A stretch of 64,000 nucleotides of DNA from positions 40,210 through 104,209 of the forward strand of contig JAXDQW010000039.1 of assembly GCA_034667665.1 (NCBI GenBank), written 5' to 3'. Of this stretch, positions 1 to 64,000 are shown one piece after another. The notes beneath the pieces are model-generated. The model ran no database searches. It was given only the letters and a program-made list of their open reading frames with translations, and was not told where the DNA came from. Source of the DNA: Chthoniobacter sp. GTDB taxonomy: Bacteria; Verrucomicrobiota; Verrucomicrobiia; Chthoniobacterales; Chthoniobacteraceae. The position numbers were made by a program, and so were the translations under genes. The stretch's first letter is position 1. Each line of letters starts with the position of its first letter.

Positions 1-2
1 GA

Positions 3-176
3 ACAGACGGATCGCGCCGGTGCGGAATGAACAGTCAAAACATTGTTGCCAGGAAAAAAGACATTCTAGCCTCGGTAGCACCTTCACGGAAGTCGGACCG
101 CGAACGGTTTCAAAAGCAGATTCTCGAAGTAGTTGAATCTGTTCACCAGAAGATAAAGGCAGCTTCTGCCGCCTAA
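3..176 (+). CDS. Possible 3' end of a hypothetical gene. The frame is open to the window edge. An internal ATG at 27 would give a 49-aa peptide, MNSQNIVARKKDILASVAPSRKSDRERFQKQILEVVESVHQKIKAASAA.
   Basis: Own translation of frame 3, with stop TAA at 174-176. It is convergent with the 371..4387 gene. No family recognised. Too short for the ORF track. Confidence 0.2.
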   Translation, partial: TDGSRRCGMNSQNIVARKKDILASVAPSRKSDRERFQKQILEVVESVHQKIKAASAA

Positions 177-370
177 GTTCGCGCTGACGGAGCTATCCAA
201 GAAACCACCGAGAAGCGACACTTTGAGAACCGGTCGGCGCCTCGGGCCGCGGCACGAATTTCCCGCGCGATCTTTCGGCGTAGCACCCGTGGCGACTTAG
301 CGGCGCTTCATCCGGCAGCAGCCACATCGGTGACGCAGAAAAATTGATGGCCCCCAGACCCGGCCCGACT

Positions 371-3300
371 CTACACTGCTTCCGCCCCCCAAAGCGTGAA
401 CGACCCTTGGAAGCCCTTGAACTTCACGTTGGGATACTTAATCCAGCGCACCTCAGGATTGATCGTGGCACGGCGACGATCGACGCTCCGCTTTACTTCA
501 TCACTGAATCGAATGCCGTCCCCCTTTGCGTGAGACATTACTCGCGCTGTGAAGTTGAGATTTTGGCCCCAAGCGTCGCCGAATCCCCATCTGGCGCTGT
601 CGTCGATGTTTACCTCTCCGGAATGAACACCCACGCGAATACGCACCGCAGCATGGCCAGTCTCGCCATAAAGCGCCGTTGCAAAGTTCGCTGCGTTTTG
701 AGCGTCGTGAAAAAGCGCGAGGATGCCATCGCCTGTGTTCTTAACGAGAAATCCACGTCCCTGACGGATAAGGAATATTGCACGGGCGAAGTGGCCATCC
801 CGGATCTGTCCCCAAGGCGTTTCGCCCAAGTCGTTGCAGAGCTTCGTGCTATCCACAATATCCGTGAATACAGCGGCAACCGAAAGAACTGTTGCTCCTC
901 CCGTCCATTTCTTAAGCGCGTTCTTCTCGATTGCTGTCATGGAAACGAGCGCCTTTTCGGCCTCCACTTTGGCACGTTGAGCGGCAATGGCATTGCGAAC
1001 CTTTTTCGGGGCAGCTTGATTGTCGTCTTGAAATTTCTCCGGATTTATCTGCCAGTCCTGAAAGAACTCCTTTAACGCCGGGTCGCTGCGCTCCAACATC
1101 ACGAAAAGGCGATTGACCGCCTTCAAATCGCGAACTCGCAAGATTACCTTAACACTACCGCGCCGAGTTCCGACAACCTTAAGCTGCTCGGACGCTATAC
1201 CGAGTAATGTCGCAATTTGCTGGCGAATGGCTTCCAATTCGATTTTACTCAAAGTCGGCACCTCCACCGGAAGCACTATTCGCTGGCTCGCCCGCGTGGA
1301 TTCCTGAGCCGCACCAGAAACACTGAGTAAGACCGTCGTAACCTGCTCAACCAGTTGAACAGGATCCATTTCTGCCGGTCTCCGACCTAGGATGCCGGCG
1401 ACAAGATTCGCCAGCGGCCGCGGGTTGTCTGACTGCAGTTCTCGCAGATCCACCCACCCGAACGATTCCAAAAAAGTGGGCAGCTTCGGTTGCCGTCGGG
1501 CTCCAGGCAAGAGAACAGGGATTACGGCTGAACCCCGCTTGACAAACTTGCGGATAAAAGCCGCCGCTTCTTGGTCCTGCCATGGACCGATACCTCTGGC
1601 TCCGACACATACCACCGCTGACTTCACACGCGCGATCGCTTGCTGAAGCAGCTTTTGCCACGGGCGCCCCGGCACCAAATCCCAGATGTCGAGCCAGGGG
1701 CGGATCCCGACGCTGAGCAATCCTTCGGCCAGTGTCACGACCTGCGCACGATCCTTCGTATTGTAGCTTAAGAAAACATCGTATTCGCCAAGACGATTCT
1801 TGCCTTCGATCGCCGCCGCCGCGAGCTGTCGGCGGCGCATCACTTCGGCGTCCGCGTCCATTTGCCGCTCGCCCTTTCGAGCGTTGTCATTCTCAAGCAT
1901 CATCAGGTCGAAGAGCGGAGTTCGCTCGTCACAATTCGGGCATGCAATGTCTGCCTTACCCAACTTCAGCCGGTTCTCGATTAGGGCTTCATCCCACTCG
2001 TATCCGCAAGCCCGGCAGAAATATAGTCTGTGCGTCACGATACTGCCCGGTGTGGCCTTCGACTCCAAGTGCTGACGCACGAAGCGTAGAAAAGCGTGCT
2101 GCTCATCCACTCGCGGATTATCTTCGAAATACACACTCATCGTGCCCTGACCCGGTGCCCGCTGGCGTTCATCGAGCACGACGGAACAACGACCTCCTGC
2201 CTTCGCCTCGTAACAGGCCGCGTCGCGGAAAAACTCGGTCTTTGTAAACTCCCTATGATGCGCGAGACGCACGACCAAGGTAGTGAATATGGAGCGTGTC
2301 GCTCCCTCAAAATCGAACGCGATGCCCGGCGCGTTGCGCCGTGGGTAGGGGGCTTCTCGGGTGTATTCCGAGGGGAAGACCAAGTAGTCGCCATCTTGGG
2401 GTCCCCCTTCTTCGATCCGCTCTCGTAGCGCAATGTCGTGGCCCAGCAACCGCTCTACTGCCACGGCCAACACCCGCCGCTCGTGTTCCCGGTGGGCGAT
2501 CCGCTCCTCCCTAGGAAGACCCAGTTTCCCCGCCACGACGTCACTTTCCAGAAGATGACCGATGCCACGCGGGTCCTCTTTCCGGGCAGCGAGCAACAGA
2601 GCGGAGGCATATCCATCGATGTATTCCGGTTGGAGCAGCACAAACTCGGCTTCCTCTTCCTCCGCCTTGAAAGCGCGGAACTTCAGCAGTTCGACGAATC
2701 CCGCCGCTTCCAGGCGGTCCACGCACGTCCGGAAATCAGCAAAGGTGGCTTTACGCAGCCAGCGATCTGAAGATTCAGCGCATCGTTTGAAGAGATCGTC
2801 CACCCGTTCCACCGGCGCCTCGTCGCCATCCGCCTTTTCCTTCTGAAGGAATTGTCTGATCGATACGAACAACTGATTGGAGCCGACCTCCTCCAACTCG
2901 TCCCACCGAACTGCGCCACGGATCGCCTCAGCCAGCTTCCGAACACCTTCGCCCGTTTTCGAACTGGTTTGAAAGACGCCTGCGAAATCGTTTTGGTGAG
3001 CGAAGCGCTCCAATTCCTCGGGACTGACTGCGAGGCCTCCACGATCAATTCGCGCCACGACGAGAAACTTGGTGATAGGCACGGCGGAACGTGCTTGGGC
3101 AATGGCTCGTGCCCAATATTCTACGACGCCGAGGGGATCAGTCTCGCTCCGAGCATCGACCAGCACGAGCGCCACGGCAGCTTGGTCGATATTGAGCTGA
3201 TGGACTAGACGGTATCCCGGTTGCCCCGCCAAATCCCAGAGCATGATCTCTCGTATCTGTCGACGCCCAAACCCCAACGAGACCTCCGTTTGTTTGAGTG

Positions 3301-4387
3301 ACCAAATGCGCCGAGCATGCGTCGAATCCGTCGGTTGAAACTCCTCGCCAGCCAATACCATGCCCAAGGCGGACTTTCCGACACCAGTGTCGCCCACCAG
3401 CACCACTTTGGCATTGCGGTAACTGATGGAGTCTTGGGCCAACTGGTTCTCGTCAAGCCGCGCGAAATCGATGTGCCAGACTCGGATCACCTCTCCGTCT
3501 TGTCCCTCGGCAACCGTGAGCAGGTGCGTGCCGGCCGGGCTGAAGGCGACGCGCGTATCGGCCGCCCAGTGGGGGATCGCGACAGGAAGATCAGCCATAC
3601 TCCGACCTGACTCAAGTTCCCAAATGCGAGCCGTGTTGTCCGCCGAATCGGTGGCCGCCCAGCGTCCGTCCCTACTGATGGCGAGTCCGACGACGTTGCT
3701 GTTGTGGCCTTCCAAGGTTCGCAGCAGTCTCCCGCTGGATGCATCCCAAACGCGCACGGTCTTGTCCTCGCACGCGGCCACAACCAATCGGCCATCAGGC
3801 GTCATTGCCACTGATGAGACGGAGCCGAGACCGACTTCCATCGTCCGAAGAAGCCGGCCAGAAACCAATTCCCACACACGGACCTTTCCATCCCATCCGC
3901 CGGAAATGATCGAATTCCCATCCGGCGTGACAGTCACGGAACAAACCGTGCCACCATGCCCTTCGATGGCTCGGAAGAGCTTGCCGGAGTTCAGTTGCCA
4001 AACCCACACCATTCCGTCGCTGCCGCCGGCAACTACCGATCGGCCATCAGGCGTGACCGCAACCGAAGTTACAAGGTCGCGGTCGCCTTCCAAGTCTCGG
4101 AGGAATCGGCCGGATTCGAGGTCCCACACAGACATCGCCCCGTCTTCACCTCCAGAAATCACCCAGCGTCCATCGGGCGTTACTGCGACTGCCAAGATAA
4201 CGCGAGGACGATTCTTCATCGTCCGCATCAGGCACCCGGATTCCAGATCCCAAACACGAACTGTGTGATCGCTGCCCCCAGAAATCACCGTCCGGCCATC
4301 GGATGTCACAACGAGGCTCTGAATCCCTTTCTGGTGACCGACGAGTTCGAGAACTGCCGTGATGCCCGTCGGGAGACTACCGCTCAC
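371..4387 (-). CDS. Multidomain protein of 1338 aa: WD40 propeller, Roc-type small GTPase, COR-like region, Zn ribbon, TIR domain, class III nucleotidyl (adenylate-type) cyclase.
   Basis: ORF track; GTG start preceded by GAGGAG. Seven 'DG..(V/I)..G..D..(V/I)W(D/E)L' blades. G1 GDTGVGKS (aa 332-339), G3 DLAGQ (385-389), G4-like ARID (445-448), G5 SSK (475-477). CxxC at 791-794 and 816-819. TIR motifs 'YDVFLSYNTKD' (869-879) and 'GPWQDQE' (934-940). Cyclase motifs 'FTDIVDST', 'KNTGDG', 'RVGVHSGEV', 'GDAWGQNLNFTAR'. Confidence 0.88.
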   Translation of the reverse strand: MSGSLPTGITAVLELVGHQKGIQSLVVTSDGRTVISGGSDHTVRVWDLESGCLMRTMKNRPRVILAVAVTPDGRWVISGGEDGAMSVWDLESGRFLRDLEGDRDLVTSVAVTPDGRSVVAGGSDGMVWVWQLNSGKLFRAIEGHGGTVCSVTVTPDGNSIISGGWDGKVRVWELVSGRLLRTMEVGLGSVSSVAMTPDGRLVVAACEDKTVRVWDASSGRLLRTLEGHNSNVVGLAISRDGRWAATDSADNTARIWELESGRSMADLPVAIPHWAADTRVAFSPAGTHLLTVAEGQDGEVIRVWHIDFARLDENQLAQDSISYRNAKVVLVGDTGVGKSALGMVLAGEEFQPTDSTHARRIWSLKQTEVSLGFGRRQIREIMLWDLAGQPGYRLVHQLNIDQAAVALVLVDARSETDPLGVVEYWARAIAQARSAVPITKFLVVARIDRGGLAVSPEELERFAHQNDFAGVFQTSSKTGEGVRKLAEAIRGAVRWDELEEVGSNQLFVSIRQFLQKEKADGDEAPVERVDDLFKRCAESSDRWLRKATFADFRTCVDRLEAAGFVELLKFRAFKAEEEEAEFVLLQPEYIDGYASALLLAARKEDPRGIGHLLESDVVAGKLGLPREERIAHREHERRVLAVAVERLLGHDIALRERIEEGGPQDGDYLVFPSEYTREAPYPRRNAPGIAFDFEGATRSIFTTLVVRLAHHREFTKTEFFRDAACYEAKAGGRCSVVLDERQRAPGQGTMSVYFEDNPRVDEQHAFLRFVRQHLESKATPGSIVTHRLYFCRACGYEWDEALIENRLKLGKADIACPNCDERTPLFDLMMLENDNARKGERQMDADAEVMRRRQLAAAAIEGKNRLGEYDVFLSYNTKDRAQVVTLAEGLLSVGIRPWLDIWDLVPGRPWQKLLQQAIARVKSAVVCVGARGIGPWQDQEAAAFIRKFVKRGSAVIPVLLPGARRQPKLPTFLESFGWVDLRELQSDNPRPLANLVAGILGRRPAEMDPVQLVEQVTTVLLSVSGAAQESTRASQRIVLPVEVPTLSKIELEAIRQQIATLLGIASEQLKVVGTRRGSVKVILRVRDLKAVNRLFVMLERSDPALKEFFQDWQINPEKFQDDNQAAPKKVRNAIAAQRAKVEAEKALVSMTAIEKNALKKWTGGATVLSVAAVFTDIVDSTKLCNDLGETPWGQIRDGHFARAIFLIRQGRGFLVKNTGDGILALFHDAQNAANFATALYGETGHAAVRIRVGVHSGEVNIDDSARWGFGDAWGQNLNFTARVMSHAKGDGIRFSDEVKRSVDRRRATINPEVRWIKYPNVKFKGFQGSFTLWGAEAV
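374..895 (-). other. Class III nucleotidyl cyclase catalytic domain, aa ~1165-1338.
   Basis: Metal-binding D1176 (FTDIVDST) and D1220 (NTGDG). Specificity pair K1216 and D1271. Transition-state N1278 and R1282 (WGQNLNFTAR). Confidence 0.85.
1388..1786 (-). other. TIR domain, aa ~868-1000.
   Basis: 'EYDVFLSYNTKDRAQV', 'AVVCVGARGIGPWQDQEAAAFI', 'SAVIPVLLPG'. W936-x3-E940 sits where the catalytic Glu of NADase TIRs is found. Confidence 0.8.
1928..2020 (-). other. Zn-ribbon (CxxC-x21-CxxC), aa ~790-820.
   Basis: 'YFCRACGYEWDEALIENRLKLGKADIACPNCDERTP'. Confidence 0.6.
2033..2890 (-). other. COR-like (C-terminal of Roc) helical/winged-helix region, aa ~500-785. Assigned by position and composition only.
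   Basis: About 290 aa directly after the Roc-type G domain, as in ROCO proteins. I cannot point to a diagnostic motif. Confidence 0.4.
2903..3415 (-). other. Ras/Roc-like small GTPase domain, aa ~325-495.
   Basis: P-loop 'VVLVGDTGVGKSAL', switch II 'WDLAGQ', 'VVARID' (degenerate NKxD, as in Roc domains), 'TSSKTGEG'. Confidence 0.8.
3473..4360 (-). other. WD40 beta-propeller domain (7 blades), aa ~10-305 of the 1338-aa protein.
   Basis: Seven repeats ending VRVWDL, MSVWDL, VWVWQL, VRVWEL, VRVWDA, ARIWEL and IRVWHI, each preceded by (T/S)PDG or SxDG. Confidence 0.85.
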
Positions 4388-4513
4388 ACGATCTCCTCAC
4401 GAAGCCGAGATCCCCGGGAATTTCTCGGACCGAGGCCGAAAACACTGAGCATCGGCAATGCGCACCTAAAGCCGGCGTATCGCGTCTGACCAGTCGCGAC
4501 ACAGCGGCGGCGG

Positions 4514-4921
4514 TTACGGCAGAACGGGTGGTTCCTGCACCGCTTTTCGGATGCGGGTCCACATCGTTCGCCGCTTAGGCTCGTTCGACTCAAGCACTTC
4601 ACGCCAGCCGAGTTCCACCAAGTAAATCAGCACGAAGTGGCACAACACGTTGATCGGATCGGCTTTTGGCGACTTGTCCCGCACCCATGCTGCCGCTCGG
4701 GCAAAATCGTCTGCCGTTGATCCAACGTGAATGATGCCGCTGACCAAGGGCAGGCTTCCGGTGATGAACATGGCGTATGCTTGCTTCTGGGCAGTGACGC
4801 CTGAATAATTTTCTTGGAGCCGTTCGAGGATAATCTGCTTGTTTTCCTCGATGAAACGATCCACGCGCAGCAGTTCTTCGACCACGTGTGTTGCTGGCTT
4901 GAACTCTTGAAGTGCTCGCAT
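4514..4921 (-). CDS. Hypothetical protein, 135 aa, no recognisable domain. Lies 126 nt upstream of the TIR-cyclase gene and is co-directional with it.
   Basis: ORF track; ATG start; ordinary amino-acid composition; no competing ORF with better support. The region looks more AT-rich than the core genome. Confidence 0.55.
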   Translation of the reverse strand: MRALQEFKPATHVVEELLRVDRFIEENKQIILERLQENYSGVTAQKQAYAMFITGSLPLVSGIIHVGSTADDFARAAAWVRDKSPKADPINVLCHFVLIYLVELGWREVLESNEPKRRTMWTRIRKAVQEPPVLP

Positions 4922-4977
4922 GTCGCTAGTTGATTCGATGAAAGGGGTTGTTTGGACGGGTGATCAGGTGAAAGGCG

Positions 4978-6201
4978 CTAAACGAAGTGGCAAGTCAGTG
5001 GGCGGTCAAGCACCTCATGGAAGCATGTGCCGGTCCGAACATCAAAATGTTCCTGATGGCCACGCCCCCTGCCTGCCGCACTGCGCATGAAACGGTGTAG
5101 GCAGGTAGCGGAGCGACAGGGAAGCGTTTTCCAAGAAAATTGTTTACGCTGATTCCCGGGCTCAGGCGATTCTAGATGGGGATACGTAACGGCACCGAGG
5201 CGTGCATTCGTCGCAAACCCGTAACCCTGATACGGGGAAAACCGCGAGCCGATGGCAAACCACTCTGGCGCCTCCGAAAAGCGATGGAGTTCCGGCGTAA
5301 AACTCAGATCCATGTGCGCAAAAAAACGCGGCACAAAGGCAAGTTGGATTGCCCCCGTGCCGGTGAGTGCTGGAGCTGGGACTGGTTTCACAAGCAATTC
5401 TTCTAGAAGATAATCTGTCCCTGCTAGCAAGCTGATTATCCGGTAGAATTGATAGCGCTCCCGACTTTCGGGATCGCCTGGAGCGATGTCAAAGGCTGCC
5501 GACGCAAGGGTGATGCTAGCACGAACCGGACCGCTCGATTTTGAGACGAGTTCATACGGCTGGTCAAACAGCTGCACACGCTGGTAGGTTGGGGCACTCG
5601 AACCGGGAAGCTCAAGCCTCAATTCGTCAACCTGCATGCAGCGTTTTTCGGGGTCGTGGCCTTCCCATCCCTTGAGGGCTGCCGCGAAGGCATCGAGCAT
5701 TTCAAGTCCGTCCAGCCGAACGCTTGTGGCCGCGCCGGCATACCAGTTCTTCGCGGGGTCGCCGGGTGAAGGTAGAAGATTGAAAGACGCTGCCAACCGT
5801 TCATTGCTCAGCTGCACGACCCGTGGTTGCCCATTTGGATCACTGTCAAGCACTTTATAGTGCGCCTTTTCCTCCTGTTGCGATCTAGAACTGCGACGTC
5901 TGAGCGTAAAAATGACAGAAGGGGCGGAGCCGTTGACAGGCTCGATCTTGCGCGGCAAAGAAAAAATCAACGTGTCCCGCGCTGGGTCAACTTGGCAAGG
6001 GATCTCCAGGTCCGACTCGTCCACCAAGGCGACTTCGTCCGGGCCGATGCCCATGCGTGCTTGGATAGGGTGCCAAGCAACCGATGCCCATCCGCCGCGA
6101 GGATAGCTGGAGTGATTGAATACGAACAACTGGTCGGGCATCGATGAAAGTTGGGGCCGGGAGAGCGATCCAGTGGGCACCTTTATCTGTTCCGCCAGCA
6201 C
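4978..6201 (-). CDS. Hypothetical protein, 407 aa from the GTG at 6201, or 387 aa from the ATG at 6141 ('MPDQLFVFNHSS...').
   Basis: ORF track; co-directional with the 135-aa ORF, 56 nt away. No family recognised. The Cys/His/Arg-rich last ~50 aa look atypical, so the 3' end may be degraded. Confidence 0.55.
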   Translation of the reverse strand: MLAEQIKVPTGSLSRPQLSSMPDQLFVFNHSSYPRGGWASVAWHPIQARMGIGPDEVALVDESDLEIPCQVDPARDTLIFSLPRKIEPVNGSAPSVIFTLRRRSSRSQQEEKAHYKVLDSDPNGQPRVVQLSNERLAASFNLLPSPGDPAKNWYAGAATSVRLDGLEMLDAFAAALKGWEGHDPEKRCMQVDELRLELPGSSAPTYQRVQLFDQPYELVSKSSGPVRASITLASAAFDIAPGDPESRERYQFYRIISLLAGTDYLLEELLVKPVPAPALTGTGAIQLAFVPRFFAHMDLSFTPELHRFSEAPEWFAIGSRFSPYQGYGFATNARLGAVTYPHLESPEPGNQRKQFSWKTLPCRSATCLHRFMRSAAGRGRGHQEHFDVRTGTCFHEVLDRPLTCHFV

Positions 6202-6646
6202 GCAGCAAAGGACTTTCTAAACTTTTTCATTTCGGACATCTTTTGAACGATCCGCAACCGTCGGAGCGAGTTTACGACGTTCCGTGAAAACCCACAAAGG
6301 GCGCAAGTGATCCTGCACCGAAAGGGCGCCACCTCCACGGGTTTCGGCGTGCTCGGCATCATCCCTGGAGGTGGCTTCACAGGGCTCTGTCGTGCGGAAT
6401 GGCGGATTTGAGCAAGTCACTGCAGTCGGGCTTCCAGAGATCTGATATCACTAAAACGCCACGGCGGGAGCGGAATTGGCCCTCCTGTCGAGCGCCGTCA
6501 ATTCGGCCCTCGTCCTCCTCCGACCGTCAAGCCGCCGTCCGCCACAAAAGCGGCCATGGGCGCTGAGTCGGGCGAACACCTCCGGCGTGAAGAGATGGTT
6601 CCGCAGGGGTCGAGGCCCGTTGCCGTGGATTCGATTCGGGGCACCG

Positions 6647-8443
6647 TTAGCCGCCAGCACCAAGCCGATTCGATTCCGTCCACGCTTCAAGCTCGGGTGG
6701 TAGAGGGTCGCGCCCACTCCACTTGCGTGTGCCATCCGGGGTGGGTGCTATGACAAGCGTTCTAGAGGCTCCCGTTCCGACTTCTTGAAAAGCAAGCGCT
6801 TCGGGTCTGTTTCCGATCGTAATCACCCAGCGAGTGACAGCGTTCGAAAATGTCACGGCGAGAAGCGGCTCCGCGCTGTTGATTCTCACCCTGTAGTCTG
6901 GTCCCTGCCACTCGCGCCGAAGACCTCGTGGATACAAGTCGATTCTCGCGATTTTTCTGTGGATCTCATCACGAAGGCGGATTCGACCCTCGCGGTCAGT
7001 CGCCTTCAGGGCCAACTGTTTAAGCCTCGTCGCGTTATTCTCGAACTCTTCGATGGCCTGACGCCTAATTTTGAAATCTTCTTCCTTCAGCGCGAGTCGC
7101 CCTTCCGCCTCAGAAAGATCCGTCTCGAGTTGACCAAGTCTTTTCACCAACGCAGCCGGTGGATCGCTGGTCGTTTGGATCGCGGCTAGAACCTTCTCGA
7201 CCCCATCGCGCAGACTCTGGACCTCCGACACGATGCTCGCCAGCTCTTCGTCGTCCCCGGTGGCGCCCGATTCCTCACCTTCACTCAAAACGCGCTTCCA
7301 GTCGAGTTCGTGAACGAAACGCAGGAAGAGGTTTTCGAAGTGAGGATATTTCCAGGTGCAGGGCGGTGCGCTTGGGTGCGTTCGTCGCCGATCTGAAACG
7401 AGGTATTTCCATTTTCCTTCCCCGCGTTTGCGAGTGCCCTTGTCCACGAATCGCATGACGGCACCGCTATATCCATCGAAAGCGATTTTGCTGAAAAGAT
7501 TGGAGACCTTGTCGCCGATTGGCCCGGGAACGCTCCGGCTTCGACAATTGACACTGCGGAAAACCTTCTCATCGATAATTGCGGGAAAATAGCCGGCGAT
7601 GGGATCCCCGTCCGGAATCCTCTTCCCTTCAACCATGCGGTGCGGCTGGAACTCCCCGAGAACTGCGCGGTTCGCCAGAATTTTTTGGATGTAGCTATCG
7701 TGCCAGCCGTTGCCACGACGCTTGCCCTTGCCCCATGGTTCGATCCCTTCCTGGTTGAAGCTTTTTGCTATCGAACGCTTGCCGTGACCCGCATCAGCGA
7801 GAGCGAACAGCCGGCGCACCAAACGCACGCGCTCCGGGATCTTTTCGAAAGCGGTTCGCGTTGCGTTCAGGGCGAGCCATCCAGGCGCCTGCGCTGTCAG
7901 TTTTCGTTCTCCTATCGCCCTGCGCTTGTTCACCCAAGCGGCGGAAAGGCGTTTCGATTTCGTCGCCGATTCTTCATGGGCTCTCGCCATGATCACCAAG
8001 CTCATCATCAGGTTTCCCATGTTCTGGTCGAGCGAGCCTTTGCTGTAGGTCATCTCGTCGGCGAGCGTGACCACAATCACCCCAGCGTTGATGATTTCTA
8101 GGAACGTTGGGATCGCTTCGGTCATTTGCGCTCTGCTCAATCGGTCCAACGACTCAAGGAGCAAATATGATCCAGGGGGGACCTTCTTGGCGGAGATGGC
8201 CTCCAAAAACGTCGCGAGCGCTCCGGTTGTTTTGTTTTTTCCGCGGAATGCGGAAACGCCCAGATCATGGAGGTTCAGCTGGTCGTCCAGAACAAGACCG
8301 TGCTCTCGAGCATAACGCTCGGAGATCTCAAGTTGCCTGCGCAAGCTGTCGCCCTTCAACTGCTCCGGAGTTGAAAACCGGATGTAGCTGAAGGCCAGGG
8401 GTGGCCGGCTCGGCTTGATGGATCTTGTAGGAATTGCTGACAA
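6647..8443 (-). CDS. Large serine recombinase (serine integrase), 598 aa.
   Basis: N-terminal resolvase-type catalytic motif 'AFSYIRFSTPEQLKGDSLRRQ', 'LLLESLDRLSR', then a long recombinase/coiled-coil C-terminal extension. Apparent TTG start. Sits at the extremity of the inserted DNA. Confidence 0.9.
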   Translation of the reverse strand: MSAIPTRSIKPSRPPLAFSYIRFSTPEQLKGDSLRRQLEISERYAREHGLVLDDQLNLHDLGVSAFRGKNKTTGALATFLEAISAKKVPPGSYLLLESLDRLSRAQMTEAIPTFLEIINAGVIVVTLADEMTYSKGSLDQNMGNLMMSLVIMARAHEESATKSKRLSAAWVNKRRAIGERKLTAQAPGWLALNATRTAFEKIPERVRLVRRLFALADAGHGKRSIAKSFNQEGIEPWGKGKRRGNGWHDSYIQKILANRAVLGEFQPHRMVEGKRIPDGDPIAGYFPAIIDEKVFRSVNCRSRSVPGPIGDKVSNLFSKIAFDGYSGAVMRFVDKGTRKRGEGKWKYLVSDRRRTHPSAPPCTWKYPHFENLFLRFVHELDWKRVLSEGEESGATGDDEELASIVSEVQSLRDGVEKVLAAIQTTSDPPAALVKRLGQLETDLSEAEGRLALKEEDFKIRRQAIEEFENNATRLKQLALKATDREGRIRLRDEIHRKIARIDLYPRGLRREWQGPDYRVRINSAEPLLAVTFSNAVTRWVITIGNRPEALAFQEVGTGASRTLVIAPTPDGTRKWSGRDPLPPELEAWTESNRLGAGG

Positions 8444-8486
8444 CGCAAATTGAACGTAGCTGACCGCCGGGGTGAATCAACCACAA

Positions 8487-9143
8487 TATGAGCAGATTAT
8501 GCGCTCCGGACACGGCGACTTCGATGGCCCGTTTCGCGTGGTGCTGGCCGCGCACTTCGGAAAAGTCCACCTCGTAGGACTGGTGCCGCTGGAAGAATTC
8601 CGTGACATCCTCCCGGGTGGGCGTGAGCTGTCGCTCCCCGGTCAGGAATTCGAACGTCTCGCGCAAGGTGCGCACGCCAAACACGTCGATTCCTTTCACC
8701 ATCGCGGCTTCGCGGGCATTGGCCTCGGGAACGATGACGGCGCGGCGGCCTTGCTTGCGAGCTTCGAGCGCGATAGGCAGGACACCTTTGACCGGGCGCA
8801 CCTGCCCGGTGAGCGCGAGTTCGCCGACGAAGGAATACTTTTCCACCTCGAGCAACTCGACCTCCATGCCGACCGCGATCATGGCCAGCGCGATCGGCAG
8901 ATCGAAGCTCGGGCCCTCTTTTTTGACGTCGGCCGGCGCGAGATTGATCGTGGTCCGCCCCCGCGGCCAGTGATAGCCGCTATTGGAAACCGCGGTGGTC
9001 ACGCGGTCGCGGCTTTCTTTGACTGCGACATCGGGCAAGCCCACCACGACGATGGCGGGAAGTCCCGAGGCGGCATTGACTTCGATCTCGACCTCGAAGG
9101 CGTCCACGCCATAGACGGCAGCCGAATAGACTTTTGCCAGCAC
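8487..9143 (-). pseudogene. comM: 5' fragment (~219 codons) of a comM/yifB-type Mg-chelatase-like AAA+ ATPase gene, truncated by the insertion.
   Basis: 'VVGLPDVAVKESRDRV', 'TINLAPADVKKEGPSFDLPIALAMI', 'FSEVRGQHHAKRAIEVAVSGAHNLLI', then nonsense ('LWLIHPGGQLRSICVV') exactly where Walker A GPPGxGKT is expected. The rest of the AAA+ domain is missing. Confidence 0.85.
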
Positions 9144-9379
9144 GTTGCGGCGACGGTGGCAGAGACGGAGCGGGAAGTAAAACTTTGAACAGGACCTAAG
9201 AAAAGGGGTCCCAGAACGTATTACTTAAGGTGATTGACTACTGATGCCGCGAGATAATTTTTTTTCTTGAATTCCCCTGTCCCGCATCCATTGTAATCAC
9301 ATCAGAGTCACCAGAACGCATCCAACGGACCCCGTTCGCACGCATACTATTTGCTATTTAGAAAGCCAGAGGCACCAAA

Positions 9380-10258
9380 ATGAACTATAAATCAGGCGAA
9401 GACTCCGACTCGGGGATCAAAATCTACCTCCGCGAAATCGGGCAAATTCCGCTGCTAACGCCCGAGCAGGAGATCGAACTCGCCGCCAAAATCAAAAAGG
9501 GCGACAAGGCGGCCCGCTCGCTCATGATCCGCTCGAATCTGCGGCTGGTCGTGAAGATCGCCCACGACTACGCGAATCTGGGCCTCCCGCTTCTCGACCT
9601 CATTTCCGAAGGCAACATCGGGTTGATGAAAGCCGTCGAGCGCTTCGATCCGGCCAAGGGCGGCAAGCTCTCCACCTACGCCGCCTGGTGGATCAAGCAG
9701 TCGATCAAGCGCGCCCTGGCGAACCAGTCGAAGACGATCCGTCTCCCGGTCCATCTGGTGGACAAAATCTCCAAGATGCGCCGCGTGGCGCTGCAGATGA
9801 GCGAAGAACTTGGGCGCGAGCCCACCGACGATGAGCTGGCGGAAGAAGTCGGCCTGTCCGCGGGGAAAATCTCGCAGCTCAAGACCGTCTCGATTCGCCC
9901 GGCCTCGCTCGATGCGCCGATCAGCGATGACGACTCCACCGAGTTCGGCGAGATCGTCGGCGATCTCGAGGCGTTGACGCCGTTCGAGATGCTGCGGGAT
10001 CAGAACCTGCGCGACGAAGTCGGCGACCTGCTGCGGGTCCTCGATGACCGCGAGAAGAAGATCATTTTCTCGCGCTTCGGTCTCGATGGCGGCAAGGCCA
10101 AGACGCTCGAAGAAGTCGGCAAGAAGTTTGGCGTGACCCGCGAACGCATCCGGCAGTTGCAGAACATCGCGCTGATGAAGCTGCGCCGGGCATTGCAAAA
10201 GAAGGAGAAGCCGATCGAGGCGCTCCTTCCCTCGCACCAGGCGGACTTCGAAGAATAA
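9380..10258 (+). CDS. RNA polymerase sigma-70 family factor (RpoD/RpoS-like, 292 aa, no long region 1.1).
   Basis: '[23 protein letters not shown]', '[11 protein letters not shown]', '[18 protein letters not shown]', '[14 protein letters not shown]', '[28 protein letters not shown]'. Confidence 0.92.
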
Positions 10259-10281
10259 CCGTTCTCCCTAGGCAACCGAAG

Positions 10282-10318
10282 AAGGGCGCGTTCCAAGTGG
10301 GCGCGCCCTTTGCCGTTT
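10282..10318 (+). terminator. Hairpin after the sigma factor gene (AAGGGCGCG-loop-CGCGCCCTT followed by TGCCGTTTCT).
   Basis: 9-bp GC-rich inverted repeat starting ~24 nt after the stop codon, with a T-containing tail. Confidence 0.5.
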
Positions 10319-10741
10319 CTGGGTGCCGCGGCTTGGGAATCGACTCCCCGAGGCGCCGGTCCCCGGGGCAGAGCCCCGGAACGTCTGCGCACGAGGGCAC
10401 AGAGCCCTCGCGCGAGCGCGTTGTGCGGATGGACGCCTCATCTTCCACCCGTTAGCTTCGGCCCGAGTTGATTTTGGAATTTTCCACGCCGGACCGCAGC
10501 CGGACTTCGAGTTTTTTCTGGGAAAGCGGCGCACGCTCTTTTCCTTTCACAATGCGATCTTCGAGCTCGGCAAAAAGACAGGCCCAAAAGTTATTGGAAC
10601 CGATACAGAATACAGCAGTTCCTCGCAGCAGCGTGACGGTTGCCATCTGAATGAAACAGGCCACGCGCTTTGGGCGGCGAACCTTTCCCTTCGGGGATAC
10701 GAACTCGGTTATCTTAGGGCGAGGCAGTCTTTGGAAATCAC

Positions 10742-10984
10742 GTGACTCTGCGAGCGGAAGCCCTCCTTGGGGTCATCCGCGCCAAGAACCGCCTGTGGTC
10801 CTATTACTGGCGGCCGCAGAACTGGGCATTCCTCGCGGGGGATCGCATCAACCAGCCGTCGAGCCGCGACCATCTCGATTCGTCGAAACGCTGGTTCCCG
10901 GACGAAATCGAACAATTCATCCCGCTCATCGAAGCCAAAGAGCGCGAGATCGACGTCCTCGCCGCCCAACTCGCCAAACCATGA
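10742..10984 (+). CDS. Small hypothetical protein (80 aa).
   Basis: ORF track. Ordinary composition. Its stop overlaps the next ATG (ATGA). No family recognised. Confidence 0.3.
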   Translation: MTLRAEALLGVIRAKNRLWSYYWRPQNWAFLAGDRINQPSSRDHLDSSKRWFPDEIEQFIPLIEAKEREIDVLAAQLAKP

Positions 10985-11196
10985 ATCTGCTACCCCGATT
11001 GTCTTGCGCGGTGCTCGCTCTCCTCGCGTTCTCTTCCTACACCCTCGCACAGGAACCCGACAAGGACGACCCCGCGGCCGAGCTCGGTTCCTTTGCGTCT
11101 CTGCGCCTCTGCGTTTTCCACAGCCGATGCACCGCTACGGCACGACCCGGAGCTGGATGCTGTCGAAGCGTTCCTCGCCGGCGAGCATGTCGCTGA
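10981..11196 (+). CDS. Signal-peptide ORF (71 aa), probably a gene remnant.
   Basis: 'MNLLPRLSCAVLALLAFSSYTLAQEP' is a good signal peptide. After ~35 aa the frame runs into a dispersed CTTTGCG repeat and then overlaps the pyk 3' end. Confidence 0.2.
   Translation: MNLLPRLSCAVLALLAFSSYTLAQEPDKDDPAAELGSFASLRLCVFHSRCTATARPGAGCCRSVPRRRACR
11091..11119. repeat. Copy of the dispersed CTTTGCG(Y)CT(Y)TGCG motif.
   Basis: 'ctttgcgtctctgcgcctctgcgttttcc'. Related copies at ~33685 and ~50341. Confidence 0.6.
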
Positions 11197-12535
11197 CGAT
11201 GACGAGATGATCGCCCGAGGCGGCCAGCTTTTGCTCGACGAGATAATTCATCGCGGCACCGATCGTTCGGTTGGGATTGCTGTCAAAGGTGAGCTGATGG
11301 GGAAAGGTGCCCCAGTTGGCCGAGAGTTTGCGGCACAGCTCGAAGGTCGGCGCAAAGGCGTAGATCGGGGCGTTCGGACGCTGCCCGGAAATGTAATCGG
11401 CCATGGTGCCGCGGCGGGTGAAGACAACGAGCTTGGCGTCGGGTAACGAATTGGCGAGGGAGACCGCGGAATGCACGGTCTTGTGCCGATCGTTTTCGAG
11501 CAAGGCCTCCACGGCGAAGTTGGCTCCGCCGCTGCGCTCGATGCGCTGCGCGACTTTGTCGAGCACTCGCACGCAGGCGACGGGGTATTTTCCGACCGTG
11601 GTCTCGCCGCTGAGCATGACGCAGTCCGCCTGTTCGTAAACGGCGTTGGCCACATCCGTGATTTCGGCCCGCGTGGGGACGGGGTTGCTGATCATCGATT
11701 CGAGCATATGCGTCGCGACGATCACCGGCACGCCGCGCTGGAGACAGCGCTTCACGATCCGACGCTGGATGATCGGCAGCTCTTCCATCGGGCACTCGAT
11801 GCCAAGATCGCCCCGGGCGACCATGACCACGTCGGTGGTCTGGATGATTTCGTTGATGTTCTTGATCGCGAGCTGGTCCTCGATCTTGGACACGATGCGC
11901 GCCGCGCTGTCGTGGCTGCGGAGGACTTTGCGCAGCACCTCGACGTCATTGGGCTCCCGGCAGAAGCTGAGCGCCACGAAATCCACCTGCAGCTCGGCGC
12001 CGACGGCGACGTCGGCGAGATCTTTCTCGGTGAGTGGCGGCAGGTTGACCTTCACGCCGGGCAGGTTGATGTGCCGGCGGGAGCCCATGATCCCAGACGT
12101 CAGCACTTCGCACCGGATCTTGCTGCCCTCCTTCGAGAGCACCTTCATGTGGATGTTGCCGTTATCGACGAGCACGGTGTCGCCCACGGAAATATCATCG
12201 ATCAGCCCATCGTAATTTACGCCCACGGAGTTCACTTCCTCGCTGACCGTGCCGCGGACCGTGAACTCGAAGACATCACCCACCTTCAAATCCAGCTTCG
12301 TGGGCAGGTCCCCGGTGCGGATGGCCGGACCCTGCGTGTCCATGAGAATGCCCACGATCACGTCCAGCTCTTTGGCAATGGCTCGAATGCGGGGAACGAT
12401 CTGCCGCACCCACTCGTGGGTGGCGTGACTCATGTTGAGCCGGAAGATGTTCGCTCCGGCTTCGATCATCGCGTGCAAGACTTCCGCCGACTCAGTGGCC
12501 GGCCCCAGGGTGCAAATGATTTTGGTTTTTCGCAT
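11135..12535 (-). CDS. pyk: Pyruvate kinase (466 aa from 'MRKTKIICTLGP').
   Basis: 'KIICTLGPATES', 'NIFRLNMSHATHEW', 'MVARGDLGIECP', 'VIVATHMLESM'. The 88-codon upstream extension in the ORF track is encoded by heptamer repeats and is not credited. Confidence 0.95.
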   Translation of the reverse strand: MRKTKIICTLGPATESAEVLHAMIEAGANIFRLNMSHATHEWVRQIVPRIRAIAKELDVIVGILMDTQGPAIRTGDLPTKLDLKVGDVFEFTVRGTVSEEVNSVGVNYDGLIDDISVGDTVLVDNGNIHMKVLSKEGSKIRCEVLTSGIMGSRRHINLPGVKVNLPPLTEKDLADVAVGAELQVDFVALSFCREPNDVEVLRKVLRSHDSAARIVSKIEDQLAIKNINEIIQTTDVVMVARGDLGIECPMEELPIIQRRIVKRCLQRGVPVIVATHMLESMISNPVPTRAEITDVANAVYEQADCVMLSGETTVGKYPVACVRVLDKVAQRIERSGGANFAVEALLENDRHKTVHSAVSLANSLPDAKLVVFTRRGTMADYISGQRPNAPIYAFAPTFELCRKLSANWGTFPHQLTFDSNPNRTIGAAMNYLVEQKLAASGDHLVIVSDMLAGEERFDSIQLRVVP

Positions 12536-12658
12536 CGGCGACGGAAACCCGGTTCGCGCTGCAAAAGCAACGCGAAACGCCCGGGACCGGCGGCGAAACG
12601 ACCGCTCGTCCTCCGTCAGCCTGGAAGGAAGGTGGGGTGACGGTTGGCGCGGTGAGGA

Positions 12659-12773
12659 ACACCCAACACCCAATGGGACCTCGCGGACGTGCGCCAGCGG
12701 CATTGGATGTTGGATGTTGGGTGTTGGGTGTTGGGTGTTGGGTGTTGGGTGTTGGGTGTTGGATGTTGGATGT
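12659..12773. repeat. Heptamer tandem array with a short inverted arm. Ten TGG(A/G)TGT units, 12704-12773; arm AACACCCAACACCCAATGG at 12659-12677.
   Basis: Counted directly: 2x TGGATGT, 6x TGGGTGT, 2x TGGATGT. Six GGG runs are spaced by TGTT. Confidence 0.9.
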
Positions 12774-12796
12774 TCCTCACCTCTTCCTCCCGCCAG

Positions 12797-12860
12797 CAAA
12801 CGCCGAACGTCGAACTCGCCTCTCAGCGTTCAGCGTTCGGCGTTCAGCGTTCGACGTTTG
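12797..12860. repeat. Second heptamer/hairpin unit: CAAACGCCGAACGTCGAAC, loop, then GCGTTCA GCGTTCG GCGTTCA GCGTTCG ACGTTTG.
   Basis: Read directly. Imperfect inverted repeat plus 4-5 tandem 7-mers, between the stop of the 12871 gene and pyk. Confidence 0.85.
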
Positions 12861-12870
12861 CTGCCGAGGC

Positions 12871-15800
12871 CTACTTCGCGAAGGCCTTGTCCTTGGAATT
12901 TCCCGCCGACATCAAATACGCGACGAGGTCCAGAAGTTCGTCCTGATTGAGGGCATTGATCAGTCCCGGGGGCATCATCGAGACGTTGAAAGGCTTGCGC
13001 GACTTGATGTCGGACATATCCACATCGACGTGCATGTCCGGCGCCAGCGGGCTGGTCATGACCAGCAGCTTGCCATTTTCCTCAGCCACGACGCGGCCGA
13101 TGATGCGGCTTCCGTCCTTCTTCTCGATTTCGTCCGTGCCGTATTGATCGCTGATGACCTTCGACGGCTCGATGATGTTTTCCATGAGATCGCGCACCGT
13201 GTAGCGGCTCCCTGACCCGGTGAGGTCCGGTCCAATGTTGCCGCCTTCGCCGCCGAAGTGATGGCAGTTGATGCACAGCGTCGAAGCGAACATCGCTTTG
13301 CCCTGCTCGAAGTTGCGGCCATGCAGTCCGTTCTTCGCGAGAGCATCCACTTCGTCCACGGTGTAGTTCTTGCCGGGGCCCTTGGGAGCGACGAAATTCG
13401 CGGGCGGCGCGGGCGGCGCTTTCCTGGACATCTCATCGAGCGCGGCTTTCTCGTTCGGATCGGTCACGAGATTGGCCAGCGACTCGGTGCGGATGTTGTC
13501 CAGAAACTTGGTGAAACTATTGCCGCCTTTCCAGGCGTGGGTCCGCGGGAACCAGGCAAAGAAGGCCTTCCTCAACCCCGGCGTCCAACCCGCTGTGGCG
13601 TTGCGCAGCGCGTAGGCATAGGCGATTGCCTGGCGATTGGGACGGCTGGCATGCAGGCCCGCGACCGCGTTGGCGTAACCGGTGTTTCGGGCGAGCACTG
13701 CTTCGCTCGCGATGGTCACGTCGCTATCCTTGGCGGTGTCGAGGAGAGGAACGGTCTTCGCGACAATGCTCGGGGAATCCAGCAGCACCAGCATTGAAAC
13801 GAGTTCGCGGTTCACCAGCGGGTCGCTGTGCGGAAAGAGCGGATCGAACTTCGCCGCCAATTGCTTGCACACGTCGGGCGCGGGTTTGCCCAGGCGAGTG
13901 AACGCAAGCTCCCAGGCTCGCAGCAGCGGCAGGCGCAATTCCTCGGGCACGCGGGTAAACTCCAGCTTCCCGAGCGCTTCGAAGAGCCGCGGTTGCAGGG
14001 TCTTGTCGCCGACGCGGGCGAGTGCGATGAGCGCTTCGATCGCCGCCTGCGGATTCTTTTCCCCGAGCGCACGGTCGGCCCATTTCGCGGCCGGCTGATG
14101 CTCGATGGCGATGCGCGCGGCGAAGCGGAGGAAGCGGTCCTTGCTCGCGAGATGAGGCCACGCCTGGTCGATCGCCGCGGGTCCGGTGCCCTCGGCTTGC
14201 AGCGCTTCGAGCTCGTGGCGCAACTTCGCCTCGGCCGTCGGTGGAAGAGGGGCCACCGGCGCGGTGCTGTCCTTGCCCGTATAGACGACCCGATAAAGCG
14301 ACGACTGATTGTTGCGGCCGCCGACGGTCAGATACATCGCGCCATCTTGCGGCCGGATGACCACATCCGTCACCGAGAACGCCCGGCCGCCGATGAACTC
14401 CTCCTTTTCGCCGCGAAAGCTCGCGCCGTCAGGCGTCAGATGGATGGCCCACACCGTGGCGTAGGTCCAGTCCAGCGCGAAGAAAGCGCGCTGATATTTC
14501 GCGGGGAATTTCGCCCCGGTCCCAAAAATCGTGCCGGTGGGTGAGCCCGGTCCGATGTTCACGACGGCCGGCAGCGAATCGGCGTAGTATTCCGGCCAGC
14601 GGCCGGCGCCGGAGCGCCAGCCGTAGTCGCCGCCGCTCACGATATGGTTGATGCGGGTGGGCATGTACCAGGGCGTGCCCATGTCCCATTCCATATCCGA
14701 GTCATAGGTGAAGAGCTCGCCATTCCCGTCGAAGGCGAGGTCGTATTTGTTGCGGAAACCGCCCGCGAACAGCTCGACCCGCTTCGCGTCGGGGTCGGTT
14801 TTGCAGACGTAACCGCCGGGCGCGAGGATTCCCTTGGCATGGCCGTTCGCGTCCCACATGCGCGGGAGGACATGGTCTTCGCCGATCGCCACGGGCCGCG
14901 CGTACTCGAGGTTGTCAGGCAGCTTCGTGTGATTGCCGCTCGCCAGATAGATCGACTTGCCATCCGGGCCGAGAGCGAGGCCATGGGGGCCGTGTTCGCC
15001 GCTCCCCTGGATTTTGCGGAGGAGTTCGGGCTTCTCGAACTGGTCATCGCTGGGGCGGTATTTCAAACGCCAGAGGCCGGTCTCGCGTCCGCTCGACTTT
15101 TTTTGGCCGTCCGCCGTGGTCGTCGTTTCATTGACCATCACATAGAGGCTGTCGAAGGCGTAAAGAAGTCCGTGCGCCCCGCTGATCTCGGCTTTGATCG
15201 GTTCGACGGTTGTTCCCTCCTTGCTTCCGAGCGGCGGCACGGTCACCCGAAAAAGGCCGCCGTATTGATCGCCGGTGATCAGCCGGCCTTTCGGATCCAC
15301 GGTCATGGAAACCCAGGAGCCTTGTTCCGCTTTCGGCACCGAGTAGATCATATCCACGGTAAAGCCGGGTGCGACGTCGAGCGCGGCCGGATCGGCCGGC
15401 ACGGACCCGCCTCCGCGCCCGGACGACTGCTTGCCGGAGAAAGCGTCGCCCCAGGGCGCGGCGCCGTACTTTGCAATGACCGTCACCGGTTCGAAATCCG
15501 TGCTCCCGGCTGGCGCTCCCAGCCAGTCCGGCCCGGACTCGATCACCGTTTTTTTCCCGTCGGCCGTCTCGATGGTCAGCGTCGCCACCAACGCGGCCGA
15601 ACCATCCTTGTTTCTGGCCTCGAAGCGCAGTTCGTTTTCGCCCGCCTTGAGCAGCTTCGCGACGTCCACTTTTTGCGGGAACATCCAGTCCGGGTTCTCG
15701 CCGGCCTTGGCTCCGTTCAGCAGCGCGGTCGAGCCGTTGTCGCAGGTAAACTCGAGCGTCGCGGATTTCACCGCCCCGGCGATTGGAAAGCTCTTGCGGA

Positions 15801-15930
15801 AGGTGGCCTTTTCGCCGCCCTTCGCCTTCGCGCTGGTCCAGATCCAGTGCGGCTCTGCGCGCGCCGCGAGGGGCAGCGAAGCGAAACCGGCGGCGAGGAG
15901 GACAACACGGAGCGAGAGGGGGAGTTTCAT
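12871..15930 (-). CDS. PVC-type membrane-bound dehydrogenase-domain protein with HEAT-like repeats and a C-terminal c-type heme-binding domain.
   Basis: Signal peptide 'MKLPLSLRVVLLAAGFASLPLAARA'. Glucose/sorbosone-dehydrogenase-like propeller motifs. C-terminal 'CINCHHFGGEGGNIGPDLTG'. Confidence 0.8.
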   Translation of the reverse strand: MKLPLSLRVVLLAAGFASLPLAARAEPHWIWTSAKAKGGEKATFRKSFPIAGAVKSATLEFTCDNGSTALLNGAKAGENPDWMFPQKVDVAKLLKAGENELRFEARNKDGSAALVATLTIETADGKKTVIESGPDWLGAPAGSTDFEPVTVIAKYGAAPWGDAFSGKQSSGRGGGSVPADPAALDVAPGFTVDMIYSVPKAEQGSWVSMTVDPKGRLITGDQYGGLFRVTVPPLGSKEGTTVEPIKAEISGAHGLLYAFDSLYVMVNETTTTADGQKKSSGRETGLWRLKYRPSDDQFEKPELLRKIQGSGEHGPHGLALGPDGKSIYLASGNHTKLPDNLEYARPVAIGEDHVLPRMWDANGHAKGILAPGGYVCKTDPDAKRVELFAGGFRNKYDLAFDGNGELFTYDSDMEWDMGTPWYMPTRINHIVSGGDYGWRSGAGRWPEYYADSLPAVVNIGPGSPTGTIFGTGAKFPAKYQRAFFALDWTYATVWAIHLTPDGASFRGEKEEFIGGRAFSVTDVVIRPQDGAMYLTVGGRNNQSSLYRVVYTGKDSTAPVAPLPPTAEAKLRHELEALQAEGTGPAAIDQAWPHLASKDRFLRFAARIAIEHQPAAKWADRALGEKNPQAAIEALIALARVGDKTLQPRLFEALGKLEFTRVPEELRLPLLRAWELAFTRLGKPAPDVCKQLAAKFDPLFPHSDPLVNRELVSMLVLLDSPSIVAKTVPLLDTAKDSDVTIASEAVLARNTGYANAVAGLHASRPNRQAIAYAYALRNATAGWTPGLRKAFFAWFPRTHAWKGGNSFTKFLDNIRTESLANLVTDPNEKAALDEMSRKAPPAPPANFVAPKGPGKNYTVDEVDALAKNGLHGRNFEQGKAMFASTLCINCHHFGGEGGNIGPDLTGSGSRYTVRDLMENIIEPSKVISDQYGTDEIEKKDGSRIIGRVVAEENGKLLVMTSPLAPDMHVDVDMSDIKSRKPFNVSMMPPGLINALNQDELLDLVAYLMSAGNSKDKAFAK

Positions 15931-16078
15931 GGGGAGGAAGGAGGAGGGATGCTGGAGGGGAGCGAGGGGGCTCTGCAATCCTTTGCCTCCAGGAGTTTTT
16001 GGTCAATGCACCAAGTAGCTGCGCTGCGGCTCCCGTGCTATTTGCCCGACCCGGAGGTGAATTCCTTCTCGGGATTCT

Positions 16079-17227
16079 TCACGGAGCTGCGCCGGCGCGG
16101 GCGCGGGCGATGGCAAAGTCCACCAGCTCCTGCGAGTGGAAAAACCCCTCGAATAGACTGTGCCCCTGGCCTTCGAGCACGATGAGTTTTACCAGCGCCC
16201 CAGCGCCCGCCTCCTGCTAGCGGCGCACGAACTCCGCGGAGTTCTCCCGCAATGGCACCACCGTGTCCGCATCGCCGTGGATGAGCAGGGCGGGAACCGC
16301 CGCTTTGGCGAGCACGCCGATGCGCTCGATCGGATTGAACTCGGCGGCGCGGGCGGCCATTTCCTCCGGCGTCAGGTGATACGCGGGCGCTGCCTTTTCG
16401 AGTTTGGGATAAGTGCGGAAATCAAAGACCGGATAGATGCCGATCAGGCCCGCGACGCGCGCCGGGTTCGCGATGGCCCAACTGCTCACCCACAGCCCGC
16501 CGCGGCTGCGCCCGAACAGGCACGGCTTCGCAGCAAACCCGCGCCGCTCCGTCAACTCACGCAGGAGCGCGTCGAAGATCGCGTGGCTCCGTGGGCTGCC
16601 GTAAGCCTCCCCAACGTCCACTCCCGCGACGGCAATGCCGACGGCGAGAAACTGTTCGTGCATCCAGCGCTCGGCTTCGTCGGGATACGGCGGGAGCGTC
16701 GGCGCGTAGAAAATCCAGGGTTGCGGCTGGGAACGCCTGGCTGCTGGCGGCAGGAAGAGGAACGCGGGGCGGTCCGCGACCGTGAAATTCTCGGTGTCGG
16801 GCAGCGCGAGCCTGGGGCGCCCGCCAGGAGCCTTTGCGGGAATGGGAGCGGATGGGGCGGCGCTCGCGAGTTGTCGCTGGGGTGGTCCCACGCCACCACC
16901 AACCGAAACGAAACGGTTATTCTGCACGAGAATGATGCTCACCGCCGGATTGGTGAAAAGTTTCCCGGCAATGAGCCTGGTTTGGACCGCCTTTTCCAAC
17001 TGCGGCGGGGTAAGTCCGACCGAGCGCATCTGGCCAATCAGCGGCACGTTGATCGAGCCTTCCTGGCTGACTGTATATCGCGAGTTAAAGTCTTGCGAGA
17101 CCTCGGCCGGAACTCCTCCAAGGCGCATCTCCAAAATATCGCCGGGCCGAACCGGGGCGATGGTTTCAGCCGACCCTTCGGCGACGAATCCGTTGAGCAG
17201 CAGCAGAGCCAGCAGGAGGAAGCGCAC
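16079..17227 (-). pseudogene. Poly_export-like N-terminal domain fused to an alpha/beta hydrolase, interrupted by an in-frame TAG at 16217-16219.
   Basis: ORF track 16217..17227 ends '...HGDADTVVPLRENSAEFVRR*'. My in-frame translation continues 'QEAGAGALVKLIVLEGQGHSLFEGFFHSQELVDFAIARARAGAAP*'. That supplies the expected catalytic His after the GRSRGG nucleophile elbow and the HGDAD acid. Confidence 0.6.
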
Positions 17228-17920
17228 GGCTCAGTATTTCCTCATTTTTAATGGGATGTCGATCTTGCGCCAGAGAAGCCGCGGCACGCGCGCCGGACGG
17301 CTCTGCCAGCCGATCACGATGTAGAACAATGCGACATGCGACTCGGAACCAGCAGTGGCTTGGCGGATTTAGCCGAAGCAATGCGATGGGAGGCAAACGC
17401 CAGGACTGCTCGGAGAGATGCTTCGATGCGGCCGATCTCCCGGAGGATGCCCGCCGAATGAAAACGCCAGTTGAGCGGCCGGCGAATGGTGCAGGCCAGG
17501 TGAAGCATGATGTATCTTGCGGAGGCGCTCATCTGATTCTTTCTGCCTCCTGAGATGCATAATGGATGCCAAGTCATCTCCTTCAGGCGTGGCGCGACGC
17601 AAATGTCCGCAGAATGACACTTCACGAACGATCGTGACACAATTGCCCATCCAACGACGGTCGCTAATTCGGATTCGTTATGGTGAAACCCGTGTGCTGC
17701 TGCGGAATCCACCCGTCCTCGCCGCCGACACCTCACTCCGATCAGGGCAACCTTCCGCTCCAGCCGTCTTGCTCGTGGAATTGGTGCGCTTTGCACCCAT
17801 GGAAAGGCGCCTTTGGTTTCTACTTCTCGCTGGCCTTTGGACCATCCTCCAGGCTAGTCTCCTCCGACGACAGGGGGCTTCTGGCCACTGGCCAAACGCA
17901 TCGCCTCGCTGTCACCTGCC

Positions 17921-18154
17921 ATGCCCCTCCCGCAAACTGACGGACGCAAACTCAGACTCTTCCAGGCCAGCGATCCTTTCAAACATTGGTGGTCACTCAA
18001 TGAGTTGCGATTCTGCGCCAAATGTGAGCATCTTTTCATTGGGCGGGATATTAAGCTGACGGAAGACGAGAAGGGAGACATTCATTTTCACTGCCCCACG
18101 CCAGATTGCGAAAGCGATTGGGAGCACTGGCAATATCCCGAATTGCATCTGTAA
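17921..18154 (+). CDS. Small putative zinc-ribbon protein (77 aa).
   Basis: 'FCAKCEH...HFHCPTPDCES' (CxxC...CxxxxC). Ordinary composition. Upstream of the pspC-like gene. Confidence 0.35.
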   Translation: MPLPQTDGRKLRLFQASDPFKHWWSLNELRFCAKCEHLFIGRDIKLTEDEKGDIHFHCPTPDCESDWEHWQYPELHL

Positions 18155-18243
18155 CCTTCGGGCTTCCTATTTCTGGAATTCCCGGTTGTCTTTCCCTTTC
18201 GCCGCAGCGACACTAAATCCCTGCGGTTGAACAATCGCCTTTT

Positions 18244-18471
18244 ATGTCATTCCTGCGGGAGCTCGCCAAATCAAAGTCGGACTGTATCATCGGAGGAGTT
18301 TGCGGAGGACTTGGGACGCACACCCCTGTTCCGACCTGGATCTGGCGGGCGGCCTTCCTGGTGTCAGTCCTATTTTTCGGCGCCGGTGTGCTCCTTTACG
18401 TGATCCTTTGGATAAGCCTCCCCGCAGAGAAACCAAATCCGCCGCAGCCTCCTTCTGCGCCGGCCGCCTAA
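18244..18471 (+). CDS. PspC-domain membrane protein (75 aa).
   Basis: 'SKSDCIIGGVCGGLGTHTPVPTWIWRAAFLVSVLFFGAGVLLYVILWISLP' matches the PspC domain pattern. Confidence 0.8.
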   Translation: MSFLRELAKSKSDCIIGGVCGGLGTHTPVPTWIWRAAFLVSVLFFGAGVLLYVILWISLPAEKPNPPQPPSAPAA

Positions 18472-18639
18472 GAGACTGTGAAATAAGTCGAAAGCGCGGG
18501 TGGATGGCGTCGCTCCGCCGCCATGCCAAAACGCTGCGCGTCAGCGCCACTCTTAAAGATGGGCCTTCGGCGCAATCAAACGCGTGGCGCGCGGAGCGAC
18601 GCCATCCACCACTCGCCTATTTATTACACAGTCTCTTAA
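18469..18639. repeat. 171-bp MITE/REP-like element with ~50-bp imperfect terminal inverted repeats.
   Basis: TAAGAGACTGTG (18469-18480) pairs with CACAGTCTCTTA (18628-18639). GGTGGATGGCGTCGCTCCGC (18509-18528) pairs with GCGGAGCGACGCCATCCACC (18591-18610). Confidence 0.8.
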
Positions 18640-18730
18640 GGGGCGGGCCCAGTGCCGGGCAGCCGCAGCCATTGCCTCGGTAGGGCGGCACACTCAAGCG
18701 GGACTCGAGACCCGCCGTTGATTCGATACT

Positions 18731-18886
18731 TCACCTTCGCCCAGCGTCCTTGAAGAATGAGCCAATGAAGAAGTCTCGATCTGCATCATAGTCGCCACGG
18801 GGCGATCCAAATCCCCGCGTGGGATTCGTCTTGTGGTGATTGGCACAGCCTGCAAACAGGACACAGACCATCAAAAGATATCTCAC
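18731..18886 (-). CDS. Small putative lipoprotein (51 aa from the GTG; 46 aa from the ATG at 18871).
   Basis: Own translation: '(V)RYLLMVCVLFAGCANHHKTNPTRGFGSPRGDYDADRDFFIGSFFKDAGRR*'. Lipobox LFAGC. Below the ORF-track size cut-off. Confidence 0.35.
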   Translation of the reverse strand: MRYLLMVCVLFAGCANHHKTNPTRGFGSPRGDYDADRDFFIGSFFKDAGRR

Positions 18887-18917
18887 GGCGCGGGACGGCC
18901 GACCGAGCTATCCCTCT

Positions 18918-19412
18918 TCACTTCTTCACCTTTGCCCACCGCCGCCGGGCGGCCGCGGCCATTTTCGCACGAGCCTCAGGACTGATATTCCGTTTTACCT
19001 TCGCGACAGGCGCTGATTTTGACGGCGCATTCAAAGCGGGCGCACCCTTCCTCCTGGCTGCCCAGCGAGCCTTCATCGACGCGGCCAGCTTGGCGCGGCC
19101 TTCGGGAGTCAGGCCGCCCTTCCCTTTCGATGCGGGAGCAGCTTTCGCAGGTGATGTGGCAACGGCACCGGCTGTCCCCTTGGTCTTTGCCCAACGTGCA
19201 CGTTGCGCGGCCGCAATGCGGGCACGAGCTTCAGGTGACATGGTGCGCTTTCCACGCCGCTGGGGCTTGGCTCTCGGTTTCGCAGGCTCTTCTTCGTTTG
19301 AGCCAAAGAGGCTGCCAAGCTTCTCTTGCAACCCGGCAATCTGCTTTCGCAGAGAGAGAGCTTCTTCGAGTTTGGCAATTGGATGTTCCCAGAATGATTT
19401 GGATTGAGGCAT
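18918..19412 (-). CDS. Basic Ala/Lys/Arg-rich protein with three 17-aa [ST]PE[AG]RA[RK]xAAxxxxRWA repeats. Possibly DNA-binding (NUMOD3-like).
   Basis: Repeats at aa 59-75, 102-118 and 144-160. N-terminal coiled-coil-like segment. Confidence 0.6.
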   Translation of the reverse strand: MPQSKSFWEHPIAKLEEALSLRKQIAGLQEKLGSLFGSNEEEPAKPRAKPQRRGKRTMSPEARARIAAAQRARWAKTKGTAGAVATSPAKAAPASKGKGGLTPEGRAKLAASMKARWAARRKGAPALNAPSKSAPVAKVKRNISPEARAKMAAAARRRWAKVKK

Positions 19413-19777
19413 AACGGTTGTTAACGGCGATAATTACTCAGCGTCAAATAATAAAACGCAGCTTTAAACCTTTACTAAGGTACCCCAAGCGTGGAAAATC
19501 TGGTCTTAGGACGATCCAAAGTGTCCGCCGAGCCACAAACCACAGGCTTCGAGCCAGTCACTGGGATAGGCCTGTTTAACGCCAATGACGCCAGGTTCCT
19601 ACCAGCCTGTAGCGACAGATAAGAGCACCTCCTGAGGAGGTCGGTAACTCTTCAAATTTCTCCTCCTTGCTCCAGGCGACTGCCAGGTCCGACCGCTTCC
19701 AAATCTGCTTCACCTTCTTGAATCTTTCAATAATCGGTGCGGTCCTGACGCGCGAATGTCGTAATGTTCCAGCCTCG

Positions 19778-20188
19778 TCAAGACTTCGCGGCGCCTGGAG
19801 TCTTCTTGCCGTCCCGCTTCCCGAAGTCTTCTTCGGCAATGTGAAACTTGTGCAGAATTCGATGCATGATCGGCGAAATCAACACGGCCATCACCGAGAT
19901 AAAGACAAGCCCGCTGAAGAGCGCATAGAGAGACGCGAAAACCTTGGCCGCATCGGTGGGGAGCTGTCCGACCGGTCCCATGCCGGTGAGGATCATGCAG
20001 GCATTCAGCAGCGCGTCGATCCAGGTAAAGTCGGCGAGGTAATGGTAACCAAGCACGCCGATGCCGACGCCAAGCAAGACCATGCCGGCGGCGATCCCCA
20101 GGCAGATGACCAGCCGCCGGAGGAAGAGTGGTAAAGGAAGCACCCGTTCTTTGCGATGTTCAAACATGGTTGCCGGTTCAAAAGACAA
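19778..20188 (-). CDS. Two-TM pore-loop (Ion_trans_2-like) membrane protein with a divergent filter.
   Basis: TM1, then 'FTWIDALLNACMILTGMGPVG', then TM2. This resembles a K+-channel pore helix and filter, but with TGMGP instead of TVGYG. Overlaps the stop of the upstream NRAMP gene by 11 nt. Confidence 0.4.
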   Translation of the reverse strand: MSFEPATMFEHRKERVLPLPLFLRRLVICLGIAAGMVLLGVGIGVLGYHYLADFTWIDALLNACMILTGMGPVGQLPTDAAKVFASLYALFSGLVFISVMAVLISPIMHRILHKFHIAEEDFGKRDGKKTPGAAKS

Positions 20189-21440
20189 ACATCCCGATGG
20201 CCGCCGCGAACATCAAGAGCGTGGTGACCCCGACCACGATCCGGCTCATCAGCGAACTGGGCTGCTCCCGCATAATGGCGCGGTTGCAGGCGATGATGAG
20301 AATGCCGAGCAACAGAAATGGCGCGAGCAGCCCATTGATGATCGCGGTCCAATAGAGCGCCTTGATGGGACTGATGTTCAGGAAATCCAGCACGATTCCA
20401 ATGCCGATCGAGGCAATGAAAACGGCGTAGAAGGCGTGCGCGCGGCCAAACCTCTCGTCGAGACCCTGGCGCCAGCCGAAGGTGTCAGCGAAGGCATACG
20501 CCGCAGAGCCGGCCAGCGTGGGAATCGCCAGCAGGCCAGTGCCGATGACGCCGAAGGTGAAGAGCACCGCCGCAAAGTTTCCCGCCAGCGGGCGCAGCGC
20601 TTCCGCCGCCTGACGCGAGGTCTCGACTTGCTGGCCGGCTTTGTGGAGCGTCAGGGCGGTCGTCAGGATGATGAAGTACATCACGAAGTTGGAAAAGAAG
20701 GTGCCGGTGGCGACATCAATCTTTCGATCGAGGATTTCCTGCGGCGTGGCGCCGCGTCTCTGCGTGACTCGCCGACGGCCGTGGGTTTTCTCCTCCTCGA
20801 CCTCCTGCGAGCTTTGCCAGAAAAAGAGATACGGGCTAATGGTCGTGCCGAGGATCGCGACGAGCGTGGCCCACATCTCGTGACCTTTCGGCAGCGTCGG
20901 GATGAAGGTCGCGCCGAGCACCGGCCGCCAGTCCGGCCGGATCATGAGTCCGGTGACAACATACGCAAAGAGCGCCAGCGCCAGCCATTTGAGGATGCGG
21001 GCGATTTGTTCGTAGCGGCAGCGGATCGACGCGCCGGCGATGGCGATACCGAAGAGCGGTACCAGCCAGTGCGAGTTGATTCCCGTGAGCATCTCGCCCG
21101 CGTCGGCCATTCCAGCGAGGTCCGCGCCGACATTGACTGTGTTCGCGACGAACAGCGCCAAGGTCGCGAGGACGACGACCTGCTTCGGAAACGTCTTGCG
21201 CAACGTGCCGGCCAGTCCGCGGCCGGTGACCATTCCGATCCGCGCGCACATCATCTGCACCGCGCCCATCAGTGGCCAGGTAATCAGCGCCGTCCAGAGC
21301 AAGGCAGTGCCATGTTGCGCGCCGGCCACGGAGTAAGTCGCGATGCCGGATGGGTCGTCATCCGCCGCTCCGGTGATCACGCCGGGACCGAGTTTGCGGA
21401 GAAAACCGGTGATGGGATGCTTCGATTTGGATGGACCCAT
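20178..21440 (-). CDS. NRAMP/SLC11-family cation transporter, Met-less (NRMT-like) variant.
   Basis: 'GPGVITGAADDDPSGIATYSVAGAQHG' and 'ILGTTISPYLFFWQS'; about 11 TM segments. Start moved to M28 (21440) to avoid overlapping mgtE. Confidence 0.8.
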   Translation of the reverse strand: MGPSKSKHPITGFLRKLGPGVITGAADDDPSGIATYSVAGAQHGTALLWTALITWPLMGAVQMMCARIGMVTGRGLAGTLRKTFPKQVVVLATLALFVANTVNVGADLAGMADAGEMLTGINSHWLVPLFGIAIAGASIRCRYEQIARILKWLALALFAYVVTGLMIRPDWRPVLGATFIPTLPKGHEMWATLVAILGTTISPYLFFWQSSQEVEEEKTHGRRRVTQRRGATPQEILDRKIDVATGTFFSNFVMYFIILTTALTLHKAGQQVETSRQAAEALRPLAGNFAAVLFTFGVIGTGLLAIPTLAGSAAYAFADTFGWRQGLDERFGRAHAFYAVFIASIGIGIVLDFLNISPIKALYWTAIINGLLAPFLLLGILIIACNRAIMREQPSSLMSRIVVGVTTLLMFAAAIGMFVF

Positions 21441-21524
21441 AAGGTGGCAAATCGCGCGGCAATTCACGCGCTGTGCCCTCCAATCGAGCCGTTTCAGGTT
21501 CGCGGCCGTGCCATGGTGCAATCG

Positions 21525-22907
21525 CTAGAGCACCGTGCCACGCAACACGACGAACGCGACATTGAAGTAGATAACGAGCCCGGTGACATCGACCAGCGTC
21601 GCCACGAACGGCGCGGAAGAGGTGGCCGGGTCGAGGCCGACGCGGCGCAGAAAGAACGGCAACATCGAGCCGGAAACAGAACCCCAAAGCACCACGCCGA
21701 TCAGCGATAGACCCACCGTCAGAGCGACGAGCAAGTAGTGCGCACCGTAGTCCTGAAAATGCAGCGTCTGCCAAAGCATGATCCGGCAGAAGCCAATGGT
21801 CCCGAGGATGAGTCCGAGCCAGAGACCCGCGCCAAGTTCGCGCCGCAGGACATGCCACCAATCGCGCAGACTTACCTCACCGACGGCCATCGCGCGGATG
21901 ATGAGCGTCGTCGCCTGGGAGCCGGAGTTGCCGCCGCTGGAGATAATGAGAGGGAGGAAAACGGCGAGGACCACCGCCTTGGAAATTTCATCTTCAAAGT
22001 GACCCATTGCGGTGGCGGTCAGCATTTCCGAGAGAAAGAGGATGATGAGCCAGGTCGCGCGCTTCTTGATCATCCGCGGCAGGGAGATGGTGGTGTAAGG
22101 CTCATCGAGCGCTTCCAGGCCGCCGATCTTTTGGACTTCGCGCGTGGTTTCGGCTTCGAGCACGTCGAGCACGTCGTCGATCGTCACGATGCCGATGAGA
22201 CGGTCTGCGGAATCGACGACGGGCAGCGTGTTGCGATCGTATTTCTTGAAGACCTGCGCGGCGTCCACCGCCGGATCCGTGGCGCTCAGCGCGACGTATC
22301 GGTCGTCGCGGATTTCGCAGATTTTGGTCTCGAACGGCTTGAGCAACAGCTCGCGGATGCGCACGTCGTCGATCAGCGTGCCCCGTTCATCGAGGACGTA
22401 GATGACGTTGAGCGTCTCGGAATCCTGACCGTGTTTGCGGAAGTGTTCGAGAACTTGCAGGATCGTCCAGTCGTCTCCCACGGCGACAAAGTGCGGCGTC
22501 ATCAAGCGGCCGATGCTGCCCTCCGGATAGTTGAGCAGGGCCTGGGCGATCTTGCGCTCCTCGGGCGTGAGCAATGACAGGGTGTGGGTGACCGCGGCCG
22601 GCGGCAGCTCCTCGAGGAGGCGGGTCCGATCATCCGGCGACATGTCATTGAGGACGCGGGCCGCGGCCTCGCTGCCCATCGCTTTGAGGACGATGCACTG
22701 CGCGCCGTGGTCCAGGTATTCAAGCACGCCCGCCGCCTTGTCCTGGGGCAGCATGCGAAAGACGACGGCCTGTTCGTCGGGCGGAAAATCGACGATGCAC
22801 TCGGCGATCTCGGCGGGCGTCCATTCCTCGAAGACCTTGCGCAGAGCGGTGAAATCCCGCGTGTCGATGAGCGCTTTGATCGCGGGTTCGATAAGATGGC
22901 CGGTCAT
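21525..22907 (-). CDS. mgtE: Magnesium transporter MgtE (460 aa from 'MTGHLIEP').
   Basis: MgtE N-domain, CBS pair, and TM domain 'LPLIISSGGNSGSQATTLIIRAMA' and 'ATLVDVTGLVIYF'. Confidence 0.92.
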   Translation of the reverse strand: MTGHLIEPAIKALIDTRDFTALRKVFEEWTPAEIAECIVDFPPDEQAVVFRMLPQDKAAGVLEYLDHGAQCIVLKAMGSEAAARVLNDMSPDDRTRLLEELPPAAVTHTLSLLTPEERKIAQALLNYPEGSIGRLMTPHFVAVGDDWTILQVLEHFRKHGQDSETLNVIYVLDERGTLIDDVRIRELLLKPFETKICEIRDDRYVALSATDPAVDAAQVFKKYDRNTLPVVDSADRLIGIVTIDDVLDVLEAETTREVQKIGGLEALDEPYTTISLPRMIKKRATWLIILFLSEMLTATAMGHFEDEISKAVVLAVFLPLIISSGGNSGSQATTLIIRAMAVGEVSLRDWWHVLRRELGAGLWLGLILGTIGFCRIMLWQTLHFQDYGAHYLLVALTVGLSLIGVVLWGSVSGSMLPFFLRRVGLDPATSSAPFVATLVDVTGLVIYFNVAFVVLRGTVL

Positions 22908-23052
22908 GTCAACGGTTGAATCACGTTGCCGTTGAGTTGGCGAGGGCGTCGCACTGCCAACGGGTGCGGAGCCCAAACCGCTCGAAGCTCGATAATCTTC
23001 GGGTGGCCGGCTGCGCATCAAACTATTCGCAAGATTCATCGGCTGAAGTAGG

Positions 23053-24645
23053 ATGTCCGCCCATGTTTTTGCTCCCTCACGATCTGGCGACCGTTTCGCC
23101 GCCGACGCCGCCATTCGCCACAGGAGCCTGCCGTTCGTGACTGCGCCCAGGGTCGTCATCATCGGCGCCGGTCCGGCTGGACTGACCGCTGGCTATTTGC
23201 TCACGAAAGCGAATGTCCCCATCGTCGTCCTGGAGGGCGACCCGCAATACGTCGGTGGCATTTCGAAGACGGCCACCTACAAAGGCTACCACTTCGACAT
23301 TGGTGGACATCGCTTCTTCTCCAAGTCGCAAGAGGTCGAGAACCTCTGGACCGAGATCCTGCCCGACGACATGCTCGTCCGGCCGCGCTCCTCGCGCATC
23401 CTCTATCGCAACCGCTTTTTTGCCTATCCGCTCAAGGGGCGCGAGGCGCTCACCAAGCTCGGTATTTTCGAGTCGTTACGCTGCGGATTTTCCTATCTGT
23501 GGGCGAGGCTCTTCCCGGTGCGGACGCCGCGCAGCTTCGAGGATTGGGTGAGCAACAAGTTCGGCCACCGACTCTTCAATATCTTTTTCAAGACCTACAC
23601 CGAGAAGGTCTGGGGCATGAGCTGCAAGGAGATTTCGGCGGATTGGGCGGCGCAGCGGATCAAGGGTTTGTCGCTCACCACGGCCGTGCTCGCCGCGCTC
23701 TTCCCGAAGCGAAAGCCGCGCACTGGCGCAAAGGTCGTCAAGACGTTGATCGACTCGTTTCGCTATCCGCGGCTTGGACCAGGCATGATGTGGGAAGCGT
23801 GCGCGGCGAAAATTCTGGCGCGCGGTGGCAGAGTCGAAATGGGCCGCCGCGTCACGCAATGCTCTTACGATTCGGGTACGCAATTGTGGTCCGTAACGAG
23901 CCGGGAGGCCGATGGCCGCGAGCACACCATCGAGGCGGAACATGTCATCTCCACGGCTCCCGTGCGCGAACTTTGCAAGATGCTGAAGCCGCCGGTCTCG
24001 GAGACGGTGGCCCATGCCGCGGACCAGTTGAAATATCGCGACTTCATCACGGTGGTGCTGATCCTGAAGGATCGCGACGCGTTTTCGGACAACTGGATCT
24101 ACGTGCACGATCCGGCGGTCATGGTGGGCCGGGTGCAGAACTTCAAGTCGTGGTCGCCCGAAATGGTGCCCGACCCGGCCACGACCTGTTACGGGCTGGA
24201 ATACTTTTGTTTCGAGCACGCCGACGGCCTGTGGGGCTTCAGCGACGAAAAGCTCGAGGAGCTCGGCCGCAAGGAAATCGTGCAACTGGGTCTGGCGCAC
24301 GCGGAGGACATCCTGGATGCGCACGTGGTCCGGCAGCGCAAGGCGTATCCGGTTTACGACGACTCCTATGCCGAACATCTCGTGACCATCCGCACGGAGC
24401 TCGAACAGCGCTTCCAGACGTTGCATCTCGTGGGCCGCAACGGGATGCACAAATACAACAATCAGGACCACTCGATGATGACCGCGATGCTCTGCGTGCA
24501 AAACATCCTGGCCGGCAAGCGGGTCTATGATCTTTGGGGGGTGAACGAGGACGCTGAGTATCACGAGTCCGGCGAACACAGCGCTTCGGTCACCGGGCTG
24601 CGACAGGTGCCACAACGAATCGAACCGGCCGACGCGAAAGTCTGA
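23053..24645 (+). CDS. NAD(P)/FAD-dependent oxidoreductase (amine-oxidase/UDP-galactopyranose-mutase-like fold).
   Basis: 'VVIIGAGPAGLTAGYLL...VVLEGDPQYVGGIS...GYHFDIGGHRFF'. Confidence 0.8.
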   Translation: MSAHVFAPSRSGDRFAADAAIRHRSLPFVTAPRVVIIGAGPAGLTAGYLLTKANVPIVVLEGDPQYVGGISKTATYKGYHFDIGGHRFFSKSQEVENLWTEILPDDMLVRPRSSRILYRNRFFAYPLKGREALTKLGIFESLRCGFSYLWARLFPVRTPRSFEDWVSNKFGHRLFNIFFKTYTEKVWGMSCKEISADWAAQRIKGLSLTTAVLAALFPKRKPRTGAKVVKTLIDSFRYPRLGPGMMWEACAAKILARGGRVEMGRRVTQCSYDSGTQLWSVTSREADGREHTIEAEHVISTAPVRELCKMLKPPVSETVAHAADQLKYRDFITVVLILKDRDAFSDNWIYVHDPAVMVGRVQNFKSWSPEMVPDPATTCYGLEYFCFEHADGLWGFSDEKLEELGRKEIVQLGLAHAEDILDAHVVRQRKAYPVYDDSYAEHLVTIRTELEQRFQTLHLVGRNGMHKYNNQDHSMMTAMLCVQNILAGKRVYDLWGVNEDAEYHESGEHSASVTGLRQVPQRIEPADAKV

Positions 24646-24653
24646 GTCGCGGG

Positions 24654-26201
24654 ATGGACGCCGACTCCCCTGGGCCGCGCGAAACAGCGGTTCCTTCGCT
24701 CCGAGCCCGCGTGCTCGTCTTTCTCCTGGTCAGTGCCTTCGCCTTTCCCGCCGTGCTCGGGCTGGGGATGACGAGAGGCTTGAGCCACGACGAGCACCAG
24801 CACGTGGCTGCCGGGGCGCTCATCGCGCGGGACGGGTTGCTGCCCTACCGTGATTTCCCTCACTTTCACACGCCCTATCTGGCGTTTGCCTACGCCCTGC
24901 TTTTCCGCGTCAGCGATCATCTGCTCATCGCGGCCCGTCTGCTCTCCGTGCTCAGCGCCACGGCAATCCTGGGCATCATCGGCAGCATCGCGTATCACTT
25001 GTTTCGAAATCGCGGGAAGCGGTTCGCCTTGCTGGTGTGCGCCGGCAGCGTGCTGCTCGCGCTGACGACCACGCTTTTCACCGAGACCTCGGGCCACGCC
25101 TGGAATCACGAACCCTCGCTGTTCCTCGCCTTGCTCGCCTTCGTGTCTCACCTCGCCGGCTTGAGGTCGGCGCGGCTGGGATGGTTCGCGGCCAGTGGAG
25201 CCCTGCTCGGGCTCGCCATCGGCACGCGCATCACCTGTGCGCCGCTGGTTGCCCCTTTCGGGCTGGCGTTACTGCTCTATCCGACGTTCGGATGGCGGTG
25301 GAATCGAGTCCTCGGTTTCGCCGGCGGAATGCTGCTGGGCCTGGCCGGACTCTTTTACTTTTTCGCCGTCATGCCGGAGCAGGCCTGGTTCGGCAATTTC
25401 GCTTTTGCCAAGGTGAACATTATTTATCGCCTCAGCACCGGTGAGCCGCGGACGATGACCATCCTCAAGAAGCTGCGGTTCTTTTTCAAAGTGATCATTC
25501 GTCCGGATACCGCGCTCTTCGTGGCTGGCTTGGCGCCGGTCCTGGCGGCCTGGCTGGCCAATCGCAGGACGGAGCGGCGGCTGCCCCCTGAAGTGCGATT
25601 CATCCTGCTCCTCCTGCCGTTCGTGCTGATGGGTTCATTCGCCCCTTCGCCGCTCTTCGATCAATACTTCTATCCACTCGTTCCGTTTCTCCTACTCGCC
25701 GGTCTTTATGCGCTTGCTTCGATTCCGAGTCCCTGGTTTCGCCGGACTCTGCTCATCGGCGCGGCGGCTGTGGTCCTTTCCGTTGGGATGGGAGTGCGCG
25801 CCTATGACGATTTCCGCGATTTCTTCGTCACCAAAGATTGGCATGGAATGGAGCTCCACGAACGGGCGCAAGAGATCCGATCACACGTGTCTCGCGGGAG
25901 AGTTCTGACCCTCGCGCCCATTTATCCGCTGGAGGCTGGTCTTTCGATTGACCCTGCCTTCTCCACCGGATCGTTTGCGTGGCGCATTTCGCCCTATCTC
26001 GAACTGGAAAAAGCGACGCGCCTCGGCATCGTCAGCCCGGCGACCCTGGAATCGGCGCTCAACGCCGCGCCGCCCGAGGGCATGCTCGTCGGGTTTGAGA
26101 AAAACGGTGAAGGCCCGCTTTCCGAATACGCCAGCCGGCATGGTTACGAACGTCGGCCTCTGGCCGATGGGAAGCAATTGTGGGTCCGGCGTCGTGATTG
26201 A
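24654..26201 (+). CDS. Polytopic GT-C-type (ArnT/PMT-like) glycosyltransferase-like membrane protein.
   Basis: More than 10 hydrophobic segments. An early loop carries 'SHDEHQHVAAG'. Lies 9 nt after the FAD oxidoreductase gene. Confidence 0.5.
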   Translation: MDADSPGPRETAVPSLRARVLVFLLVSAFAFPAVLGLGMTRGLSHDEHQHVAAGALIARDGLLPYRDFPHFHTPYLAFAYALLFRVSDHLLIAARLLSVLSATAILGIIGSIAYHLFRNRGKRFALLVCAGSVLLALTTTLFTETSGHAWNHEPSLFLALLAFVSHLAGLRSARLGWFAASGALLGLAIGTRITCAPLVAPFGLALLLYPTFGWRWNRVLGFAGGMLLGLAGLFYFFAVMPEQAWFGNFAFAKVNIIYRLSTGEPRTMTILKKLRFFFKVIIRPDTALFVAGLAPVLAAWLANRRTERRLPPEVRFILLLLPFVLMGSFAPSPLFDQYFYPLVPFLLLAGLYALASIPSPWFRRTLLIGAAAVVLSVGMGVRAYDDFRDFFVTKDWHGMELHERAQEIRSHVSRGRVLTLAPIYPLEAGLSIDPAFSTGSFAWRISPYLELEKATRLGIVSPATLESALNAAPPEGMLVGFEKNGEGPLSEYASRHGYERRPLADGKQLWVRRRD

Positions 26202-26238
26202 CGAATCGGGGCTCGCCTCGCGCCGGAGGCTTCCGTTA

Positions 26239-27663
26239 ATGGGCGCGGCGATGAAGCGCTGCATCTTATTGGTTACTCTGCTCCTCGCGGGCGGTTCGGC
26301 TCTCACCGCGGAACCTCGTCCGCCGAATATCATTGTCGTGATGCCCGACGACATCGGCTACGGAGACTTTGCCTGCCTCGGCAATCCGATCGTCCAGACG
26401 CCGAACATCGACCGCTTCCACGGCGAGAGCGTCCGCTTCACGAACTTCCATGTGAGCCCCACCTGCGCGCCGACGCGGGCCGCGCTGCTGACCGGGCGGC
26501 ACGAGTTTCGCAATGGCGTGACGCACACCATTCTCGAACGGGAGCGGCTGCGGCTCGACGCCACCACCATCGCGCAGGTGCTAAAATCCGCGGGCTACGC
26601 CACCGGCATCTTCGGCAAATGGCACCTCGGTGACGAAGCCCCGTATCAGCCCGAAAAGCGCGGCTTCGACGAAGTCTTCATCCACGGCGGCGGCGGCATC
26701 GGGCAGACCTATCCCGGCAGTTGTGGCGACGCGCCGGGCAATACCTATTTCGATCCGGCGCTGCTGCACAATGGCGAGTTCGTGAAGACGAACGGCTTTT
26801 GCACCGATGTCTTTTTCGGTCACGCGATCGAGTGGATGGACGAGAAGCTCGATGCCCACATCCCTTTCTTCGCATGCATCACGCCCAATGCCGCGCACGA
26901 ACCGCTTTCCTGCCCGCCGGAATACGAGCGGCTCTACGCGGGCAAAGTCCCGGCGAAGGTCGCGCCTTTTTTGGGCATGATCACGAACCTCGACGACAAC
27001 TTCGGCCGGTTGCTGGCGAAGCTTGAAGAGTGGGGCATCGCCGAGCGCACGCTCGTCGTTTTCCTCACCGACAACGGCGGCACCGCCGGCGTGCAGATTT
27101 TCAACGCCGGGATGCGCGGCGCGAAAGCCACGCCGTATGAAGGCGGCACGCGAGTGCCCTCATTCTGGCGCTGGCCGGACGCCTGGAAGGGCGGCGTCGA
27201 TGTGCCTGCGCTTGCGGCGCATCTCGATCTCTTCCCCACGCTCGCGCAGATCGCCGGCGCGAAGATCTCCGCAGAGGTCGCTGCGAAGCTCGAAGGGCGC
27301 GACCTCCTGCCGCTGCTGAAAAGCCCGACCGCCGAATGGCCGGATCGCCTCCTTTTCACCCACGTCGGCCGCTGGAAACGCGGCGAGGCGGCGGGGGCCA
27401 AATATGTGAACTGCTCCGTCCGCAACAGCCGCTTTGCGCTCGTCAACAACCGCGAGCTTTACGATCTCGCCGCCGATCCCGCGCAGGCGCATGACGTCAT
27501 CGCCGAACAGTCGAACGAAGCGGAGAAGCTGCGCGCCGCCTATGACCAATGGTGGGACGCAGTGCAACCCGACCTGGTGAACGAAGACGCCGTCGGCCCG
27601 AAAGTGAATCCGTTCAAGGCGCGCTACTGGAAGCAGTTTGGCGGCGGTCCTCCAACCGAGTAA
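26239..27663 (+). CDS. Formylglycine-dependent sulfatase (arylsulfatase family), secreted.
   Basis: Signal peptide 'MKRCILLVTLLLAGGSALTA', 'NIIVVMPDDIGYGD', and the CxPxR motif 'SPTCAPTRAALLTGR'. Confidence 0.9.
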   Translation: MGAAMKRCILLVTLLLAGGSALTAEPRPPNIIVVMPDDIGYGDFACLGNPIVQTPNIDRFHGESVRFTNFHVSPTCAPTRAALLTGRHEFRNGVTHTILERERLRLDATTIAQVLKSAGYATGIFGKWHLGDEAPYQPEKRGFDEVFIHGGGGIGQTYPGSCGDAPGNTYFDPALLHNGEFVKTNGFCTDVFFGHAIEWMDEKLDAHIPFFACITPNAAHEPLSCPPEYERLYAGKVPAKVAPFLGMITNLDDNFGRLLAKLEEWGIAERTLVVFLTDNGGTAGVQIFNAGMRGAKATPYEGGTRVPSFWRWPDAWKGGVDVPALAAHLDLFPTLAQIAGAKISAEVAAKLEGRDLLPLLKSPTAEWPDRLLFTHVGRWKRGEAAGAKYVNCSVRNSRFALVNNRELYDLAADPAQAHDVIAEQSNEAEKLRAAYDQWWDAVQPDLVNEDAVGPKVNPFKARYWKQFGGGPPTE

Positions 27664-27913
27664 TCGCGCGGCAGGAGAAGGCGAAACTCGTCACGGAAAC
27701 CTCACCGAGGTGCAGGCTGGCGTGCCGAAGCCTGCGCCCACAACGAGCAAGCCGTGGGCTCCCTCCGGCACGTCTTCGATCTCAACCGAGAAGGTTTGCG
27801 GGCCCAGGCCTCCGGGCGTTCCGAGTCGGCGTCTCGGCGGAAGCTCTGACGAGAAAAAGCAAAACGGCCTTTCGGGAAGTCCCGAAAGGCCGTGATGCGT
27901 GGCGTTGTGAAGC

Positions 27914-28234
27914 TTACTTCGCTGCTTCGACTTTGGTCAGCTCGATGGTTTTCTTGCCGTCCTTCTCCGTGATGATGCCCTCGGCATTCACCTTCTCGTC
28001 CTTTTTGCAGATCTCCGAGTGGAAGTCTTTGGCGATTTTATTGTTGTCCGCGAGGATGGTTTCCACTTTCCCGTCGGCGCCCGTCACCTTGATCGCCATC
28101 TGGCAGGATTTGGCCTCCTTCAGGTTGCATTTTGCGCAAACGGCTTCGCCGCTGATTTTGGTTACCTCGGCGGCTTGCAGCGTCAGACTGAGAGCGGCGA
28201 GGAGAGTTGAGCTGAGTAGTGCGATTTTTTTCAT
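27914..28234 (-). CDS. Small secreted Lys-rich protein with CxxC (106 aa).
   Basis: 'MKKIALLSSTLLAALSLTLQA' signal peptide; 'AVCAKCNLKEAKSC'. More AT-rich than its neighbours. Confidence 0.6.
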   Translation of the reverse strand: MKKIALLSSTLLAALSLTLQAAEVTKISGEAVCAKCNLKEAKSCQMAIKVTGADGKVETILADNNKIAKDFHSEICKKDEKVNAEGIITEKDGKKTIELTKVEAAK

Positions 28235-28459
28235 GTAGATTTGTTTGGGTGGCTTCCCGCGAGGATTCGCGAGCGTCACCTAATAGAAACCCGGATCGTC
28301 CGATTTGTTCAGGAAATCTTTTGCAAATCCACACTCACAGGATTTGGCGCCTGGCCGGCAGGGACCCCCGGCAACGTCGTGAAAGACTCAAGTCGTTCGC
28401 GCCAAAGGGGAGAATATGGCATTGATCATGGTCACTTGATCCGCACTCTCATCACCCAC

Positions 28460-28882
28460 GTGAAAACGACCCACTCAGTTTCAGCCGCCCGCCTGTTCGT
28501 GGTCGCGGCGATGCTGTTGTCGTGGTTTGTCATCACGAATCACTGCGCCCTCGGGCTGATGCGGAGAACCGTCCAGACCAAAGAGGAGCACGCGCACTGT
28601 CACGGCGGCGGAGCGATTCCGGGCAAGGAGTCGCCGCCCGGAGAGGTGCGGGAGTGCTGCAAGTCGATGCACGCTGCGTTGCCCGGCAAGGCCGAGGTGA
28701 AGTTCGACACCGCGAAGGTTCAGCTTCAGCTTTTCGCCCTCGTCGAGGCTCTCGCCGCGGACATCGCGAAGCCTGCGGCGTCGGTTTTCATTTTCGACCA
28801 CGGACCTCCGCGATCCCTCACCTTCGCGGAATCCGTGCTCCAGCGCAGCCTCCTCAGCCACGCTCCTCCCTTCGCGGTCTAG
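28460..28882 (+). CDS. Small membrane-anchored Cys/His-rich protein, a putative metal-binding accessory of the copper cluster. Start uncertain.
   Basis: 'LFVVAAMLLSWFVITNHCALG', 'EEHAHCHGGG', 'VRECCKSMH'. The GTG at 28460 was chosen because the longer ORF-track N-terminus has no support. Confidence 0.45.
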   Translation: MKTTHSVSAARLFVVAAMLLSWFVITNHCALGLMRRTVQTKEEHAHCHGGGAIPGKESPPGEVRECCKSMHAALPGKAEVKFDTAKVQLQLFALVEALAADIAKPAASVFIFDHGPPRSLTFAESVLQRSLLSHAPPFAV

Positions 28883-29009
28883 CGACGCACCGCCCGCCTT
28901 CGCGGGTGCTCTTGCTGTCGTGCGCTGACCTCTCCCCGGTCGCGATTGCTCGCGCCGGGAAATCTCTCCCGCCTTCGCCTTCGCACGAGGCGCCACACCA
29001 TCACGATCC

Positions 29010-29333
29010 ATGATTCAAACACTCAAGCTTCTCCTCATCTCCAGCGCCTTCGGTCTGCTCGCGGGCTGTGCCACCCAGCCGCTGGTGATCGACGCGGCAC
29101 ATCCCGCCAGCGCCGCTGCGCCGGAGGCGGTCGCGTCGGCGGCGCGTTCCAACCTGGCTCCGGACACCGACACCCGCCGCACGCGGGAACTGCTCGCCCG
29201 GCGCGAGCTCCAGGCGAAAGCCGCCGAAGACGAAGCACCGGCAGATCAAACGCAAATCAATCCGAGCGCGCCGAAACCCGCGACCCCACCCGCATCGACG
29301 TCCGCTCCAAAAAACGAAAAGGCCCGGCCATGA
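29010..29333 (+). CDS. Lipoprotein (107 aa), Ala/Pro-rich.
   Basis: 'MIQTLKLLLISSAFGLLAGC' lipobox. Its stop overlaps the next ATG (ATGA). Confidence 0.6.
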   Translation: MIQTLKLLLISSAFGLLAGCATQPLVIDAAHPASAAAPEAVASAARSNLAPDTDTRRTRELLARRELQAKAAEDEAPADQTQINPSAPKPATPPASTSAPKNEKARP

Positions 29334-30733
29334 GCATCCATCAGCCACTCTCGATACTCCTCTGCGCTCTCCTCGCGGTCTCAGCGGTCGCGAAAGACAA
29401 ACCCTTCGCTCCGGTCGAGCAGGCGGTGCAGGAACGCACGCAGCGCACCGTGCGCTGGGAGCAGGACCTCGCGGCGCGCGAAGAATCGCTCGCGCAAGCG
29501 CGGGCCTTGCTCAAAAGGCCGCTCACGGTTTCCGCCGCGGTGCAGGTCGCGCTGCTGAACAATCGCGAGCTTCAGGCGACCTTCGAGGCCATCGGGCTTT
29601 CCTTTGCCGAGGTGCGCGCGGCGCGCACGCTGGCGAATCCCGAAGCGAACCTGACCGCGAAGTTTCCCGACCGTCCGCCTTCGGGCACGATGCTCGAATG
29701 GGGCATCGCGCAGAACTTTCTCGACCTGCTGATGATCCCGCTCCGTTCGCGCGTGGCGCGGGAACGACTCGCTGGGGTCCAGCTTCGCGTGACGGATGAC
29801 GTAGTGAAGCTGGTCGCCGAGGTGAAAGCGGCGGTCTATCAACTCCAGGGCGACGAGGCGTTGCTCGCGCAGTTACGGCTGGCGCAGGAGGCGCAGGCGG
29901 CGGCGCTGGAGTTCATGCAGAAACTCCACGAGGCGGGCAATGTGCCGGACTTGAAGCTCGTGCAGGAACAGGCGGCTTACAGCCAGTCGCGGCTGGAGAT
30001 CGCGATGGCTGAAGCCGAAGGACGGGAGCACCGCGAGAAGCTCAATCGGCTGCTCGGACTATGGGGACGCGACACCGGCTGGAAGCTCGCGGGAGAATTG
30101 CCGGACGTGCCCGGCAGCGCGCCAACCGTGCGCGGGCTGGAAACGCTTGCGGTGGCCAATCGGCTCGACCTCGCGGCGGGCCGCGCGGAGCTGGAAAGCA
30201 CGGTCAAAGCCCTCGGGCTCGAGAAGTCCTTCCGCTTCATCGGGGCGCTCGATTTCGGACTCGCCTCCGAGCACGACCCGGATGGCGCGAACCTCACCGG
30301 GCCAGCGCTGCGTTTGGAACTGCCCTTGTTCAATCAAGGTCAGGCGCGCATCGCACGCGGTGAGGCGCAACTCCGCATGGCGCAGAGCAAGTTCGAGCAG
30401 CTCGCCATCGACATCCGTTCGGAAGTCCGCGAACTGCGCGATCGGCTGATCAGCAAGCGCGAGATGGCGCAGTTTTATCGCAACGACTTGCTGCCCACGC
30501 GACGGCGCATCGTCTCGCTCACGCTGCTGAATTACAACGCGATGCTGACCGGCGCGTTCGAGCTCTTCACCGCCAGGCGCGAGGAGATCGAAGCCGAGCG
30601 CGGCTGGATCACCGCGCGCCGCGACTACTGGCTCACCCGCGCGCAACTCGAGCGCGCCGTCGGCGGCGATCTCGATGCGAGGCCACCGTCCTCGCCTGCC
30701 TCGCGTCCAAAAAAACTCACCAAGACCCGCTGA
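29330..30733 (+). CDS. TolC-like outer membrane efflux protein.
   Basis: Signal peptide 'MSIHQPLSILLCALLAVSAVA'. OEP-type repeats 'AAVQVALLNNRELQA...' and 'LAVANRLDLAAGRAELES...'. Confidence 0.8.
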   Translation: MSIHQPLSILLCALLAVSAVAKDKPFAPVEQAVQERTQRTVRWEQDLAAREESLAQARALLKRPLTVSAAVQVALLNNRELQATFEAIGLSFAEVRAARTLANPEANLTAKFPDRPPSGTMLEWGIAQNFLDLLMIPLRSRVARERLAGVQLRVTDDVVKLVAEVKAAVYQLQGDEALLAQLRLAQEAQAAALEFMQKLHEAGNVPDLKLVQEQAAYSQSRLEIAMAEAEGREHREKLNRLLGLWGRDTGWKLAGELPDVPGSAPTVRGLETLAVANRLDLAAGRAELESTVKALGLEKSFRFIGALDFGLASEHDPDGANLTGPALRLELPLFNQGQARIARGEAQLRMAQSKFEQLAIDIRSEVRELRDRLISKREMAQFYRNDLLPTRRRIVSLTLLNYNAMLTGAFELFTARREEIEAERGWITARRDYWLTRAQLERAVGGDLDARPPSSPASRPKKLTKTR

Positions 30734-30736
30734 CCT

Positions 30737-32152
30737 ATGATCAATCGACGCCAACTCTTCGGCGGAGCCGCCGCTTTCGCCGGCATCGCCGCCCTCCAGC
30801 GCACTGTGGCGTTAGCGCAAGCATCCGGCTCCACAGGCAAGGCCGCCAGGGAACACCCCGGCAATGGCAAACCCGCATGGATGCGCGCGCCGCATCCCGA
30901 GCCGGGTGAGCCGGGCAAACATTATCAGCCGACCGTCACGCTCAACGGCTCGACGCTGCCGTGGAGGATGGTCGAGGGCGTGAAGGTGATGCACCTCGTG
31001 GCGGAAGAAGTGTGGCACGAGTTCGTGCCGAAAACGCCGGGTAACGAGGCGCTGCGGGCGACGTGCTGGGGCTACAACGGGCAGGTTCACGGCCCGACCA
31101 TCGAGTGCGTGGAAGGCGACCGCCTGCGCATCTACGTGACCAACAAATTGCCGGCGGCGACGACCATCCACTGGCACGGGATCATTCTGCCGAACGGTAT
31201 GGACGGGGTCGGCGGGCTCACGCAGAAGGCCATTCAGCCGGGCGAAACTTTCATCTATGAGTTCACCCTCTGGCAGCACGGGACCTTCATGTATCACGCG
31301 CATCACGACGAGATGACGCAGATGGCGCTCGGCCTGCTCGGCATGTTGATCATTCATCCGCGGGAGGAAACGGAACCGCGGCCCAACCGCGACTTTGTCT
31401 ATCTGCTCAGCGAGTGGCGCATCGACCCCGGCACGACGCGCCCGAATCCGAACGAAATGACGGAGTTCAACCTCCTGACGCTCAATGCAAAAGCTTACCC
31501 CGGCACCGCGCCGATGATCGTGAAGCAAGGCGATCGCACCCGCATCCGCATCGGGAATCTTTCGGCGATGGACCATCACTCGATGCACTTCCATGGACAC
31601 TACTGGTGGGTACGCGAGACCGACGGTGGCGTGATTCCCGAAAATGCGCGCTGGCCCGAGGTGACCACCATCGTGCCCGTGGGGAGCACCCGCACCGTCG
31701 AGTTCATCGCCGACAACCCCGGCGACTGGGCCTTCCATTGCCATATGAGCCACCACGTCATGAATCAGATGGGCCACCAGATTCCGAATCTCATCGGCCT
31801 CGCGCGCGGCAACTTCGACCAGCGAGTGCGCAAATTCCTGCCCGGCTACATGACCATGGGCGAAGCCGGCATGGCCGACATGGGTGGGATGGGGATGAAG
31901 GGGCCGCGCAATTCCGTGCCGATGGTCGGCGCATCCGGGCCGCACGACTACATCACGATGGGTGGCATGTACACGAACATCAAGGTGCGCCCGCATCTGG
32001 AGAGTTACGACACCGATCCCGGCTGGTATGAACAGCCGCCGGGCTCCCAAGCCAGCCTCGCTGATCCCGAGCGCCTGCAGCACGACCTCGGCTTCATCCC
32101 CGACTCCACCCCCGCCAAAGGCGAGCACGGGGACGAACACGGCCGCGGATAA
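30737..32152 (+). CDS. Multicopper oxidase (CopA/PcoA/CueO-like) with a Tat signal.
   Basis: 'MINRRQLFGGAAAFAGIAAL', 'TIHWHGIILPNGMDG', 'HFHGHYW', 'HCHMSHHVMNQM'. Confidence 0.9.
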   Translation: MINRRQLFGGAAAFAGIAALQRTVALAQASGSTGKAAREHPGNGKPAWMRAPHPEPGEPGKHYQPTVTLNGSTLPWRMVEGVKVMHLVAEEVWHEFVPKTPGNEALRATCWGYNGQVHGPTIECVEGDRLRIYVTNKLPAATTIHWHGIILPNGMDGVGGLTQKAIQPGETFIYEFTLWQHGTFMYHAHHDEMTQMALGLLGMLIIHPREETEPRPNRDFVYLLSEWRIDPGTTRPNPNEMTEFNLLTLNAKAYPGTAPMIVKQGDRTRIRIGNLSAMDHHSMHFHGHYWWVRETDGGVIPENARWPEVTTIVPVGSTRTVEFIADNPGDWAFHCHMSHHVMNQMGHQIPNLIGLARGNFDQRVRKFLPGYMTMGEAGMADMGGMGMKGPRNSVPMVGASGPHDYITMGGMYTNIKVRPHLESYDTDPGWYEQPPGSQASLADPERLQHDLGFIPDSTPAKGEHGDEHGRG

Positions 32153-32322
32153 ATCAGCAATTCGATTCGGGCTCGTAACTGCCGCGGTGCTCGAAGCACG
32201 CGCTTCCGAATCTCCCAGACACGTTGCCAGACCTTCATCTCGCGGCAATCCCCAGAACGGCCGGCGGAGCGCCCGTCTGCGCCGCGCCGGCATTCAAGAA
32301 CTTGCGCGAGTACCGCCCGGGG

Positions 32323-33378
32323 CTACCGCGACACTTTCACCACGGAGCGCGTGGCGGCGCTTTCGTAGCAGGCGCGGATGAGGGCGATGGCGCCGCGGGC
32401 GTCGGTGCCGGGGATCATCGGGGCGCGGCCCTCGCGAATCGCGTTGACTAGATCCTCGATCAGCCGGCGATGGCCTTCGATCGGGATCGCTTTGGGGTCC
32501 GCCGCGCCACCGCCGATCTTGCCGGCGCCTTCGTTCCGGAGAACCGCTTCGTCCCCGGGCTGCTTTTCCGCGAAATCCCAGCGGGTCACCTTGTCGTTGA
32601 CGATGGTTGCGCTCCCCTTGTCGCCATCGATTTCGATCTGCAAATCATCGCCCGGCCAGGTGCTGGTCGCGGCTTCGATCACGCCCAGCGCGCCGCTCGG
32701 GAAGCGGAGCAACGCGGTGAGCGTATCCTCCGCCTCCATGGTGTGCGCGAGGGTTGCATGAAAGGCGGAGACTTCCTCCGGCAAGCCGGCGAGCCACTGG
32801 AGCAGATCGACCGCGTGAACGCCCTGGTTCATGAGCGCGCCGCCGCCATCGATCTTCCAGGTGCCCTTCCAGCCGGAGGTGCCGTAATAGCTCTGGTCGC
32901 GCCACCATTTGACGTAGGCGCTGCACATCGTCAGCCGCCCAAAGCGTCCAGCCTCCACCGCCGCCTTCAGCGCCTGCGCGCCCGCGCCAAAGCGGCTTTG
33001 GAACACGCAGGCGAGGCGCCCGTTGCCGCGCTTCTCGGCCGCGAGGATGGCATCCACCGCTTCGAGCGTGACGTCGATCGGCTTCTCGCAGAGCACCGCC
33101 TTGCCCGCTTCGAGCACCGGCACCGCCACCGCGGCGTGCAAGCCGCTCGGGGTGGCCACGGTCGTCGCGGCGATCTCCGGGTCGGCGATTACCGCTTCGA
33201 GGGACTCGTATTCGCGGAGGCCGAATTTTTCACAGAAGGCGTGCCGCTGCTCGGGCACATTGCCGTAAGCGCCAATGAGCTTTGCGCCCGGCACGGCGCG
33301 GATGGCGTTGGCGTGGAATTCGGCGATCATGCCGGTGCCGATGATCGCGAAGCCGATGGGATCAGAAGAGGGGGACAT
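32323..33378 (-). CDS. Gfo/Idh/MocA family oxidoreductase.
   Basis: 'IGFAIIGTGMIAEFHANAI', 'VLCEKPI'; typical length of 351 aa. Confidence 0.85.
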   Translation of the reverse strand: MSPSSDPIGFAIIGTGMIAEFHANAIRAVPGAKLIGAYGNVPEQRHAFCEKFGLREYESLEAVIADPEIAATTVATPSGLHAAVAVPVLEAGKAVLCEKPIDVTLEAVDAILAAEKRGNGRLACVFQSRFGAGAQALKAAVEAGRFGRLTMCSAYVKWWRDQSYYGTSGWKGTWKIDGGGALMNQGVHAVDLLQWLAGLPEEVSAFHATLAHTMEAEDTLTALLRFPSGALGVIEAATSTWPGDDLQIEIDGDKGSATIVNDKVTRWDFAEKQPGDEAVLRNEGAGKIGGGAADPKAIPIEGHRRLIEDLVNAIREGRAPMIPGTDARGAIALIRACYESAATRSVVKVSR

Positions 33379-33580
33379 GCCACCCGTATAAGCCGCCGCG
33401 CCGCACAGGGGAAGCCCCTTGAAGAGCGGCCGCGCTCCGCGCCAGAGCCATTCTTTCGGGTCAAGTCCGCCCGTTCAAAGTGCGCAAGGCCTCGCGATCC
33501 GCGGTGCGCAACTGCGCTCGGAGGAATGATCCCAGGGCGTGTTTGGAAACCCGCACCCGGGTGAAAGTCTCGGCCGCAAC

Positions 33581-33644
33581 CAAGGAGCCGGGGCGCCCCC
33601 GCCCCGAGGGAGCAACGCGGGGGCGAGGGCGCCCCGGCTCCTTG
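33581..33644. repeat. Long GC-rich hairpin (18-bp perfect arms).
   Basis: CAAGGAGCCGGGGCGCCC (33581-33598) pairs with GGGCGCCCCGGCTCCTTG (33627-33644). The loop contains a further CGCCCCG/CGGGGGCG pairing. Confidence 0.8.
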
Positions 33645-33684
33645 AGAGACTCTCGTCGTGCAGAATGATCCCACGGCCACTGGT

Positions 33685-33713
33685 CTTTGCGCCTTTGCGC
33701 CTCTGCGCCTGCG
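33685..33713. repeat. Copy of the dispersed CTTTGCGCC motif.
   Basis: 'ctttgcgcctttgcgcctctgcgcctgcg'. Confidence 0.6.
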
Positions 33714-33764
33714 GGAGGATTCTCACCACCGATTTTGGAATGATGTTGCCGGCGAGCACGCGCG

Positions 33765-35162
33765 CTACCGCCATCTCGCGAGCCTCACTTTTCGACCGTC
33801 CAGAAAGAAGCCGAGCTTCAGATCCGGGAACACCGCGCTGGGAAGGGCTGGCTGGCCGCCGGGCCAAATCCAGCGCTGAACTTGGCGCACGCCCAGGTCT
33901 GGTTCGAGCGTGACGGCCAGACCCGAGTTGGTCGTGAAAAGCATGGCCTTCCCGTCGGGCGCGTCCGCGATTCGCCTGGCCGCAATCCAGCCCTCGCAAT
34001 GGCCCTTGGGATCGAAGAACCAGGTTCTTTGCCTTTCCGTGACTTTCGTCGGTCCGTCTCCCTCCCAATGCGCCCTCTCGGCGTCGATGAAAATGTGGCG
34101 GGTGCCCGGCCAGAAACCAAACTCCCGCCCGCCCTCGGGAATCTTGACCGAGAAGACCTCTTCGGTCCCGTGGAGCGAATAATCCGGGTAACCCACTTGA
34201 GGCCCGTGCGCCGGTTCAAAGCGTTGCAGCTCCATTTTCCGATCGTCACTCGGGACAAGGAGCGTGGTGTAACCAGCCATGCGAGGGCCGAGGGCGCGGG
34301 GATAGGCGAGTTTCCAGGCGTCGCGGTCCTGGATTGCGCGGGGCGGGCCCTGTGCACCGATCCACGCCTCACCGCGGCCGCCTTCGGAGCCGACCGATAC
34401 GATCCAGCCCCGGCCATGGCGATCAGCACGCGCCCAGCCGATCAGATCGATGCTGTGCAGTCCCAAGTCCGCTTCCCCGGGATCTGGCGGCGGCACCAAC
34501 TTGTCGGAATGGATTTCCTTCTGCCATCGGCCCGAGCGCGAGAAGAACGTCAGCGTGTCGTCGCGCTCCCAGAGATCGGTGGTGATCCATGGTCCACTCG
34601 GGAGAAAGGCGCCGTACCATTCGCGGCCTTGTCCGTCGCGGCGCGGTGGGCGGGCTTCGTTAGTTAGTCGGCCCTGGCCATTGAAGAGCCATCCGTGCGT
34701 GGGAATCCAAAGCTCGAACGCGTCTTTGGTGATGCGGCGACTGACCCACGACTCGCCATCGCCGCGGGAGGACACTGCCATGTCCGGAAACGCGTAGAGG
34801 CTCTCGAGGGGGACTTCCCGCACCGCGGCAGGAAGGCCGATCTCCCGTTCCGCGAACCGGCCTTCCGCCGCGACCGCTTCGATCCGTTCCGACTGCCCCG
34901 CCCGCACCGCCGCCTCGATCAGTTCTTCGGCCAGGGCCCGCTTCGCGGCGGGATCGGTTTCCACTTTCCACGCCTGGAACAGTTTCTCCGCCTTGCCTTG
35001 CCATTCGGCAAGATAGGCATCCGCGTCCCGGGAAGTCGTGTCGGACGCTGTTTGCTCGGAGAAGGAAAGCGGTGCGGCGCAGCACCACCAACCAGCAACG
35101 ATTGGGAGAATCCAACGAAAGCTCACGAAGTAATCTACGCGCAAGATCGCCAGACCTTTCAT
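33765..35162 (-). CDS. Hypothetical secreted or membrane-anchored protein (465 aa).
   Basis: ORF track. N-terminal hydrophobic segment 'WILPIVAGWWCCAAPLSF'. No family recognised. Confidence 0.6.
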   Translation of the reverse strand: MKGLAILRVDYFVSFRWILPIVAGWWCCAAPLSFSEQTASDTTSRDADAYLAEWQGKAEKLFQAWKVETDPAAKRALAEELIEAAVRAGQSERIEAVAAEGRFAEREIGLPAAVREVPLESLYAFPDMAVSSRGDGESWVSRRITKDAFELWIPTHGWLFNGQGRLTNEARPPRRDGQGREWYGAFLPSGPWITTDLWERDDTLTFFSRSGRWQKEIHSDKLVPPPDPGEADLGLHSIDLIGWARADRHGRGWIVSVGSEGGRGEAWIGAQGPPRAIQDRDAWKLAYPRALGPRMAGYTTLLVPSDDRKMELQRFEPAHGPQVGYPDYSLHGTEEVFSVKIPEGGREFGFWPGTRHIFIDAERAHWEGDGPTKVTERQRTWFFDPKGHCEGWIAARRIADAPDGKAMLFTTNSGLAVTLEPDLGVRQVQRWIWPGGQPALPSAVFPDLKLGFFLDGRKVRLARWR

Positions 35163-35264
35163 CTCATTTCAGCACCGCAGCCTTAACGGAGTTCCAGGTG
35201 CAGGACAGTCAAGCGAGCGTCCTGAGGAAAATGCCGGGTGACCAGTCCGCCCCACGCGACCTCG

Positions 35265-36239
35265 TTACTTCCTGATCCCAAAGAACGCTTCCAGCGCTTT
35301 TGTCCCGAGCGCCTTCCAGATTTTGATGACTTCGTAGGTAATCACCGTCGTATAGGTCACGGCCAGCCAGACGCAAACGGCTTCAACCGGCAGATTTGAC
35401 CAGGCGCCAATGTCGAGACCCATCATCGCGGGCGGATGGTAACCCCACCAGCCATACGGCGCCCCGAGAGTCGCCTCCCACAGGAGACTCACCAGCAGAA
35501 TGAAAAAGAAGGTAAAGCCGAAGGCCCGCCAATTGATGAATGGCTGGGCGGTGCGGAAGAAGCCCGCCGACGGAGTAATGGATGCGAGCACGAGATAGGT
35601 AAAGTACCACGGGAAACCTTCGGGCGACGGAGAGAGGAGCTTTTTGTAAAGGATGGCCGCGCTCAAGAGCCCGGCGCCGAGCAGGACCGATTCCAGATGA
35701 AAGCGCACGATGCGGGAAGTGCCGCGGGCCGCGACCGAGTAGTCGGGGACGTTGTAAGCGCGAACCCAATACTCATCTCCCCAGATGTAACTCAGCAGCA
35801 CGACCATGAACCCGGTGAGATAGAACAGGAATTCCTCCACCGGAATCGGGCCGCCGATTGCGGGAACATTGATCCCGAAGGTCGCGAGCTTGTTGGAGAA
35901 AGTGAAGAACGTGTTGCCGAAGAGCAGGTCGAGGAGGAAACCAAGCGGAGCCAACACGAGGATCGTTCGCCAAAACGCCTTGCGTTGCAGCTCCAGATCC
36001 TTGCGGCGCACGAACCAGCACCCGAGCGCGGCCAGCGGTACCAGGAACAGCACGAGACTAACGCTGTAGCCCCACGGCGTCGGGTTTTCCGCCGTGATCT
36101 CGAGCACGCCGGGGTGCGCGACCGTGTGCAGCGTGATCGCCGCGGGCGCGATCAAGAGCGCCGCAATCAGGAAAACAACCTGGAAGGCTTCCTTCGGTTT
36201 CCTTTGGGGGTTATTCGATGGTGTGGTTTCGGTGTCCAT
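35265..36239 (-). CDS. Polytopic membrane protein with two lycopene-cyclase-domain-like repeats.
   Basis: 'GGPIPVEEFLFYLTGF' and 'SNLPVEAVCVWLAV' resemble the P(I/V)EE motif of CrtYc/Yd-type domains. About 8 TM segments. Start taken at M13 of the ORF-track ORF. Confidence 0.5.
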   Translation of the reverse strand: MDTETTPSNNPQRKPKEAFQVVFLIAALLIAPAAITLHTVAHPGVLEITAENPTPWGYSVSLVLFLVPLAALGCWFVRRKDLELQRKAFWRTILVLAPLGFLLDLLFGNTFFTFSNKLATFGINVPAIGGPIPVEEFLFYLTGFMVVLLSYIWGDEYWVRAYNVPDYSVAARGTSRIVRFHLESVLLGAGLLSAAILYKKLLSPSPEGFPWYFTYLVLASITPSAGFFRTAQPFINWRAFGFTFFFILLVSLLWEATLGAPYGWWGYHPPAMMGLDIGAWSNLPVEAVCVWLAVTYTTVITYEVIKIWKALGTKALEAFFGIRK

Positions 36240-36348
36240 CCTGGTGGCGCAGTGGTCAATCGGGCACGCCCTCACCCAGCCCGGTGCGGGCGCCGCATTC
36301 GGAAACCCGAAAGCGGCGCCGCTTTCGCACCGGGCGTGGTGGCGGCGC

Positions 36349-37434
36349 CTACTCGTCGTCGTTCTTGAATAACTTGCCGGCTTTGTCGTTCACGAAGACA
36401 TCGAAGACCGCGAAGAGCGGACTCGGATCAGGCAGGCCTGTGAGACTCGCGTGATTCGTGACGAGCAGGCTCTGGGTTTTGTTGTTGAAGGCGATGTTTG
36501 CCGGATTCGACCACGGCAGAGGATTATTGCCGGGATGCGCCGGGTTCTTGGCCGGTCCGCTGAATTTCGTTTGCTCGATCCCGCCGTCGCCGAGGAGTGA
36601 AATCTTGCTCGTGCCCGCGAGCGCCACGTAGAGGCCGCCGGACTTGCCAAAGGCGATCCCATCGGGGCCGGAGCCAGTGTCAGCGCCGGTGTATTTGTGG
36701 AACAGCTTTAGATCCGACAGTGCCGGGTGATCGATCAATGGCAGGGTGTAAACGTAGCCTGCTCCTGCGCCATCGAACGTGACCGTGAAGTAGAGCTTGT
36801 CGCTTTTCTTGTCCACGCGCACTCCGTTCGGACCAAACGGCCCGTCGAGGACGGCGTTCTGGAACCAGACTTGAGGCGCGCCGCCGCCCGGCGGCACCCG
36901 CCAGATGGTCGCCTGGAATGAGTCGGTCACGTAGAGGTAACCTTTCTTGTCAAACGCCAGATCGTTGATCAGCACCGGTGCGGGAGGGTTGAACGCGGAA
37001 TGAAACACCGGGAAAAACGGCGCCGCATACACGCTTTGCTGTCCCGTCTCGACGTTGATTTGCAGGATGCCCCGCCCTTCATCCACCACGTAGAGGTTGT
37101 CATCTTCGCCAAACGCAATGCAGGAGAGCGCGTTCAACGGGCCGGGCTGGCCCTGCACCGTGATCGTCCTGGCCAGCGCCCCGGTGTCGGCATCGTAGGC
37201 GAATATTTTTGACGGGATGAAGTTGCCGGGAACGCCGAACGCGGCTGGCCCGGAGACATAAACGAGCCCTTCGTGAACCGCGATGCCCTCAGGATATCCG
37301 GGCAACGCGGGGATGGCCGTGAGAACTTTCGAATCGCCAATTGGACGAGCGCTTCCGGCGCTGACGGAGGCGGGCGGGAGAAGAGCGAGTGAACCTAACA
37401 AAAGCGAACAGAGTGCAGGGTGTTTTATTTTCAT
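36349..37434 (-). CDS. Secreted SMP-30/gluconolactonase/strictosidine-synthase-like beta-propeller protein.
   Basis: Signal peptide 'MKIKHPALCSLLLGSLALLPPASVSA'. Repeats 'GYPEGIAVHEG..YV', 'NDLAFDKKGYLYVTD', 'PNGVRVD', 'PDGIAFGKSGGLYVA'. Confidence 0.6.
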   Translation of the reverse strand: MKIKHPALCSLLLGSLALLPPASVSAGSARPIGDSKVLTAIPALPGYPEGIAVHEGLVYVSGPAAFGVPGNFIPSKIFAYDADTGALARTITVQGQPGPLNALSCIAFGEDDNLYVVDEGRGILQINVETGQQSVYAAPFFPVFHSAFNPPAPVLINDLAFDKKGYLYVTDSFQATIWRVPPGGGAPQVWFQNAVLDGPFGPNGVRVDKKSDKLYFTVTFDGAGAGYVYTLPLIDHPALSDLKLFHKYTGADTGSGPDGIAFGKSGGLYVALAGTSKISLLGDGGIEQTKFSGPAKNPAHPGNNPLPWSNPANIAFNNKTQSLLVTNHASLTGLPDPSPLFAVFDVFVNDKAGKLFKNDDE

Positions 37435-37750
37435 AACTTCATGGTTCGGGGTTTAGGCCGGTTTGGGCTGGCAGTCTTGGCAAAGGCATCCTCGTGAATC
37501 TGGCCTGTTCCACACAATGTGAAAGGAGCGGCGATTTGCGGCCGGGCCGCGATTTCACGCTTTCCCGCCGCGCCGTGCGGAAGCTGGCGTTTCGCGGTCG
37601 GCACCTCCGGGCGGGGGCGTTTCGACGGGCACGGCGAGGTCCTCGTCGGCGCTGATCGCCGCAAAGGCGCCAATGCGGAAAATCGTGCGCGGCGCCGAAT
37701 GTTGAATGCTGCGATGCACGCATTTCCAGAACAGCTTGCGAATTTCTGGC

Positions 37751-37867
37751 ATGAAACCAATCGATCATTACATCGCGCAATCCGGAAAAATCGGCTACGC
37801 CCTCCTCTGGTTGCTGGGGGTTCCCATTCCCGTTCTGCTGATCATCTATTTGATTCGCGGGCACTAG
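37751..37867 (+). CDS. Possible 38-aa single-TM peptide.
   Basis: Own translation 'MKPIDHYIAQSGKIGYALLWLLGVPIPVLLIIYLIRGH*'. Below the ORF-track cut-off. Confidence 0.3.
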   Translation: MKPIDHYIAQSGKIGYALLWLLGVPIPVLLIIYLIRGH

Positions 37868-37995
37868 CCCCACCTGCAGGCGGTCAAGCTTCTTGAGCTT
37901 CAGCCGGGCGTTGGCTTCGGCGCGCTCGGAAGGAGCCACCCAAATGGCGGCCCACCGAGACGCAGGCTTTCAGTCTGCGAAAGGTAGCGCCAGTC

Positions 37996-39126
37996 TCAAA
38001 CGACGACGAGATCGACCTCGGGTAGTTCCTTGAGGAGCTTTTCGTGCAGAGTCGTTTTGAAAAGCCGCTTCAGCTTCCGGGGTCCCGGACGCCCCAGGAC
38101 GATGTGGGTGATCCCGTATTCGCGCGCAAATGAAATCAGCGCCTGCGCGACATCTTCGCCTTTCATCGAGAAGACGAGTCCACCCATTTTCTGCGCGGTT
38201 TCCAGCGTGTCATTGACGCGCCGCTGCGCGGCGGCGGCGATGCGCACGGCGGATTCCTGGGGCGTGCGTACATAGACGGCATACCACTGCGCGTTGAGTT
38301 GCGAAGCCAGCCGCGCCGTCTTGCGCAGCAGCCGGCCAGGATCGGGCCCCTGGCTGGCGATGGCCACCATGACCTGGCCGAGGGCGCTGACGTTTTTTTC
38401 GAGCTCGCCGCTCTCGCGCTGCTGCCGGTCGAGGTAGTTTGCCGTCTCGCTCAAGGTCATCTCGCGCAGGCGCGTCAGGTTCTTTTCGGTGAAAAAATTC
38501 GCGAGCGCGGCGGGGATTCGTTCCTGCGGATAGATCTTTCCGGCCTGGAGCCGCTCCTGCAGATCTTCGGCGGGAAGGTCGATGTTCACGATCTGATCGG
38601 CCTTGGTGAGGATTTCATCGGGGACGCGCTCCTTCACCCGCACCCCGGTCGCCTCCTCGACGAAATTATACAGCGATTCGAGGTGTTGGATGTTGACGGT
38701 GCTGATGACGTTGATGCCCGCACGAAGCAGGTCTTCCACGTCCTCGTAACGCTTGCGGTTCTTACTGTCGGGCGCGTTGGTGTGCGCGAGTTCATCGACC
38801 AGCGCAACGGTCGGCTTTCGCGCGATGACCGCGTCCACATCCATCTCCTTGAGCGTGATGCCATGGTATTGCGTCAGCCGTGGCGGGACGATTTCGAGGT
38901 CCCCGATCTGCGCGGTGGTTTCGGGGCGGTCGTGAGGCTCGACGTAACCGATGACCACATCGACCCCGCGTGCTTTCAGCCGCTTGCCCTCGGTCAGCAT
39001 CGAGTAGGTCTTGCCCACGCCGGGGCACGGACCGAGGTAGATCTTCAGCTTGCCGACCTGCTGCCGTCGGATGATGGCCAGAAAGTCATCCGCGCTGGGG
39101 CGTGCGGCTGGGTCGGCGCCGGGCAT
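37996..39126 (-). CDS. kdpD: KdpD N-terminal sensor domain plus Usp domain only (376 aa). No TM, GAF or histidine-kinase part.
   Basis: 'GKLKIYLGPCPGVGKTYSMLTEG...GVDVVIGYVEPHDRPET', 'VALVDELAHTN', 'NVISTVNIQHLES', then a Usp-like C-terminus. The ORF ends naturally. Confidence 0.85.
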   Translation of the reverse strand: MPGADPAARPSADDFLAIIRRQQVGKLKIYLGPCPGVGKTYSMLTEGKRLKARGVDVVIGYVEPHDRPETTAQIGDLEIVPPRLTQYHGITLKEMDVDAVIARKPTVALVDELAHTNAPDSKNRKRYEDVEDLLRAGINVISTVNIQHLESLYNFVEEATGVRVKERVPDEILTKADQIVNIDLPAEDLQERLQAGKIYPQERIPAALANFFTEKNLTRLREMTLSETANYLDRQQRESGELEKNVSALGQVMVAIASQGPDPGRLLRKTARLASQLNAQWYAVYVRTPQESAVRIAAAAQRRVNDTLETAQKMGGLVFSMKGEDVAQALISFAREYGITHIVLGRPGPRKLKRLFKTTLHEKLLKELPEVDLVVV

Positions 39127-39135
39127 GAGATTGGA

Positions 39136-39732
39136 TTATTTTTGGGGGCTCAGGGCGTCGAGCGCGAGATTGAGCTTGAGGACATTCACTCCGGCTTCGC
39201 CCAGGAGGCCGAGCGAAGGGCCGGCGGTGGCTTTGACGATCTCGGTTTTCACCATGTCCACGCTGACGCGGCGCTCTCTGGCGACGCGGGCCGCCTGGAG
39301 CAGCGCGTTCTTCGGGCTGATGTGCGGGTCGAGACCGCTGCCGCTGGCGGTGACGGCGTCGCCGGGGACGAGGGCATCGGCGGCGAGGCCGTTCTCAGTA
39401 CGGTAATCGGCGACGCGCTGTTTCACCGCGTCGATCAACTTTTGCGAAGTCGGTCCGAGATTCGAGCCGCTGGAGTTGGCCGCATCATAGCCATTGGCAC
39501 CCGCGGCCGAGGGGCGCGGGTGGAAGTATTTCGCGCCGGTGAAGTTCTGCCCGAGCCATTCGGAGCCGACGATCTTGCGGTCGGCGCCTTCAATGAGGCT
39601 CCCATTGGCCTGGTGGGGGAAGACCAACTGGCTGATGCCCCAGATGACGACGGGATAGATTCCGCACAAGACGACGGCGAAGAGGAGTGTCGCGATGATG
39701 GAAGTAATGATGTCTTGAAGGATGGTTTTCAT
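39136..39732 (-). CDS. kdpC: K+-transporting ATPase subunit C.
   Basis: 'VLCGIYPVVIWGISQLVFPHQANGSLI', 'FHPRPSAA...YDAANSSGSNLGP', 'VTASGSGLDPHISP'. Confidence 0.92.
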   Translation of the reverse strand: MKTILQDIITSIIATLLFAVVLCGIYPVVIWGISQLVFPHQANGSLIEGADRKIVGSEWLGQNFTGAKYFHPRPSAAGANGYDAANSSGSNLGPTSQKLIDAVKQRVADYRTENGLAADALVPGDAVTASGSGLDPHISPKNALLQAARVARERRVSVDMVKTEIVKATAGPSLGLLGEAGVNVLKLNLALDALSPQK

Positions 39733-39752
39733 TGGATGGGCGGGTGGCGGAG

Positions 39753-41777
39753 TCAGGCGAGGTGCAGCACAGCAACGACCATGTCGATGGCTTTGATGCC
39801 GATGAACGGGATGATGACGCCGCCCACGCCGTAGATGAGCAGGTTGCGTTGCAGGATTTTCGCCGCGCCGAGCGGGCGGAATTTCACGCCGCGCAGGGCG
39901 AGCGGGATAAGCAGGATGATGATGATCGCATTGAAGATCACCGCGCTGAGGATGGCGCTCTGCGGCGAAGCGAGCTTCATGATATTCAGCGGTGCGATCT
40001 GCGGGAACGCCACGAGGAGCATCGCCGGAATGATGGCGAAATATTTCGCCACATCGTTCGCGATGCTGAAGGTGGTCAACGCGCCGCGTGTAATGAGGAG
40101 CTGCTTCCCGATTTCGACGACCTCAATGAGCTTGGTCGGGTTCGAATCCAGATCGACCATGTTGCCCGCTTCCTTCGCGGCCTGGGTGCCGGTATTCATC
40201 GCCACGCCGACATCGGCCTGGGCAAGCGCGGGGGCGTCGTTGGTGCCGTCGCCGGTCATGGCGACGAGGTGGCCGCCTTCCTGTTCCTTGCGGATGAGGG
40301 CGAGCTTCTGCTCCGGCGTGGCCTCGGCGAGGAAGTCATCGACGCCCGCTTCCTTCGCGATGGCCGCGGCGGTGCGCGGATTGTCGCCGGTGATCATGAT
40401 GGTGCGGATGCCCATCGCGCGGAACCGCTCGAAGCGATCGGCGAGCCCGCCTTTGACGATGTCCTTGAGGTAGATCGTTCCGAGCACTTTGTCATTCACC
40501 GCCACGACCAGTGGCGTGCCGCCCAGGCCGGAGATCCTGTTCACATCGCCCTGCACCGGTTCGGGCAGATCGCGACCGGTGAAACTCTTCACCTGCTCCG
40601 CCGCCCCTTTGCGATACTTCAGGCCGTCGATGTCCACGCCGCTCATGCGGGTTTGCGCGGTGAACGGGACGAAGGTGGCGTGGGCCAGCTCGTGCAGTTC
40701 GCGACCGCGCAATGCATGTTTTTCCTTGGCCAGCACGACGATGCTGCGGCCCTCCGGGGTTTCGTCGGCCAGCGAAGAAAGTTGTGCCGCCTCGGCCAGC
40801 GCCTCCTTGGTCACGCCCGGTGCGGGCAGGAACTCGGCGGCCTGGCGGTTGCCGAGCGTAATCGTGCCGGTCTTGTCGAGCAGCAGCACGTCCACGTCAC
40901 CGGCGGCTTCCACGGCGCGCCCGCTCATCGCGAGCACGTTCTTTTGCACGAGACGATCAATGCCCGCGATGCCGATGGCGCTGAGCAGCCCGCCGATGGT
41001 CGTGGGAATGAGGCAGACCAATAGCGCGACGAGCACGGTGATCGGAAAATCGACACCGCCGTAGATGCCGAACGCCTTCATCGACATGAGGACGATGAGG
41101 AAGATGATCGTGAGCGCGGAGAGCAGAATGGTCAGCGCGATTTCATTGGGCGTCTTCTGCCGCTTCGCACCCTCGACCAGCCCGATCATGCGATCCAGGA
41201 AGGTCTCGCCGGGGTTGGCGGTGACGCGGATCTTGATCACGTCGGACAGCACACGCGTGCCGCCGGTGACGGCGCTGCGATCACCGCCCGCCTCGCGGAC
41301 GACCGGTGCGGATTCACCGGTGATCGCGGATTCGTCCACGGTCGCGGCGCCTTCGATGATCTCGCCGTCGCCGGGAATGAACTCTCCCGCTGTCACGACC
41401 ACGATGTCGTCTTTCCTGAGCCTGCTCGACGGCATCTCCTCCAGCTTGCCATCAGGGCGGAGACGGTTCGCCTTGGTGTCGGTTTTCGCTTTGCGCAGCG
41501 TATCGGCCTGGGCCTTGCCGCGGCCTTCCGCCATCGCTTCGGCGAAGTTCGCGAAGAGCACGGTGAACCACAGCCAGAGCGTGATTTGCAGCAGGAAGCC
41601 GAGCGATGCGCCCTGTCCGCCCGTGAAGAGCAGCACGGTGGTAATCACCGCGCCGACCTCCGTGACGAACATCACCGGGTTGCCGATCAGGTGGCGGGGA
41701 TTGAGTTTCTTGAAGGACTCGCCGATCGCGGGGACGATAATCGCCGGATCGAAGATGGAGTGGGCTTGAGCAGCCAT
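39753..41777 (-). CDS. kdpB: K+-transporting P-type ATPase subunit B.
   Basis: '[21 protein letters not shown]', '[13 protein letters not shown]', '[14 protein letters not shown]', '[20 protein letters not shown]'. Confidence 0.97.
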
Positions 41778-41820
41778 TGGATAAAGTTGAGAGTTGTAAG
41801 TTGGTAGTTAGCCGTCCGGG

Positions 41821-43656
41821 TTAGAATAGTTTTCCAGCGTGCATGAGGAAGTGTTCGACGACCGGCCCCAGCACGAGCGCTGGAACGAAGGTGAGCGCGC
41901 CGACAAGGAGCACGGTGCCGACGACCAGGCAGGTGAAGAGCGGGCCGTCCACGGGGAAGCTGCCGGCACTCTCGGCCACGAGCTTTTTGCGGGCGAGCGA
42001 GCCCGCCAGCGCGAGGATCGGCACGATCATGGCGAAACGTCCGAAGAGCATCGCCAGGCCGAGCGTTGTGTCGTACCAGGGCGCGTTGGCGGTCAAGCCC
42101 GCGAAGGCACTGCCATTGTTGCCCGTAGCTGACGTATAGGCATACAGAATCTCGCTGAAGCCATGCGGACCGCTGTTGTTGGTGCCGTCGGTCAGTGCGC
42201 CGGTGGCGTCCGGCAGGCCCATCTTGCTGACACTCGCCCAGCCGGAAAAGCCGAGGATGGAGAAGGCGAGGATAAGGATGACGAACGAAGCCATCTTCAT
42301 GTCGTAAGGCTCGATCTTATTGCCGACATACTCGGGTGTGCGTCCGACCATGAGGCCGGCGATGAAGACCGCGATGACCACATAAATAAGCATGCCGTAA
42401 AGACCCGCGCCGACCCCGCCGAAGACGACTTCGCCGAGCTGGATGTTGAGCAGCGGGACGAGCCCGCCGAGGGGCGTGAAGGAATCGTGCATCGCATTCA
42501 CCGCGCCGCAGGAGGCGTCGGTCGTGATGGTCGCGAAGAGTGCCGAGTTGAAGATGCCGAAGCGGACTTCCTTGCCTTCCATATTGCCATCGGCCGGATC
42601 GACACCAAGTGCCGTGAGGTTCGGATTGCCCGCTGCCTCATAATGCCAGGCGATCATCGTTCCCGCCAGGAAGAGTGTGAACATCGCCGCCCACACCGCC
42701 CAGCCGTGGCCTTGATGCTTCACCGTGCGACCAAGGTAATAAGTCAGGGCGCTTGGGATCGCGAGAATCGAGAGAATTTGCAGGAAGTTCGAGAGCGGCG
42801 TCGGGTTTTCGTAAGGATGCGCGGCATTCGCGTTGACGTAGCCGCCGCCATTTGTGCCGAGCATCTTGATCGCGATCTGCGATGCCATCGGGCCTTGCAC
42901 GATCGATTGGGTGTCCGTGACTTGCTCCTCCATAATCGGCTTGCCGTCCGCGCCCCTCACGGTCTCACCTTTGTCGTCCTTCTTCTCGACTTGCGCGTGG
43001 ACCGGCTCCGTCAAAGCAGCGGTGTCAAATGGTTTGAAATTCTGAATCATCCCCTGCGAAACGAGCACGAGCGAATAGACAGCGCAGATCGGCAGCAGAA
43101 GGTAGAAGGAAATGCGCGTGAGATCGACCCAGAAATTGCCAATCGTCTTCGCTGTGTGTCTCGCGATGCCGCGCACCAAAGCAGAGGCAATGGCGATGCC
43201 GACTGCCGCCGACGTCCAGTTATGGAGGGTGAGCGCGACCATCTGCGACAAGTAAGACATCGTGCTTTCGCCACCGTAGCTCTGCCAGTTCGTATTCGTG
43301 GTGAAGCTAGCCGCGGTGTTGAACGAAAGATGATCGCTCACGGCACTGAGCTTCTGCGGATTGAAAAACGACTGGAAGGGAAGCACCGCCTGCAGGCGCA
43401 AGATGGCATAGCTGAAAAGCATCCCGACCATGCTGAAGAGCAGCATCGCGATGGTGTAATGCTTCCAGTCGTGCTCCTCCTTTGCATCGACGCCGATCAG
43501 CTTGTAAGTCAGCCGTTCCAACGGCTTGATCACGGGATCGAGGAAGGTTTTGCCGTCCACGTCCAGCACCTTGCAAAGGTAGAGACCGAGCGGTTTGGTG
43601 ATTGCGAGCAGGATGCCGACGTAGAGTATGAGTTGAATCCAACCTGAGATGTTCAT
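41821..43656 (-). CDS. kdpA: K+-transporting ATPase subunit A.
   Basis: 'MNISGWIQLILYVGILLAITKPLGLYL', 'TNTNWQSYGGE', 'LGTNGGG', 'NNGSAFAG'. Confidence 0.95.
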   Translation of the reverse strand: MNISGWIQLILYVGILLAITKPLGLYLCKVLDVDGKTFLDPVIKPLERLTYKLIGVDAKEEHDWKHYTIAMLLFSMVGMLFSYAILRLQAVLPFQSFFNPQKLSAVSDHLSFNTAASFTTNTNWQSYGGESTMSYLSQMVALTLHNWTSAAVGIAIASALVRGIARHTAKTIGNFWVDLTRISFYLLLPICAVYSLVLVSQGMIQNFKPFDTAALTEPVHAQVEKKDDKGETVRGADGKPIMEEQVTDTQSIVQGPMASQIAIKMLGTNGGGYVNANAAHPYENPTPLSNFLQILSILAIPSALTYYLGRTVKHQGHGWAVWAAMFTLFLAGTMIAWHYEAAGNPNLTALGVDPADGNMEGKEVRFGIFNSALFATITTDASCGAVNAMHDSFTPLGGLVPLLNIQLGEVVFGGVGAGLYGMLIYVVIAVFIAGLMVGRTPEYVGNKIEPYDMKMASFVILILAFSILGFSGWASVSKMGLPDATGALTDGTNNSGPHGFSEILYAYTSATGNNGSAFAGLTANAPWYDTTLGLAMLFGRFAMIVPILALAGSLARKKLVAESAGSFPVDGPLFTCLVVGTVLLVGALTFVPALVLGPVVEHFLMHAGKLF

Positions 43657-43668
43657 GAGCGGTATCAG

Positions 43669-43752
43669 TTAAAACCTTTCCGGACGGATGATCGTGAAGA
43701 TGAGATAGGCGATCAGCCCGAGGGCGATGATTCCAACGATGGTATTTTCCAT
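43669..43752 (-). CDS. kdpF: K+-transporting ATPase subunit F (27 aa).
   Basis: Own translation 'MENTIVGIIALGLIAYLIFTIIRPERF*'. The YL..x..RPE.F tail is typical of KdpF. Lies 12 nt upstream of kdpA. Confidence 0.75.
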   Translation of the reverse strand: MENTIVGIIALGLIAYLIFTIIRPERF

Positions 43753-43764
43753 TTGAATGGGTGG

Positions 43765-43848
43765 TTAAACTTTTTCGCAGGCCCAGAGGAACAGAAGCAT
43801 CAGGGCGAAGAAGCCGATGGAGGCGAGGAGGTAGAGGAGGTCACGCAT
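43765..43848 (-). CDS. Hydrophobic micro-ORF (27 aa) upstream of kdpF.
   Basis: Own translation 'MRDLLYLLASIGFFALMLLFLWACEKV*'. Single TM. Lies 12 nt upstream of kdpF. Confidence 0.4.
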   Translation of the reverse strand: MRDLLYLLASIGFFALMLLFLWACEKV

Positions 43849-43866
43849 GGTGGTGGAGGGGGCTGG

Positions 43867-43953
43867 TTAGTTCCGCGGCGCAGGCCGGCGGAAGTGGAAG
43901 AGCATCGCGACCACGAAGCTCTGGATGAGCAGAGCAAGAGTCATCGCATTCAT
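43867..43953 (-). CDS. Hydrophobic micro-ORF (28 aa) translationally coupled to the response regulator gene.
   Basis: Own translation 'MNAMTLALLIQSFVVAMLFHFRRPAPRN*'. Its ATG overlaps the regulator stop codon (TAATG). Confidence 0.45.
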   Translation of the reverse strand: MNAMTLALLIQSFVVAMLFHFRRPAPRN

Positions 43954-44645
43954 TAGTCGTCCCCCAGCGCGAACGCCTCCTTGCTGGAGCCGAAATGGAA
44001 CAGCTCGAAGATCCGCCGCATGTTCTGCTGCGCGGGCTCGTAATGCTTGTCGGCCTTGATCGCCAGGCCGTAATACTTTTTGGCGCGGTCGTAATCTTCC
44101 AGCATCTCGAAGAACACACCGGTGAGGCTCAAGCCTTCCGCGGAATGGTCGTTGAGTTCGAGGGCGCGGAGCAGGTGTTCCCGGGCGCGCGGGAAATCCT
44201 GCAAGTTGAGCAGCCGCTGGGCAGCGACGATGTGGTAGTCAAAATCGTCCCGCTTCGGCCCGGACGCACCGGATTCGGGGGCGTGACGGGCGAAAACGTT
44301 CTCGACCATCTTGCGCAGTGACTCGGGCGTCATCGGCTTTTTGAGGAAGTCGATCGCCCCGAGCTTCATCGCGCGAACGGCGTGCGGGATGTCGCCGTAG
44401 GCGGTGATGATCACGGTCGGTGTGTTCAGCCCGCGCTTGCGCATCTCGGCGAGGAGGTCGAGGCCATCCATCTCCGGCATGCGCAAATCGAGGATGGCGA
44501 GGTCGAAGTGGTTTTTTCCGAATTGGTCCAGGGCGCTGGCTCCGCAGTCGGCTTCGAGCACGGTGAAGCCTTCGGTTTCGAGGGTCATTCGGTAGTTGAG
44601 CCGGACATTCGGCTCGTCATCGACGACCAGGATTCGTTTGCTCAT
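43953..44645 (-). CDS. Response regulator: REC domain plus a TPR-like C-terminal domain, with no DNA-binding domain.
   Basis: 'ILVVDDEPNVR', 'DLAILDLRMPEMDG', 'VIITAYGD', 'GAIDFLKKP'. The C-terminal helical repeats include 'YDRAKKYYGLAIKADKHYEPAQQN'. Confidence 0.88.
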   Translation of the reverse strand: MSKRILVVDDEPNVRLNYRMTLETEGFTVLEADCGASALDQFGKNHFDLAILDLRMPEMDGLDLLAEMRKRGLNTPTVIITAYGDIPHAVRAMKLGAIDFLKKPMTPESLRKMVENVFARHAPESGASGPKRDDFDYHIVAAQRLLNLQDFPRAREHLLRALELNDHSAEGLSLTGVFFEMLEDYDRAKKYYGLAIKADKHYEPAQQNMRRIFELFHFGSSKEAFALGDD

Positions 44646-46450
44646 GAGGTCACTCCGGTTGGGGCGGGTGGCAGATCGAAATAGAATTCGCTGCCCTCGC
44701 CGGGGATGCTGTTGACGCCGATGGTGCCGCCCTGCGTGAGGACGATCTCCTTCGCGATCGCCAGGCCAAGACCCGCTCCGGTGACCTCCGAGCCCGGGAC
44801 GCGGAAGAAGCGGTCGAAGAGCTTCGCCTGGTATTGGGGAGGGATGCCGGGGCCGCGGTCGATGACCGAGAAGCGGACCTTACCGTCCACGTTCTTCGCG
44901 CGCAGGACGATCTCCTCGCCGGCTTTGGTGTGCTTCGCGGCGTTGGCGACGAAATTGGTCAAGACGTGGGCGATCTGGCGCTCATCGGCGGAGACCTGAG
45001 GCAGACCCGGCGTGATCTCCGTGACCAGGCGCGAGCCGCGCGATTCGACGAGCACTCGCAAATCCTCTCCAGCATTCTCGACCAATTCCTCCGGTTCCAC
45101 CAACTGGCTCAGGAGCGCGGTCTTTCCGGACTCCAGCTTCGCGAGATCGAGCAGGTCGTTAATCATGCGCAGCAGCCGCTCGGAGTCCTCGCGCGCGGCC
45201 AGCAGCAATTCCGTTTGCTGGTTGTTGAGCGCGCCGATTCGCTCTTCGAGCAGGAGGTGCAGACCCATGCGCACGCTGGTCAGGGGCGTCTTCAGCTCGT
45301 GGCTGACCGTCGAGACGAGATTCGTCTTTACCTCGTCGAGCAGGCGCAGGCGCGTCACGTCCTGTAGAATGACGGCCGCGCCGAAAATATGGCCCGCTTC
45401 ATCCCGCATCCCGATGACCCGCGGGAGCATGAAGACCTCGTGATCCTCCACCCGGAACACGATCACGCACTCGAAGCTCGTCGGGAGAAAATCAGGCGCG
45501 CCCTTGAAAACGCGGTCCACTTGCGCCAGCACGCCCAGCGGGAGGCCGTCTTTCTGTCCGACCTGGTGGAGGAATTTGTTCGCCGCGGGATTGGTGAAAT
45601 CGATCCGCCCATCGGAGGTGAGCGCGATGATCGGGTCGGGGAACGCCGAGAAGGTGATCCCCGTCATTTGCCGCGCCTGGAGAATCTGATCGCCCATCGC
45701 CTGGCGATAGGCGCGCAGCTTGGTCGCCATCTTGTTGAAGGTGTCGGCGAGCTGGCCGAGCTCATCCTGTGAAGTGACCGGCACAACTTGATCGAGCTTG
45801 CCGTCGCCGAGCTCCTTGGAGACCGCGGTGAGAGCGTGAATGGGCTGGAGGATCGAGCGCTGAAGCCGCGCGGCAAAGAAGATCGCGCCGGCGAGCCCCG
45901 CGACGAGCGCGCAGATCATGTAGCGCGTCGATTGCGCCGCGAGCCGGCGCGCCTCGCGATCGGCCTGCACCATGTTTTCCTGATTGAGGCGGATGATCTG
46001 CTGCGCGGTGTCCTTGATCTCGGTGAAGGCCGGCAACATCTCGCCGAAATACATCTTGCGCCGCGCCTCGGAGTCAGGCGTCGCCCAGACGGTCTCGGCG
46101 CGAGTTGCGTATTGCTCGTTCAACCGCCTCACCTTCTCCGCGAGTTCCGCTTCACCGGGGAGAGTGATATTGCCGAGCTCGGTGCGCAGGCTCTCGCGAA
46201 ACGCGGGCAGATTCTGCGCATACAGTTTGCGCCCGCGCTCTTCCTCGCCCGCGAGCGAGAAAAAGAGCGCGGAATCCATGCGCTCGGCGGTCTCTTTCAT
46301 TTGCTGGCCAGCCAGAACGCTGCGGAAGTTTTCGCGGAGGATGACATCGACGCGGTTGCCGAGTTTGGTGAAGAGCGTGACCGCATAGAGACCCATCGCC
46401 ACGAGCAGGATAAAGAGAGGTGCGAGACCCAGGAAGATGCGTTGCTTCAT
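44642..46450 (-). CDS. Sensor histidine kinase (TM, HAMP, PAS/GAF-like, HisKA, HATPase).
   Basis: 'VSHELKTPLTSV' H-box, 'LTNFVANAAKHT', 'DRGPGIP', 'GAGLGLAIAKEI'. Start at M32, 'MKQRIFLGLAPLFILLVAMGLYAV'. 4-nt overlap with the regulator gene. Confidence 0.9.
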   Translation of the reverse strand: MKQRIFLGLAPLFILLVAMGLYAVTLFTKLGNRVDVILRENFRSVLAGQQMKETAERMDSALFFSLAGEEERGRKLYAQNLPAFRESLRTELGNITLPGEAELAEKVRRLNEQYATRAETVWATPDSEARRKMYFGEMLPAFTEIKDTAQQIIRLNQENMVQADREARRLAAQSTRYMICALVAGLAGAIFFAARLQRSILQPIHALTAVSKELGDGKLDQVVPVTSQDELGQLADTFNKMATKLRAYRQAMGDQILQARQMTGITFSAFPDPIIALTSDGRIDFTNPAANKFLHQVGQKDGLPLGVLAQVDRVFKGAPDFLPTSFECVIVFRVEDHEVFMLPRVIGMRDEAGHIFGAAVILQDVTRLRLLDEVKTNLVSTVSHELKTPLTSVRMGLHLLLEERIGALNNQQTELLLAAREDSERLLRMINDLLDLAKLESGKTALLSQLVEPEELVENAGEDLRVLVESRGSRLVTEITPGLPQVSADERQIAHVLTNFVANAAKHTKAGEEIVLRAKNVDGKVRFSVIDRGPGIPPQYQAKLFDRFFRVPGSEVTGAGLGLAIAKEIVLTQGGTIGVNSIPGEGSEFYFDLPPAPTGVTS

Positions 46451-46776
46451 GCTGAACAGCGTGTCGGCGATTCCGCGCGGCGCCAGCCACCAGGAGTGGT
46501 GCAGCGAAGGGCAAGGAAGAGGCTGCGGAGAGTTTTCGACCACCGCTCCAAGCCGGAAATCCGAGGGCGCATGCGCTGCTTGAGGAATTGCGTTTTCATG
46601 GCAACCGCACCCTTAGCGCGCGCCATGCCATACGCCGCGCACGCCGCGCTAGCGTCTCATTAACAGCCGCTTACGAGTTGCTTCAAACTTCGGTCGCCCA
46701 TTTGCGTCGTGCATTCCGCACGATTCGATGGTTCCGCTTATTGCGATTTGCCCGAAGGAAAGCGATCGAAGCGAAC

Positions 46777-48096
46777 CTACCGCTTCTTGCGCTTGCGGTA
46801 GAGCGTGGCCGGATCGATGCCGAGGATCGTGGCCGCTTCATCCAGGGTGCGCGTGTTGGCGACGACGCGCCGAATGTGCTCCGCCTCGATCTGTTCCACC
46901 GTGAGGTTTCCACCCAGGCGGAGCTCGGACGCGGGTTGGATGGTGTCCGATAGATCAGCCGCCTCGATGACTTCGCCGCTGCACAAGATCACCATCCGTT
47001 CGATGACGTTGCGCAGCTCGCGGAGATTGCCCGGCCAGGCGTACTGGCGCATCGCTTCCAAGGCGTCAGGGGAGAAGCCACGCACCGTCTTGCCCGCATG
47101 CCCAGCGAGGAAAGTGAGCTGGCAAAGCGCGATTCTTTCGAGGTCGTTGAGGCGCTCGCGCAGCGGCGGCAGGCGGAGCGAGATGACATTCAGGCGGTAA
47201 AACAAATCTTCGCGAAATTTGCCCGCCCCGACGGCCTGCGAGAGGTCGCGGTTCGTCGCCGAGATCACGCGAACATTGGCCCGGCGCGGCTGCGTTTCGC
47301 CCACCCGCTCATATTCCCGCTCCTGCAAGAGCCGCAGGAGTTTCGCCTGAATGGCCAGCGGCAGCTCACCGATCTCATCGAGGAAAAGCGTGCCGCCATC
47401 CGCGGCCGCGACCTTGCCCTGCGTATCCGCATGCGCGCCAGTGAACGCGCCCTTCACGTGCCCGAACAAATCACTCTCCAACAGCTCCACCGAAAGGCTG
47501 GGACAACTCACGGTCACAAACGCCCCGCCCCGCCGCGGACTGCGCTGGTGCAGGGCCCGCGCGAGCACGCTCTTGCCGGTGCCGCTCTCGCCGAGCAGCA
47601 GGATGGTCGCCTCGCTGTCGGCCGCCTTGAAGGCCAGCTCGAGCGCCTTCTGCATCGCCGCGGATTGCGACGTGAGATCGTTCTCCGGTCCCTCCGCGCC
47701 CAGCCGCGACTCCAGCTCGGCTACGCGCCGCTCGAGCTTCCTGGTCTTGGCGATCCGCGCCAAAACCTGCCGCACCTGATCCGGCGTGCAGGGCTTCGGC
47801 AGATAGTCGAACGCGCCCCGCCGCATCGCTTCCACGGCGGTCTCGACTGACGCGTAAGCCGTGACCATCACCACGGCGGCTTGCGGTGCGAGGCGCAGGA
47901 TTTCCTCCAGGACATCGAGCCCGTTTTCCTGGCTGAGTTTGAGATCGAGGAGCACGACATCGAAGGGAGCCGCGCGCAACTGCGCCAAAGCGGTCGCGCT
48001 GTTGGGCGCCGACGTCACCGTGTGCTCCATCGATTCCAGCGTCATGGTCATCGTTCGGCGGATGTTTTTCTCGTCGTCAACAATCAGGATGCGCAT
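46777..48096 (-). CDS. Sigma-54-dependent response regulator (NtrC family: REC, AAA+ with GAFTGA, Fis-type HTH).
   Basis: 'MRILIVDDEKN', 'VLLDLKLSQENG', 'LLLGESGTGKS', 'KGAFTGA', 'GTLFLDEIGE', 'RVISATNRDL', 'FREDLFYRLNV', 'WPGNLRELRN'. The remaining 758 upstream codons of the ORF-track ORF are not credited. Confidence 0.93.
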   Translation of the reverse strand: MRILIVDDEKNIRRTMTMTLESMEHTVTSAPNSATALAQLRAAPFDVVLLDLKLSQENGLDVLEEILRLAPQAAVVMVTAYASVETAVEAMRRGAFDYLPKPCTPDQVRQVLARIAKTRKLERRVAELESRLGAEGPENDLTSQSAAMQKALELAFKAADSEATILLLGESGTGKSVLARALHQRSPRRGGAFVTVSCPSLSVELLESDLFGHVKGAFTGAHADTQGKVAAADGGTLFLDEIGELPLAIQAKLLRLLQEREYERVGETQPRRANVRVISATNRDLSQAVGAGKFREDLFYRLNVISLRLPPLRERLNDLERIALCQLTFLAGHAGKTVRGFSPDALEAMRQYAWPGNLRELRNVIERMVILCSGEVIEAADLSDTIQPASELRLGGNLTVEQIEAEHIRRVVANTRTLDEAATILGIDPATLYRKRKKR

Positions 48097-48267
48097 CGGG
48101 CGAACCGTAATGCTTCCGCGCGCGGTTGCCAGACTCGGAGGTTGCGGGCGAACGCTCCTCTTGTGACTTCGGGATCCCATCGGCAGATAGGCCTGGGAGC
48201 GGCGACACGGGCCCAACGGAAATACCGTTCCTGACTCTCGATTCGATTTACGCCATTGTGACGAAGC

Positions 48268-50202
48268 ATGCTCTCGAACTCCCAGCGCCTCGCCGCGGCT
48301 CTCTCGCTCACGTTTCTCGTGGGCGGCGCGGTGGGCTATCTCGCCGGCCATCGTGTGCCGCCCGCTGAGTCCGCGAGCACAAGTCGGACGCTCGATACCG
48401 GCGGGCCGTCCAGGCCTTCGCCGCGCTGGGCGGAAAATCATCGCAACGAGCCGGAGCGCGGCGCGGTCGAGCGCCCCGCCGAGGCGCTTTCGGCCGATGC
48501 CGACCTCGCCGGCTCCATCCTCGCGGCGGTGCGGGCGCGGGATTACTTCCGGCGCAGGCATGATATCTACGCGGTCGGACAACAACTCGGTCGCGACACG
48601 ATCCGCGCGGCGCTGGAGGCGACGCAGCAGTTTTCCGAAGCCGATCGCGAGAATGCCCAATATTCGCTCCTCGCGCGCTGGCTGGAACTCGATCCGGCAG
48701 CGGCTTACGAGTGGGTGGGCGCGCGGTCGAAGCAGAGCCAGCGTTCGGCTTTGACGCGGGAGTTTTTCCATTCGCTGGGACTGAAGGATCCCGCGACGGC
48801 GCTGACCTTCCTGAACCAGTCCAGGGCCGGTCCGAATCGTGGGGAGGATTTCACCTACAGCGTCTTCGAGGCGTGGTCCACCTACGATCCGAGCGCAGCC
48901 GTGGAGGCGGCGCTCAGCTTGCAGAAGAAGGAATCGCGCGGGTCCGCACTCGGCATCGCGCTGGGGCGCTGGGCAAAACGCGATCCGCAGGGCGCCCTCG
49001 CGCGCGTGGCGCAGATCGCGGATGCCGAAATGCGCGGCGACCAGCTCCGCACCGTGCTGCGCGAATGGGCGGAAGAGGATCCGCAGGCGGCGGCCGGCCA
49101 CGCCTTGGGCCTGCCGGCGGGCAAGGAACGCAACGACGCGCTCGCGAGCGTCATTTCCGGCACCGCGGCCACCGATCACGAGGCGGCGATGCGGCTGATC
49201 GAGCAGATGCCGGCCGGCACCGCGCGCAACCTGGCTCTCATGCGGATCGTGAGCGATCTCGGCTACAAGGAGCCGAAAGTGGCCGCCGAGTTTGTCCTCG
49301 CGCTGCCGCCGGGGCAGCAGCGCAGCTCGATGTATCAGGTCGTCACCGGTCTGGCCCGGCAGGATCGCGCGGCGGCGCTCGAATGGGCGGGCCGGCTGAC
49401 CAGCGGCGAGGCCCGCGCGGCCGCGGTGCAGAGAATTGTGCAGGAGTGGTCGTCCACTGATCCGAAAGCCGCCGCGGAGTATTGCGTGAGCAATGCGCTG
49501 GGAACACCCGAAATCGTGGGCAACGCGGTGACCAACTGGGCCCGCAACGATCCGCGCGAGGCGCTCGCCTGGGCGGTCGCGCTGCCCGCGGGCGCGCCGC
49601 GCGAGGCCGCCCTCGCCAGCGGCATCGCGGTGCTCGGCGCGAGCGATCCGCAGCAGGCCGCGAATCTGGCGACAACGCTGCTCAATGGACCAAAGCAGGC
49701 GCAGGCGCTCGGCAGCATTGCCGGGGCTTGGGCGGCGAAGGACCCCGGCGCGGCCGCCGCGTGGGCGGGACAATTGAGCGACTCCTCGACCCGCGAGAAC
49801 GCGGTCTCCAATGTGGCCTCCGCCTGGGCGCGGCAGGATCCCGCGGCCGCCGCGGCCTGGGCTTCGCGGACCCCCGAGACCGGCCAGGCGCTCTCGACGA
49901 TCACCCGGGAGTGGGCCGCGCAGGATTCGACGGCCGCGGCGAAATGGCTCGATACGCTCCCCTCGGGAGGGGCGCGCGACTCCGCCGTGATGAGCTTTTC
50001 GCAAGTGATGGCCGACGCCGACCCCGAGGGCGCGGCCGCCTGGGCGGCGACGATCTCGCAGCCGCAGCAGCGTGACAACGCGATTGGCGAAGTCTTTCGC
50101 CAATGGAAACGCGCCGATTCGAAATCCGCCGGCGTCTGGCTGCGCGCGACACCGGCACTTTCGGAGGAGGCGAGAGAGAGGATGCTGCGCTGGGAAAATT
50201 AG
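48268..50202 (+). CDS. Membrane-anchored Ala-rich repeat protein (about 13 HEAT/armadillo-like ~38-aa repeats, 'W...DP..A..W').
   Basis: N-terminal TM 'LAAALSLTFLVGGAVGYLAG'. Periodic 'EWAEEDPQAAAGHA', 'EWSSTDPKAAAEYC', 'NWARNDPREALAWA', 'AWAAKDPGAAAAWA', 'AWARQDPAAAAAWA', 'EWAAQDSTAAAKWL'. Confidence 0.75.
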   Translation: MLSNSQRLAAALSLTFLVGGAVGYLAGHRVPPAESASTSRTLDTGGPSRPSPRWAENHRNEPERGAVERPAEALSADADLAGSILAAVRARDYFRRRHDIYAVGQQLGRDTIRAALEATQQFSEADRENAQYSLLARWLELDPAAAYEWVGARSKQSQRSALTREFFHSLGLKDPATALTFLNQSRAGPNRGEDFTYSVFEAWSTYDPSAAVEAALSLQKKESRGSALGIALGRWAKRDPQGALARVAQIADAEMRGDQLRTVLREWAEEDPQAAAGHALGLPAGKERNDALASVISGTAATDHEAAMRLIEQMPAGTARNLALMRIVSDLGYKEPKVAAEFVLALPPGQQRSSMYQVVTGLARQDRAAALEWAGRLTSGEARAAAVQRIVQEWSSTDPKAAAEYCVSNALGTPEIVGNAVTNWARNDPREALAWAVALPAGAPREAALASGIAVLGASDPQQAANLATTLLNGPKQAQALGSIAGAWAAKDPGAAAAWAGQLSDSSTRENAVSNVASAWARQDPAAAAAWASRTPETGQALSTITREWAAQDSTAAAKWLDTLPSGGARDSAVMSFSQVMADADPEGAAAWAATISQPQQRDNAIGEVFRQWKRADSKSAGVWLRATPALSEEARERMLRWEN

Positions 50203-50340
50203 CTGGAGGCTCTCCGAAAAGGGTTCCGCCCGCCGCGTCAGCGGCGCCCGCGATTTACCCGCTCCATGACGAATACCCTTTTCGGAGCTATTGCGGCGGC
50301 CCCGTCGGCGGCGCCGTCGTTTCCCAGCAGCCTCGGCAAA

Positions 50341-50366
50341 CCTTTGCGCCTTTGCGTGAGGTTTTC
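50341..50366. repeat. Copy of the dispersed CTTTGCGCC motif.
   Basis: 'cctttgcgcctttgcgtgaggttttc'. Confidence 0.6.
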
Positions 50367-50420
50367 TCATCGCCGACTTTGGGTTTAATCACACCCGGAC
50401 CGTTCTGATGGGATGAAGAG

Positions 50421-52063
50421 CTACTGCGGTTCGGCGCTGCCCTCCACGCTGCGTTCCAATTCGCGGACCTGGCGCAACGCCCCGGCTAGATCCCACACGC
50501 ACATCTTGCCATCTTGGGCAGAAGCCACGATTCGCTTTTCTCCTGCCAGGATTTCCGCGCCGAACATTTTACCGCTGCCAACCAGAGATCCCCGGTGCCG
50601 GCTGGTCGCGACGTTCCAAATCTTGATCGCCGGAGGGCCGAAGGCCCGGCCGGTGACGGGCGCAAGGACATAACGGCCGTCCGCCGTCCACAGCACGCTC
50701 TTGATCGTCTCAGGCCGGTCATATTCGTACGGGCGCAACTCACTCACCAATCCGCCGTCGGCGACACGCCAGACGCGCAACCGGCAGTTCGTCCAATACC
50801 CGCCATCGGCTTGATGTACCGTCGCGACCGCAACTCGAGTCTGATCCGGCGAAAACGCCACGCGCTCGAGCCGGGCATCGCGGTCGAGCAGAGCGACCTC
50901 CCGCGACTTCTCCGAATCCCATAGCGCGATGCGATTTCCGCTGGCCTCGATAATCGCTCGCGGAACCTTCGCGGAGGGCACCCAGGCAACCACCTCCGCC
51001 GGCACTCGCGGAGCGCTCTCGCGCCGTTCCCAAGTCTTCGTGTCGAAGATGCGCACCGACGACTTGCTGCGACGGAGCACCACAAAACGGCCATCCAGCG
51101 TGAACTGCGGCTGGCTTAGGCTGGGCCAGAAATCATCGACTGTTGGCTCTTCAAGCTTCCGCAGTGGTTTCCACGTTTCGCGTCGAAGACGTGGCACATG
51201 TGCGGAGCTTCGACGACGGCAATTCGTCCATCGGGACTAAAGGTCAATCCCGTGGGCATGATATTGCCGCCCAGATCGATGTCTCTTTCCCACTCGAAGG
51301 TCCCGGCATTCCAGACGCGCAACGGTCCCTGCCACCCAGCCGCGACGACCTTGCGGCGATCCGGGCTCACCGCGAGCAGGCCATCGTTCTGGTCGTCATG
51401 CACACGGATCTTCCGGAGCGGCGAGATGCGCGGTGTCCAGATCTCGATATCCGCCTTGGTGGCGCGGAGCAGTTCAAGCACGGGCTCGGGAGCGTTGGCC
51501 CGGTCATAGAGATGCACCTGGACTCCCTTGGCGTCTTCGATGCGCACCACAAGACAGCGTCCCGCTGGCGGAAGTCGCTTCCCGTCCTCGGGTAACCGTG
51601 GGAGCAGCGATCGCACGCGATCGCGCAACGTGGCGGAAGCGTCGCTGCGTCCACCCTGAATACCACCCGAGTTGATGCGAAACGAATGGAGCGCGCCCGT
51701 GGTCGTCAGCTCGCACCCGCGGAAATTGGCGCTGAAAAACCCGCGCGTATCCGGCGAAGCCTCGCGGTCTTCCTCTTCGACTGCGAACAGGGTCACCCAT
51801 GCTGGAGGGCTGGGCTCGGCGGTGCTCAAACGCCGCATTGCGAATCCAGGCGTGTCGGCATAGCTCTGCACCCATTCGTCATAAGTGATTGAGAGTTTCT
51901 TCTCCGGTCTGCTCTTGGCGGAAGCCTTTCCCACAGGTTCCGCGGTCGCGATTAGACTAAGGGCTACTAACCACGTAACAATGAGCCGCAGGCAAATGGA
52001 GTGGGGCTGCGCGATCGCTTCCCGCACGGTGGCCTGGATCACTTTCGGTAAGTTCAAGTTCAT
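50421..52063 (-). pseudogene. Signal-anchored WD40-like beta-propeller protein split by a -1 frameshift near 51174-51178.
   Basis: ORFs 51116..52213 and 50421..51197 overlap by 82 nt in different frames. '...MCHVFDAK' (frame A) joins 'TWKPLRKLEEP...' (frame C) if one A is added to the AAA run. The joined 'FDAKTWK' mirrors the downstream repeat 'FDTKTWE'. Confidence 0.65.
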
Positions 52064-52127
52064 CGATGGAAAGGATCTTCCTTTGTGCCATCGCACTGCT
52101 TCATGCGCACGGGCACAAACTGGCAGG

Positions 52128-53783
52128 TTACGGCATCGCGTAACGATCGACTTTGCGGGTGACGAAATCCACGACCCATAACTCGCACAAATCGATCGTG
52201 CGCAGATGCACACCGCCCAAATCGAAGAGTTGGACGATGTGGCGGATCACATCGACTACCGCGATTTCCTTCCGCGTGGTCACGGTGACATCTTCGGGAC
52301 TGAACAGGGCGGCGGGCTCGAGGCTGGACTCGGACTCGTGTTTCCAGCGTGATTTTCCAGCCGGGTCGAAGCCGATCAGTTCGTGGGTCATCGTGTAGCG
52401 CTGATCTCGCGTGGCCAGCGCGACGAAGCCGCCGTCGCCGGTTCCGGCCACGGACTCAATGGACGGGCAGTCGAAGCCCTTAATCTCCTCAAGCGATCGC
52501 TTTTCGGTCTCGAGCCACCAACCGCGCGCCTTGCCTTCGATCCCACCGGCCGAAGCGGTCACGAGCCAGCGCGAGTTCGCGATCCACGCGAGGCGCGTTT
52601 TCGAGGCGGCCGGCGTGGGCAGCGCGACTTCGGAGAGGAGCCGGCCGGATTGCTCGATCAGCACGAACGCGTACGCCTCCCGGTTGTCGCGTCGCAGGAA
52701 ACCGATGTGCCCGTCCCCATCGAATGCGAACTCGTCGATGCCGCGGATCGGCCCGTGCGGCGAATGGTCGCCCAAGACAAAGCTGCCGAGGTGGGGAAGC
52801 GGACGCTTCTTGGCGACGAGTGCGGCCTTCTCTTCGGCAGGCGGCGCGTATTTTTCGCGGGCCAGCTCCTTCACGCTCCAGCCTTTTGGCGCGGCCGGAT
52901 CGCGGCGTGCCTCGAAGCGCACGCGCTCACCGGTCGCCGCGAACCACAGCTCGAAAAGGCCCGGCTCCGAGGCGCGCAAAATCGCACCTGACTGCCGCAC
53001 TTTTCGCTGCAAGCGGCTCTCCGCCTCTTCGTTGTTGGCGATCGTATAATCTCCCGGCAATTCCAGCGACCAGACGGAACCTCCGTCGAAATCGCAGAGC
53101 GTGAACAACGCGCCGGATTTCTCGGTGCCCTGATCGTAGCGCCACCAATGCACGAGCGTGAGCGGCAATTCCACCACGGCCCTGGCGCTGACGACATAGC
53201 GCGCCGCGTCCGTGGCAACCGCCGTGGAGCGCAACTCGAAGCGTTTCACCGCTTCGCCAGTCGAGAGCCGGTAAACCCACCAGCTTTCGCCGCTGTCCGA
53301 GCCGATGCGCAGGGTGAACCGATCATCGCGCGGGTGGAGCATGAAGCCTTCGGCGACGGGCTCCGGCGACGCGTGTATCGCGCCACTATGGGCGCGCTTC
53401 ACCGTCTCATTGAGTCGCACGGCGCCCGCCGCATCGAGGATCACCACGTGCAAGCTGCCCGGTCCATCCTTGTAACCGCCGTGCCCCATGCCTTCGAGCC
53501 CGTGGCTGTATGCGTATCCCGCCGTGATGCCGTCGTCGCTCACCGCCGCGTCGCAAAGCGCGTAGGGCAACTCCGCGTGCCACACCTCCTTGCCGTCGGT
53601 GCTCATCCGATAGCTGCCCTTGCCGCGGCCATAAAGATCGCTCGGATCGATCTCCAAAGACCACTTCGCCGATGGCGAGAGGTAAGTCTTCACGTGCACC
53701 ACCGGTGGCGAATCCTGCCCCTTGGCCGCGACACCGAGAAGAGCCACGGCACAGATCAGCGCAGCAGGGCGTGGAAATCTCAT
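52128..53783 (-). CDS. Hypothetical secreted protein (551 aa).
   Basis: Signal peptide 'MRFPRPAALICAVALLGVAAKGQ'. No family recognised. Confidence 0.65.
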   Translation of the reverse strand: MRFPRPAALICAVALLGVAAKGQDSPPVVHVKTYLSPSAKWSLEIDPSDLYGRGKGSYRMSTDGKEVWHAELPYALCDAAVSDDGITAGYAYSHGLEGMGHGGYKDGPGSLHVVILDAAGAVRLNETVKRAHSGAIHASPEPVAEGFMLHPRDDRFTLRIGSDSGESWWVYRLSTGEAVKRFELRSTAVATDAARYVVSARAVVELPLTLVHWWRYDQGTEKSGALFTLCDFDGGSVWSLELPGDYTIANNEEAESRLQRKVRQSGAILRASEPGLFELWFAATGERVRFEARRDPAAPKGWSVKELAREKYAPPAEEKAALVAKKRPLPHLGSFVLGDHSPHGPIRGIDEFAFDGDGHIGFLRRDNREAYAFVLIEQSGRLLSEVALPTPAASKTRLAWIANSRWLVTASAGGIEGKARGWWLETEKRSLEEIKGFDCPSIESVAGTGDGGFVALATRDQRYTMTHELIGFDPAGKSRWKHESESSLEPAALFSPEDVTVTTRKEIAVVDVIRHIVQLFDLGGVHLRTIDLCELWVVDFVTRKVDRYAMP

Positions 53784-53838
53784 TGAGGAAGAAGGTAGCC
53801 GAACAAGCGCCTGGCAGCCTGTCTTATTGAGCGTGTGG

Positions 53839-54041
53839 CAGCCGCGGAGCGGCGCAAACCCGAGTGGCCGTGGTCGAGCGGAGCGAGGCCACGGACCAGA
53901 GGATTGATGCGCAAGCCGCGTAGCGGCGACACCGCTTGCGGAAAATGTTTCGCCGCTGACGCGGCTGTCCCGCGTTTTCCCGAATCCGTGGCCTCGCGGT
54001 GCTCGACCACGGCTATTCGGGTTGGTGCCGCTCCGCGGCTG
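53839..54041. repeat. About 200-bp element bounded by ~57-bp imperfect inverted repeats.
   Basis: CAGCCGCGGAGCGGC...GCCGTGGTCGAGCGGAGCGAGGCCACGGA (53839-53895) is the approximate reverse complement of TCCGTGGCCTCGCGGTGCTCGACCACGGC...GCCGCTCCGCGGCTG (53985-54041). Confidence 0.75.
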
Positions 54042-54064
54042 AAACTCTCGAGTCCGACAGGCTG

Positions 54065-55168
54065 CTAGCCCGAGCGCAACCGCTCAAAGTGGGCCAGGGC
54101 CATCCCGATGACCTGATCCATGTTGTAATAACGATACGTGGCGAGCCGGCCGACGAAGCTCACGCCACGCTCTTCCGCGGCCCGGGCGGCGTAACGTTGG
54201 TAGAGGGCCTTCGCGTCCGGCGCGGGGATCGGATAGTACGGCTCGCGGCCGGGACCGTAGTCCTGCGGGTATTCGCGGATGATCGTGGTCACGGGCAGAC
54301 GCTGGCCGGTGGCGTGCTTCATCTCGACGATGCGGGTGAAGTCGTGGTCGTTGGGATAATTGACCTGCATGGCCGGCTGGAAATATTCCTGCGCGAGCGT
54401 CTCGGGCTCGAAGCGCAGCGAGCGATACGGAAGCGGACCGAAGCAATGGTCGAAGTATTCGTCGATCGGGCCGGTGAAAATGAGCTGCCGGAAACGGATC
54501 TGCGCCCGCGCCTCGCGAAAGTCGGTGCGAAGACGGACCTCGATTTTCGGGTGCGCGAGCATTCGTTCGAACATCGGGGTGTAGCCGTCGGCGGGCAGGG
54601 CCTGAAATTTCTCGTTGAGGAAGCGGTCGTCGCGGTTGGTGCGGATCGGGATGCGGCCGCAGACGCTGGCGTCGAGGTCGCGGGGATCGCGGCGCCATTG
54701 CTTGCGCGTGTAGTTCTTGAAGAACATTTCGTAAAGGCGCTGCCCGACCTGCGCGAGGATGACCTCCTCGGAGTTTTGCGGCTGGTCGATGGGCACGCGC
54801 CATTGCGCGAGGGTCGCCTCCATTTCCTCCGTGGTGCTCGGGCGGCCGAGCAATTGCTCGAAGGTGTTGAGGTTGATCGGAAACTGCCAGTAACGCCCGT
54901 GCGTCCAGCTCAGGATCTTGTACTCGACCGGACGCCAGGTGGTGAACTGGCTTAGGTATTCGACGACGCGATTCGAGTTGGTGCGGAAGTAATGCGGACC
55001 GTAGGGATGAATGAGCACGCCCGCGGCGTCGGTTTGGTCATAGGCGTTGCCCGCGAGGTGAGCCCGGCGATCGATGACCAGGCAGGTGGCGTCGCACTGC
55101 GAGGCGAGCCGCTCGGCGAGCACGGCGCCGGCGAACCCGGCCCCGACGATGAGGTAGTCCCAAGTCAT
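54065..55168 (-). CDS. glf: UDP-galactopyranose mutase.
   Basis: 'YLIVGAGFAGAVLAERL', 'IDRRAHLAGNAYD', 'IHPYGPHYFRTN', 'GRLATYRYYNMDQ'. Confidence 0.92.
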   Translation of the reverse strand: MTWDYLIVGAGFAGAVLAERLASQCDATCLVIDRRAHLAGNAYDQTDAAGVLIHPYGPHYFRTNSNRVVEYLSQFTTWRPVEYKILSWTHGRYWQFPINLNTFEQLLGRPSTTEEMEATLAQWRVPIDQPQNSEEVILAQVGQRLYEMFFKNYTRKQWRRDPRDLDASVCGRIPIRTNRDDRFLNEKFQALPADGYTPMFERMLAHPKIEVRLRTDFREARAQIRFRQLIFTGPIDEYFDHCFGPLPYRSLRFEPETLAQEYFQPAMQVNYPNDHDFTRIVEMKHATGQRLPVTTIIREYPQDYGPGREPYYPIPAPDAKALYQRYAARAAEERGVSFVGRLATYRYYNMDQVIGMALAHFERLRSG

Positions 55169-55294
55169 GAGAAGCTCGAAGTCCTCGAAACAACCTCAAG
55201 CTAGCTCTGAAATCCCGAAGCCCGAAACGGGTTTCGCGGCGCCCGCTCCGATCGCTCTTCGTCGAATTAAAGCTGACCGGTGCGCGCGGCGCGC

Positions 55295-56134
55295 TCAGCT
55301 GCCGATCTTCGGCCCGTCGCCAATATCCTCCGGACCCGGGTTTTTGAGCTCGCGGATCCACAGGTTGCGAAAGCGCATCGGATTGCCGTGATCCTGGAGT
55401 TTGATCGGCCCCTTTTCGGCGTGCGGCTTGTAGGTGCCCACCTGCTTGTGCGGCGTGTCGCCGATCAGCGCGGTGTGATTTTGGGTGACGACGCCGTTGT
55501 GGAAGATGGTGACGTAAGCGGGCTTCTCGAGCTTGCCATCCTTGAAGCGGGGCCCGTCGAAAATGATGTCGTAGGTCTGCCACTCTCCGGGCTTGCGGGA
55601 AGCGTTCACCTGCGGAGGCATGTAACCGTAGATCGCGGTCGCCTGGCCGTCCGGATAGGTCGGGTTTTCATACGAATTCAGCACCTGGAGCTCGTATCGC
55701 CCAAACAGGAAGACGCCGCTGTTGCCCCGGCCCTGGCCGTCGCCGACCGGCGGCGGGGTGGCAAATTCCACGTGCAATTGCACATCGGGACCAAACTCAT
55801 CCTTGGTGAAGATGTCACCGGATTTGGGCACCACTTCGACGTAGCCGTTCTCGACCTTCCAGCCGGCTTCCTCGCCCTTGGCGGTGCGCCATTTCGAGAG
55901 GTCCTTGCCGTCCATCAACACGATCGCGTCGCTCGGGGCGGTCCCGACTTGTTCCGGCGTGCTCGGCTGGCCCGGCGTGACAATCGGTGGCTGCGGCCGC
56001 TCGCCGTCGTGCACGTGCCATTTGGTGCCGGGAATAATCGGGGTGTCCTGATAGCCGAGGCCTTTCCCTTCCGCGGCTGAAGCGATGGCCGCGAGGCTGC
56101 CAGTGAGGAGCACGATCAAAAGGGGGGATTTCAT
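55295..56134 (-). CDS. DUF1080 (3-keto-disaccharide hydrolase-like) secreted protein.
   Basis: Signal peptide; 'WKVENGYVEV', 'GNSGVFLFGRYELQVLNS', 'GPIKLQDHGNPMRFRNLWIREL'. Confidence 0.88.
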   Translation of the reverse strand: MKSPLLIVLLTGSLAAIASAAEGKGLGYQDTPIIPGTKWHVHDGERPQPPIVTPGQPSTPEQVGTAPSDAIVLMDGKDLSKWRTAKGEEAGWKVENGYVEVVPKSGDIFTKDEFGPDVQLHVEFATPPPVGDGQGRGNSGVFLFGRYELQVLNSYENPTYPDGQATAIYGYMPPQVNASRKPGEWQTYDIIFDGPRFKDGKLEKPAYVTIFHNGVVTQNHTALIGDTPHKQVGTYKPHAEKGPIKLQDHGNPMRFRNLWIRELKNPGPEDIGDGPKIGS

Positions 56135-56283
56135 AATTCAGTAAGCGAGAGGTGGTCGGACGGGGTGGATCGCCAAACGGCGAGGTCCTGTCATGCCCGC
56201 GCGCCCCGCGCGCAGCAATGCGAAAATGACGCTGGGTGCATTCGTCATTTCCTTCCGCACTGCACCCACAGAATCAACGGCCG

Positions 56284-56307
56284 CAAAGCGCGGAGACGAA
56301 ACCGCGC
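56284..56307 (-). terminator. Weak terminator-like hairpin after infA (GCGCGG, 8-nt loop, CCGCGC, then TTTG on the minus strand).
   Basis: Read directly. 6-bp GC stem ~20 nt after the infA stop, with a short T tract. Confidence 0.3.
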
Positions 56308-56325
56308 GATGGCGCGCCTTCCGCG

Positions 56326-56544
56326 CTAGCCGAGCCGATAAACGATCCGCGCCTTGTTCAGGTCGTAGGAGGACATCTCGATCTTCACCCGATCACCCGT
56401 CGTCAAGCGGATGAACCGCTTGCGCATCCGGCCCGAAATATGAGCGAGCACGAGATGTTTATTACCGAGCTCGACGCGGAACATGGTCCCGGCGAGCACT
56501 TGGGTGATTTTACCTTCAGTTTCGATGACTTCTTCTACGGGCAT
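56326..56544 (-). CDS. infA: Translation initiation factor IF-1.
   Basis: '[64 protein letters not shown]'. Confidence 0.97.
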
Positions 56545-56782
56545 AATAGGGGCGACTGCGGCGCCGGGCGGGCGCGGGACGAATTACTGGCGGGGTACGA
56601 ACCTCCAGCGGGGTTGAATGCTTTCCAGGAAGCGCTCCAGGCGGCAAAGATGCCGCACGAAGGGTCGCGACCATCGCCCCGCCCGTGGGCATTGCAAGGA
56701 TTAGTCTCGAAAACGCACGCGCCCGGCACCTGACGTTACTATCAGGCATCTCCGGAACGTCGCGGATCGCAGCCTTCCCAAG

Positions 56783-57514
56783 CTAGTACTTGAGCACTTT
56801 GGAGAGGAAGTCGCGGGTGGTTGGTTGGGTGGGCCGGTCCAGCACGGTCTCCACCGCGCCGGATTCGATGATGGAGCCGTCCGCGAGGAAGGCCACGTGA
56901 TCGGCGACCCGACGGGCGAAGGCCATTTGATGCGTCACCAGGATCAGCTCACGCCCTTCGTCGCGCAATTCTTCGATGGTGCTCAGGACCTCGACGGTCA
57001 TTTCCGGATCGAGCGCCGAGGTGGGTTCGTCGAAGAGGAGCAGGCGCGGCTTGATCGAGATGGCGCGGGCGATGGCGACGCGTTGACGCTGGCCGCCGGA
57101 GAGCTCGGCCGGCTTTTTCGCGGCATGATTCTCGAGCCGAAATCTCTTCAGCAAATCGCGCGCAGTCTGCTCCGCCTCACCCTTCGATTGGCCGTGGACC
57201 TTTTCGAGCGGGAGCGCGATGTTCGCGAGGGCACTGAGATGGGGAAACAGATTGAACGCCTGGAAGACGGTGCCGACCGTTCGGCGGTGCTCGAGCCGTT
57301 CGCGCTCGGAGTGGCCGAGCCGCTGGCCATTGATGGTCACGCTTCCGGAATCCGCATCCTCGAGCCCGCCGATCACGCGCAGCAGGGTGGACTTGCCGCC
57401 GCCAGACGGGCCGATGAGCACCAGGCTGTGGACGTTGTCGCACCGGAGCGAAACGCGATCGAGGGCGCGATGGTCGCCGAAGCGCTTCGAGATGTTTTCG
57501 AGCTCAAGTTTCAA
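56783..57514 (-). CDS. Polar amino acid ABC transporter, ATP-binding protein.
   Basis: 'GPSGGGKSTLLR', 'LSGGQRQRVAIARA', 'LLLFDEPTSALDPE'. Confidence 0.93.
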   Translation of the reverse strand: MKLELENISKRFGDHRALDRVSLRCDNVHSLVLIGPSGGGKSTLLRVIGGLEDADSGSVTINGQRLGHSERERLEHRRTVGTVFQAFNLFPHLSALANIALPLEKVHGQSKGEAEQTARDLLKRFRLENHAAKKPAELSGGQRQRVAIARAISIKPRLLLFDEPTSALDPEMTVEVLSTIEELRDEGRELILVTHQMAFARRVADHVAFLADGSIIESGAVETVLDRPTQPTTRDFLSKVLKY

Positions 57515-58307
57515 AGCGGGCGCGGGCTTCGAGGTGGCGCGCCCAAAGCGAGATCGGCAGGGTCAGCGCGAGGTATCCGGCGGCCAGCGGAAGGTAGCTC
57601 TCGAAAGAGCTCAGCGTGTAGGAAGCGACCTCGCGCGCGTTCAGGGTGAACTCGCTGATGCCGATGATCATGAGCAGGGACGAGTCTTTGACCAGCGACA
57701 CGAATTGCCCGGCAAGCGGCGGCAGGGTCTGGCGGAGCGCCTGCGGAAAAATCACGTAACGATACGTCTGGGCCCGCGTAAAACCGACCGCTTGGGCCGC
57801 ATCGAGCTGCGATTTGCCGACGCTTTCAATGCCCGCCCGCATGATTTCGCTGATGTAAGCTCCGCTGAAAATCGAAAGAGTGACCACGCCGACCACGTAG
57901 CGGTTTTGCGCGCCAATGGCATCGGCGATGACGTAGAAGAAGATCAGTATCTGAACGAGTAACGGCGTCCCGCGAATCAGCTCGACGCAAATCTTCGCCA
58001 GATAGCTCAGGAGCAGAATGCGGCTGCGGCGGGCGAGCGCGGCGAGGAGGCCCAGGATGGTGCTGAGACCCAGCGCGGTAATCGCGATGAGAATGGTCGT
58101 CGCCCAACCGCGGAGGAATTTTTGCCGGTAGATGTAAACCGCCGCCCAATCCCAGCGATAAACCGAGCTGCGGAAGCAGAGATAGAACGCCGCGAAAAGG
58201 AGCGCCGTCGCGAGGGTGTAGTTGAAGAGACGAATGCCGGGCGCGGTCGCGCTGCGCTCAGGGCGCAAGAGGAGCGAGCGAAACGTCATCGAGGGCGCGT
58301 CCGTCAA
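57504..58307 (-). CDS. Amino acid ABC transporter permease (His/Glu/Gln/Arg/opine family).
   Basis: 'GAYISEIMRAGIESVGKSQLDAAQAVGFTRAQTYRYVIFPQALRQTLPPL' (EAA loop). Confidence 0.9.
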   Translation of the reverse strand: MTDAPSMTFRSLLLRPERSATAPGIRLFNYTLATALLFAAFYLCFRSSVYRWDWAAVYIYRQKFLRGWATTILIAITALGLSTILGLLAALARRSRILLLSYLAKICVELIRGTPLLVQILIFFYVIADAIGAQNRYVVGVVTLSIFSGAYISEIMRAGIESVGKSQLDAAQAVGFTRAQTYRYVIFPQALRQTLPPLAGQFVSLVKDSSLLMIIGISEFTLNAREVASYTLSSFESYLPLAAGYLALTLPISLWARHLEARARFET

Positions 58308-59101
58308 AAAAGAAACGGGATGCCGCGCTCGCGGAAGGCGGTCTTCTGTTCCTTCAGCCAGCGGTCGCCGAGTTCCTCGAAACCGCCGCGCGTCCGATAA
58401 TCGCGGATGAAGGCGTTGAACTGCCCGCGCAGCTCATCGTTCTCCTTGCGCACGCCAATCGCCCAGGCTTCCTCCTGAAACGGTTGGAGGATGGCCCGCG
58501 TGGTCTCCTGGTTTTTCTGCCAGTGCTTGAACGTCGAAATTTGGTCGTAGATGAACGCGTCGGCTTTGCCCTGCACCACTTCCAGGACGCACGAGTTTTC
58601 CTGATCCAAGACCCGCACTTGCGGAGCTTTCAGGTGCGCGGCGGCGTAGGTGTGCCCGGTCGTGCCCTGCTTGACGACGATGGTTCGGCCGGGACGATCG
58701 ACCTCGGAGATCGATTGAATCTCCGACCCCTTGCCCACGAGCAGGCACAACCCCGTGCGCAGATACGGCTCGGAAAAGGCAATCGTCCGGGCGCGCTCCT
58801 CCGTGGCGGTCATTGAGGAAAGGATCAGATCGATCTTGCCGGTCTTCAGCGATGGAATCAGCCCGTCGAAGGGGAGATTCTCGATCCGGACGGGCCGGTG
58901 CAGATACTCGCCCAGAGCGTGCGCGAGATCCACGCTCACGCCCGCCGGCTTGCCTTGCGCATCGGTCATCTCAAATGGCGGATAGGCCAGTTCCATGCCG
59001 ACGATCAGCTCATTGGAAAGCGGCTTCTTGCAGCCCGCGAGCAGGAGGCCGGCGGCCAGGAGGAGAAAGGCGGCGAACCGATGAGGCTTCAAGCCACCCA
59101 T
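58304..59101 (-). CDS. Family-3 solute-binding lipoprotein of the ABC transporter.
   Basis: 'FAAFLLLAAGLLLAGC' lipobox; 'YPPFEM', 'GKIDLILSSMTATEERA'. Start at M30 of the ORF-track ORF. Confidence 0.85.
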   Translation of the reverse strand: MGGLKPHRFAAFLLLAAGLLLAGCKKPLSNELIVGMELAYPPFEMTDAQGKPAGVSVDLAHALGEYLHRPVRIENLPFDGLIPSLKTGKIDLILSSMTATEERARTIAFSEPYLRTGLCLLVGKGSEIQSISEVDRPGRTIVVKQGTTGHTYAAAHLKAPQVRVLDQENSCVLEVVQGKADAFIYDQISTFKHWQKNQETTRAILQPFQEEAWAIGVRKENDELRGQFNAFIRDYRTRGGFEELGDRWLKEQKTAFRERGIPFLF

Positions 59102-59194
59102 CCTGTGCCAGTCGCCCGAGCGTTGTCGAATGTTCGCGGGGGTTAGGAGCACAGCCGGGAACGACTGTGCTCCGCGTTGGATCGGCAAAGCCGG

Positions 59195-60103
59195 CTACAG
59201 CTTGCCCCAGCGCTTGAGCAGCGTCTCCGCCATCACGGCCGGTGTGGCGGCGACGGCGATGCCGGCTTCCTGAAGCGCGGCGACCTTGCCGGCGGCGGTG
59301 CCTTTGCCGCCGGAGACGATGGCGCCGGCGTGACCCATGCGGCGTCCGGGCGGGGCGGTGGAGCCGGCGATGAAGGCAGCGATGGGTTTCTTGACGTGCT
59401 CTTTGGCCCACGCGGCGGCTTTTTCCTCAGCGTCGCCGCCGATCTCGCCGATCATGATGATGGCTTCCGTCTCCGGGTCGTCGTTGAACATTTTGAGCAC
59501 GTCGAGATGACTGGTGCCGTTGACGGGATCGCCGCCGATGCCCACGCAAGTGCTCTGGCCGAAACCGCGGGTGGTGAGCTGCCAGACGGCTTCGTAGGTC
59601 AGCGTGCCGCTGCGGGAAACGACGCCGACATTGCCGCGTTTGTGAATGTAGCCGGGCGCGATTCCGATGCGGCAACCGCCGTGGCTGTCCTTCCCGGTGC
59701 CGGGCGTAACGAGCCCGGGGCAGTTTGGGCCGATGAGCCGCGTGGGCTTGCCCTGCATCGAATACTTTACCCGCACCATGTCGTTGACCGGAATGCCCTC
59801 GGTAATGGCGACAACGAGATCGAGTCCGGCATCCACGCATTCGAGGATGGCATCGGCGGCGAAGGGCGGAGGGACGAAGATGACGCTGACCGTCGCGCCG
59901 GTTTCGCGCGCGGCTTCTTCCACGGTGTCAAAGATGGGCACGCGGTGCGCGCCGTGTTCGAAGATCTGCCCGCCTTTGCCCGGCGTGACGCCGGCGACGA
60001 GTTGGGTGCCGTAATCCAGCGAAAGCCGCGCGTGGCGCGAGCCAAAGTCGCCGGTCATGCCCTGGACGAGGATGCGGGTGGTGGGGGTAACGAGGATGGC
60101 CAT
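59195..60103 (-). CDS. sucD: Succinyl-CoA synthetase alpha subunit.
   Basis: '[15 protein letters not shown]', 'GVTPGKGG', 'SRSGTLTYE', 'GIGGDP', 'MGHAGAIV'. Confidence 0.96.
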
Positions 60104-60113
60104 GGGAAAGGAA

Positions 60114-60470
60114 TCAGTGATCGTGGCGGCGGTGAATGACGAGGCTGTTGCCATCGGGGTCGGAGATCACGGCCATGCGGCAGACCGGCGTGGGCATGGG
60201 CTCGACGCGAAAGACGACGCCCGCTGCGCGCAGCTCGGCGACGGCCGCGTCAAAGTTCTCGACTTCCAGGCCGACGGAACCGCCATCGGGGCTCGGCTTC
60301 CAGCCTTCAGCCATCCCGATGCCCAGGGTGTGCGGACCGATCTCGTACTCCACCCAATTCGGGTTGGGGGTCAGGGTCGCCTTCAGCCCAAGCATGCCTT
60401 CGTAAAAAGCCCGCGACCGGGCGAGATCCGTGACGGGGTAGGCGCTGAAAGCGATTTCAATAACTTTCAT
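60114..60470 (-). CDS. VOC/glyoxalase-family protein (118 aa).
   Basis: '[22 protein letters not shown]', '[20 protein letters not shown]', '[11 protein letters not shown]'. Confidence 0.8.
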
Positions 60471-60530
60471 GGTCAGTCGATAGAATCGGGGATTCTTGGG
60501 CGCCAGGGCGATCAAGGGTGCGCCTTTTTT

Positions 60531-61718
60531 TTACGCGGCTGCTTTGACGGCGGCGACGATCTTCTCCGCGGCGTCCGCGATGTCGTCACCGGTGACCACC
60601 GCGAGACCGCTCTCGGCCAGCGTTCGTTTGCCGGCCGCGACATTGTTGCCTTCGAGCCGGACGACCAGCGGGAGGGTTAGGTGGGTTTCCTTGGCCGCGG
60701 CGAGGATGCCCGTGGCGATGACATCGCAATCCATGATGCCGCCGAAAATGTTGACCAGAATCCCTTTCACATTGGGGTCGCTGAGAATGATCTGGAAGGC
60801 CGCCGCGACCTGCTCCTTGCTGGCGCCACCGCCCACGTCGAGGAAGTTGGCCGGCCGCCCGCCGCAGTGTTGAATGATATCCATCGTGGCCATGGCGAGG
60901 CCGGCGCCGTTGACGAGGCAGGCGATGTTTCCGTCGAGGCCGATGTAATTCAGGTTGAACTCGGAAGCGGCCACCTCGCGCGGATCCTCCTCGCTCTTGT
61001 CGCGCATGGCCACGATTTCCGGCTGACGGTAGAGCGCGTTGTCGTCAAAGTTGAACTTCGCATCGAGCGCCACAAGGCGGCCATCGGGGGTGACGACGAG
61101 CGGATTGACTTCAATTTGCGAACAATCGCGCGCCAGGAAGAGCTTGAACATCGCGCTGAAAAGTTTGGCCGCCTGGCCAATGAGCGGGCCGTTCAGGCCG
61201 AGCTTTTTCGCGAGCTTGCGCGTCTGGTACGGCTGGAGGCCGAGCGTCGGATGGACGGACTCGTGGAAAATCTTGTCCGGGGTGTGCTCGGCGACGTGCT
61301 CGATATCCATGCCGCCCTCGGTGCTGGCAATGATCACCGGGGCGCTGCTGGCGCGATCGAGGAGAATGGCGAAGTAAAGCTCGCGCGCGATGTCGAGGGC
61401 TTCGACCACGAGCACTTTGCTGACCAGCTTGCCCTCCGGGCCGGTCTGATGCGTGACGAGCGTCTGCCCGAGCATCTTGCCCGCGACCTCCCGGGCGGCC
61501 TCAGGAGAATCGACGAGGTGCACCCCGCCCTTGAAACCGTTCTTGAAGGTGCCTTTGCCGCGCCCGCCGGCGTGCACCTGCGCCTTCACGACGATTTTGG
61601 TGCCGAGCCCTTTGGCGACGGTGAAGGCTTCCTCCGGGGTCGTGGCGACTTGTCCTTTGGAGGTGGCCACGCCGAATTTTTCGAAGAGCTCGCGGGCCTG
61701 ATATTCGTGGATGTTCAT
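60531..61718 (-). CDS. sucC: Succinyl-CoA synthetase beta subunit (ADP-forming).
   Basis: '[17 protein letters not shown]', '[13 protein letters not shown]', '[11 protein letters not shown]', '[11 protein letters not shown]'. Confidence 0.96.
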
Positions 61719-61811
61719 GGGGGAGGTGAAGTTGTTAGTGGAAACTCAAGCGGCGCTGCAAGCTTATCGGACGACCTGCGGGATTCACCCCACCCTCAGC
61801 CCATCGCCATT

Positions 61812-62414
61812 TTACGAGCCGGTGCCGACGTATTCCGCGGTGTAGGTTTCAAACTTCGCGGTGCCGCCCACCGGTGGAGTGCTCTTCACGTCGTAAACGT
61901 TGTTGCCCACGATTTCCTGCGTCTCGGTATCGAAGATGACGACGCTCTTTTTCGCCTGCGGCGCCGTCCGCTCGTCCTTTTCGGTATCCACGGCGATGTA
62001 CCGCGGCAGTTTCCTCGGCGCGGCCGCTTTTTTGGCGACTTCAGCTTTTTTGGTGGGCACCGGTTTTCCGGCAGCGGTGGCAGCTTTTTTTTCCGGCACG
62101 GTTGCGCGCGCCTGGCTGGCGCGGAGGCGGGCGACCGCGACGCGCGCCCGCGCCTGGGCGATTTGGCGCTGACGCTCGGTGGCTTGATGCTTCGCGATGA
62201 TGACGATTGTGGCGGTCACGATCGCACCGCCCGCGGAACCGGTGGCCTGGGACTCCGCGCTGGTGGTCGCCCCGGCGTGCGCGAGGTCGCCGGCGATGAC
62301 GGCGCCGTTGCTCCCGAAAACGCCGGTCTGCCCCGGAGGCAGATCGGCACAGCCTGCAACAAGGAGGGCCGCGCAGATGGCAACCGAGGTGGCGGAGAGA
62401 GTCGCGGGGGTCAT
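61812..62414 (-). CDS. Lipoprotein with a Lys/Ala-rich linker (200 aa).
   Basis: 'MTPATLSATSVAICAALLVAGC' lipobox. No family recognised. Confidence 0.6.
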   Translation of the reverse strand: MTPATLSATSVAICAALLVAGCADLPPGQTGVFGSNGAVIAGDLAHAGATTSAESQATGSAGGAIVTATIVIIAKHQATERQRQIAQARARVAVARLRASQARATVPEKKAATAAGKPVPTKKAEVAKKAAAPRKLPRYIAVDTEKDERTAPQAKKSVVIFDTETQEIVGNNVYDVKSTPPVGGTAKFETYTAEYVGTGS

Positions 62415-62594
62415 GAGGCGGTTTGTATCGGGCGTGCCGCAGCCGCGCAAGGCAGGACTCTCACGGAAGGGAGGGCGCTGCGGGACGGCGTTCCCGAGAC
62501 CGACTCGAGGCACTGCGCTGGCGACATCGGCGGGTCGTGCGCGCGATCTCCGAGGTGCTGACGTTCCGCCCCGGTGTGACCGCCCGGCAATTCA

Positions 62595-64000
62595 TCACGG
62601 GGCTGACTCGGCTTTCGGCAGCGCGAAGGCCACCAGGCGTCCGCCCGCGGGGCGGCCGGATTTGCCACCGCCGGCGGAGATGACGACGAACTGGCGGTCG
62701 CCGGCCAGGTAGGTGCTCGGGGTGGCATTGCCGCCGAAGGGAAGTTCGGCTCGCCATAGGACAGCGCCGGTGTCTTTGTCGAAAGCGCGGATGGTTTCAT
62801 CCGCGGTGGCGCCGATGAAGATGAGGCCGCCGGCGGTCACCGCGGGGCCGCCGTAGTTCTCGGTGCCGGTCGCAGCGACGACGCGCTGTTTCAGTTCCTT
62901 GTATTCGCCGAGCGTGACCTTCCATTTCAGCTCGCCGGTATTCACATCGACCGCGTTGAGCGTGCCCCAGGGCGGCTTGATCGCGGGGTAACCTTCGGCG
63001 TCGAGATAGCGGTGGAAGCCGCCAAAGGCGTAGGGCGGCGATTTGTCCTCGACGCTGCGTGCGGAGGCGACCTCATCACGGCTGGCGGAGAGCTGCTTTT
63101 TGACGCCGGTGATGTAGTCGAGGATGCCGTCGCGGTCGGAGTCGGAGAGCCGATCAAAGGCGGGCATGCGGCCGGCGCCTTGCTTGGTGACGAGGGCGAT
63201 CTGGTCGCGAGTCTTGCGCTTTTCCACGTCGATGAGCGAAGGGAAGCCGCCGGCGAGATTGCCTTTGCGATCCAGGCCGTGGCAGGGGCCGCAGTTGAGC
63301 ATGTAATCGCGCTCGCCGCGCGGAAGTGGTGAGCCATCGGCTCGCCGGGTTTCGACCATCTGCATGATCCACGGCATTTCGTTGACGTTGACGTAGTAGA
63401 TGCCGTCCGGATCGGCCGCGCCGCCGCCCCATTCCATACCGCCATCGAACCCGGGGAACATGACCGTTTCCTGCACGCTGGGCGCGGGGAAGGGACCGAG
63501 GTTTGGCGAGCGGCGGATGCGTTCGAGAGTGGAGGCGCGGGCGAGCGGCGAGAGGTCGGAGATGTCGTCCTCGGTGTAGCTTTGGCGCATGAGCGGTGCG
63601 GGCTTGGTGGGGAAGGGCTGAGTGGGCGAAGCCGCTTCGCCGCGGAGGGTGGAAGCGGGAGTCGGCTTTTCCTCGATGGGCCAAAGCGGGGTGCCGGTCA
63701 CGCGATCAAACACGAAGAGCAGGCCTTGCTTGGTGCCTTGGGCGACGGCGTCCACGTTCCGGCCATCGTGCTTCACCGTGAGGAGGACGGGCGCGCAGGG
63801 AAGATCCCGATCCAGCAGATCGTGGTGAACGATCTGGTAATGCCAAAGGCGCCGCCCAGTCGCGGCGTCCAGTGCCACGAGGCAATTGGCGAAAAGGTTC
63901 TGGCCGCGGCGTGCGCCGCCGTAGAAATCGGGCTCTGCAGTTTTGGTGGCGATGTAAACGATGCCGCGCTTTTCATCGAGGGCCTGGCCGCACCAGGGCA
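62595..64000 (-). CDS. PQQ-dependent dehydrogenase-like beta-propeller with an inserted c-type cytochrome motif. The 5' part lies outside the window.
   Basis: The frame stays open to the window edge ('...QALDEKRGIVYIATKTAEPDFYGGARRGQNLFANCLVALDAATGRRLWHYQIVHHDLLDRD'). 'LNCGPCHGLD' CxxCH. C-terminal blades 'GLIFIGATADETIRAFDKDTGAVLW'. Confidence 0.8.
   Translation of the reverse strand, partial: PWCGQALDEKRGIVYIATKTAEPDFYGGARRGQNLFANCLVALDAATGRRLWHYQIVHHDLLDRDLPCAPVLLTVKHDGRNVDAVAQGTKQGLLFVFDRVTGTPLWPIEEKPTPASTLRGEAASPTQPFPTKPAPLMRQSYTEDDISDLSPLARASTLERIRRSPNLGPFPAPSVQETVMFPGFDGGMEWGGGAADPDGIYYVNVNEMPWIMQMVETRRADGSPLPRGERDYMLNCGPCHGLDRKGNLAGGFPSLIDVEKRKTRDQIALVTKQGAGRMPAFDRLSDSDRDGILDYITGVKKQLSASRDEVASARSVEDKSPPYAFGGFHRYLDAEGYPAIKPPWGTLNAVDVNTGELKWKVTLGEYKELKQRVVAATGTENYGGPAVTAGGLIFIGATADETIRAFDKDTGAVLWRAELPFGGNATPSTYLAGDRQFVVISAGGGKSGRPAGGRLVAFALPKAESAP

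Follow-up and report, generated by a model that had tools for sequence, protein, structure and literature searches.

For over 15 years, structural work on LRRK2, the Parkinson's-disease kinase, has made use of bacterial Roco proteins as surrogates. In the literature searched, no biological role has been assigned to a bacterial Roco protein, and the one function proposed for them, on computational grounds, is that of immune switches. Counter-invader systems composed of an AP-GTPase (Roc) and a COR domain, with at least 24 C-terminal effectors, were predicted by Kaur, Iyer, Burroughs and Aravind (eLife 2021, PMC8195603). The source data of that study contain ~580 'COR+TIR' strings, and one example of the type is the LRR-AP-GTPase-COR-TIR protein such as Npun_F6039 (PMC8195603).

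Here we analysed 64,000 nucleotides of Chthoniobacter sp. DNA (GCA_034667665.1, JAXDQW010000039.1:40210-104209), referred to as the window. One of its genes encodes a protein, named the ROCO protein below, whose single chain is predicted from sequence to begin with a WD40 propeller, followed by a GTPase switch of the LRRK2 Roc-COR type and then by a TIR domain and a cyclase of adenylyl type. It resembles the AP-GTPase-COR systems in having an N-terminal repeat sensor, a Roc-COR middle and a variable C-terminal effector; in both groups the TIR is the commonest effector, EAD adaptors occur, and the proteins are concentrated in filamentous or complex bacteria. It differs from them in its WD40 instead of LRR sensor, in a COR domain too divergent for Pfam, in an invariant 4-Cys ribbon, and in outputs which include a class III cyclase, a TRADD-N-like adaptor and Septu PtuA/PtuB. 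The strings 'WD40+AP-GTPase', 'COR+cNMP' and bacterial 'COR+TRADD' are not present in the source data of Kaur et al. (PMC8195603). A previous sequence-only reading of this locus had stated that no characterised Roc-COR defence system was known. We also found none, but the kind had already been computationally predicted in 2021, and the WD40 and cyclase make-up of the ROCO protein is a variant of it.

Among proteins of known structure, the G domain is best matched by C. tepidum Roco (CtRoco) and the COR domain by CtRoco and LRRK2, and the plan of N-terminal repeats, Roc-COR and C-terminal output is common to all. Unlike these proteins, the ROCO protein has a WD40 and not an LRR sensor, a G4 motif of A-R-x-D and not N-K-x-D, and an output of TIR plus cyclase, compared with none in CtRoco and kinase plus WD40 in LRRK2. 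In CtRoco, the repeats fold back and the oligomeric state changes with the bound nucleotide, the GTP-bound 'active' state being a monomer (PMC11052575). How outputs that need dimerisation would fit such a monomeric GTP state is not obvious.

The STAND/NLR sensors (Avs, bNACHT, TIR-STAND) likewise possess a repeat sensor, an NTP switch and an oligomerisation-activated effector, and WD40 and TIR domains occur there too; the ROCO protein uses a Ras-like GTPase with COR, and its order is sensor-switch-effector instead of effector-switch-sensor. Like Pycsar, it combines a nucleotidyl cyclase with a TIR within a single candidate defence unit, and it has weak matches to PycC. It is unlike Pycsar in its adenine-specifying K/D residues, in having no cNMP-binding domain, and in that the cyclase lies downstream of a sensor-switch and is not the sensor itself. 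Bacterial TRADD-N proteins show a similar series of TIR, TRADD-N-like and variable C-terminal domain (TIR+TRADD-N+... architectures, PMC8195603), whereas in the present protein this module follows a ROCO chassis, and the TRADD-N match is sub-threshold with no match in the fold search.

Domain layout and conserved residues

The ROCO gene is a single uninterrupted ORF on the minus strand (371..4387) with a GTG start, encoding 1338 aa, as the sequence-only reading had reported; on contig L091, which carries the same sequence, the public gene call has the same length. From the N to the C terminus, the protein contains seven WD40 blades, Roc, COR, a 4-Cys zinc ribbon, TIR, a TRADD-N-like domain, a long helix and a class III cyclase (Table 1). 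Its catalytic residues are complete, namely P-loop K338, TIR E940, and D1176, D1220, K1216, D1271, N1278 and R1282 of the cyclase. All domains assigned in the earlier reading were recovered by profile searches and structure modelling, while the TRADD-N-like domain, the helix of ~40 residues and two co-travelling upstream genes (A and B) had been missed there.

Table 1. Features of the ROCO locus, with positions in the window
Feature	Position	Residues	Strand	Evidence
Seven-bladed WD40 beta-propeller, presumed ligand sensor	3458..4360	aa ~10-310	-	PF00400 171 bits
Roc (Ras of complex proteins) G domain	2903..3430	aa ~320-495	-	PF08477 56 bits
COR domain (COR-A + COR-B), as modelled	2033..2890	aa ~500-785	-	AF2 model + Foldseek
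Four-cysteine zinc ribbon (C791, C794, C816, C819)	1898..2032	aa ~786-830	-	Cys 121/121
TIR domain, predicted catalytic Glu E940	1388..1792	aa ~866-1000	-	PF13676 82 bits
Putative TRADD-N-like alpha+beta adaptor domain	1028..1291	aa ~1033-1120	-	PF20694 16.7 bits, sub-threshold
Long helix into cyclase, signalling-helix-like linker	896..1027	aa ~1121-1164	-	AF2 model
Class III nucleotidyl cyclase, predicted adenylyl type	374..895	aa ~1165-1338	-	PF00211 38.8 bits
Gene B, orphan, between gene A and ROCO gene	4514..4921	135 aa	-	3 sequences known
Gene A, uncharacterised domain, first in A-B-ROCO block	4978..6141	387 aa	-	63-member family
Large serine recombinase of integrated element	6647..8443		-	PF00239 56 bits + PF07508 44 bits
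comM/yifB 5' fragment, interrupted by element	8328..9143		-	TIGR00368, ChlI 151 bits

The WD40 match is distributed over 6 stretches, whole-propeller models span aa 12-307, and the 7 blades are readable in the translation. For Roc, the PF08477 score compares with a cut-off of 27, and among PDB entries C. tepidum Roco (3dpu/6hlu/8r4b) is matched best, with E 5e-9. The motifs GDTGVGKS (332-339), DLAGQ (385-389), ARID (445-448) and SSK (475-477) were located where they had been placed before. K338, DxxGQ (385-389), R446/D448 and the SAK motif are kept in 116-118 of 121 family sequences. The only similarity to STAND-family Pfam models was a sub-threshold match of nSTAND3 over the P-loop (E 0.06, 13.5 bits versus a cut-off of 27.2). 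As the NTPase is Ras-like and this match is sub-threshold, identity with a STAND ATPase (NACHT/NB-ARC) was rejected.

No Pfam COR match was obtained for aa 500-790 of the ROCO protein. The AlphaFold2 (AF2) model of aa 495-835 (pLDDT 89.4, pTM 0.81) was compared with the PDB using Foldseek, and the best 22 matches were all to the COR of CtRoco or to LRRK2; 3dpu/3dpt were matched with E 3e-10 to 1e-9 over ~335 aligned columns at a sequence identity of only ~13%. The ~290 aa described previously as COR-like are, according to this model, a true COR domain which is too divergent for the Pfam COR model. The protein belongs to the ROCO class in that a Ras-like G domain is present with COR directly C-terminal to Roc. 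The zinc ribbon that follows was also correctly described as CxxC-x21-CxxC: the pairs C791/C794 and C816/C819 are 21 residues apart, and all four cysteines are invariant across the 121 family members. Its matches to Pfam zinc ribbons are weak, and it is modelled at pLDDT >90, packed after COR-B.

The PF13676 match of the TIR domain covers aa 871-992. E940 stands in a W-x-x-x-E context, with Glu in 114 of the 121 members and W936 in 117, and this Glu is missing from exactly the four PtuA-type sequences. On the basis of the fold and the conserved glutamate, the TIR is assigned to the catalytic (NADase-type) class, its activity being predicted. In the middle domain, the PF20694 (TRADD-like_N) score of the ROCO protein lies below the cut-off of 23.7; this was the sole recurrent family among relatives (9 of 20, best E 2.8e-5). 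The AF2 topology, beta-alpha-beta-beta-alpha, fits the RRM-like sandwich of TRADD-N domains, and the ROCO protein and most of its relatives have a Gly-Ser turn joining strands 2 and 3, where TRADD-N domains carry a conserved Ser. Foldseek with this domain returned generic ferredoxin-like matches only (best E 0.035) and no TRADD structure, and a PDB profile search gave nothing specific. The TRADD-N-like assignment is tentative and derives solely from the weak profile matches. Between TIR and cyclase, the AF2 model contains one continuous helix (model residues 121-159, aa 1125-1163), which may be a signalling helix.

The class III cyclase claimed previously was confirmed, as the PF00211 score exceeds the cut-off of 21.9 and the best PDB match is the mycobacterial adenylyl cyclase Ma1120 (E 7e-13). 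D1176, D1220, K1216, D1271, N1278, A1281 and R1282 are all present, and these residues apart from A1281 are kept in 19-21 of the 21 cyclase-bearing family members. The adenylyl-cyclase determinants of Ma1120 are K101/D157/A167/R168 (PMC4215837). K1216, D1271 and A1281 are the counterparts of the adenine-specifying K101, D157 and A167, and from these specificity residues the cyclase is predicted to be of adenylyl type. PADLOC PycC models match the domain weakly (E 1e-4 to 4e-4), Ma1120 being much closer.

The chassis family, its outputs and its neighbourhoods

The WD40-Roc-COR-Zn chassis forms a family of ~1,200 clusters at 50% identity in many phyla and is found mainly in bacteria that are filamentous or have a complex development; in COR, the closest copies among genomes are <50% identical to the ROCO protein. 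Outputs were counted over 80 genome loci. The commonest architecture was WD40-Roc-COR-Zn-TIR (45/80). Chassis ending in a cyclase without TIR were found at 8 loci and those with an extra N-terminal TIR at 7, while TIR-TRADD-N-cyclase and cyclase-TIR each ended the chassis at 3, and TIR-TRADD-N-PtuA at 3-4. TIR-EAD7 was another output (EAD7 80.8 bits in P0079). Thus, the variable C-terminal position is filled by conflict-system domains (TIR, cyclase, EAD7, PtuA). The PtuA tail of P0034 was matched with E 3e-44, overlapping PtuB genes lie downstream at three loci (L010, L012 and L013; E 5e-31 to 7e-34), and the gene downstream at L050 is a further PtuB match (E 1e-47). The chassis-PtuA protein together with its PtuB gene is, as judged from these profile matches, a fused Septu system. 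Extra TIR genes adjoin family members at five loci (L016, L032, L038, L056 and L076), and for one homologue that shares the architecture of the ROCO protein, a DrmC-like PLD and a BrxH/DrmD-like SNF2 helicase are encoded 1.7 kb away.

The sensor diverges faster than the other modules. The WD40 domain of the ROCO protein is only 57% identical to that of the closest homologue, versus 77-88% for Roc, COR, Zn ribbon, TIR and cyclase, and it had the lowest identity among the named domains in 9 of 9 comparisons. By pairwise identity, WD40 is the fastest-diverging module of the ROCO family.

The ROCO gene is located within low-GC DNA. The sequence-only reading had placed it near the integrase of an element inserted in comM; a large serine recombinase (Resolvase + Recombinase domains, 570 aa in the public call) lies 2.2 kb away, directly after a truncated comM that covers only positions 1-217 of 499 of the TIGR00368 profile. 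The 3' half of comM is absent from L091, which reaches 5.5 kb past the window, and a second TIR operon is found 0.2-2.3 kb past the window edge. Gene A, gene B and the ROCO gene constitute a portable 5.8 kb block, in which A and B are upstream in the same orientation. The block common to the window and another locus (L002) extends from a point ~25 bp upstream of A to 7 bp short of the ROCO stop codon, and a third copy in L090 brings the total to three different contexts. The gene A domain had no match in Pfam, PADLOC, NCBIfam or PDB sequences; some members of its family are fused behind an N-terminal TIR or PNP_UDP-TRADD-N. For gene B, 3 sequences were found in 5.8 billion, each beside a gene A homologue, and none of Pfam, PADLOC and NCBIfam gave a match. 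A scan of 1..6800 for sigma-70 promoters and terminators returned counts at shuffle expectation and is uninformative for this organism.

Most homologues stand alone in ordinary chromosomal surroundings, with neighbours such as Hsp70/DnaJ, two-component systems and planctomycete PSD1/DUF1501, and in Calothrix species the position is syntenic. When 970 neighbour ORFs from 86 loci were clustered all against all, no conserved partner gene emerged, only lineage-level synteny, mainly in Calothrix. When 148 near and 150 far genes were searched with PADLOC, 148 and 178 families were matched, respectively, each in 1-3 genes; this comparison, which has no per-protein totals, showed no clear difference, and the expected enrichment of homologues in defence islands was not obtained. 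On the ROCO protein, PADLOC recognised single domains and no system.

Known signal receptors were also searched for. A cNMP-binding domain is absent from the ROCO protein and from the recurrent families among 84 neighbours of the 21 cyclase loci. Since no cNMP receptor lies beside the cyclase-bearing genes, the idea of a fused Pycsar was rejected; the Pycsar analogy drawn earlier fails on this point and on the adenine-specifying residues. In Thoeris, a ThsB TIR protein is paired with a ThsA-type (SIR2/Macro/TM-SLOG) effector gene. ThsA had no match in the ROCO protein, A, B, the second TIR operon or the TPR gene just outside the window, so membership of Thoeris was rejected; the second TIR operon matches ThsB at the domain level only.

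Function of the ROCO protein

On balance, we consider it somewhat probable that the ROCO protein is a single-chain NLR-like immune sensor with a ROCO GTPase switch in place of a STAND ATPase. This reading, proposed before from the one locus, is strengthened by the interchangeable outputs, the TIR Glu kept in 114/121, the fastest-evolving WD40 and the element setting with its second TIR operon, and the AP-GTPase-COR systems of Kaur et al. (PMC8195603) are an independent prediction in its favour; defence-island enrichment was not shown. Since most homologues reside in ordinary chromosomal neighbourhoods, an immune function, though likely, is unproven.

In TIR domains and in class III cyclases alike, an active site arises only where two or more copies meet. 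Because both enzymes have this need, a single self-association change could switch on both. As in C. tepidum Roco, the propeller at rest would fold back on Roc-COR and hold the protein inactive. Once the propeller bound a ligand derived from infection, the GTPase cycle would shift, and with it the quaternary arrangement mediated by COR. The TIR would respond by cleaving NAD+ or by producing a signal derived from ADP-ribose, while the cyclase would turn ATP into cAMP, either as an alarm signal or as an ATP drain, and the infected cell would stop growing or die. Coupling between the TIR and the cyclase dimer may be provided by the TRADD-N-like domain together with the long helix. Genes A and B may be lineage-specific accessories; since the A domain is fused elsewhere to TIR or PNP-TRADD-N, this output module is probably also what gene A acts on.

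Class III cyclases of the adenylyl type mostly serve in ordinary signalling, and the ROCO protein could instead couple a WD40-sensed cue, endogenous or environmental, to cAMP for development, motility or metabolism, with the TIR as a protein-interaction scaffold or a regulatory NAD+ sensor. The full set of adenylyl-cyclase residues, typical of signalling enzymes, agrees with this, as do the ordinary chromosomal surroundings of most homologues with no conserved partner, the Calothrix synteny, the PADLOC comparison of neighbours, and a host range made up mainly of complex, filamentous bacteria, in which intricate signalling outside immunity is common as well. We nevertheless regard such a role as unlikely, as the TIR catalytic Glu is kept in most of the family (114/121), a slot that also holds TIR alone, EAD7 or Septu PtuA/PtuB ill fits housekeeping cAMP, the sensor evolves much faster than the rest, and the copy in the window is integrative-element cargo beside another TIR operon.

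A further alternative is that the system is immune and acts by signalling instead of direct depletion, so that small molecules made by the TIR and/or the cyclase (an ADP-ribose derivative, cAMP) would activate separate effectors, with A, B or unlinked receivers in that role, like split Thoeris or Pycsar. Bacterial TIRs are established signal makers in Thoeris, the PycC similarity (E 1e-4) points weakly in the same direction, the A-B-ROCO block moves as a unit, and the fusions of the A domain to TIR or PNP-TRADD-N indicate a functional tie. Yet no other cyclase-bearing locus has A or B, gene A has no effector or ligand-binding fold recognisable by sequence, and no SLOG, SAVED or Macro receptor recurs beside any family member, nor does a cNMP-binding one; together with specificity residues of adenine and not pyrimidine type, this makes the alternative rather improbable. 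Selfish stabilisation or exclusion, in which a toxin-like NAD+/ATP consumer restrained by A or B would benefit the element through post-segregational killing or exclusion, could explain the nearness of the ROCO gene to the element's serine recombinase and the two small genes upstream in the same orientation in a portable block. We consider it very improbable, given that the great majority of the family lies off recognisable mobile elements and lacks A and B, and that a 1338-residue sensor-switch is far more elaborate than known addiction toxins.

Extended from the NLR-like immune sensor to the whole family, a more tentative and quite possibly mistaken proposal is that the WD40-Roc-COR-zinc-ribbon proteins are widespread, uncatalogued bacterial pattern-recognition receptors switched by a Ras-like GTPase. 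Their TIR, cyclase and Septu outputs would be operated by GTP-controlled self-association, and the member described here would fire two nucleotide-consuming enzymes simultaneously, with cAMP or ATP drain as an immune output. On this proposal, bacterial Roco proteins would gain their first biological function, and the LRRK2/DAPK1 switch would have had an immune role ancestrally.

Significance

The ROCO family offers a testable case, since it is compact and encoded by a single gene with NAD+ and ATP/cAMP as unambiguous catalytic read-outs; the relatives whose output is the known anti-phage module Septu are natural controls, and one family copy is on a mobile element. If the immune reading is true, GTPase-switched receptors would join the STAND receptors in bacterial innate immunity, and a purine cyclase would be added to the immune outputs. 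The idea of a prokaryotic immune origin for the eukaryotic ROCO switch (LRRK2, DAPK1) would be supported.

Domain anatomy and conserved residues

The ROCO gene was translated as one unbroken ORF with a GTG start. L091, a JGI contig of 130.6 kb with the identical sequence, has a public gene call of the same length. The WD40, Roc, TIR and cyclase domains listed in the sequence-only reading were all borne out by profile searches, and its Roc motifs and CxxC pairs were found as quoted in the translation. The top solved-structure match of the G domain was Chlorobium tepidum Roco (3dpu, 6hlu, 8r4b; E 5e-9), and that of the cyclase was Ma1120, an adenylyl cyclase of Mycobacterium avium (E 7e-13).

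Coordinates of the ROCO gene and protein, neighbouring genes and homologous loci (L-numbers, contigs or loci with homologues)
Feature	Location	Strand	Details
ROCO gene	window 371..4387	-	1338 aa
Gene B	window 4514-4921	-	135 aa; upstream of ROCO gene, same orientation
Gene A	window 4978-6141	-	387 aa; upstream of ROCO gene, same orientation
Large serine recombinase	window 6647..8443
WD40	aa 12-307 (propeller-level models)		PF00400, 171 bits
Roc			PF08477, 56 bits (cut-off 27)
Roc motifs	aa 332-339, 385-389, 445-448, 475-477
Zinc ribbon CxxC pairs	aa 791-794, 816-819		spacing 21 residues
TIR_2	aa 871-992		PF13676, 82 bits
Domain between TIR and cyclase	aa ~1033-1120		likely TRADD-N-like
Guanylate_cyc (cyclase)			PF00211, 38.8 bits (cut-off 21.9)
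Second TIR operon	L091 15100-17231	opposite	0.2-2.3 kb left of window position 1
TIR_2 protein of this operon			124 aa; 91.8 bits; PADLOC PDC-S66 1e-18, ThsB 1e-7
Overlapping protein of this operon			506 aa; no match in Pfam or PADLOC
DUF4365 fragment of this operon			77 aa
Closest homologue P0001	L002 9152-13177
Locus of relative P0004 with genes downstream of it	L004 9121-14172		same architecture
PtuA-ended members	L010 8462-14241; L012 8273-14202; L013 9779-14793; L050 8585-13791
Locus of plasmid-borne gene	L056 8033-14822		Calothrix sp. NIES-4101 plasmid4
ROCO gene in three ORFs	L090 10530-14543		545, 549, 260 aa
Second ROCO paralogues	L016 6511-11064; L032 5911-8658
Lentzea members	L072 6467-11473; L075 446-5446

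The COR-like region had no Pfam match across aa 500-790. Its structure was predicted for aa 495-835 from an alignment of 53 family members (pLDDT 89.4, pTM 0.81), and the best PDB match reached E 3e-10 over ~335 columns, with TM-scores around 0.4, which a hinged domain of two lobes would be expected to give. Because the top 22 PDB matches were all C. tepidum Roco or the human LRRK2 COR domain, the model makes this a true ROCO (Roc-COR) protein whose COR has diverged, and the earlier assignment of this region stands on predicted structure instead of a sequence profile.

The region between TIR and cyclase had been overlooked. In the structure model it holds a beta-alpha-beta-beta-alpha domain followed by a single ~40-residue helix leading into the cyclase. 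The domain scored 16.7 bits against Pfam TRADD-like_N, below the cut-off of 23.7; this was the sole recurrent family match in a scan of 20 relatives (9/20, best E 2.8e-5), and a fold search returned generic ferredoxin-like matches only. The domain is likely TRADD-N-like.

Residue conservation was scored across 121 sequences of the family (WD40-Roc-COR-Zn proteins with exchangeable output domains). The Roc P-loop Lys, DxxGQ and the G5 Ser-Ala-Lys were conserved, all four zinc-ribbon cysteines were invariant, and the TIR catalytic Glu (E940) was present in 114 of the 121. G4 reads A-R-I-D (window 3046-3057) and not N-K-x-D; the family form is x-R-x-D, with Arg and Asp invariant in 118/118 aligned relatives and the guanine-specifying Asp thus retained. 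In the cyclase the two Asp that bind metal (D1176, D1220) are in place, as are K1216/D1271 for the substrate and N1278/R1282 for the transition state; position 1281 is Ala and not Tyr. These residues correspond to K101, D157, A167 and R168 of Ma1120, which set ATP preference by mutagenesis (PMC4215837), and they are retained in 19-21 of the 21 cyclase-bearing relatives. The cyclase is accordingly predicted from its residues to be an adenylyl cyclase and not a Pycsar-type pyrimidine cyclase.

Exchange of outputs on a constant chassis

At least 801 proteins were matched by a query from Roc to the C-terminus. An exhaustive HMMER search with COR and zinc ribbon gave 1,210 representatives at 50% identity (824 at E ≤ 1e-10), and scanning a single genome for each species gave 287 encoding stretches. 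Hosts include Planctomycetota, Acidobacteriota, Armatimonadota, Chloroflexota, Myxococcota, Cyanobacteria (Calothrix, Tolypothrix, Mastigocoleus), Actinomycetota (Actinoplanes, Lentzea) and others.

Output architectures were annotated with family-built HMMs in the best 80 of the 287 loci. In these the WD40-Roc-COR-Zn chassis was constant and the output variable: TIR alone (45 loci), cyclase without TIR (8), an extra N-terminal TIR (TIR-WD40-Roc-COR-Zn-TIR, 7), the TIR-TRADD-N-cyclase type of the window (3), cyclase-TIR (3) and TIR-TRADD-N-ATPase (3-4). For the last type, the C-terminal ATPase is the Septu defence protein PtuA (E 3e-44), and the gene overlapping its stop codon is PtuB (HNH; E 5e-31 to 7e-34 in L010, L012 and L013, E 1e-47 in L050). 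In these members the ROCO chassis is joined to a whole, already known defence system, and the TIR catalytic Glu is lost, with Ala in its place. The cyclase directly replaces TIR after the zinc ribbon, catalytic residues intact, in L044, L047, L059, L061, L063, L069, L079, L081 and L086, and is followed by TIR in L036, L046 and L067; it behaves as an interchangeable output module. One further member ends in the effector-associated domain EAD7 (80.8 bits) and one has an N-terminal protein kinase.

At the other end of the protein, WD40 was 57% identical in the closest pair, compared with 77-88% for Roc, COR, zinc ribbon, TIR and cyclase, and had the lowest identity among the named domains in 9/9 comparisons. 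By these alignments the propeller is the fastest-evolving named domain.

Some members depart from the common plan. The second ROCO paralogues in L016 and L032, a few kb downstream of the first, are WD40-Roc-COR proteins with a ~225-aa tail without assignment instead of zinc ribbon or TIR, and that of L016 has an additional 580-aa N-terminal extension without assignment. The Lentzea members carry a 689-aa extension before the propeller. The public call of P0001 (1058 aa) starts too late; the open frame has 1341 aa and includes the full propeller.

Genomic setting and rival explanations

GC content is 56-60% in window bases 1-10,000 versus an average of ~63% in the remainder, consistent with horizontally acquired DNA. 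The serine recombinase lies immediately after a comM/yifB fragment that ends at profile position 217 of 499, and marks the right end of a comM-inserted element which extends leftwards past the window; the other comM half was absent from the further 5.5 kb leftwards on L091. The second TIR operon belongs to the same element. A 522-aa TPR protein is encoded further left.

DNA similarity to L002 starts ~25 bp upstream of gene A and stops 7 bp short of the ROCO stop codon, and L090 carries A and B followed by the ROCO gene as three overlapping or abutting ORFs, reflecting either gene decay or assembly frameshifts. Since the similarity to L002 is bounded by the block and a third copy exists, the 5.8 kb A-B-ROCO block is portable, with copies in three contexts that are unrelated.

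An immune system of signalling type instead of depletion type, with A or B as receivers, is one rival to direct action by the ROCO protein. The gene A family (63 proteins, a ~390-aa domain without known domain match) has an N-terminal TIR in 4 members and PNP_UDP-TRADD-N ahead of the A domain in one (38.8 bits, above threshold). Gene B has three homologues only among 5.8 billion proteins; A and B are absent from every other family locus, and clustering of 970 neighbour ORFs gave no partner gene kept across phyla. Ordinary cAMP signalling is another rival. Four further relatives of the cyclase type stand alone, and apart from P0004 their neighbours are two-component systems or planctomycete housekeeping genes; no recurrent cNMP receptor was found beside the cyclase-bearing family genes. 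For P0004, a DrmC-like PLD (E 6e-12), a 251-aa protein and a SNF2 helicase matching BrxHI/DrmD (E 3e-82) lie 1.7 kb downstream, possibly a neighbouring defence system. An element-stabilising toxin is the third rival. In Calothrix, a WD40-Roc-COR-Zn-TIR gene is on a plasmid, immediately followed by three more TIR-domain genes.

PADLOC recognised single domains of the ROCO protein, not a system, and its matches were similarly sparse in near and far neighbours of family genes. These PADLOC results speak against an immune role, as do the solitary cyclase-type relatives, the lack of a partner gene kept across phyla and the lack of a recurrent cNMP receptor. The link to mobile and defence DNA, part of the earlier immune proposal, holds in part: the Septu fusions, L004, the TIR genes next to family members and the copies on the comM element and on a plasmid show that the homologues are not uniformly core chromosomal genes, but the comparison of neighbours gave no clear enrichment in defence islands.

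Known systems and proposed switch

The ROCO protein resembles NLR/Avs proteins in working logic but is not a STAND protein and, judged by their defining features, belongs to neither Thoeris nor Pycsar. Counter-invader systems of prokaryotes built around AP-GTPase (Roc) and COR were predicted by Kaur et al. (eLife 2021): LRRs that evolve rapidly form the N terminus, and the C terminus is one of at least 24 alternative domains, TIR and EADs among them. Bacterial TRADD-N is described there too, with an effector such as TIR on one side and a variable C-terminal domain on the other (PMC8195603). Their source data hold ~580 'COR+TIR' strings, all LRR-AP-GTPase-COR-TIR, and no WD40-fronted form, cyclase output or bacterial COR-TRADD-N (PMC8195603). 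In the searched literature no Roc-COR defence system had been studied by experiment. The AP-GTPase-COR idea was thus already a prediction, and the WD40 front with cyclase output is a variant of it. The observation behind the immune-sensor interpretation was confirmed and extended, and the interpretation itself is partly supported; its novelty had been overstated, though the claim was not empty.

An NLR-like immune sensor with a ROCO GTPase switch is the best-supported model, and we consider it somewhat probable. What the analysis shows is the domain anatomy, catalytic residues that are intact, outputs exchanged while the chassis stays constant, and a sensor that evolves fast. C. tepidum Roco forms a compact dimer in which the N-terminal repeats fold onto Roc-COR; on GTP binding they swing away by ~135 degrees (PMC11052575). 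By analogy, a ligand on the propeller may alter the nucleotide state and quaternary arrangement of the ROCO protein. The GTP state of C. tepidum Roco is monomeric, and therefore the direction of the switch in the WD40-Roc-COR-Zn family cannot be read from it. TIR domains and class III cyclases form their active sites only between copies, so joint switching of the two is possible: one change in self-association would turn on both enzymes, with NAD+ consumed and ATP converted to cAMP.

Follow-up and report, generated by a model that had tools for sequence, protein, structure and literature searches.

Gene organisation and domain architecture

The window, meaning the whole 64,000-nucleotide stretch of Chthoniobacter sp. 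DNA that was analysed, carries on its minus strand an open reading frame of 1,338 codons whose translation is free of internal stops (Table 1). From the N- to the C-terminus, the encoded protein consists of a WD40 propeller, a Roc/Ras-like GTPase, a region of about 300 residues in the position of a COR domain, a CxxC zinc ribbon, a TIR domain, a small TRADD-N-like domain, a helical segment and a nucleotidyl cyclase. Intact full-length orthologs are known (L084, L004, L005 and L085), and two further relatives contain frameshifts, one in L001 and two in L003, which may be assembly errors or signs of decay. The gene itself was seen in a single sequencing run of soil-metagenome DNA.

Table 1. Features of the cyclase-bearing gene and its neighbours (aa, residues of the 1,338-residue protein)
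Feature	Window position	Strand	Basis or remark
Whole gene, 1,338-aa multidomain protein	371-4387	-	GTG start preceded by GAGGAG; stop codon 371-373
WD40 beta-propeller, aa ~10-310	3458-4360	-	PF00400, E 1.4e-51, 6 repeats
Ras-superfamily Roc-type small GTPase, aa 325-490	2918-3415	-	PF08477, PF00071
Conserved ~300-aa region in ROCO COR position	2036-2917	-	47-88% identity to orthologs
Zinc-ribbon-like CxxC...CxxC, C791/C794 and C816/C819	1898-2035	-	Cysteine conservation
TIR domain, aa 868-995	1403-1786	-	PF13676, E 1.1e-22
Small alpha/beta TRADD-N-like domain, aa ~1040-1115	1043-1270	-	PF20694, below threshold
Helical linker, aa 1116-1165	893-1042	-	Helices 126-145 and 152-162 of the 338-aa model
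Class III nucleotidyl cyclase catalytic domain, aa 1166-1338	374-892	-	PF00211, phmmer, fold match
D1176 (VFTDIVDS)	860-862	-	Metal-binding Asp
K1216 (FLVKNTGD)	740-742	-	Substrate-specifying
D1220 (NTGDGILA)	728-730	-	Metal-binding Asp
D1271 (GFGDAWGQ)	575-577	-	Substrate-specifying
N1278 (QNLNFTAR)	554-556	-	Transition-state Asn
R1282 (FTARVMSH)	542-544	-	Transition-state Arg
Upstream 135-aa gene, unassigned function	4514-4921	-	Accompanies the large gene in the two closest relatives only
Upstream 387-aa gene, all-beta supersandwich	4978-6141	-	Predicted fold
Large serine recombinase	6647-8443	-	PF00239 and PF07508; right end of the integrated element

The WD40 propeller, presumed to be a ligand sensor, is the fastest-evolving domain of the chain when identity to the orthologs is compared domain by domain. 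Its identity to L084 is 58%, versus 77-88% for the Roc, COR-position, zinc-ribbon, TIR and cyclase regions, with the short TRADD-N-like and linker segments at 73% and 64%, respectively; against L004 and L005 the propeller falls to 31-36%, versus 66-71% for Roc and TIR. As the most divergent part of the protein, the propeller fits a sensor engaged in an arms race. The GTPase that follows scores 53.7 bits with the PF08477 Roc profile (cut-off 27) and 50.5 bits with the PF00071 Ras profile, and its P-loop (GDTGVGKS, aa 332-339) and switch II (DLAGQ, aa 385-389) motifs are intact and kept in all aligned orthologs. A match to nSTAND3 (E 0.02) is confined to the P-loop, and the NTPase is Ras-like. 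The identity of the conserved region behind Roc as a COR domain is not confirmed, with no Pfam COR match in 15 family members and none of the 60 best PDB matches listed is a ROCO chain; in these matches the family profile aligns solely to the GTPase part of the chains.

All four cysteines of the zinc ribbon are kept in every aligned ortholog, and its Pfam matches are weak. The original prediction had placed a TIR domain in the same chain as the cyclase, and the domain is indeed present, with a candidate catalytic residue, Glu940, that lies in the sequence WQDQE and pairs in the alignment with the glutamate of the WxxxE motif in AbTir, an NADase. This glutamate is kept in the nine aligned orthologs that cover the position, and a partial relative, P0006, has Thr there. 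The small domain behind the TIR is a possible adaptor; it gives a sub-threshold PF20694 match in six of nine members (best E 0.0028; 16.5 bits for the window protein, cut-off 23.7) and is folded in the model with a pLDDT of 75-90. The helical linker ends in KWTGGA (aa 1160-1165), directly N-terminal to the first cyclase strand, a motif that is invariant in the 17 closest relatives and is replaced by EWLGAK or EWLRAK in the Armatimonadota-type orthologs.

The C-terminal domain is a complete class III cyclase

The last 170 or so residues of the protein had been predicted to form a class III cyclase with a full catalytic set and a Lys/Asp specificity pair. PF00211 matches aa 1169-1305 over profile positions 8-158 of 183 with an E-value of 3e-9 and 37.2 bits, above the gathering score of 21.9. 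In searches of the PDB, the single sequence finds Ma1120 (phmmer, E 1.4e-13) and Rv1900c (1.4e-10), and the family profile matches LipJ/Rv1900c (7e-52), Ma1120 (1.5e-43) and Rv1264 (4e-12) as well as the two enzymes to which an alignment had been proposed, CyaC (1wc0, 1.9e-11) and Rv1625c (1yk9, 5.8e-5). An AlphaFold2 model of mean pLDDT 77.7 matches the catalytic domains of Rv1900c and Ma1120 in Foldseek with TM scores of 0.88-0.89. The short-arm class III adenylyl cyclases Ma1120 of Mycobacterium avium and Rv1900c/LipJ are the best matches in both sequence and fold, at an identity to the window domain of just 25-28%. Orthology with LipJ was considered and rejected, the NCBIfam LipJ model giving 54 bits where its cut-off is 800. 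The setting of the domain also differs, with Ma1120 standing alone and Rv1900c located behind an alpha/beta hydrolase, whereas the window cyclase is found behind a WD40-GTPase-TIR chain.

Codons and translation place the six catalytic residues exactly where they had been predicted, and their correspondences were upheld by an alignment to Ma1120 and by canonical spacing, which together form the basis of the mapping. In the phmmer alignment, K1216 pairs with K101, D1271 with D157, N1278 with position 164 and R1282 with R168, and D1176 and D1220 align with the metal-Asp equivalents of Ma1120. K101 and D157 are the substrate residues of Ma1120, and positions 164 and 168 are the Asn/Arg transition-state positions (PMC4215837), the first being Ala in Ma1120 and the canonical Asn in the window cyclase. 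The segment between the second metal-binding Asp and the specificity Asp measures 52 residues in Ma1120, 51 in the window protein and 45 in most orthologs. For Rv1625c we take the corresponding residues to be D256/D300, K296, D365, N372 and R376, giving presumed spacings of +4 from Lys to Asp, +7 from Asp to Asn, +11 from Asp to Arg and 44 between the metal-binding aspartates, and the window cyclase has the same four. A phosphate-binding motif, RIRVGVHSG, is present at aa 1249-1257. Class III enzymes need a head-to-tail homodimer, and the location of all six residues in one chain is compatible with such an arrangement.

The six residues hardly vary across 17 close relatives: the two metal-binding aspartates, D1271, N1278 and R1282 are invariant, and K1216 is conserved except in P0012, which has it offset by one residue. 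All six are identical in nine orthologs whose cyclase domains share merely 39-77% identity with that of the window, and they are retained at the lower end of this range (39-47%) in L004, L005 and P0125, which come from other phyla, and in two partial relatives. Retention in the face of such divergence argues for enzymatic function and bears on the idea that the domain is catalytically silent and serves solely for dimerisation or nucleotide binding, as proposed by Kaur et al. for some vWA-fused cyclase domains. In favour of this idea, inactive cyclases exist in conflict systems (PMC7159879), and TIR and Roc are better conserved than the domain. However, invariance of the six residues together with the FTDIV(D)ST and R-x-G-x-H-x-G motifs down to 39% identity would be unexpected for a purely structural module, and we give a silent cyclase very little credence. 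The conservation and the fold match go well beyond what chance would give. Taken together, the profile, alignment and conservation data confirm the tail as a short-arm class III cyclase of the Ma1120/Rv1900c type with a complete catalytic set, which is probably active and would make cAMP.

A preference for ATP is plausible because Lys/Asp is the canonical adenylyl pair, found likewise in Ma1120, and because the closest relatives of solved structure are adenylyl cyclases. The Lys/Asp rule does not hold strictly, as Ma1120 retains residual guanylyl activity (PMC4215837) and as a Lys at a possibly equivalent position is needed for cUMP synthesis in one clade of uridylate cyclases (AnPycC K104).

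The cyclase is an add-on to a large GTPase-TIR family

Relatives of the GTPase-TIR core number at least 1,485 at E<=1e-10, and the majority are WD40-GTPase-TIR proteins of about 1,000 residues or GTPase-TIR proteins of about 700 residues with the TIR in last position. Few of them carry PF00211, and one family member carries EAD7. The cyclase is an add-on to this very large (WD40-)GTPase-TIR family, which normally ends at the TIR, a point missing from the original prediction. The combination with a cyclase is rare, and the forms that have it make up a small subclade with members in several phyla. Their orthologs come from Desulfobulbia, Lentisphaeraceae and Armatimonadota MAGs with unrelated gene neighbourhoods, and in all of them the domain order is identical, with the cyclase C-terminal to the TIR and the small domain. 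A search of a plasmid collection returned generic cyclases alone, at 25-35% identity.

The LRR-AP-GTPase-COR-TIR proteins (Kaur, Iyer, Burroughs & Aravind 2021, PMC8195603) share with the window protein an N-terminal repeat sensor, a central Roc-type GTPase and a TIR behind it; they are also encoded by a single gene, have variable C-terminal effectors and are listed 567 times in the published table. The window protein differs in having WD40 rather than LRR repeats ('WD40+AP-GTPase' occurs 0 times in the source data of that study), in the lack of a COR detectable by Pfam, in the zinc ribbon ahead of the TIR, and in the TRADD-N-like domain and cNMP cyclase behind it, no AP-GTPase entry in the table having a cNMP cyclase. 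A cyclase in a single chain with an NTP-dependent switch and repeat sensors is shared with the STAND-fused 'immune clade 1' and with VMAP/vWA-MoxR cyclase systems, which are predicted to be immune and are uncharacterised (bioRxiv 10.64898/2026.08.12.744502; PMC7159879). Relative to immune clade 1, the window protein has a Ras-like GTPase in place of the STAND ATPase and a TIR in addition.

Genomic context and the search for a receiver

The gene is part of an island that carries a recombinase and is inserted in a comM-like gene. GC content is lower over 1-10 kb of the window, and the serine recombinase abuts a truncated comM/ChlI-like ORF (8328-9143). This location bears on a housekeeping role, in which the protein would be a GTPase-regulated adenylyl cyclase feeding an ordinary cAMP network, with TIR and WD40 as mere scaffolds and no part in conflict. 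The solved cyclases closest to the domain are physiological enzymes of mycobacteria, cAMP is a common messenger in bacteria, and soil bacteria encode many class III cyclases, all of which would suit such a role. Against it stand the low-GC island with its recombinase, the catalytic Glu retained in the TIR, the patchy distribution over several phyla, with unrelated neighbourhoods and some broken copies, the rapid evolution of the WD40 domain and the EAD7 of one family member, and we consider a purely housekeeping function very improbable.

The two genes upstream were evaluated as the missing receiver and rejected. The 387-aa protein is modelled with a pLDDT of 91.7 as a beta supersandwich like that of galactose mutarotase and the GH38 C-terminal domain, which is not a nucleotide-sensor fold, and both genes travel with the large gene in its two closest relatives alone. 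Elsewhere, relatives of the 387-aa protein occur with no cyclase-bearing GTPase-TIR gene nearby, and a gene of 143-156 residues then occupies the position of the 135-aa gene (L090, L091), which is probably one half of a separate two-gene module. Given this fold, the limited co-occurrence and the independent occurrence, the upstream pair is treated as a neighbouring module. One tie of this module remains, in that relatives of the 387-aa protein in other genomes are fusions to TIR or to PNP and TRADD-N.

The prediction that no cNMP-binding effector is visible in the in-window part of the element holds, as neither cNMP-binding, CARF nor SAVED domains were found in its three other genes (4514-8443), and CNB, GAF, CARF and SAVED searches of the 1,338-residue chain gave no match at E<=1. 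The further suggestion that a receiver is encoded to the left of the window finds no support in the relatives. Nucleotide similarity to L003 and L084 ends at window positions 361 and 378, at most 10 bases from the stop codon, the downstream genes are different in all seven relatives with context, and no cNMP-binding effector of the CNB-TIR or 3TM type adjoins any of these seven orthologs. A linked cNMP receptor is absent from all eight contexts, namely the seven relatives and, for the window, the portion of the element that it contains. A scan for promoters and terminators gave counts not above those of shuffled sequences, with a weak terminator-like hairpin on the strand of the gene at 174-157, about 200 nucleotides beyond the stop codon.

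These results weigh on a Pycsar- or Pucsar-type logic, in which the cyclase would be purely a signal generator for a separate cNMP-binding effector encoded elsewhere or left of the window, with the TIR acting in parallel or unrelated to it. Such systems likewise combine a class III-type cyclase that needs a homodimer with a TIR NADase at a locus of the conflict type. The catalytic residues of the window cyclase are intact, activation of TIR and membrane effectors by a cNMP has been established with cCMP/cUMP and cGMP, and ATP is the predicted substrate of one related subclade (bioRxiv 10.64898/2026.08.12.744502). In Pycsar and Pucsar, however, cyclase and TIR are separate proteins, the latter bearing a cNMP-binding domain that couples the two, whereas the window encodes one chain without such a domain; no cNMP-binding gene adjoins it here or in the seven relatives, and conserved synteny stops at the stop codon. 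The specificity residues also differ, being the canonical purine (ATP) pair in the window cyclase as compared with Y50/D94/R97 in BcPycC and F100/R142/Q144 in EaPycC. The Pycsar comparison drawn in the original prediction does not extend to membership, since the PADLOC PycC models are marginal (E 1.2e-4 to 4.4e-4, 17.7-19.8 bits, partial domain coverage), no PycC is among the 50 best fold matches, no CNB effector is adjacent, and Ma1120 and LipJ are closer. A two-component logic of this kind is, on balance, unlikely.

The lack of a linked external receiver would suit an intramolecular loop, in which the cyclic nucleotide made by the tail would bind the TRADD-N-like, COR-position or TIR region of the same protein and amplify or time the NADase, as would the constant fusion of the cyclase behind the TIR and small domain in the orthologs. 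The chain nevertheless has no CNB, GAF, CARF or SAVED domain detectable at the threshold given above, and the parent family functions without a cyclase, leaving such a loop improbable, more so than the two-component logic.

Proposed function of the fused cyclase

The explanation that best accounts for these observations, to which we assign a probability of roughly 60%, is that an adenylyl cyclase serves as the C-terminal output of a single-chain, immune-type conflict sensor with two nucleotide outputs. The fast-evolving WD40 propeller would bind a ligand derived from an invader, and the Roc-type GTPase with the conserved region behind it would function as a nucleotide-dependent switch that alters the oligomeric state. 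Association of the chains could then assemble the TIR domains into an NAD+-cleaving site and, at the same time, pair two cyclase domains head to tail into a homodimer with two active sites that would convert ATP to 3',5'-cAMP. The cAMP may represent a second output that signals to receptors elsewhere or to receptors recruited via the TRADD-N-like adaptor; alternatively, the cyclase could be an ATP-consuming effector alongside the loss of NAD+. An immune role is suggested by published work on related architectures, as AP-GTPase-COR proteins with a C-terminal TIR are predicted conflict systems (PMC8195603), cNMP cyclases recur as signalling domains in conflict systems (PMC7159879), and fusions to NTPase switches are seen in cyclase clades associated with immunity (bioRxiv 10.64898/2026.08.12.744502). 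A bolder form of this reading, that cAMP is a dedicated immune output of a GTPase-switched receptor that also cleaves NAD+ and operates without a cNMP-binding effector, is doubtful; in that case cAMP would act back on the oligomer or recruit unlinked effectors via the TRADD-N-like adaptor.

Were the protein merely another regulated adenylyl cyclase, the result would amount to an ordinary domain annotation. If instead the tail makes cAMP on activation, NAD+ cleavage by a TIR and cyclic-mononucleotide synthesis would be joined in one polypeptide, with these two principal nucleotide chemistries of bacterial immunity placed behind a Ras-like GTPase switch resembling that of eukaryotic ROCO proteins. 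Cyclic-mononucleotide immunity would then be extended from cCMP, cUMP and cGMP to cAMP, in a fused architecture without a separate receptor, and this would raise the question of how cAMP could serve as an alarm while it already runs normal physiology, in a small family that has several intact orthologs from different phyla.

Domain architecture of the protein

The interval 374-895 encodes the C-terminal ~174 residues of a 1,338-residue protein, read from a single uninterrupted ORF with a GTG start codon preceded by a GAGGAG box. The chain leads from a WD40 propeller through a Roc/Ras-type GTPase and a TIR domain to a class III cyclase. In the TIR, Glu940 (within WQDQE) pairs by alignment with the glutamate of the WxxxE motif in the NADase AbTir and is kept in the aligned orthologs, with Thr at that position in one partial relative (P0006). 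The region following the GTPase has no Pfam COR match in 15 family members, and among the PDB matches listed for the family profile there are only Rab-like GTPase chains and no support for COR. The small alpha/beta domain matches TRADD-like_N in six of nine members, always below threshold (best E 0.0028).

Features of the protein and its locus (aa, residues of the 1,338-aa protein)
Feature	aa	Window	Strand	Remarks
WD40-GTPase-TIR-cyclase gene	1-1338	371-4387	-	1,338 codons
WD40 propeller	~10-310	3458-4360	-	PF00400, E 1e-51
Roc/Ras-type GTPase	325-490			PF08477, 53.7 bits; GDTGVGKS and DLAGQ motifs intact
Conserved ~300-aa region				after GTPase, at position of COR in ROCO proteins
Zinc ribbon				CxxC...CxxC; between ~300-aa region and TIR
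TIR	868-995			PF13676, E 1e-22
Small alpha/beta domain				between TIR and helical linker
Helical linker				ends in KWTGGA; directly ahead of cyclase
KWTGGA motif	1160-1165	893-910		just before first cyclase strand
Cyclase				C-terminal end of chain, after helical linker
D1176	1176	860-862	-	metal-binding
K1216	1216	740-742	-	substrate-specifying
D1220	1220	728-730	-	metal-binding
SARWGF insertion	1265-1270	578-595		just ahead of specificity Asp
D1271	1271	575-577	-	substrate-specifying
N1278	1278	554-556	-	transition-state
R1282	1282	542-544	-	transition-state
135-aa gene		4514-4921	-	upstream of cyclase-bearing gene
387-aa gene		4978-6141	-	upstream of cyclase-bearing gene
Large serine recombinase		6647-8443	-	beside the locus
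Truncated comM/ChlI-like ORF		8328-9143		adjoined by recombinase; first 28 positions of Mg_chelatase profile only
49-codon ORF		27-176	+	convergent with cyclase-bearing gene
Weak terminator-like hairpin		157-174		at end of 49-codon ORF, ~200 nt beyond stop of cyclase-bearing gene

The cyclase active site and its conservation

The six catalytic residues of the original prediction are all present, with the numbers and sequence contexts it assigned and with codons at the tabulated window positions. The C-terminal 338 residues scanned alone score 37.2 bits with PF00211 (gathering score 21.9; E 3e-9), in a match that runs from aa 1169 to 1305 and covers positions 8-158 of the 183 in the profile. 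A phmmer search of all PDB chains retrieves the solved cyclases Ma1120 (E 1.4e-13) and Rv1900c/LipJ (1.4e-10), and its alignment places VKNTGDG over VKSQGDG of Ma1120 and GFGDAWGQNLNFTARV over G-DDLFGRNVAMAARV. Mutagenesis of Ma1120 assigns substrate roles to K101 and D157 and the role of transition-state arginine to R168, and Ala164 occupies the position where other cyclases carry Asn (PMC4215837). Together, alignment and mutagenesis equate K1216 with K101, D1271 with D157, N1278 with position 164 and R1282 with R168, and the window protein, unlike this closest solved relative, has the canonical Asn. The metal-binding aspartates lie 44 residues apart, the second follows K1216 at +4, and Asn and Arg follow the specificity Asp at +7 and +11. 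These spacings equal those of Rv1625c, whose residues we take to be D256, K296, D300, D365, N372 and R376.

A profile built from the family and more distant cyclases reaches across class III, with matches to 52 distinct PDB sequences that include LipJ (7e-52), Ma1120 (1.5e-43), Rv1264 (4e-12), CyaC (1.9e-11) and Rv1625c (1yk9, 5.8e-5). The proposed residue mapping is borne out through the Ma1120 alignment and the canonical spacing, with CyaC and Rv1625c matched by profile. The AlphaFold2 model of aa 1001-1338 has a mean pLDDT of 77.7 (mostly 80-93 in the cyclase part) and superposes on the catalytic domains of Rv1900c and Ma1120 with TM 0.88-0.89. The segment from second metal Asp to specificity Asp is short (51 residues, as compared with 45 in most orthologs and 52 in Ma1120) and groups the cyclase with short-arm mycobacterial-type enzymes. 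The six-residue insertion SARWGF falls in a low-confidence loop of the model; apart from the window protein, only the closest relatives have it (L084 and P0001/P0002, P0001 being the copy at locus L003), and it is lacking in more distant orthologs.

Searching with the C-terminal 338 residues yields 16 close relatives at E <= 6e-44 before a sharp drop to 5e-15; their alignment shows no variation at D1176, D1220, D1271, N1278 or R1282 and very little at K1216. The ortholog set, full-length or partial, comprises L084 (a soil-type relative, 75% identical overall), L004 from Desulfobulbia, L005 from Lentisphaeraceae, P0125/L085 from an Armatimonadota MAG and four metagenome fragments. Every member keeps all six residues unchanged, although cyclase-domain identity falls to 39-47% in other phyla, as would be expected if the domain is a working enzyme rather than a structural remnant. 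Judged from its sequence, the domain is likely to be catalytically competent, and ATP is somewhat favoured as its preferred substrate.

KWTGGA is the same in all 17 closest relatives and is replaced by EWLGAK or EWLRAK in Armatimonadota-type orthologs; ordinary class III cyclases lack the motif. The WD40 propeller is the most divergent domain, with 58% identity to L084 versus 77-88% for the other large domains, and 31-36% to L004 and L005, where Roc and TIR retain 66-71%; in the Armatimonadota ortholog, a protein of 1,175 aa, the propeller is shorter. Two orthologs carry clean frameshifts, one inside the TIR in L001 (9959-9965) and two in L003 (8353-8355 and 9986-9989), with similarity undiminished on both flanks; errors in long-read assembly or very recent pseudogene formation could explain them.

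Pycsar cyclases recognize pyrimidines through Y50/D94/R97 in BcPycC and F100/R142/Q144 in EaPycC and are partnered by separate effectors bearing a cNMP-binding domain. The PADLOC PycC models reach no better than E ~1e-4 with the window cyclase and cover only part of it, and its 50 best fold matches include no Pycsar cyclase, so membership of Pycsar is rejected; the two share only the general idea of a cyclase paired with a TIR. A 2026 preprint describes Pucsar cyclases that make cGMP, together with an "immune clade 1" of uncharacterised cyclases fused to STAND NTPases, and predicts that one subclade prefers ATP (bioRxiv 10.64898/2026.08.12.744502).

Genomic context and the search for a receiver

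The locus is mobile and appears to be an element integrated into comM, with its left end beyond the window; across 1-10000, GC is 56-59% around the cyclase-bearing gene versus 62-65% elsewhere in the window. As originally reported, the visible part of the element shows no cNMP-binding effector, and no linked receptor was found there or beside the seven orthologs with context. Neither upstream gene, of 387 aa or of 135 aa, has a match in Pfam or PADLOC. The 387-aa protein is modelled (pLDDT 91.7) as a beta supersandwich like galactose mutarotase and the C-terminal domains of GH38 mannosidases, a predicted fold that argues against a nucleotide sensor. Filamentous cyanobacteria commonly encode relatives of this protein, of which there are ~60; an N-terminal TIR is fused to some of them and a PNP fragment with a genuine TRADD-N (E 8e-10) to one, fusions that tie the family to conflict systems. 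Elsewhere these relatives occur without a nearby cyclase-bearing GTPase-TIR gene, and in loci L090 and L091 a 143-156-aa gene follows directly, at the place that the 135-aa gene has here. The two genes are probably a separate, uncharacterised conflict-type pair neighbouring the cyclase-bearing gene, to which an adaptor may link it.

The suggestion that a receiver is encoded further left finds no comparative support, since only the cyclase-bearing gene and these two upstream genes share nucleotide similarity with the two closest relatives, and this similarity ends at window 361 (L003) and 378 (L084), by the stop codon at 371-373, and the downstream genes differ in all seven orthologs with context (TPR lipoprotein, short-chain dehydrogenases, kinase/pyrophosphorylase, IS200-type transposase, small unknown ORFs, aminotransferase fragment); the window's own left flank lies out of view. 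Terminator-like site counts are no higher than in shuffled controls. The original prediction was correct and well supported in its observation and partly right in its interpretation.

The cyclase as an addition to a GTPase-TIR family

The GTPase-to-TIR core (aa 320-1000) has at least 1,485 relatives at E <= 1e-10, the best 120 all below 1e-157, from Planctomycetota, Acidobacteriota, KSB1, Actinomycetota and others. Most are WD40-GTPase-TIR proteins of ~1,000 aa or GTPase-TIR proteins of ~700 aa, most terminate at the TIR, and PF00211 is found in the top few only; by these sequence comparisons, the cyclase is an addition to the core family. Effector-associated domain 7 (PF19960, E 6e-23) in the core relative P0217 connects the parent family with Kaur et al.'s adaptor-based conflict systems, and the WD40-GTPase-TIR family fits the sensor-switch-effector logic that these authors set out for AP-GTPase conflict systems (PMC8195603). 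The source table of that study holds 567 LRR+AP-GTPase+COR+TIR entries; in contrast to the present family, it has no WD40+AP-GTPase entry, and none of its AP-GTPase proteins carries a cNMP cyclase.

Taken as a whole, the protein is best read, with a probability of about 0.6, as a WD40 sensor and GTPase switch with a TIR and a cAMP-making cyclase as outputs. The propeller would sense an invader product and the GTPase region would switch oligomeric state; oligomerisation may then build the TIR active sites as well as the homodimer that the cyclase requires, and this dimer would convert ATP to 3',5'-cAMP. This cAMP could signal to unlinked or adaptor-recruited partners, feed back on the same complex, or reflect plain ATP consumption alongside NAD+ loss. 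The cyclase-bearing protein is a rare form of a computationally known system type rather than a new category; its residue set alone is ordinary for a cyclase, and what makes it notable is the fusion together with the missing receiver.
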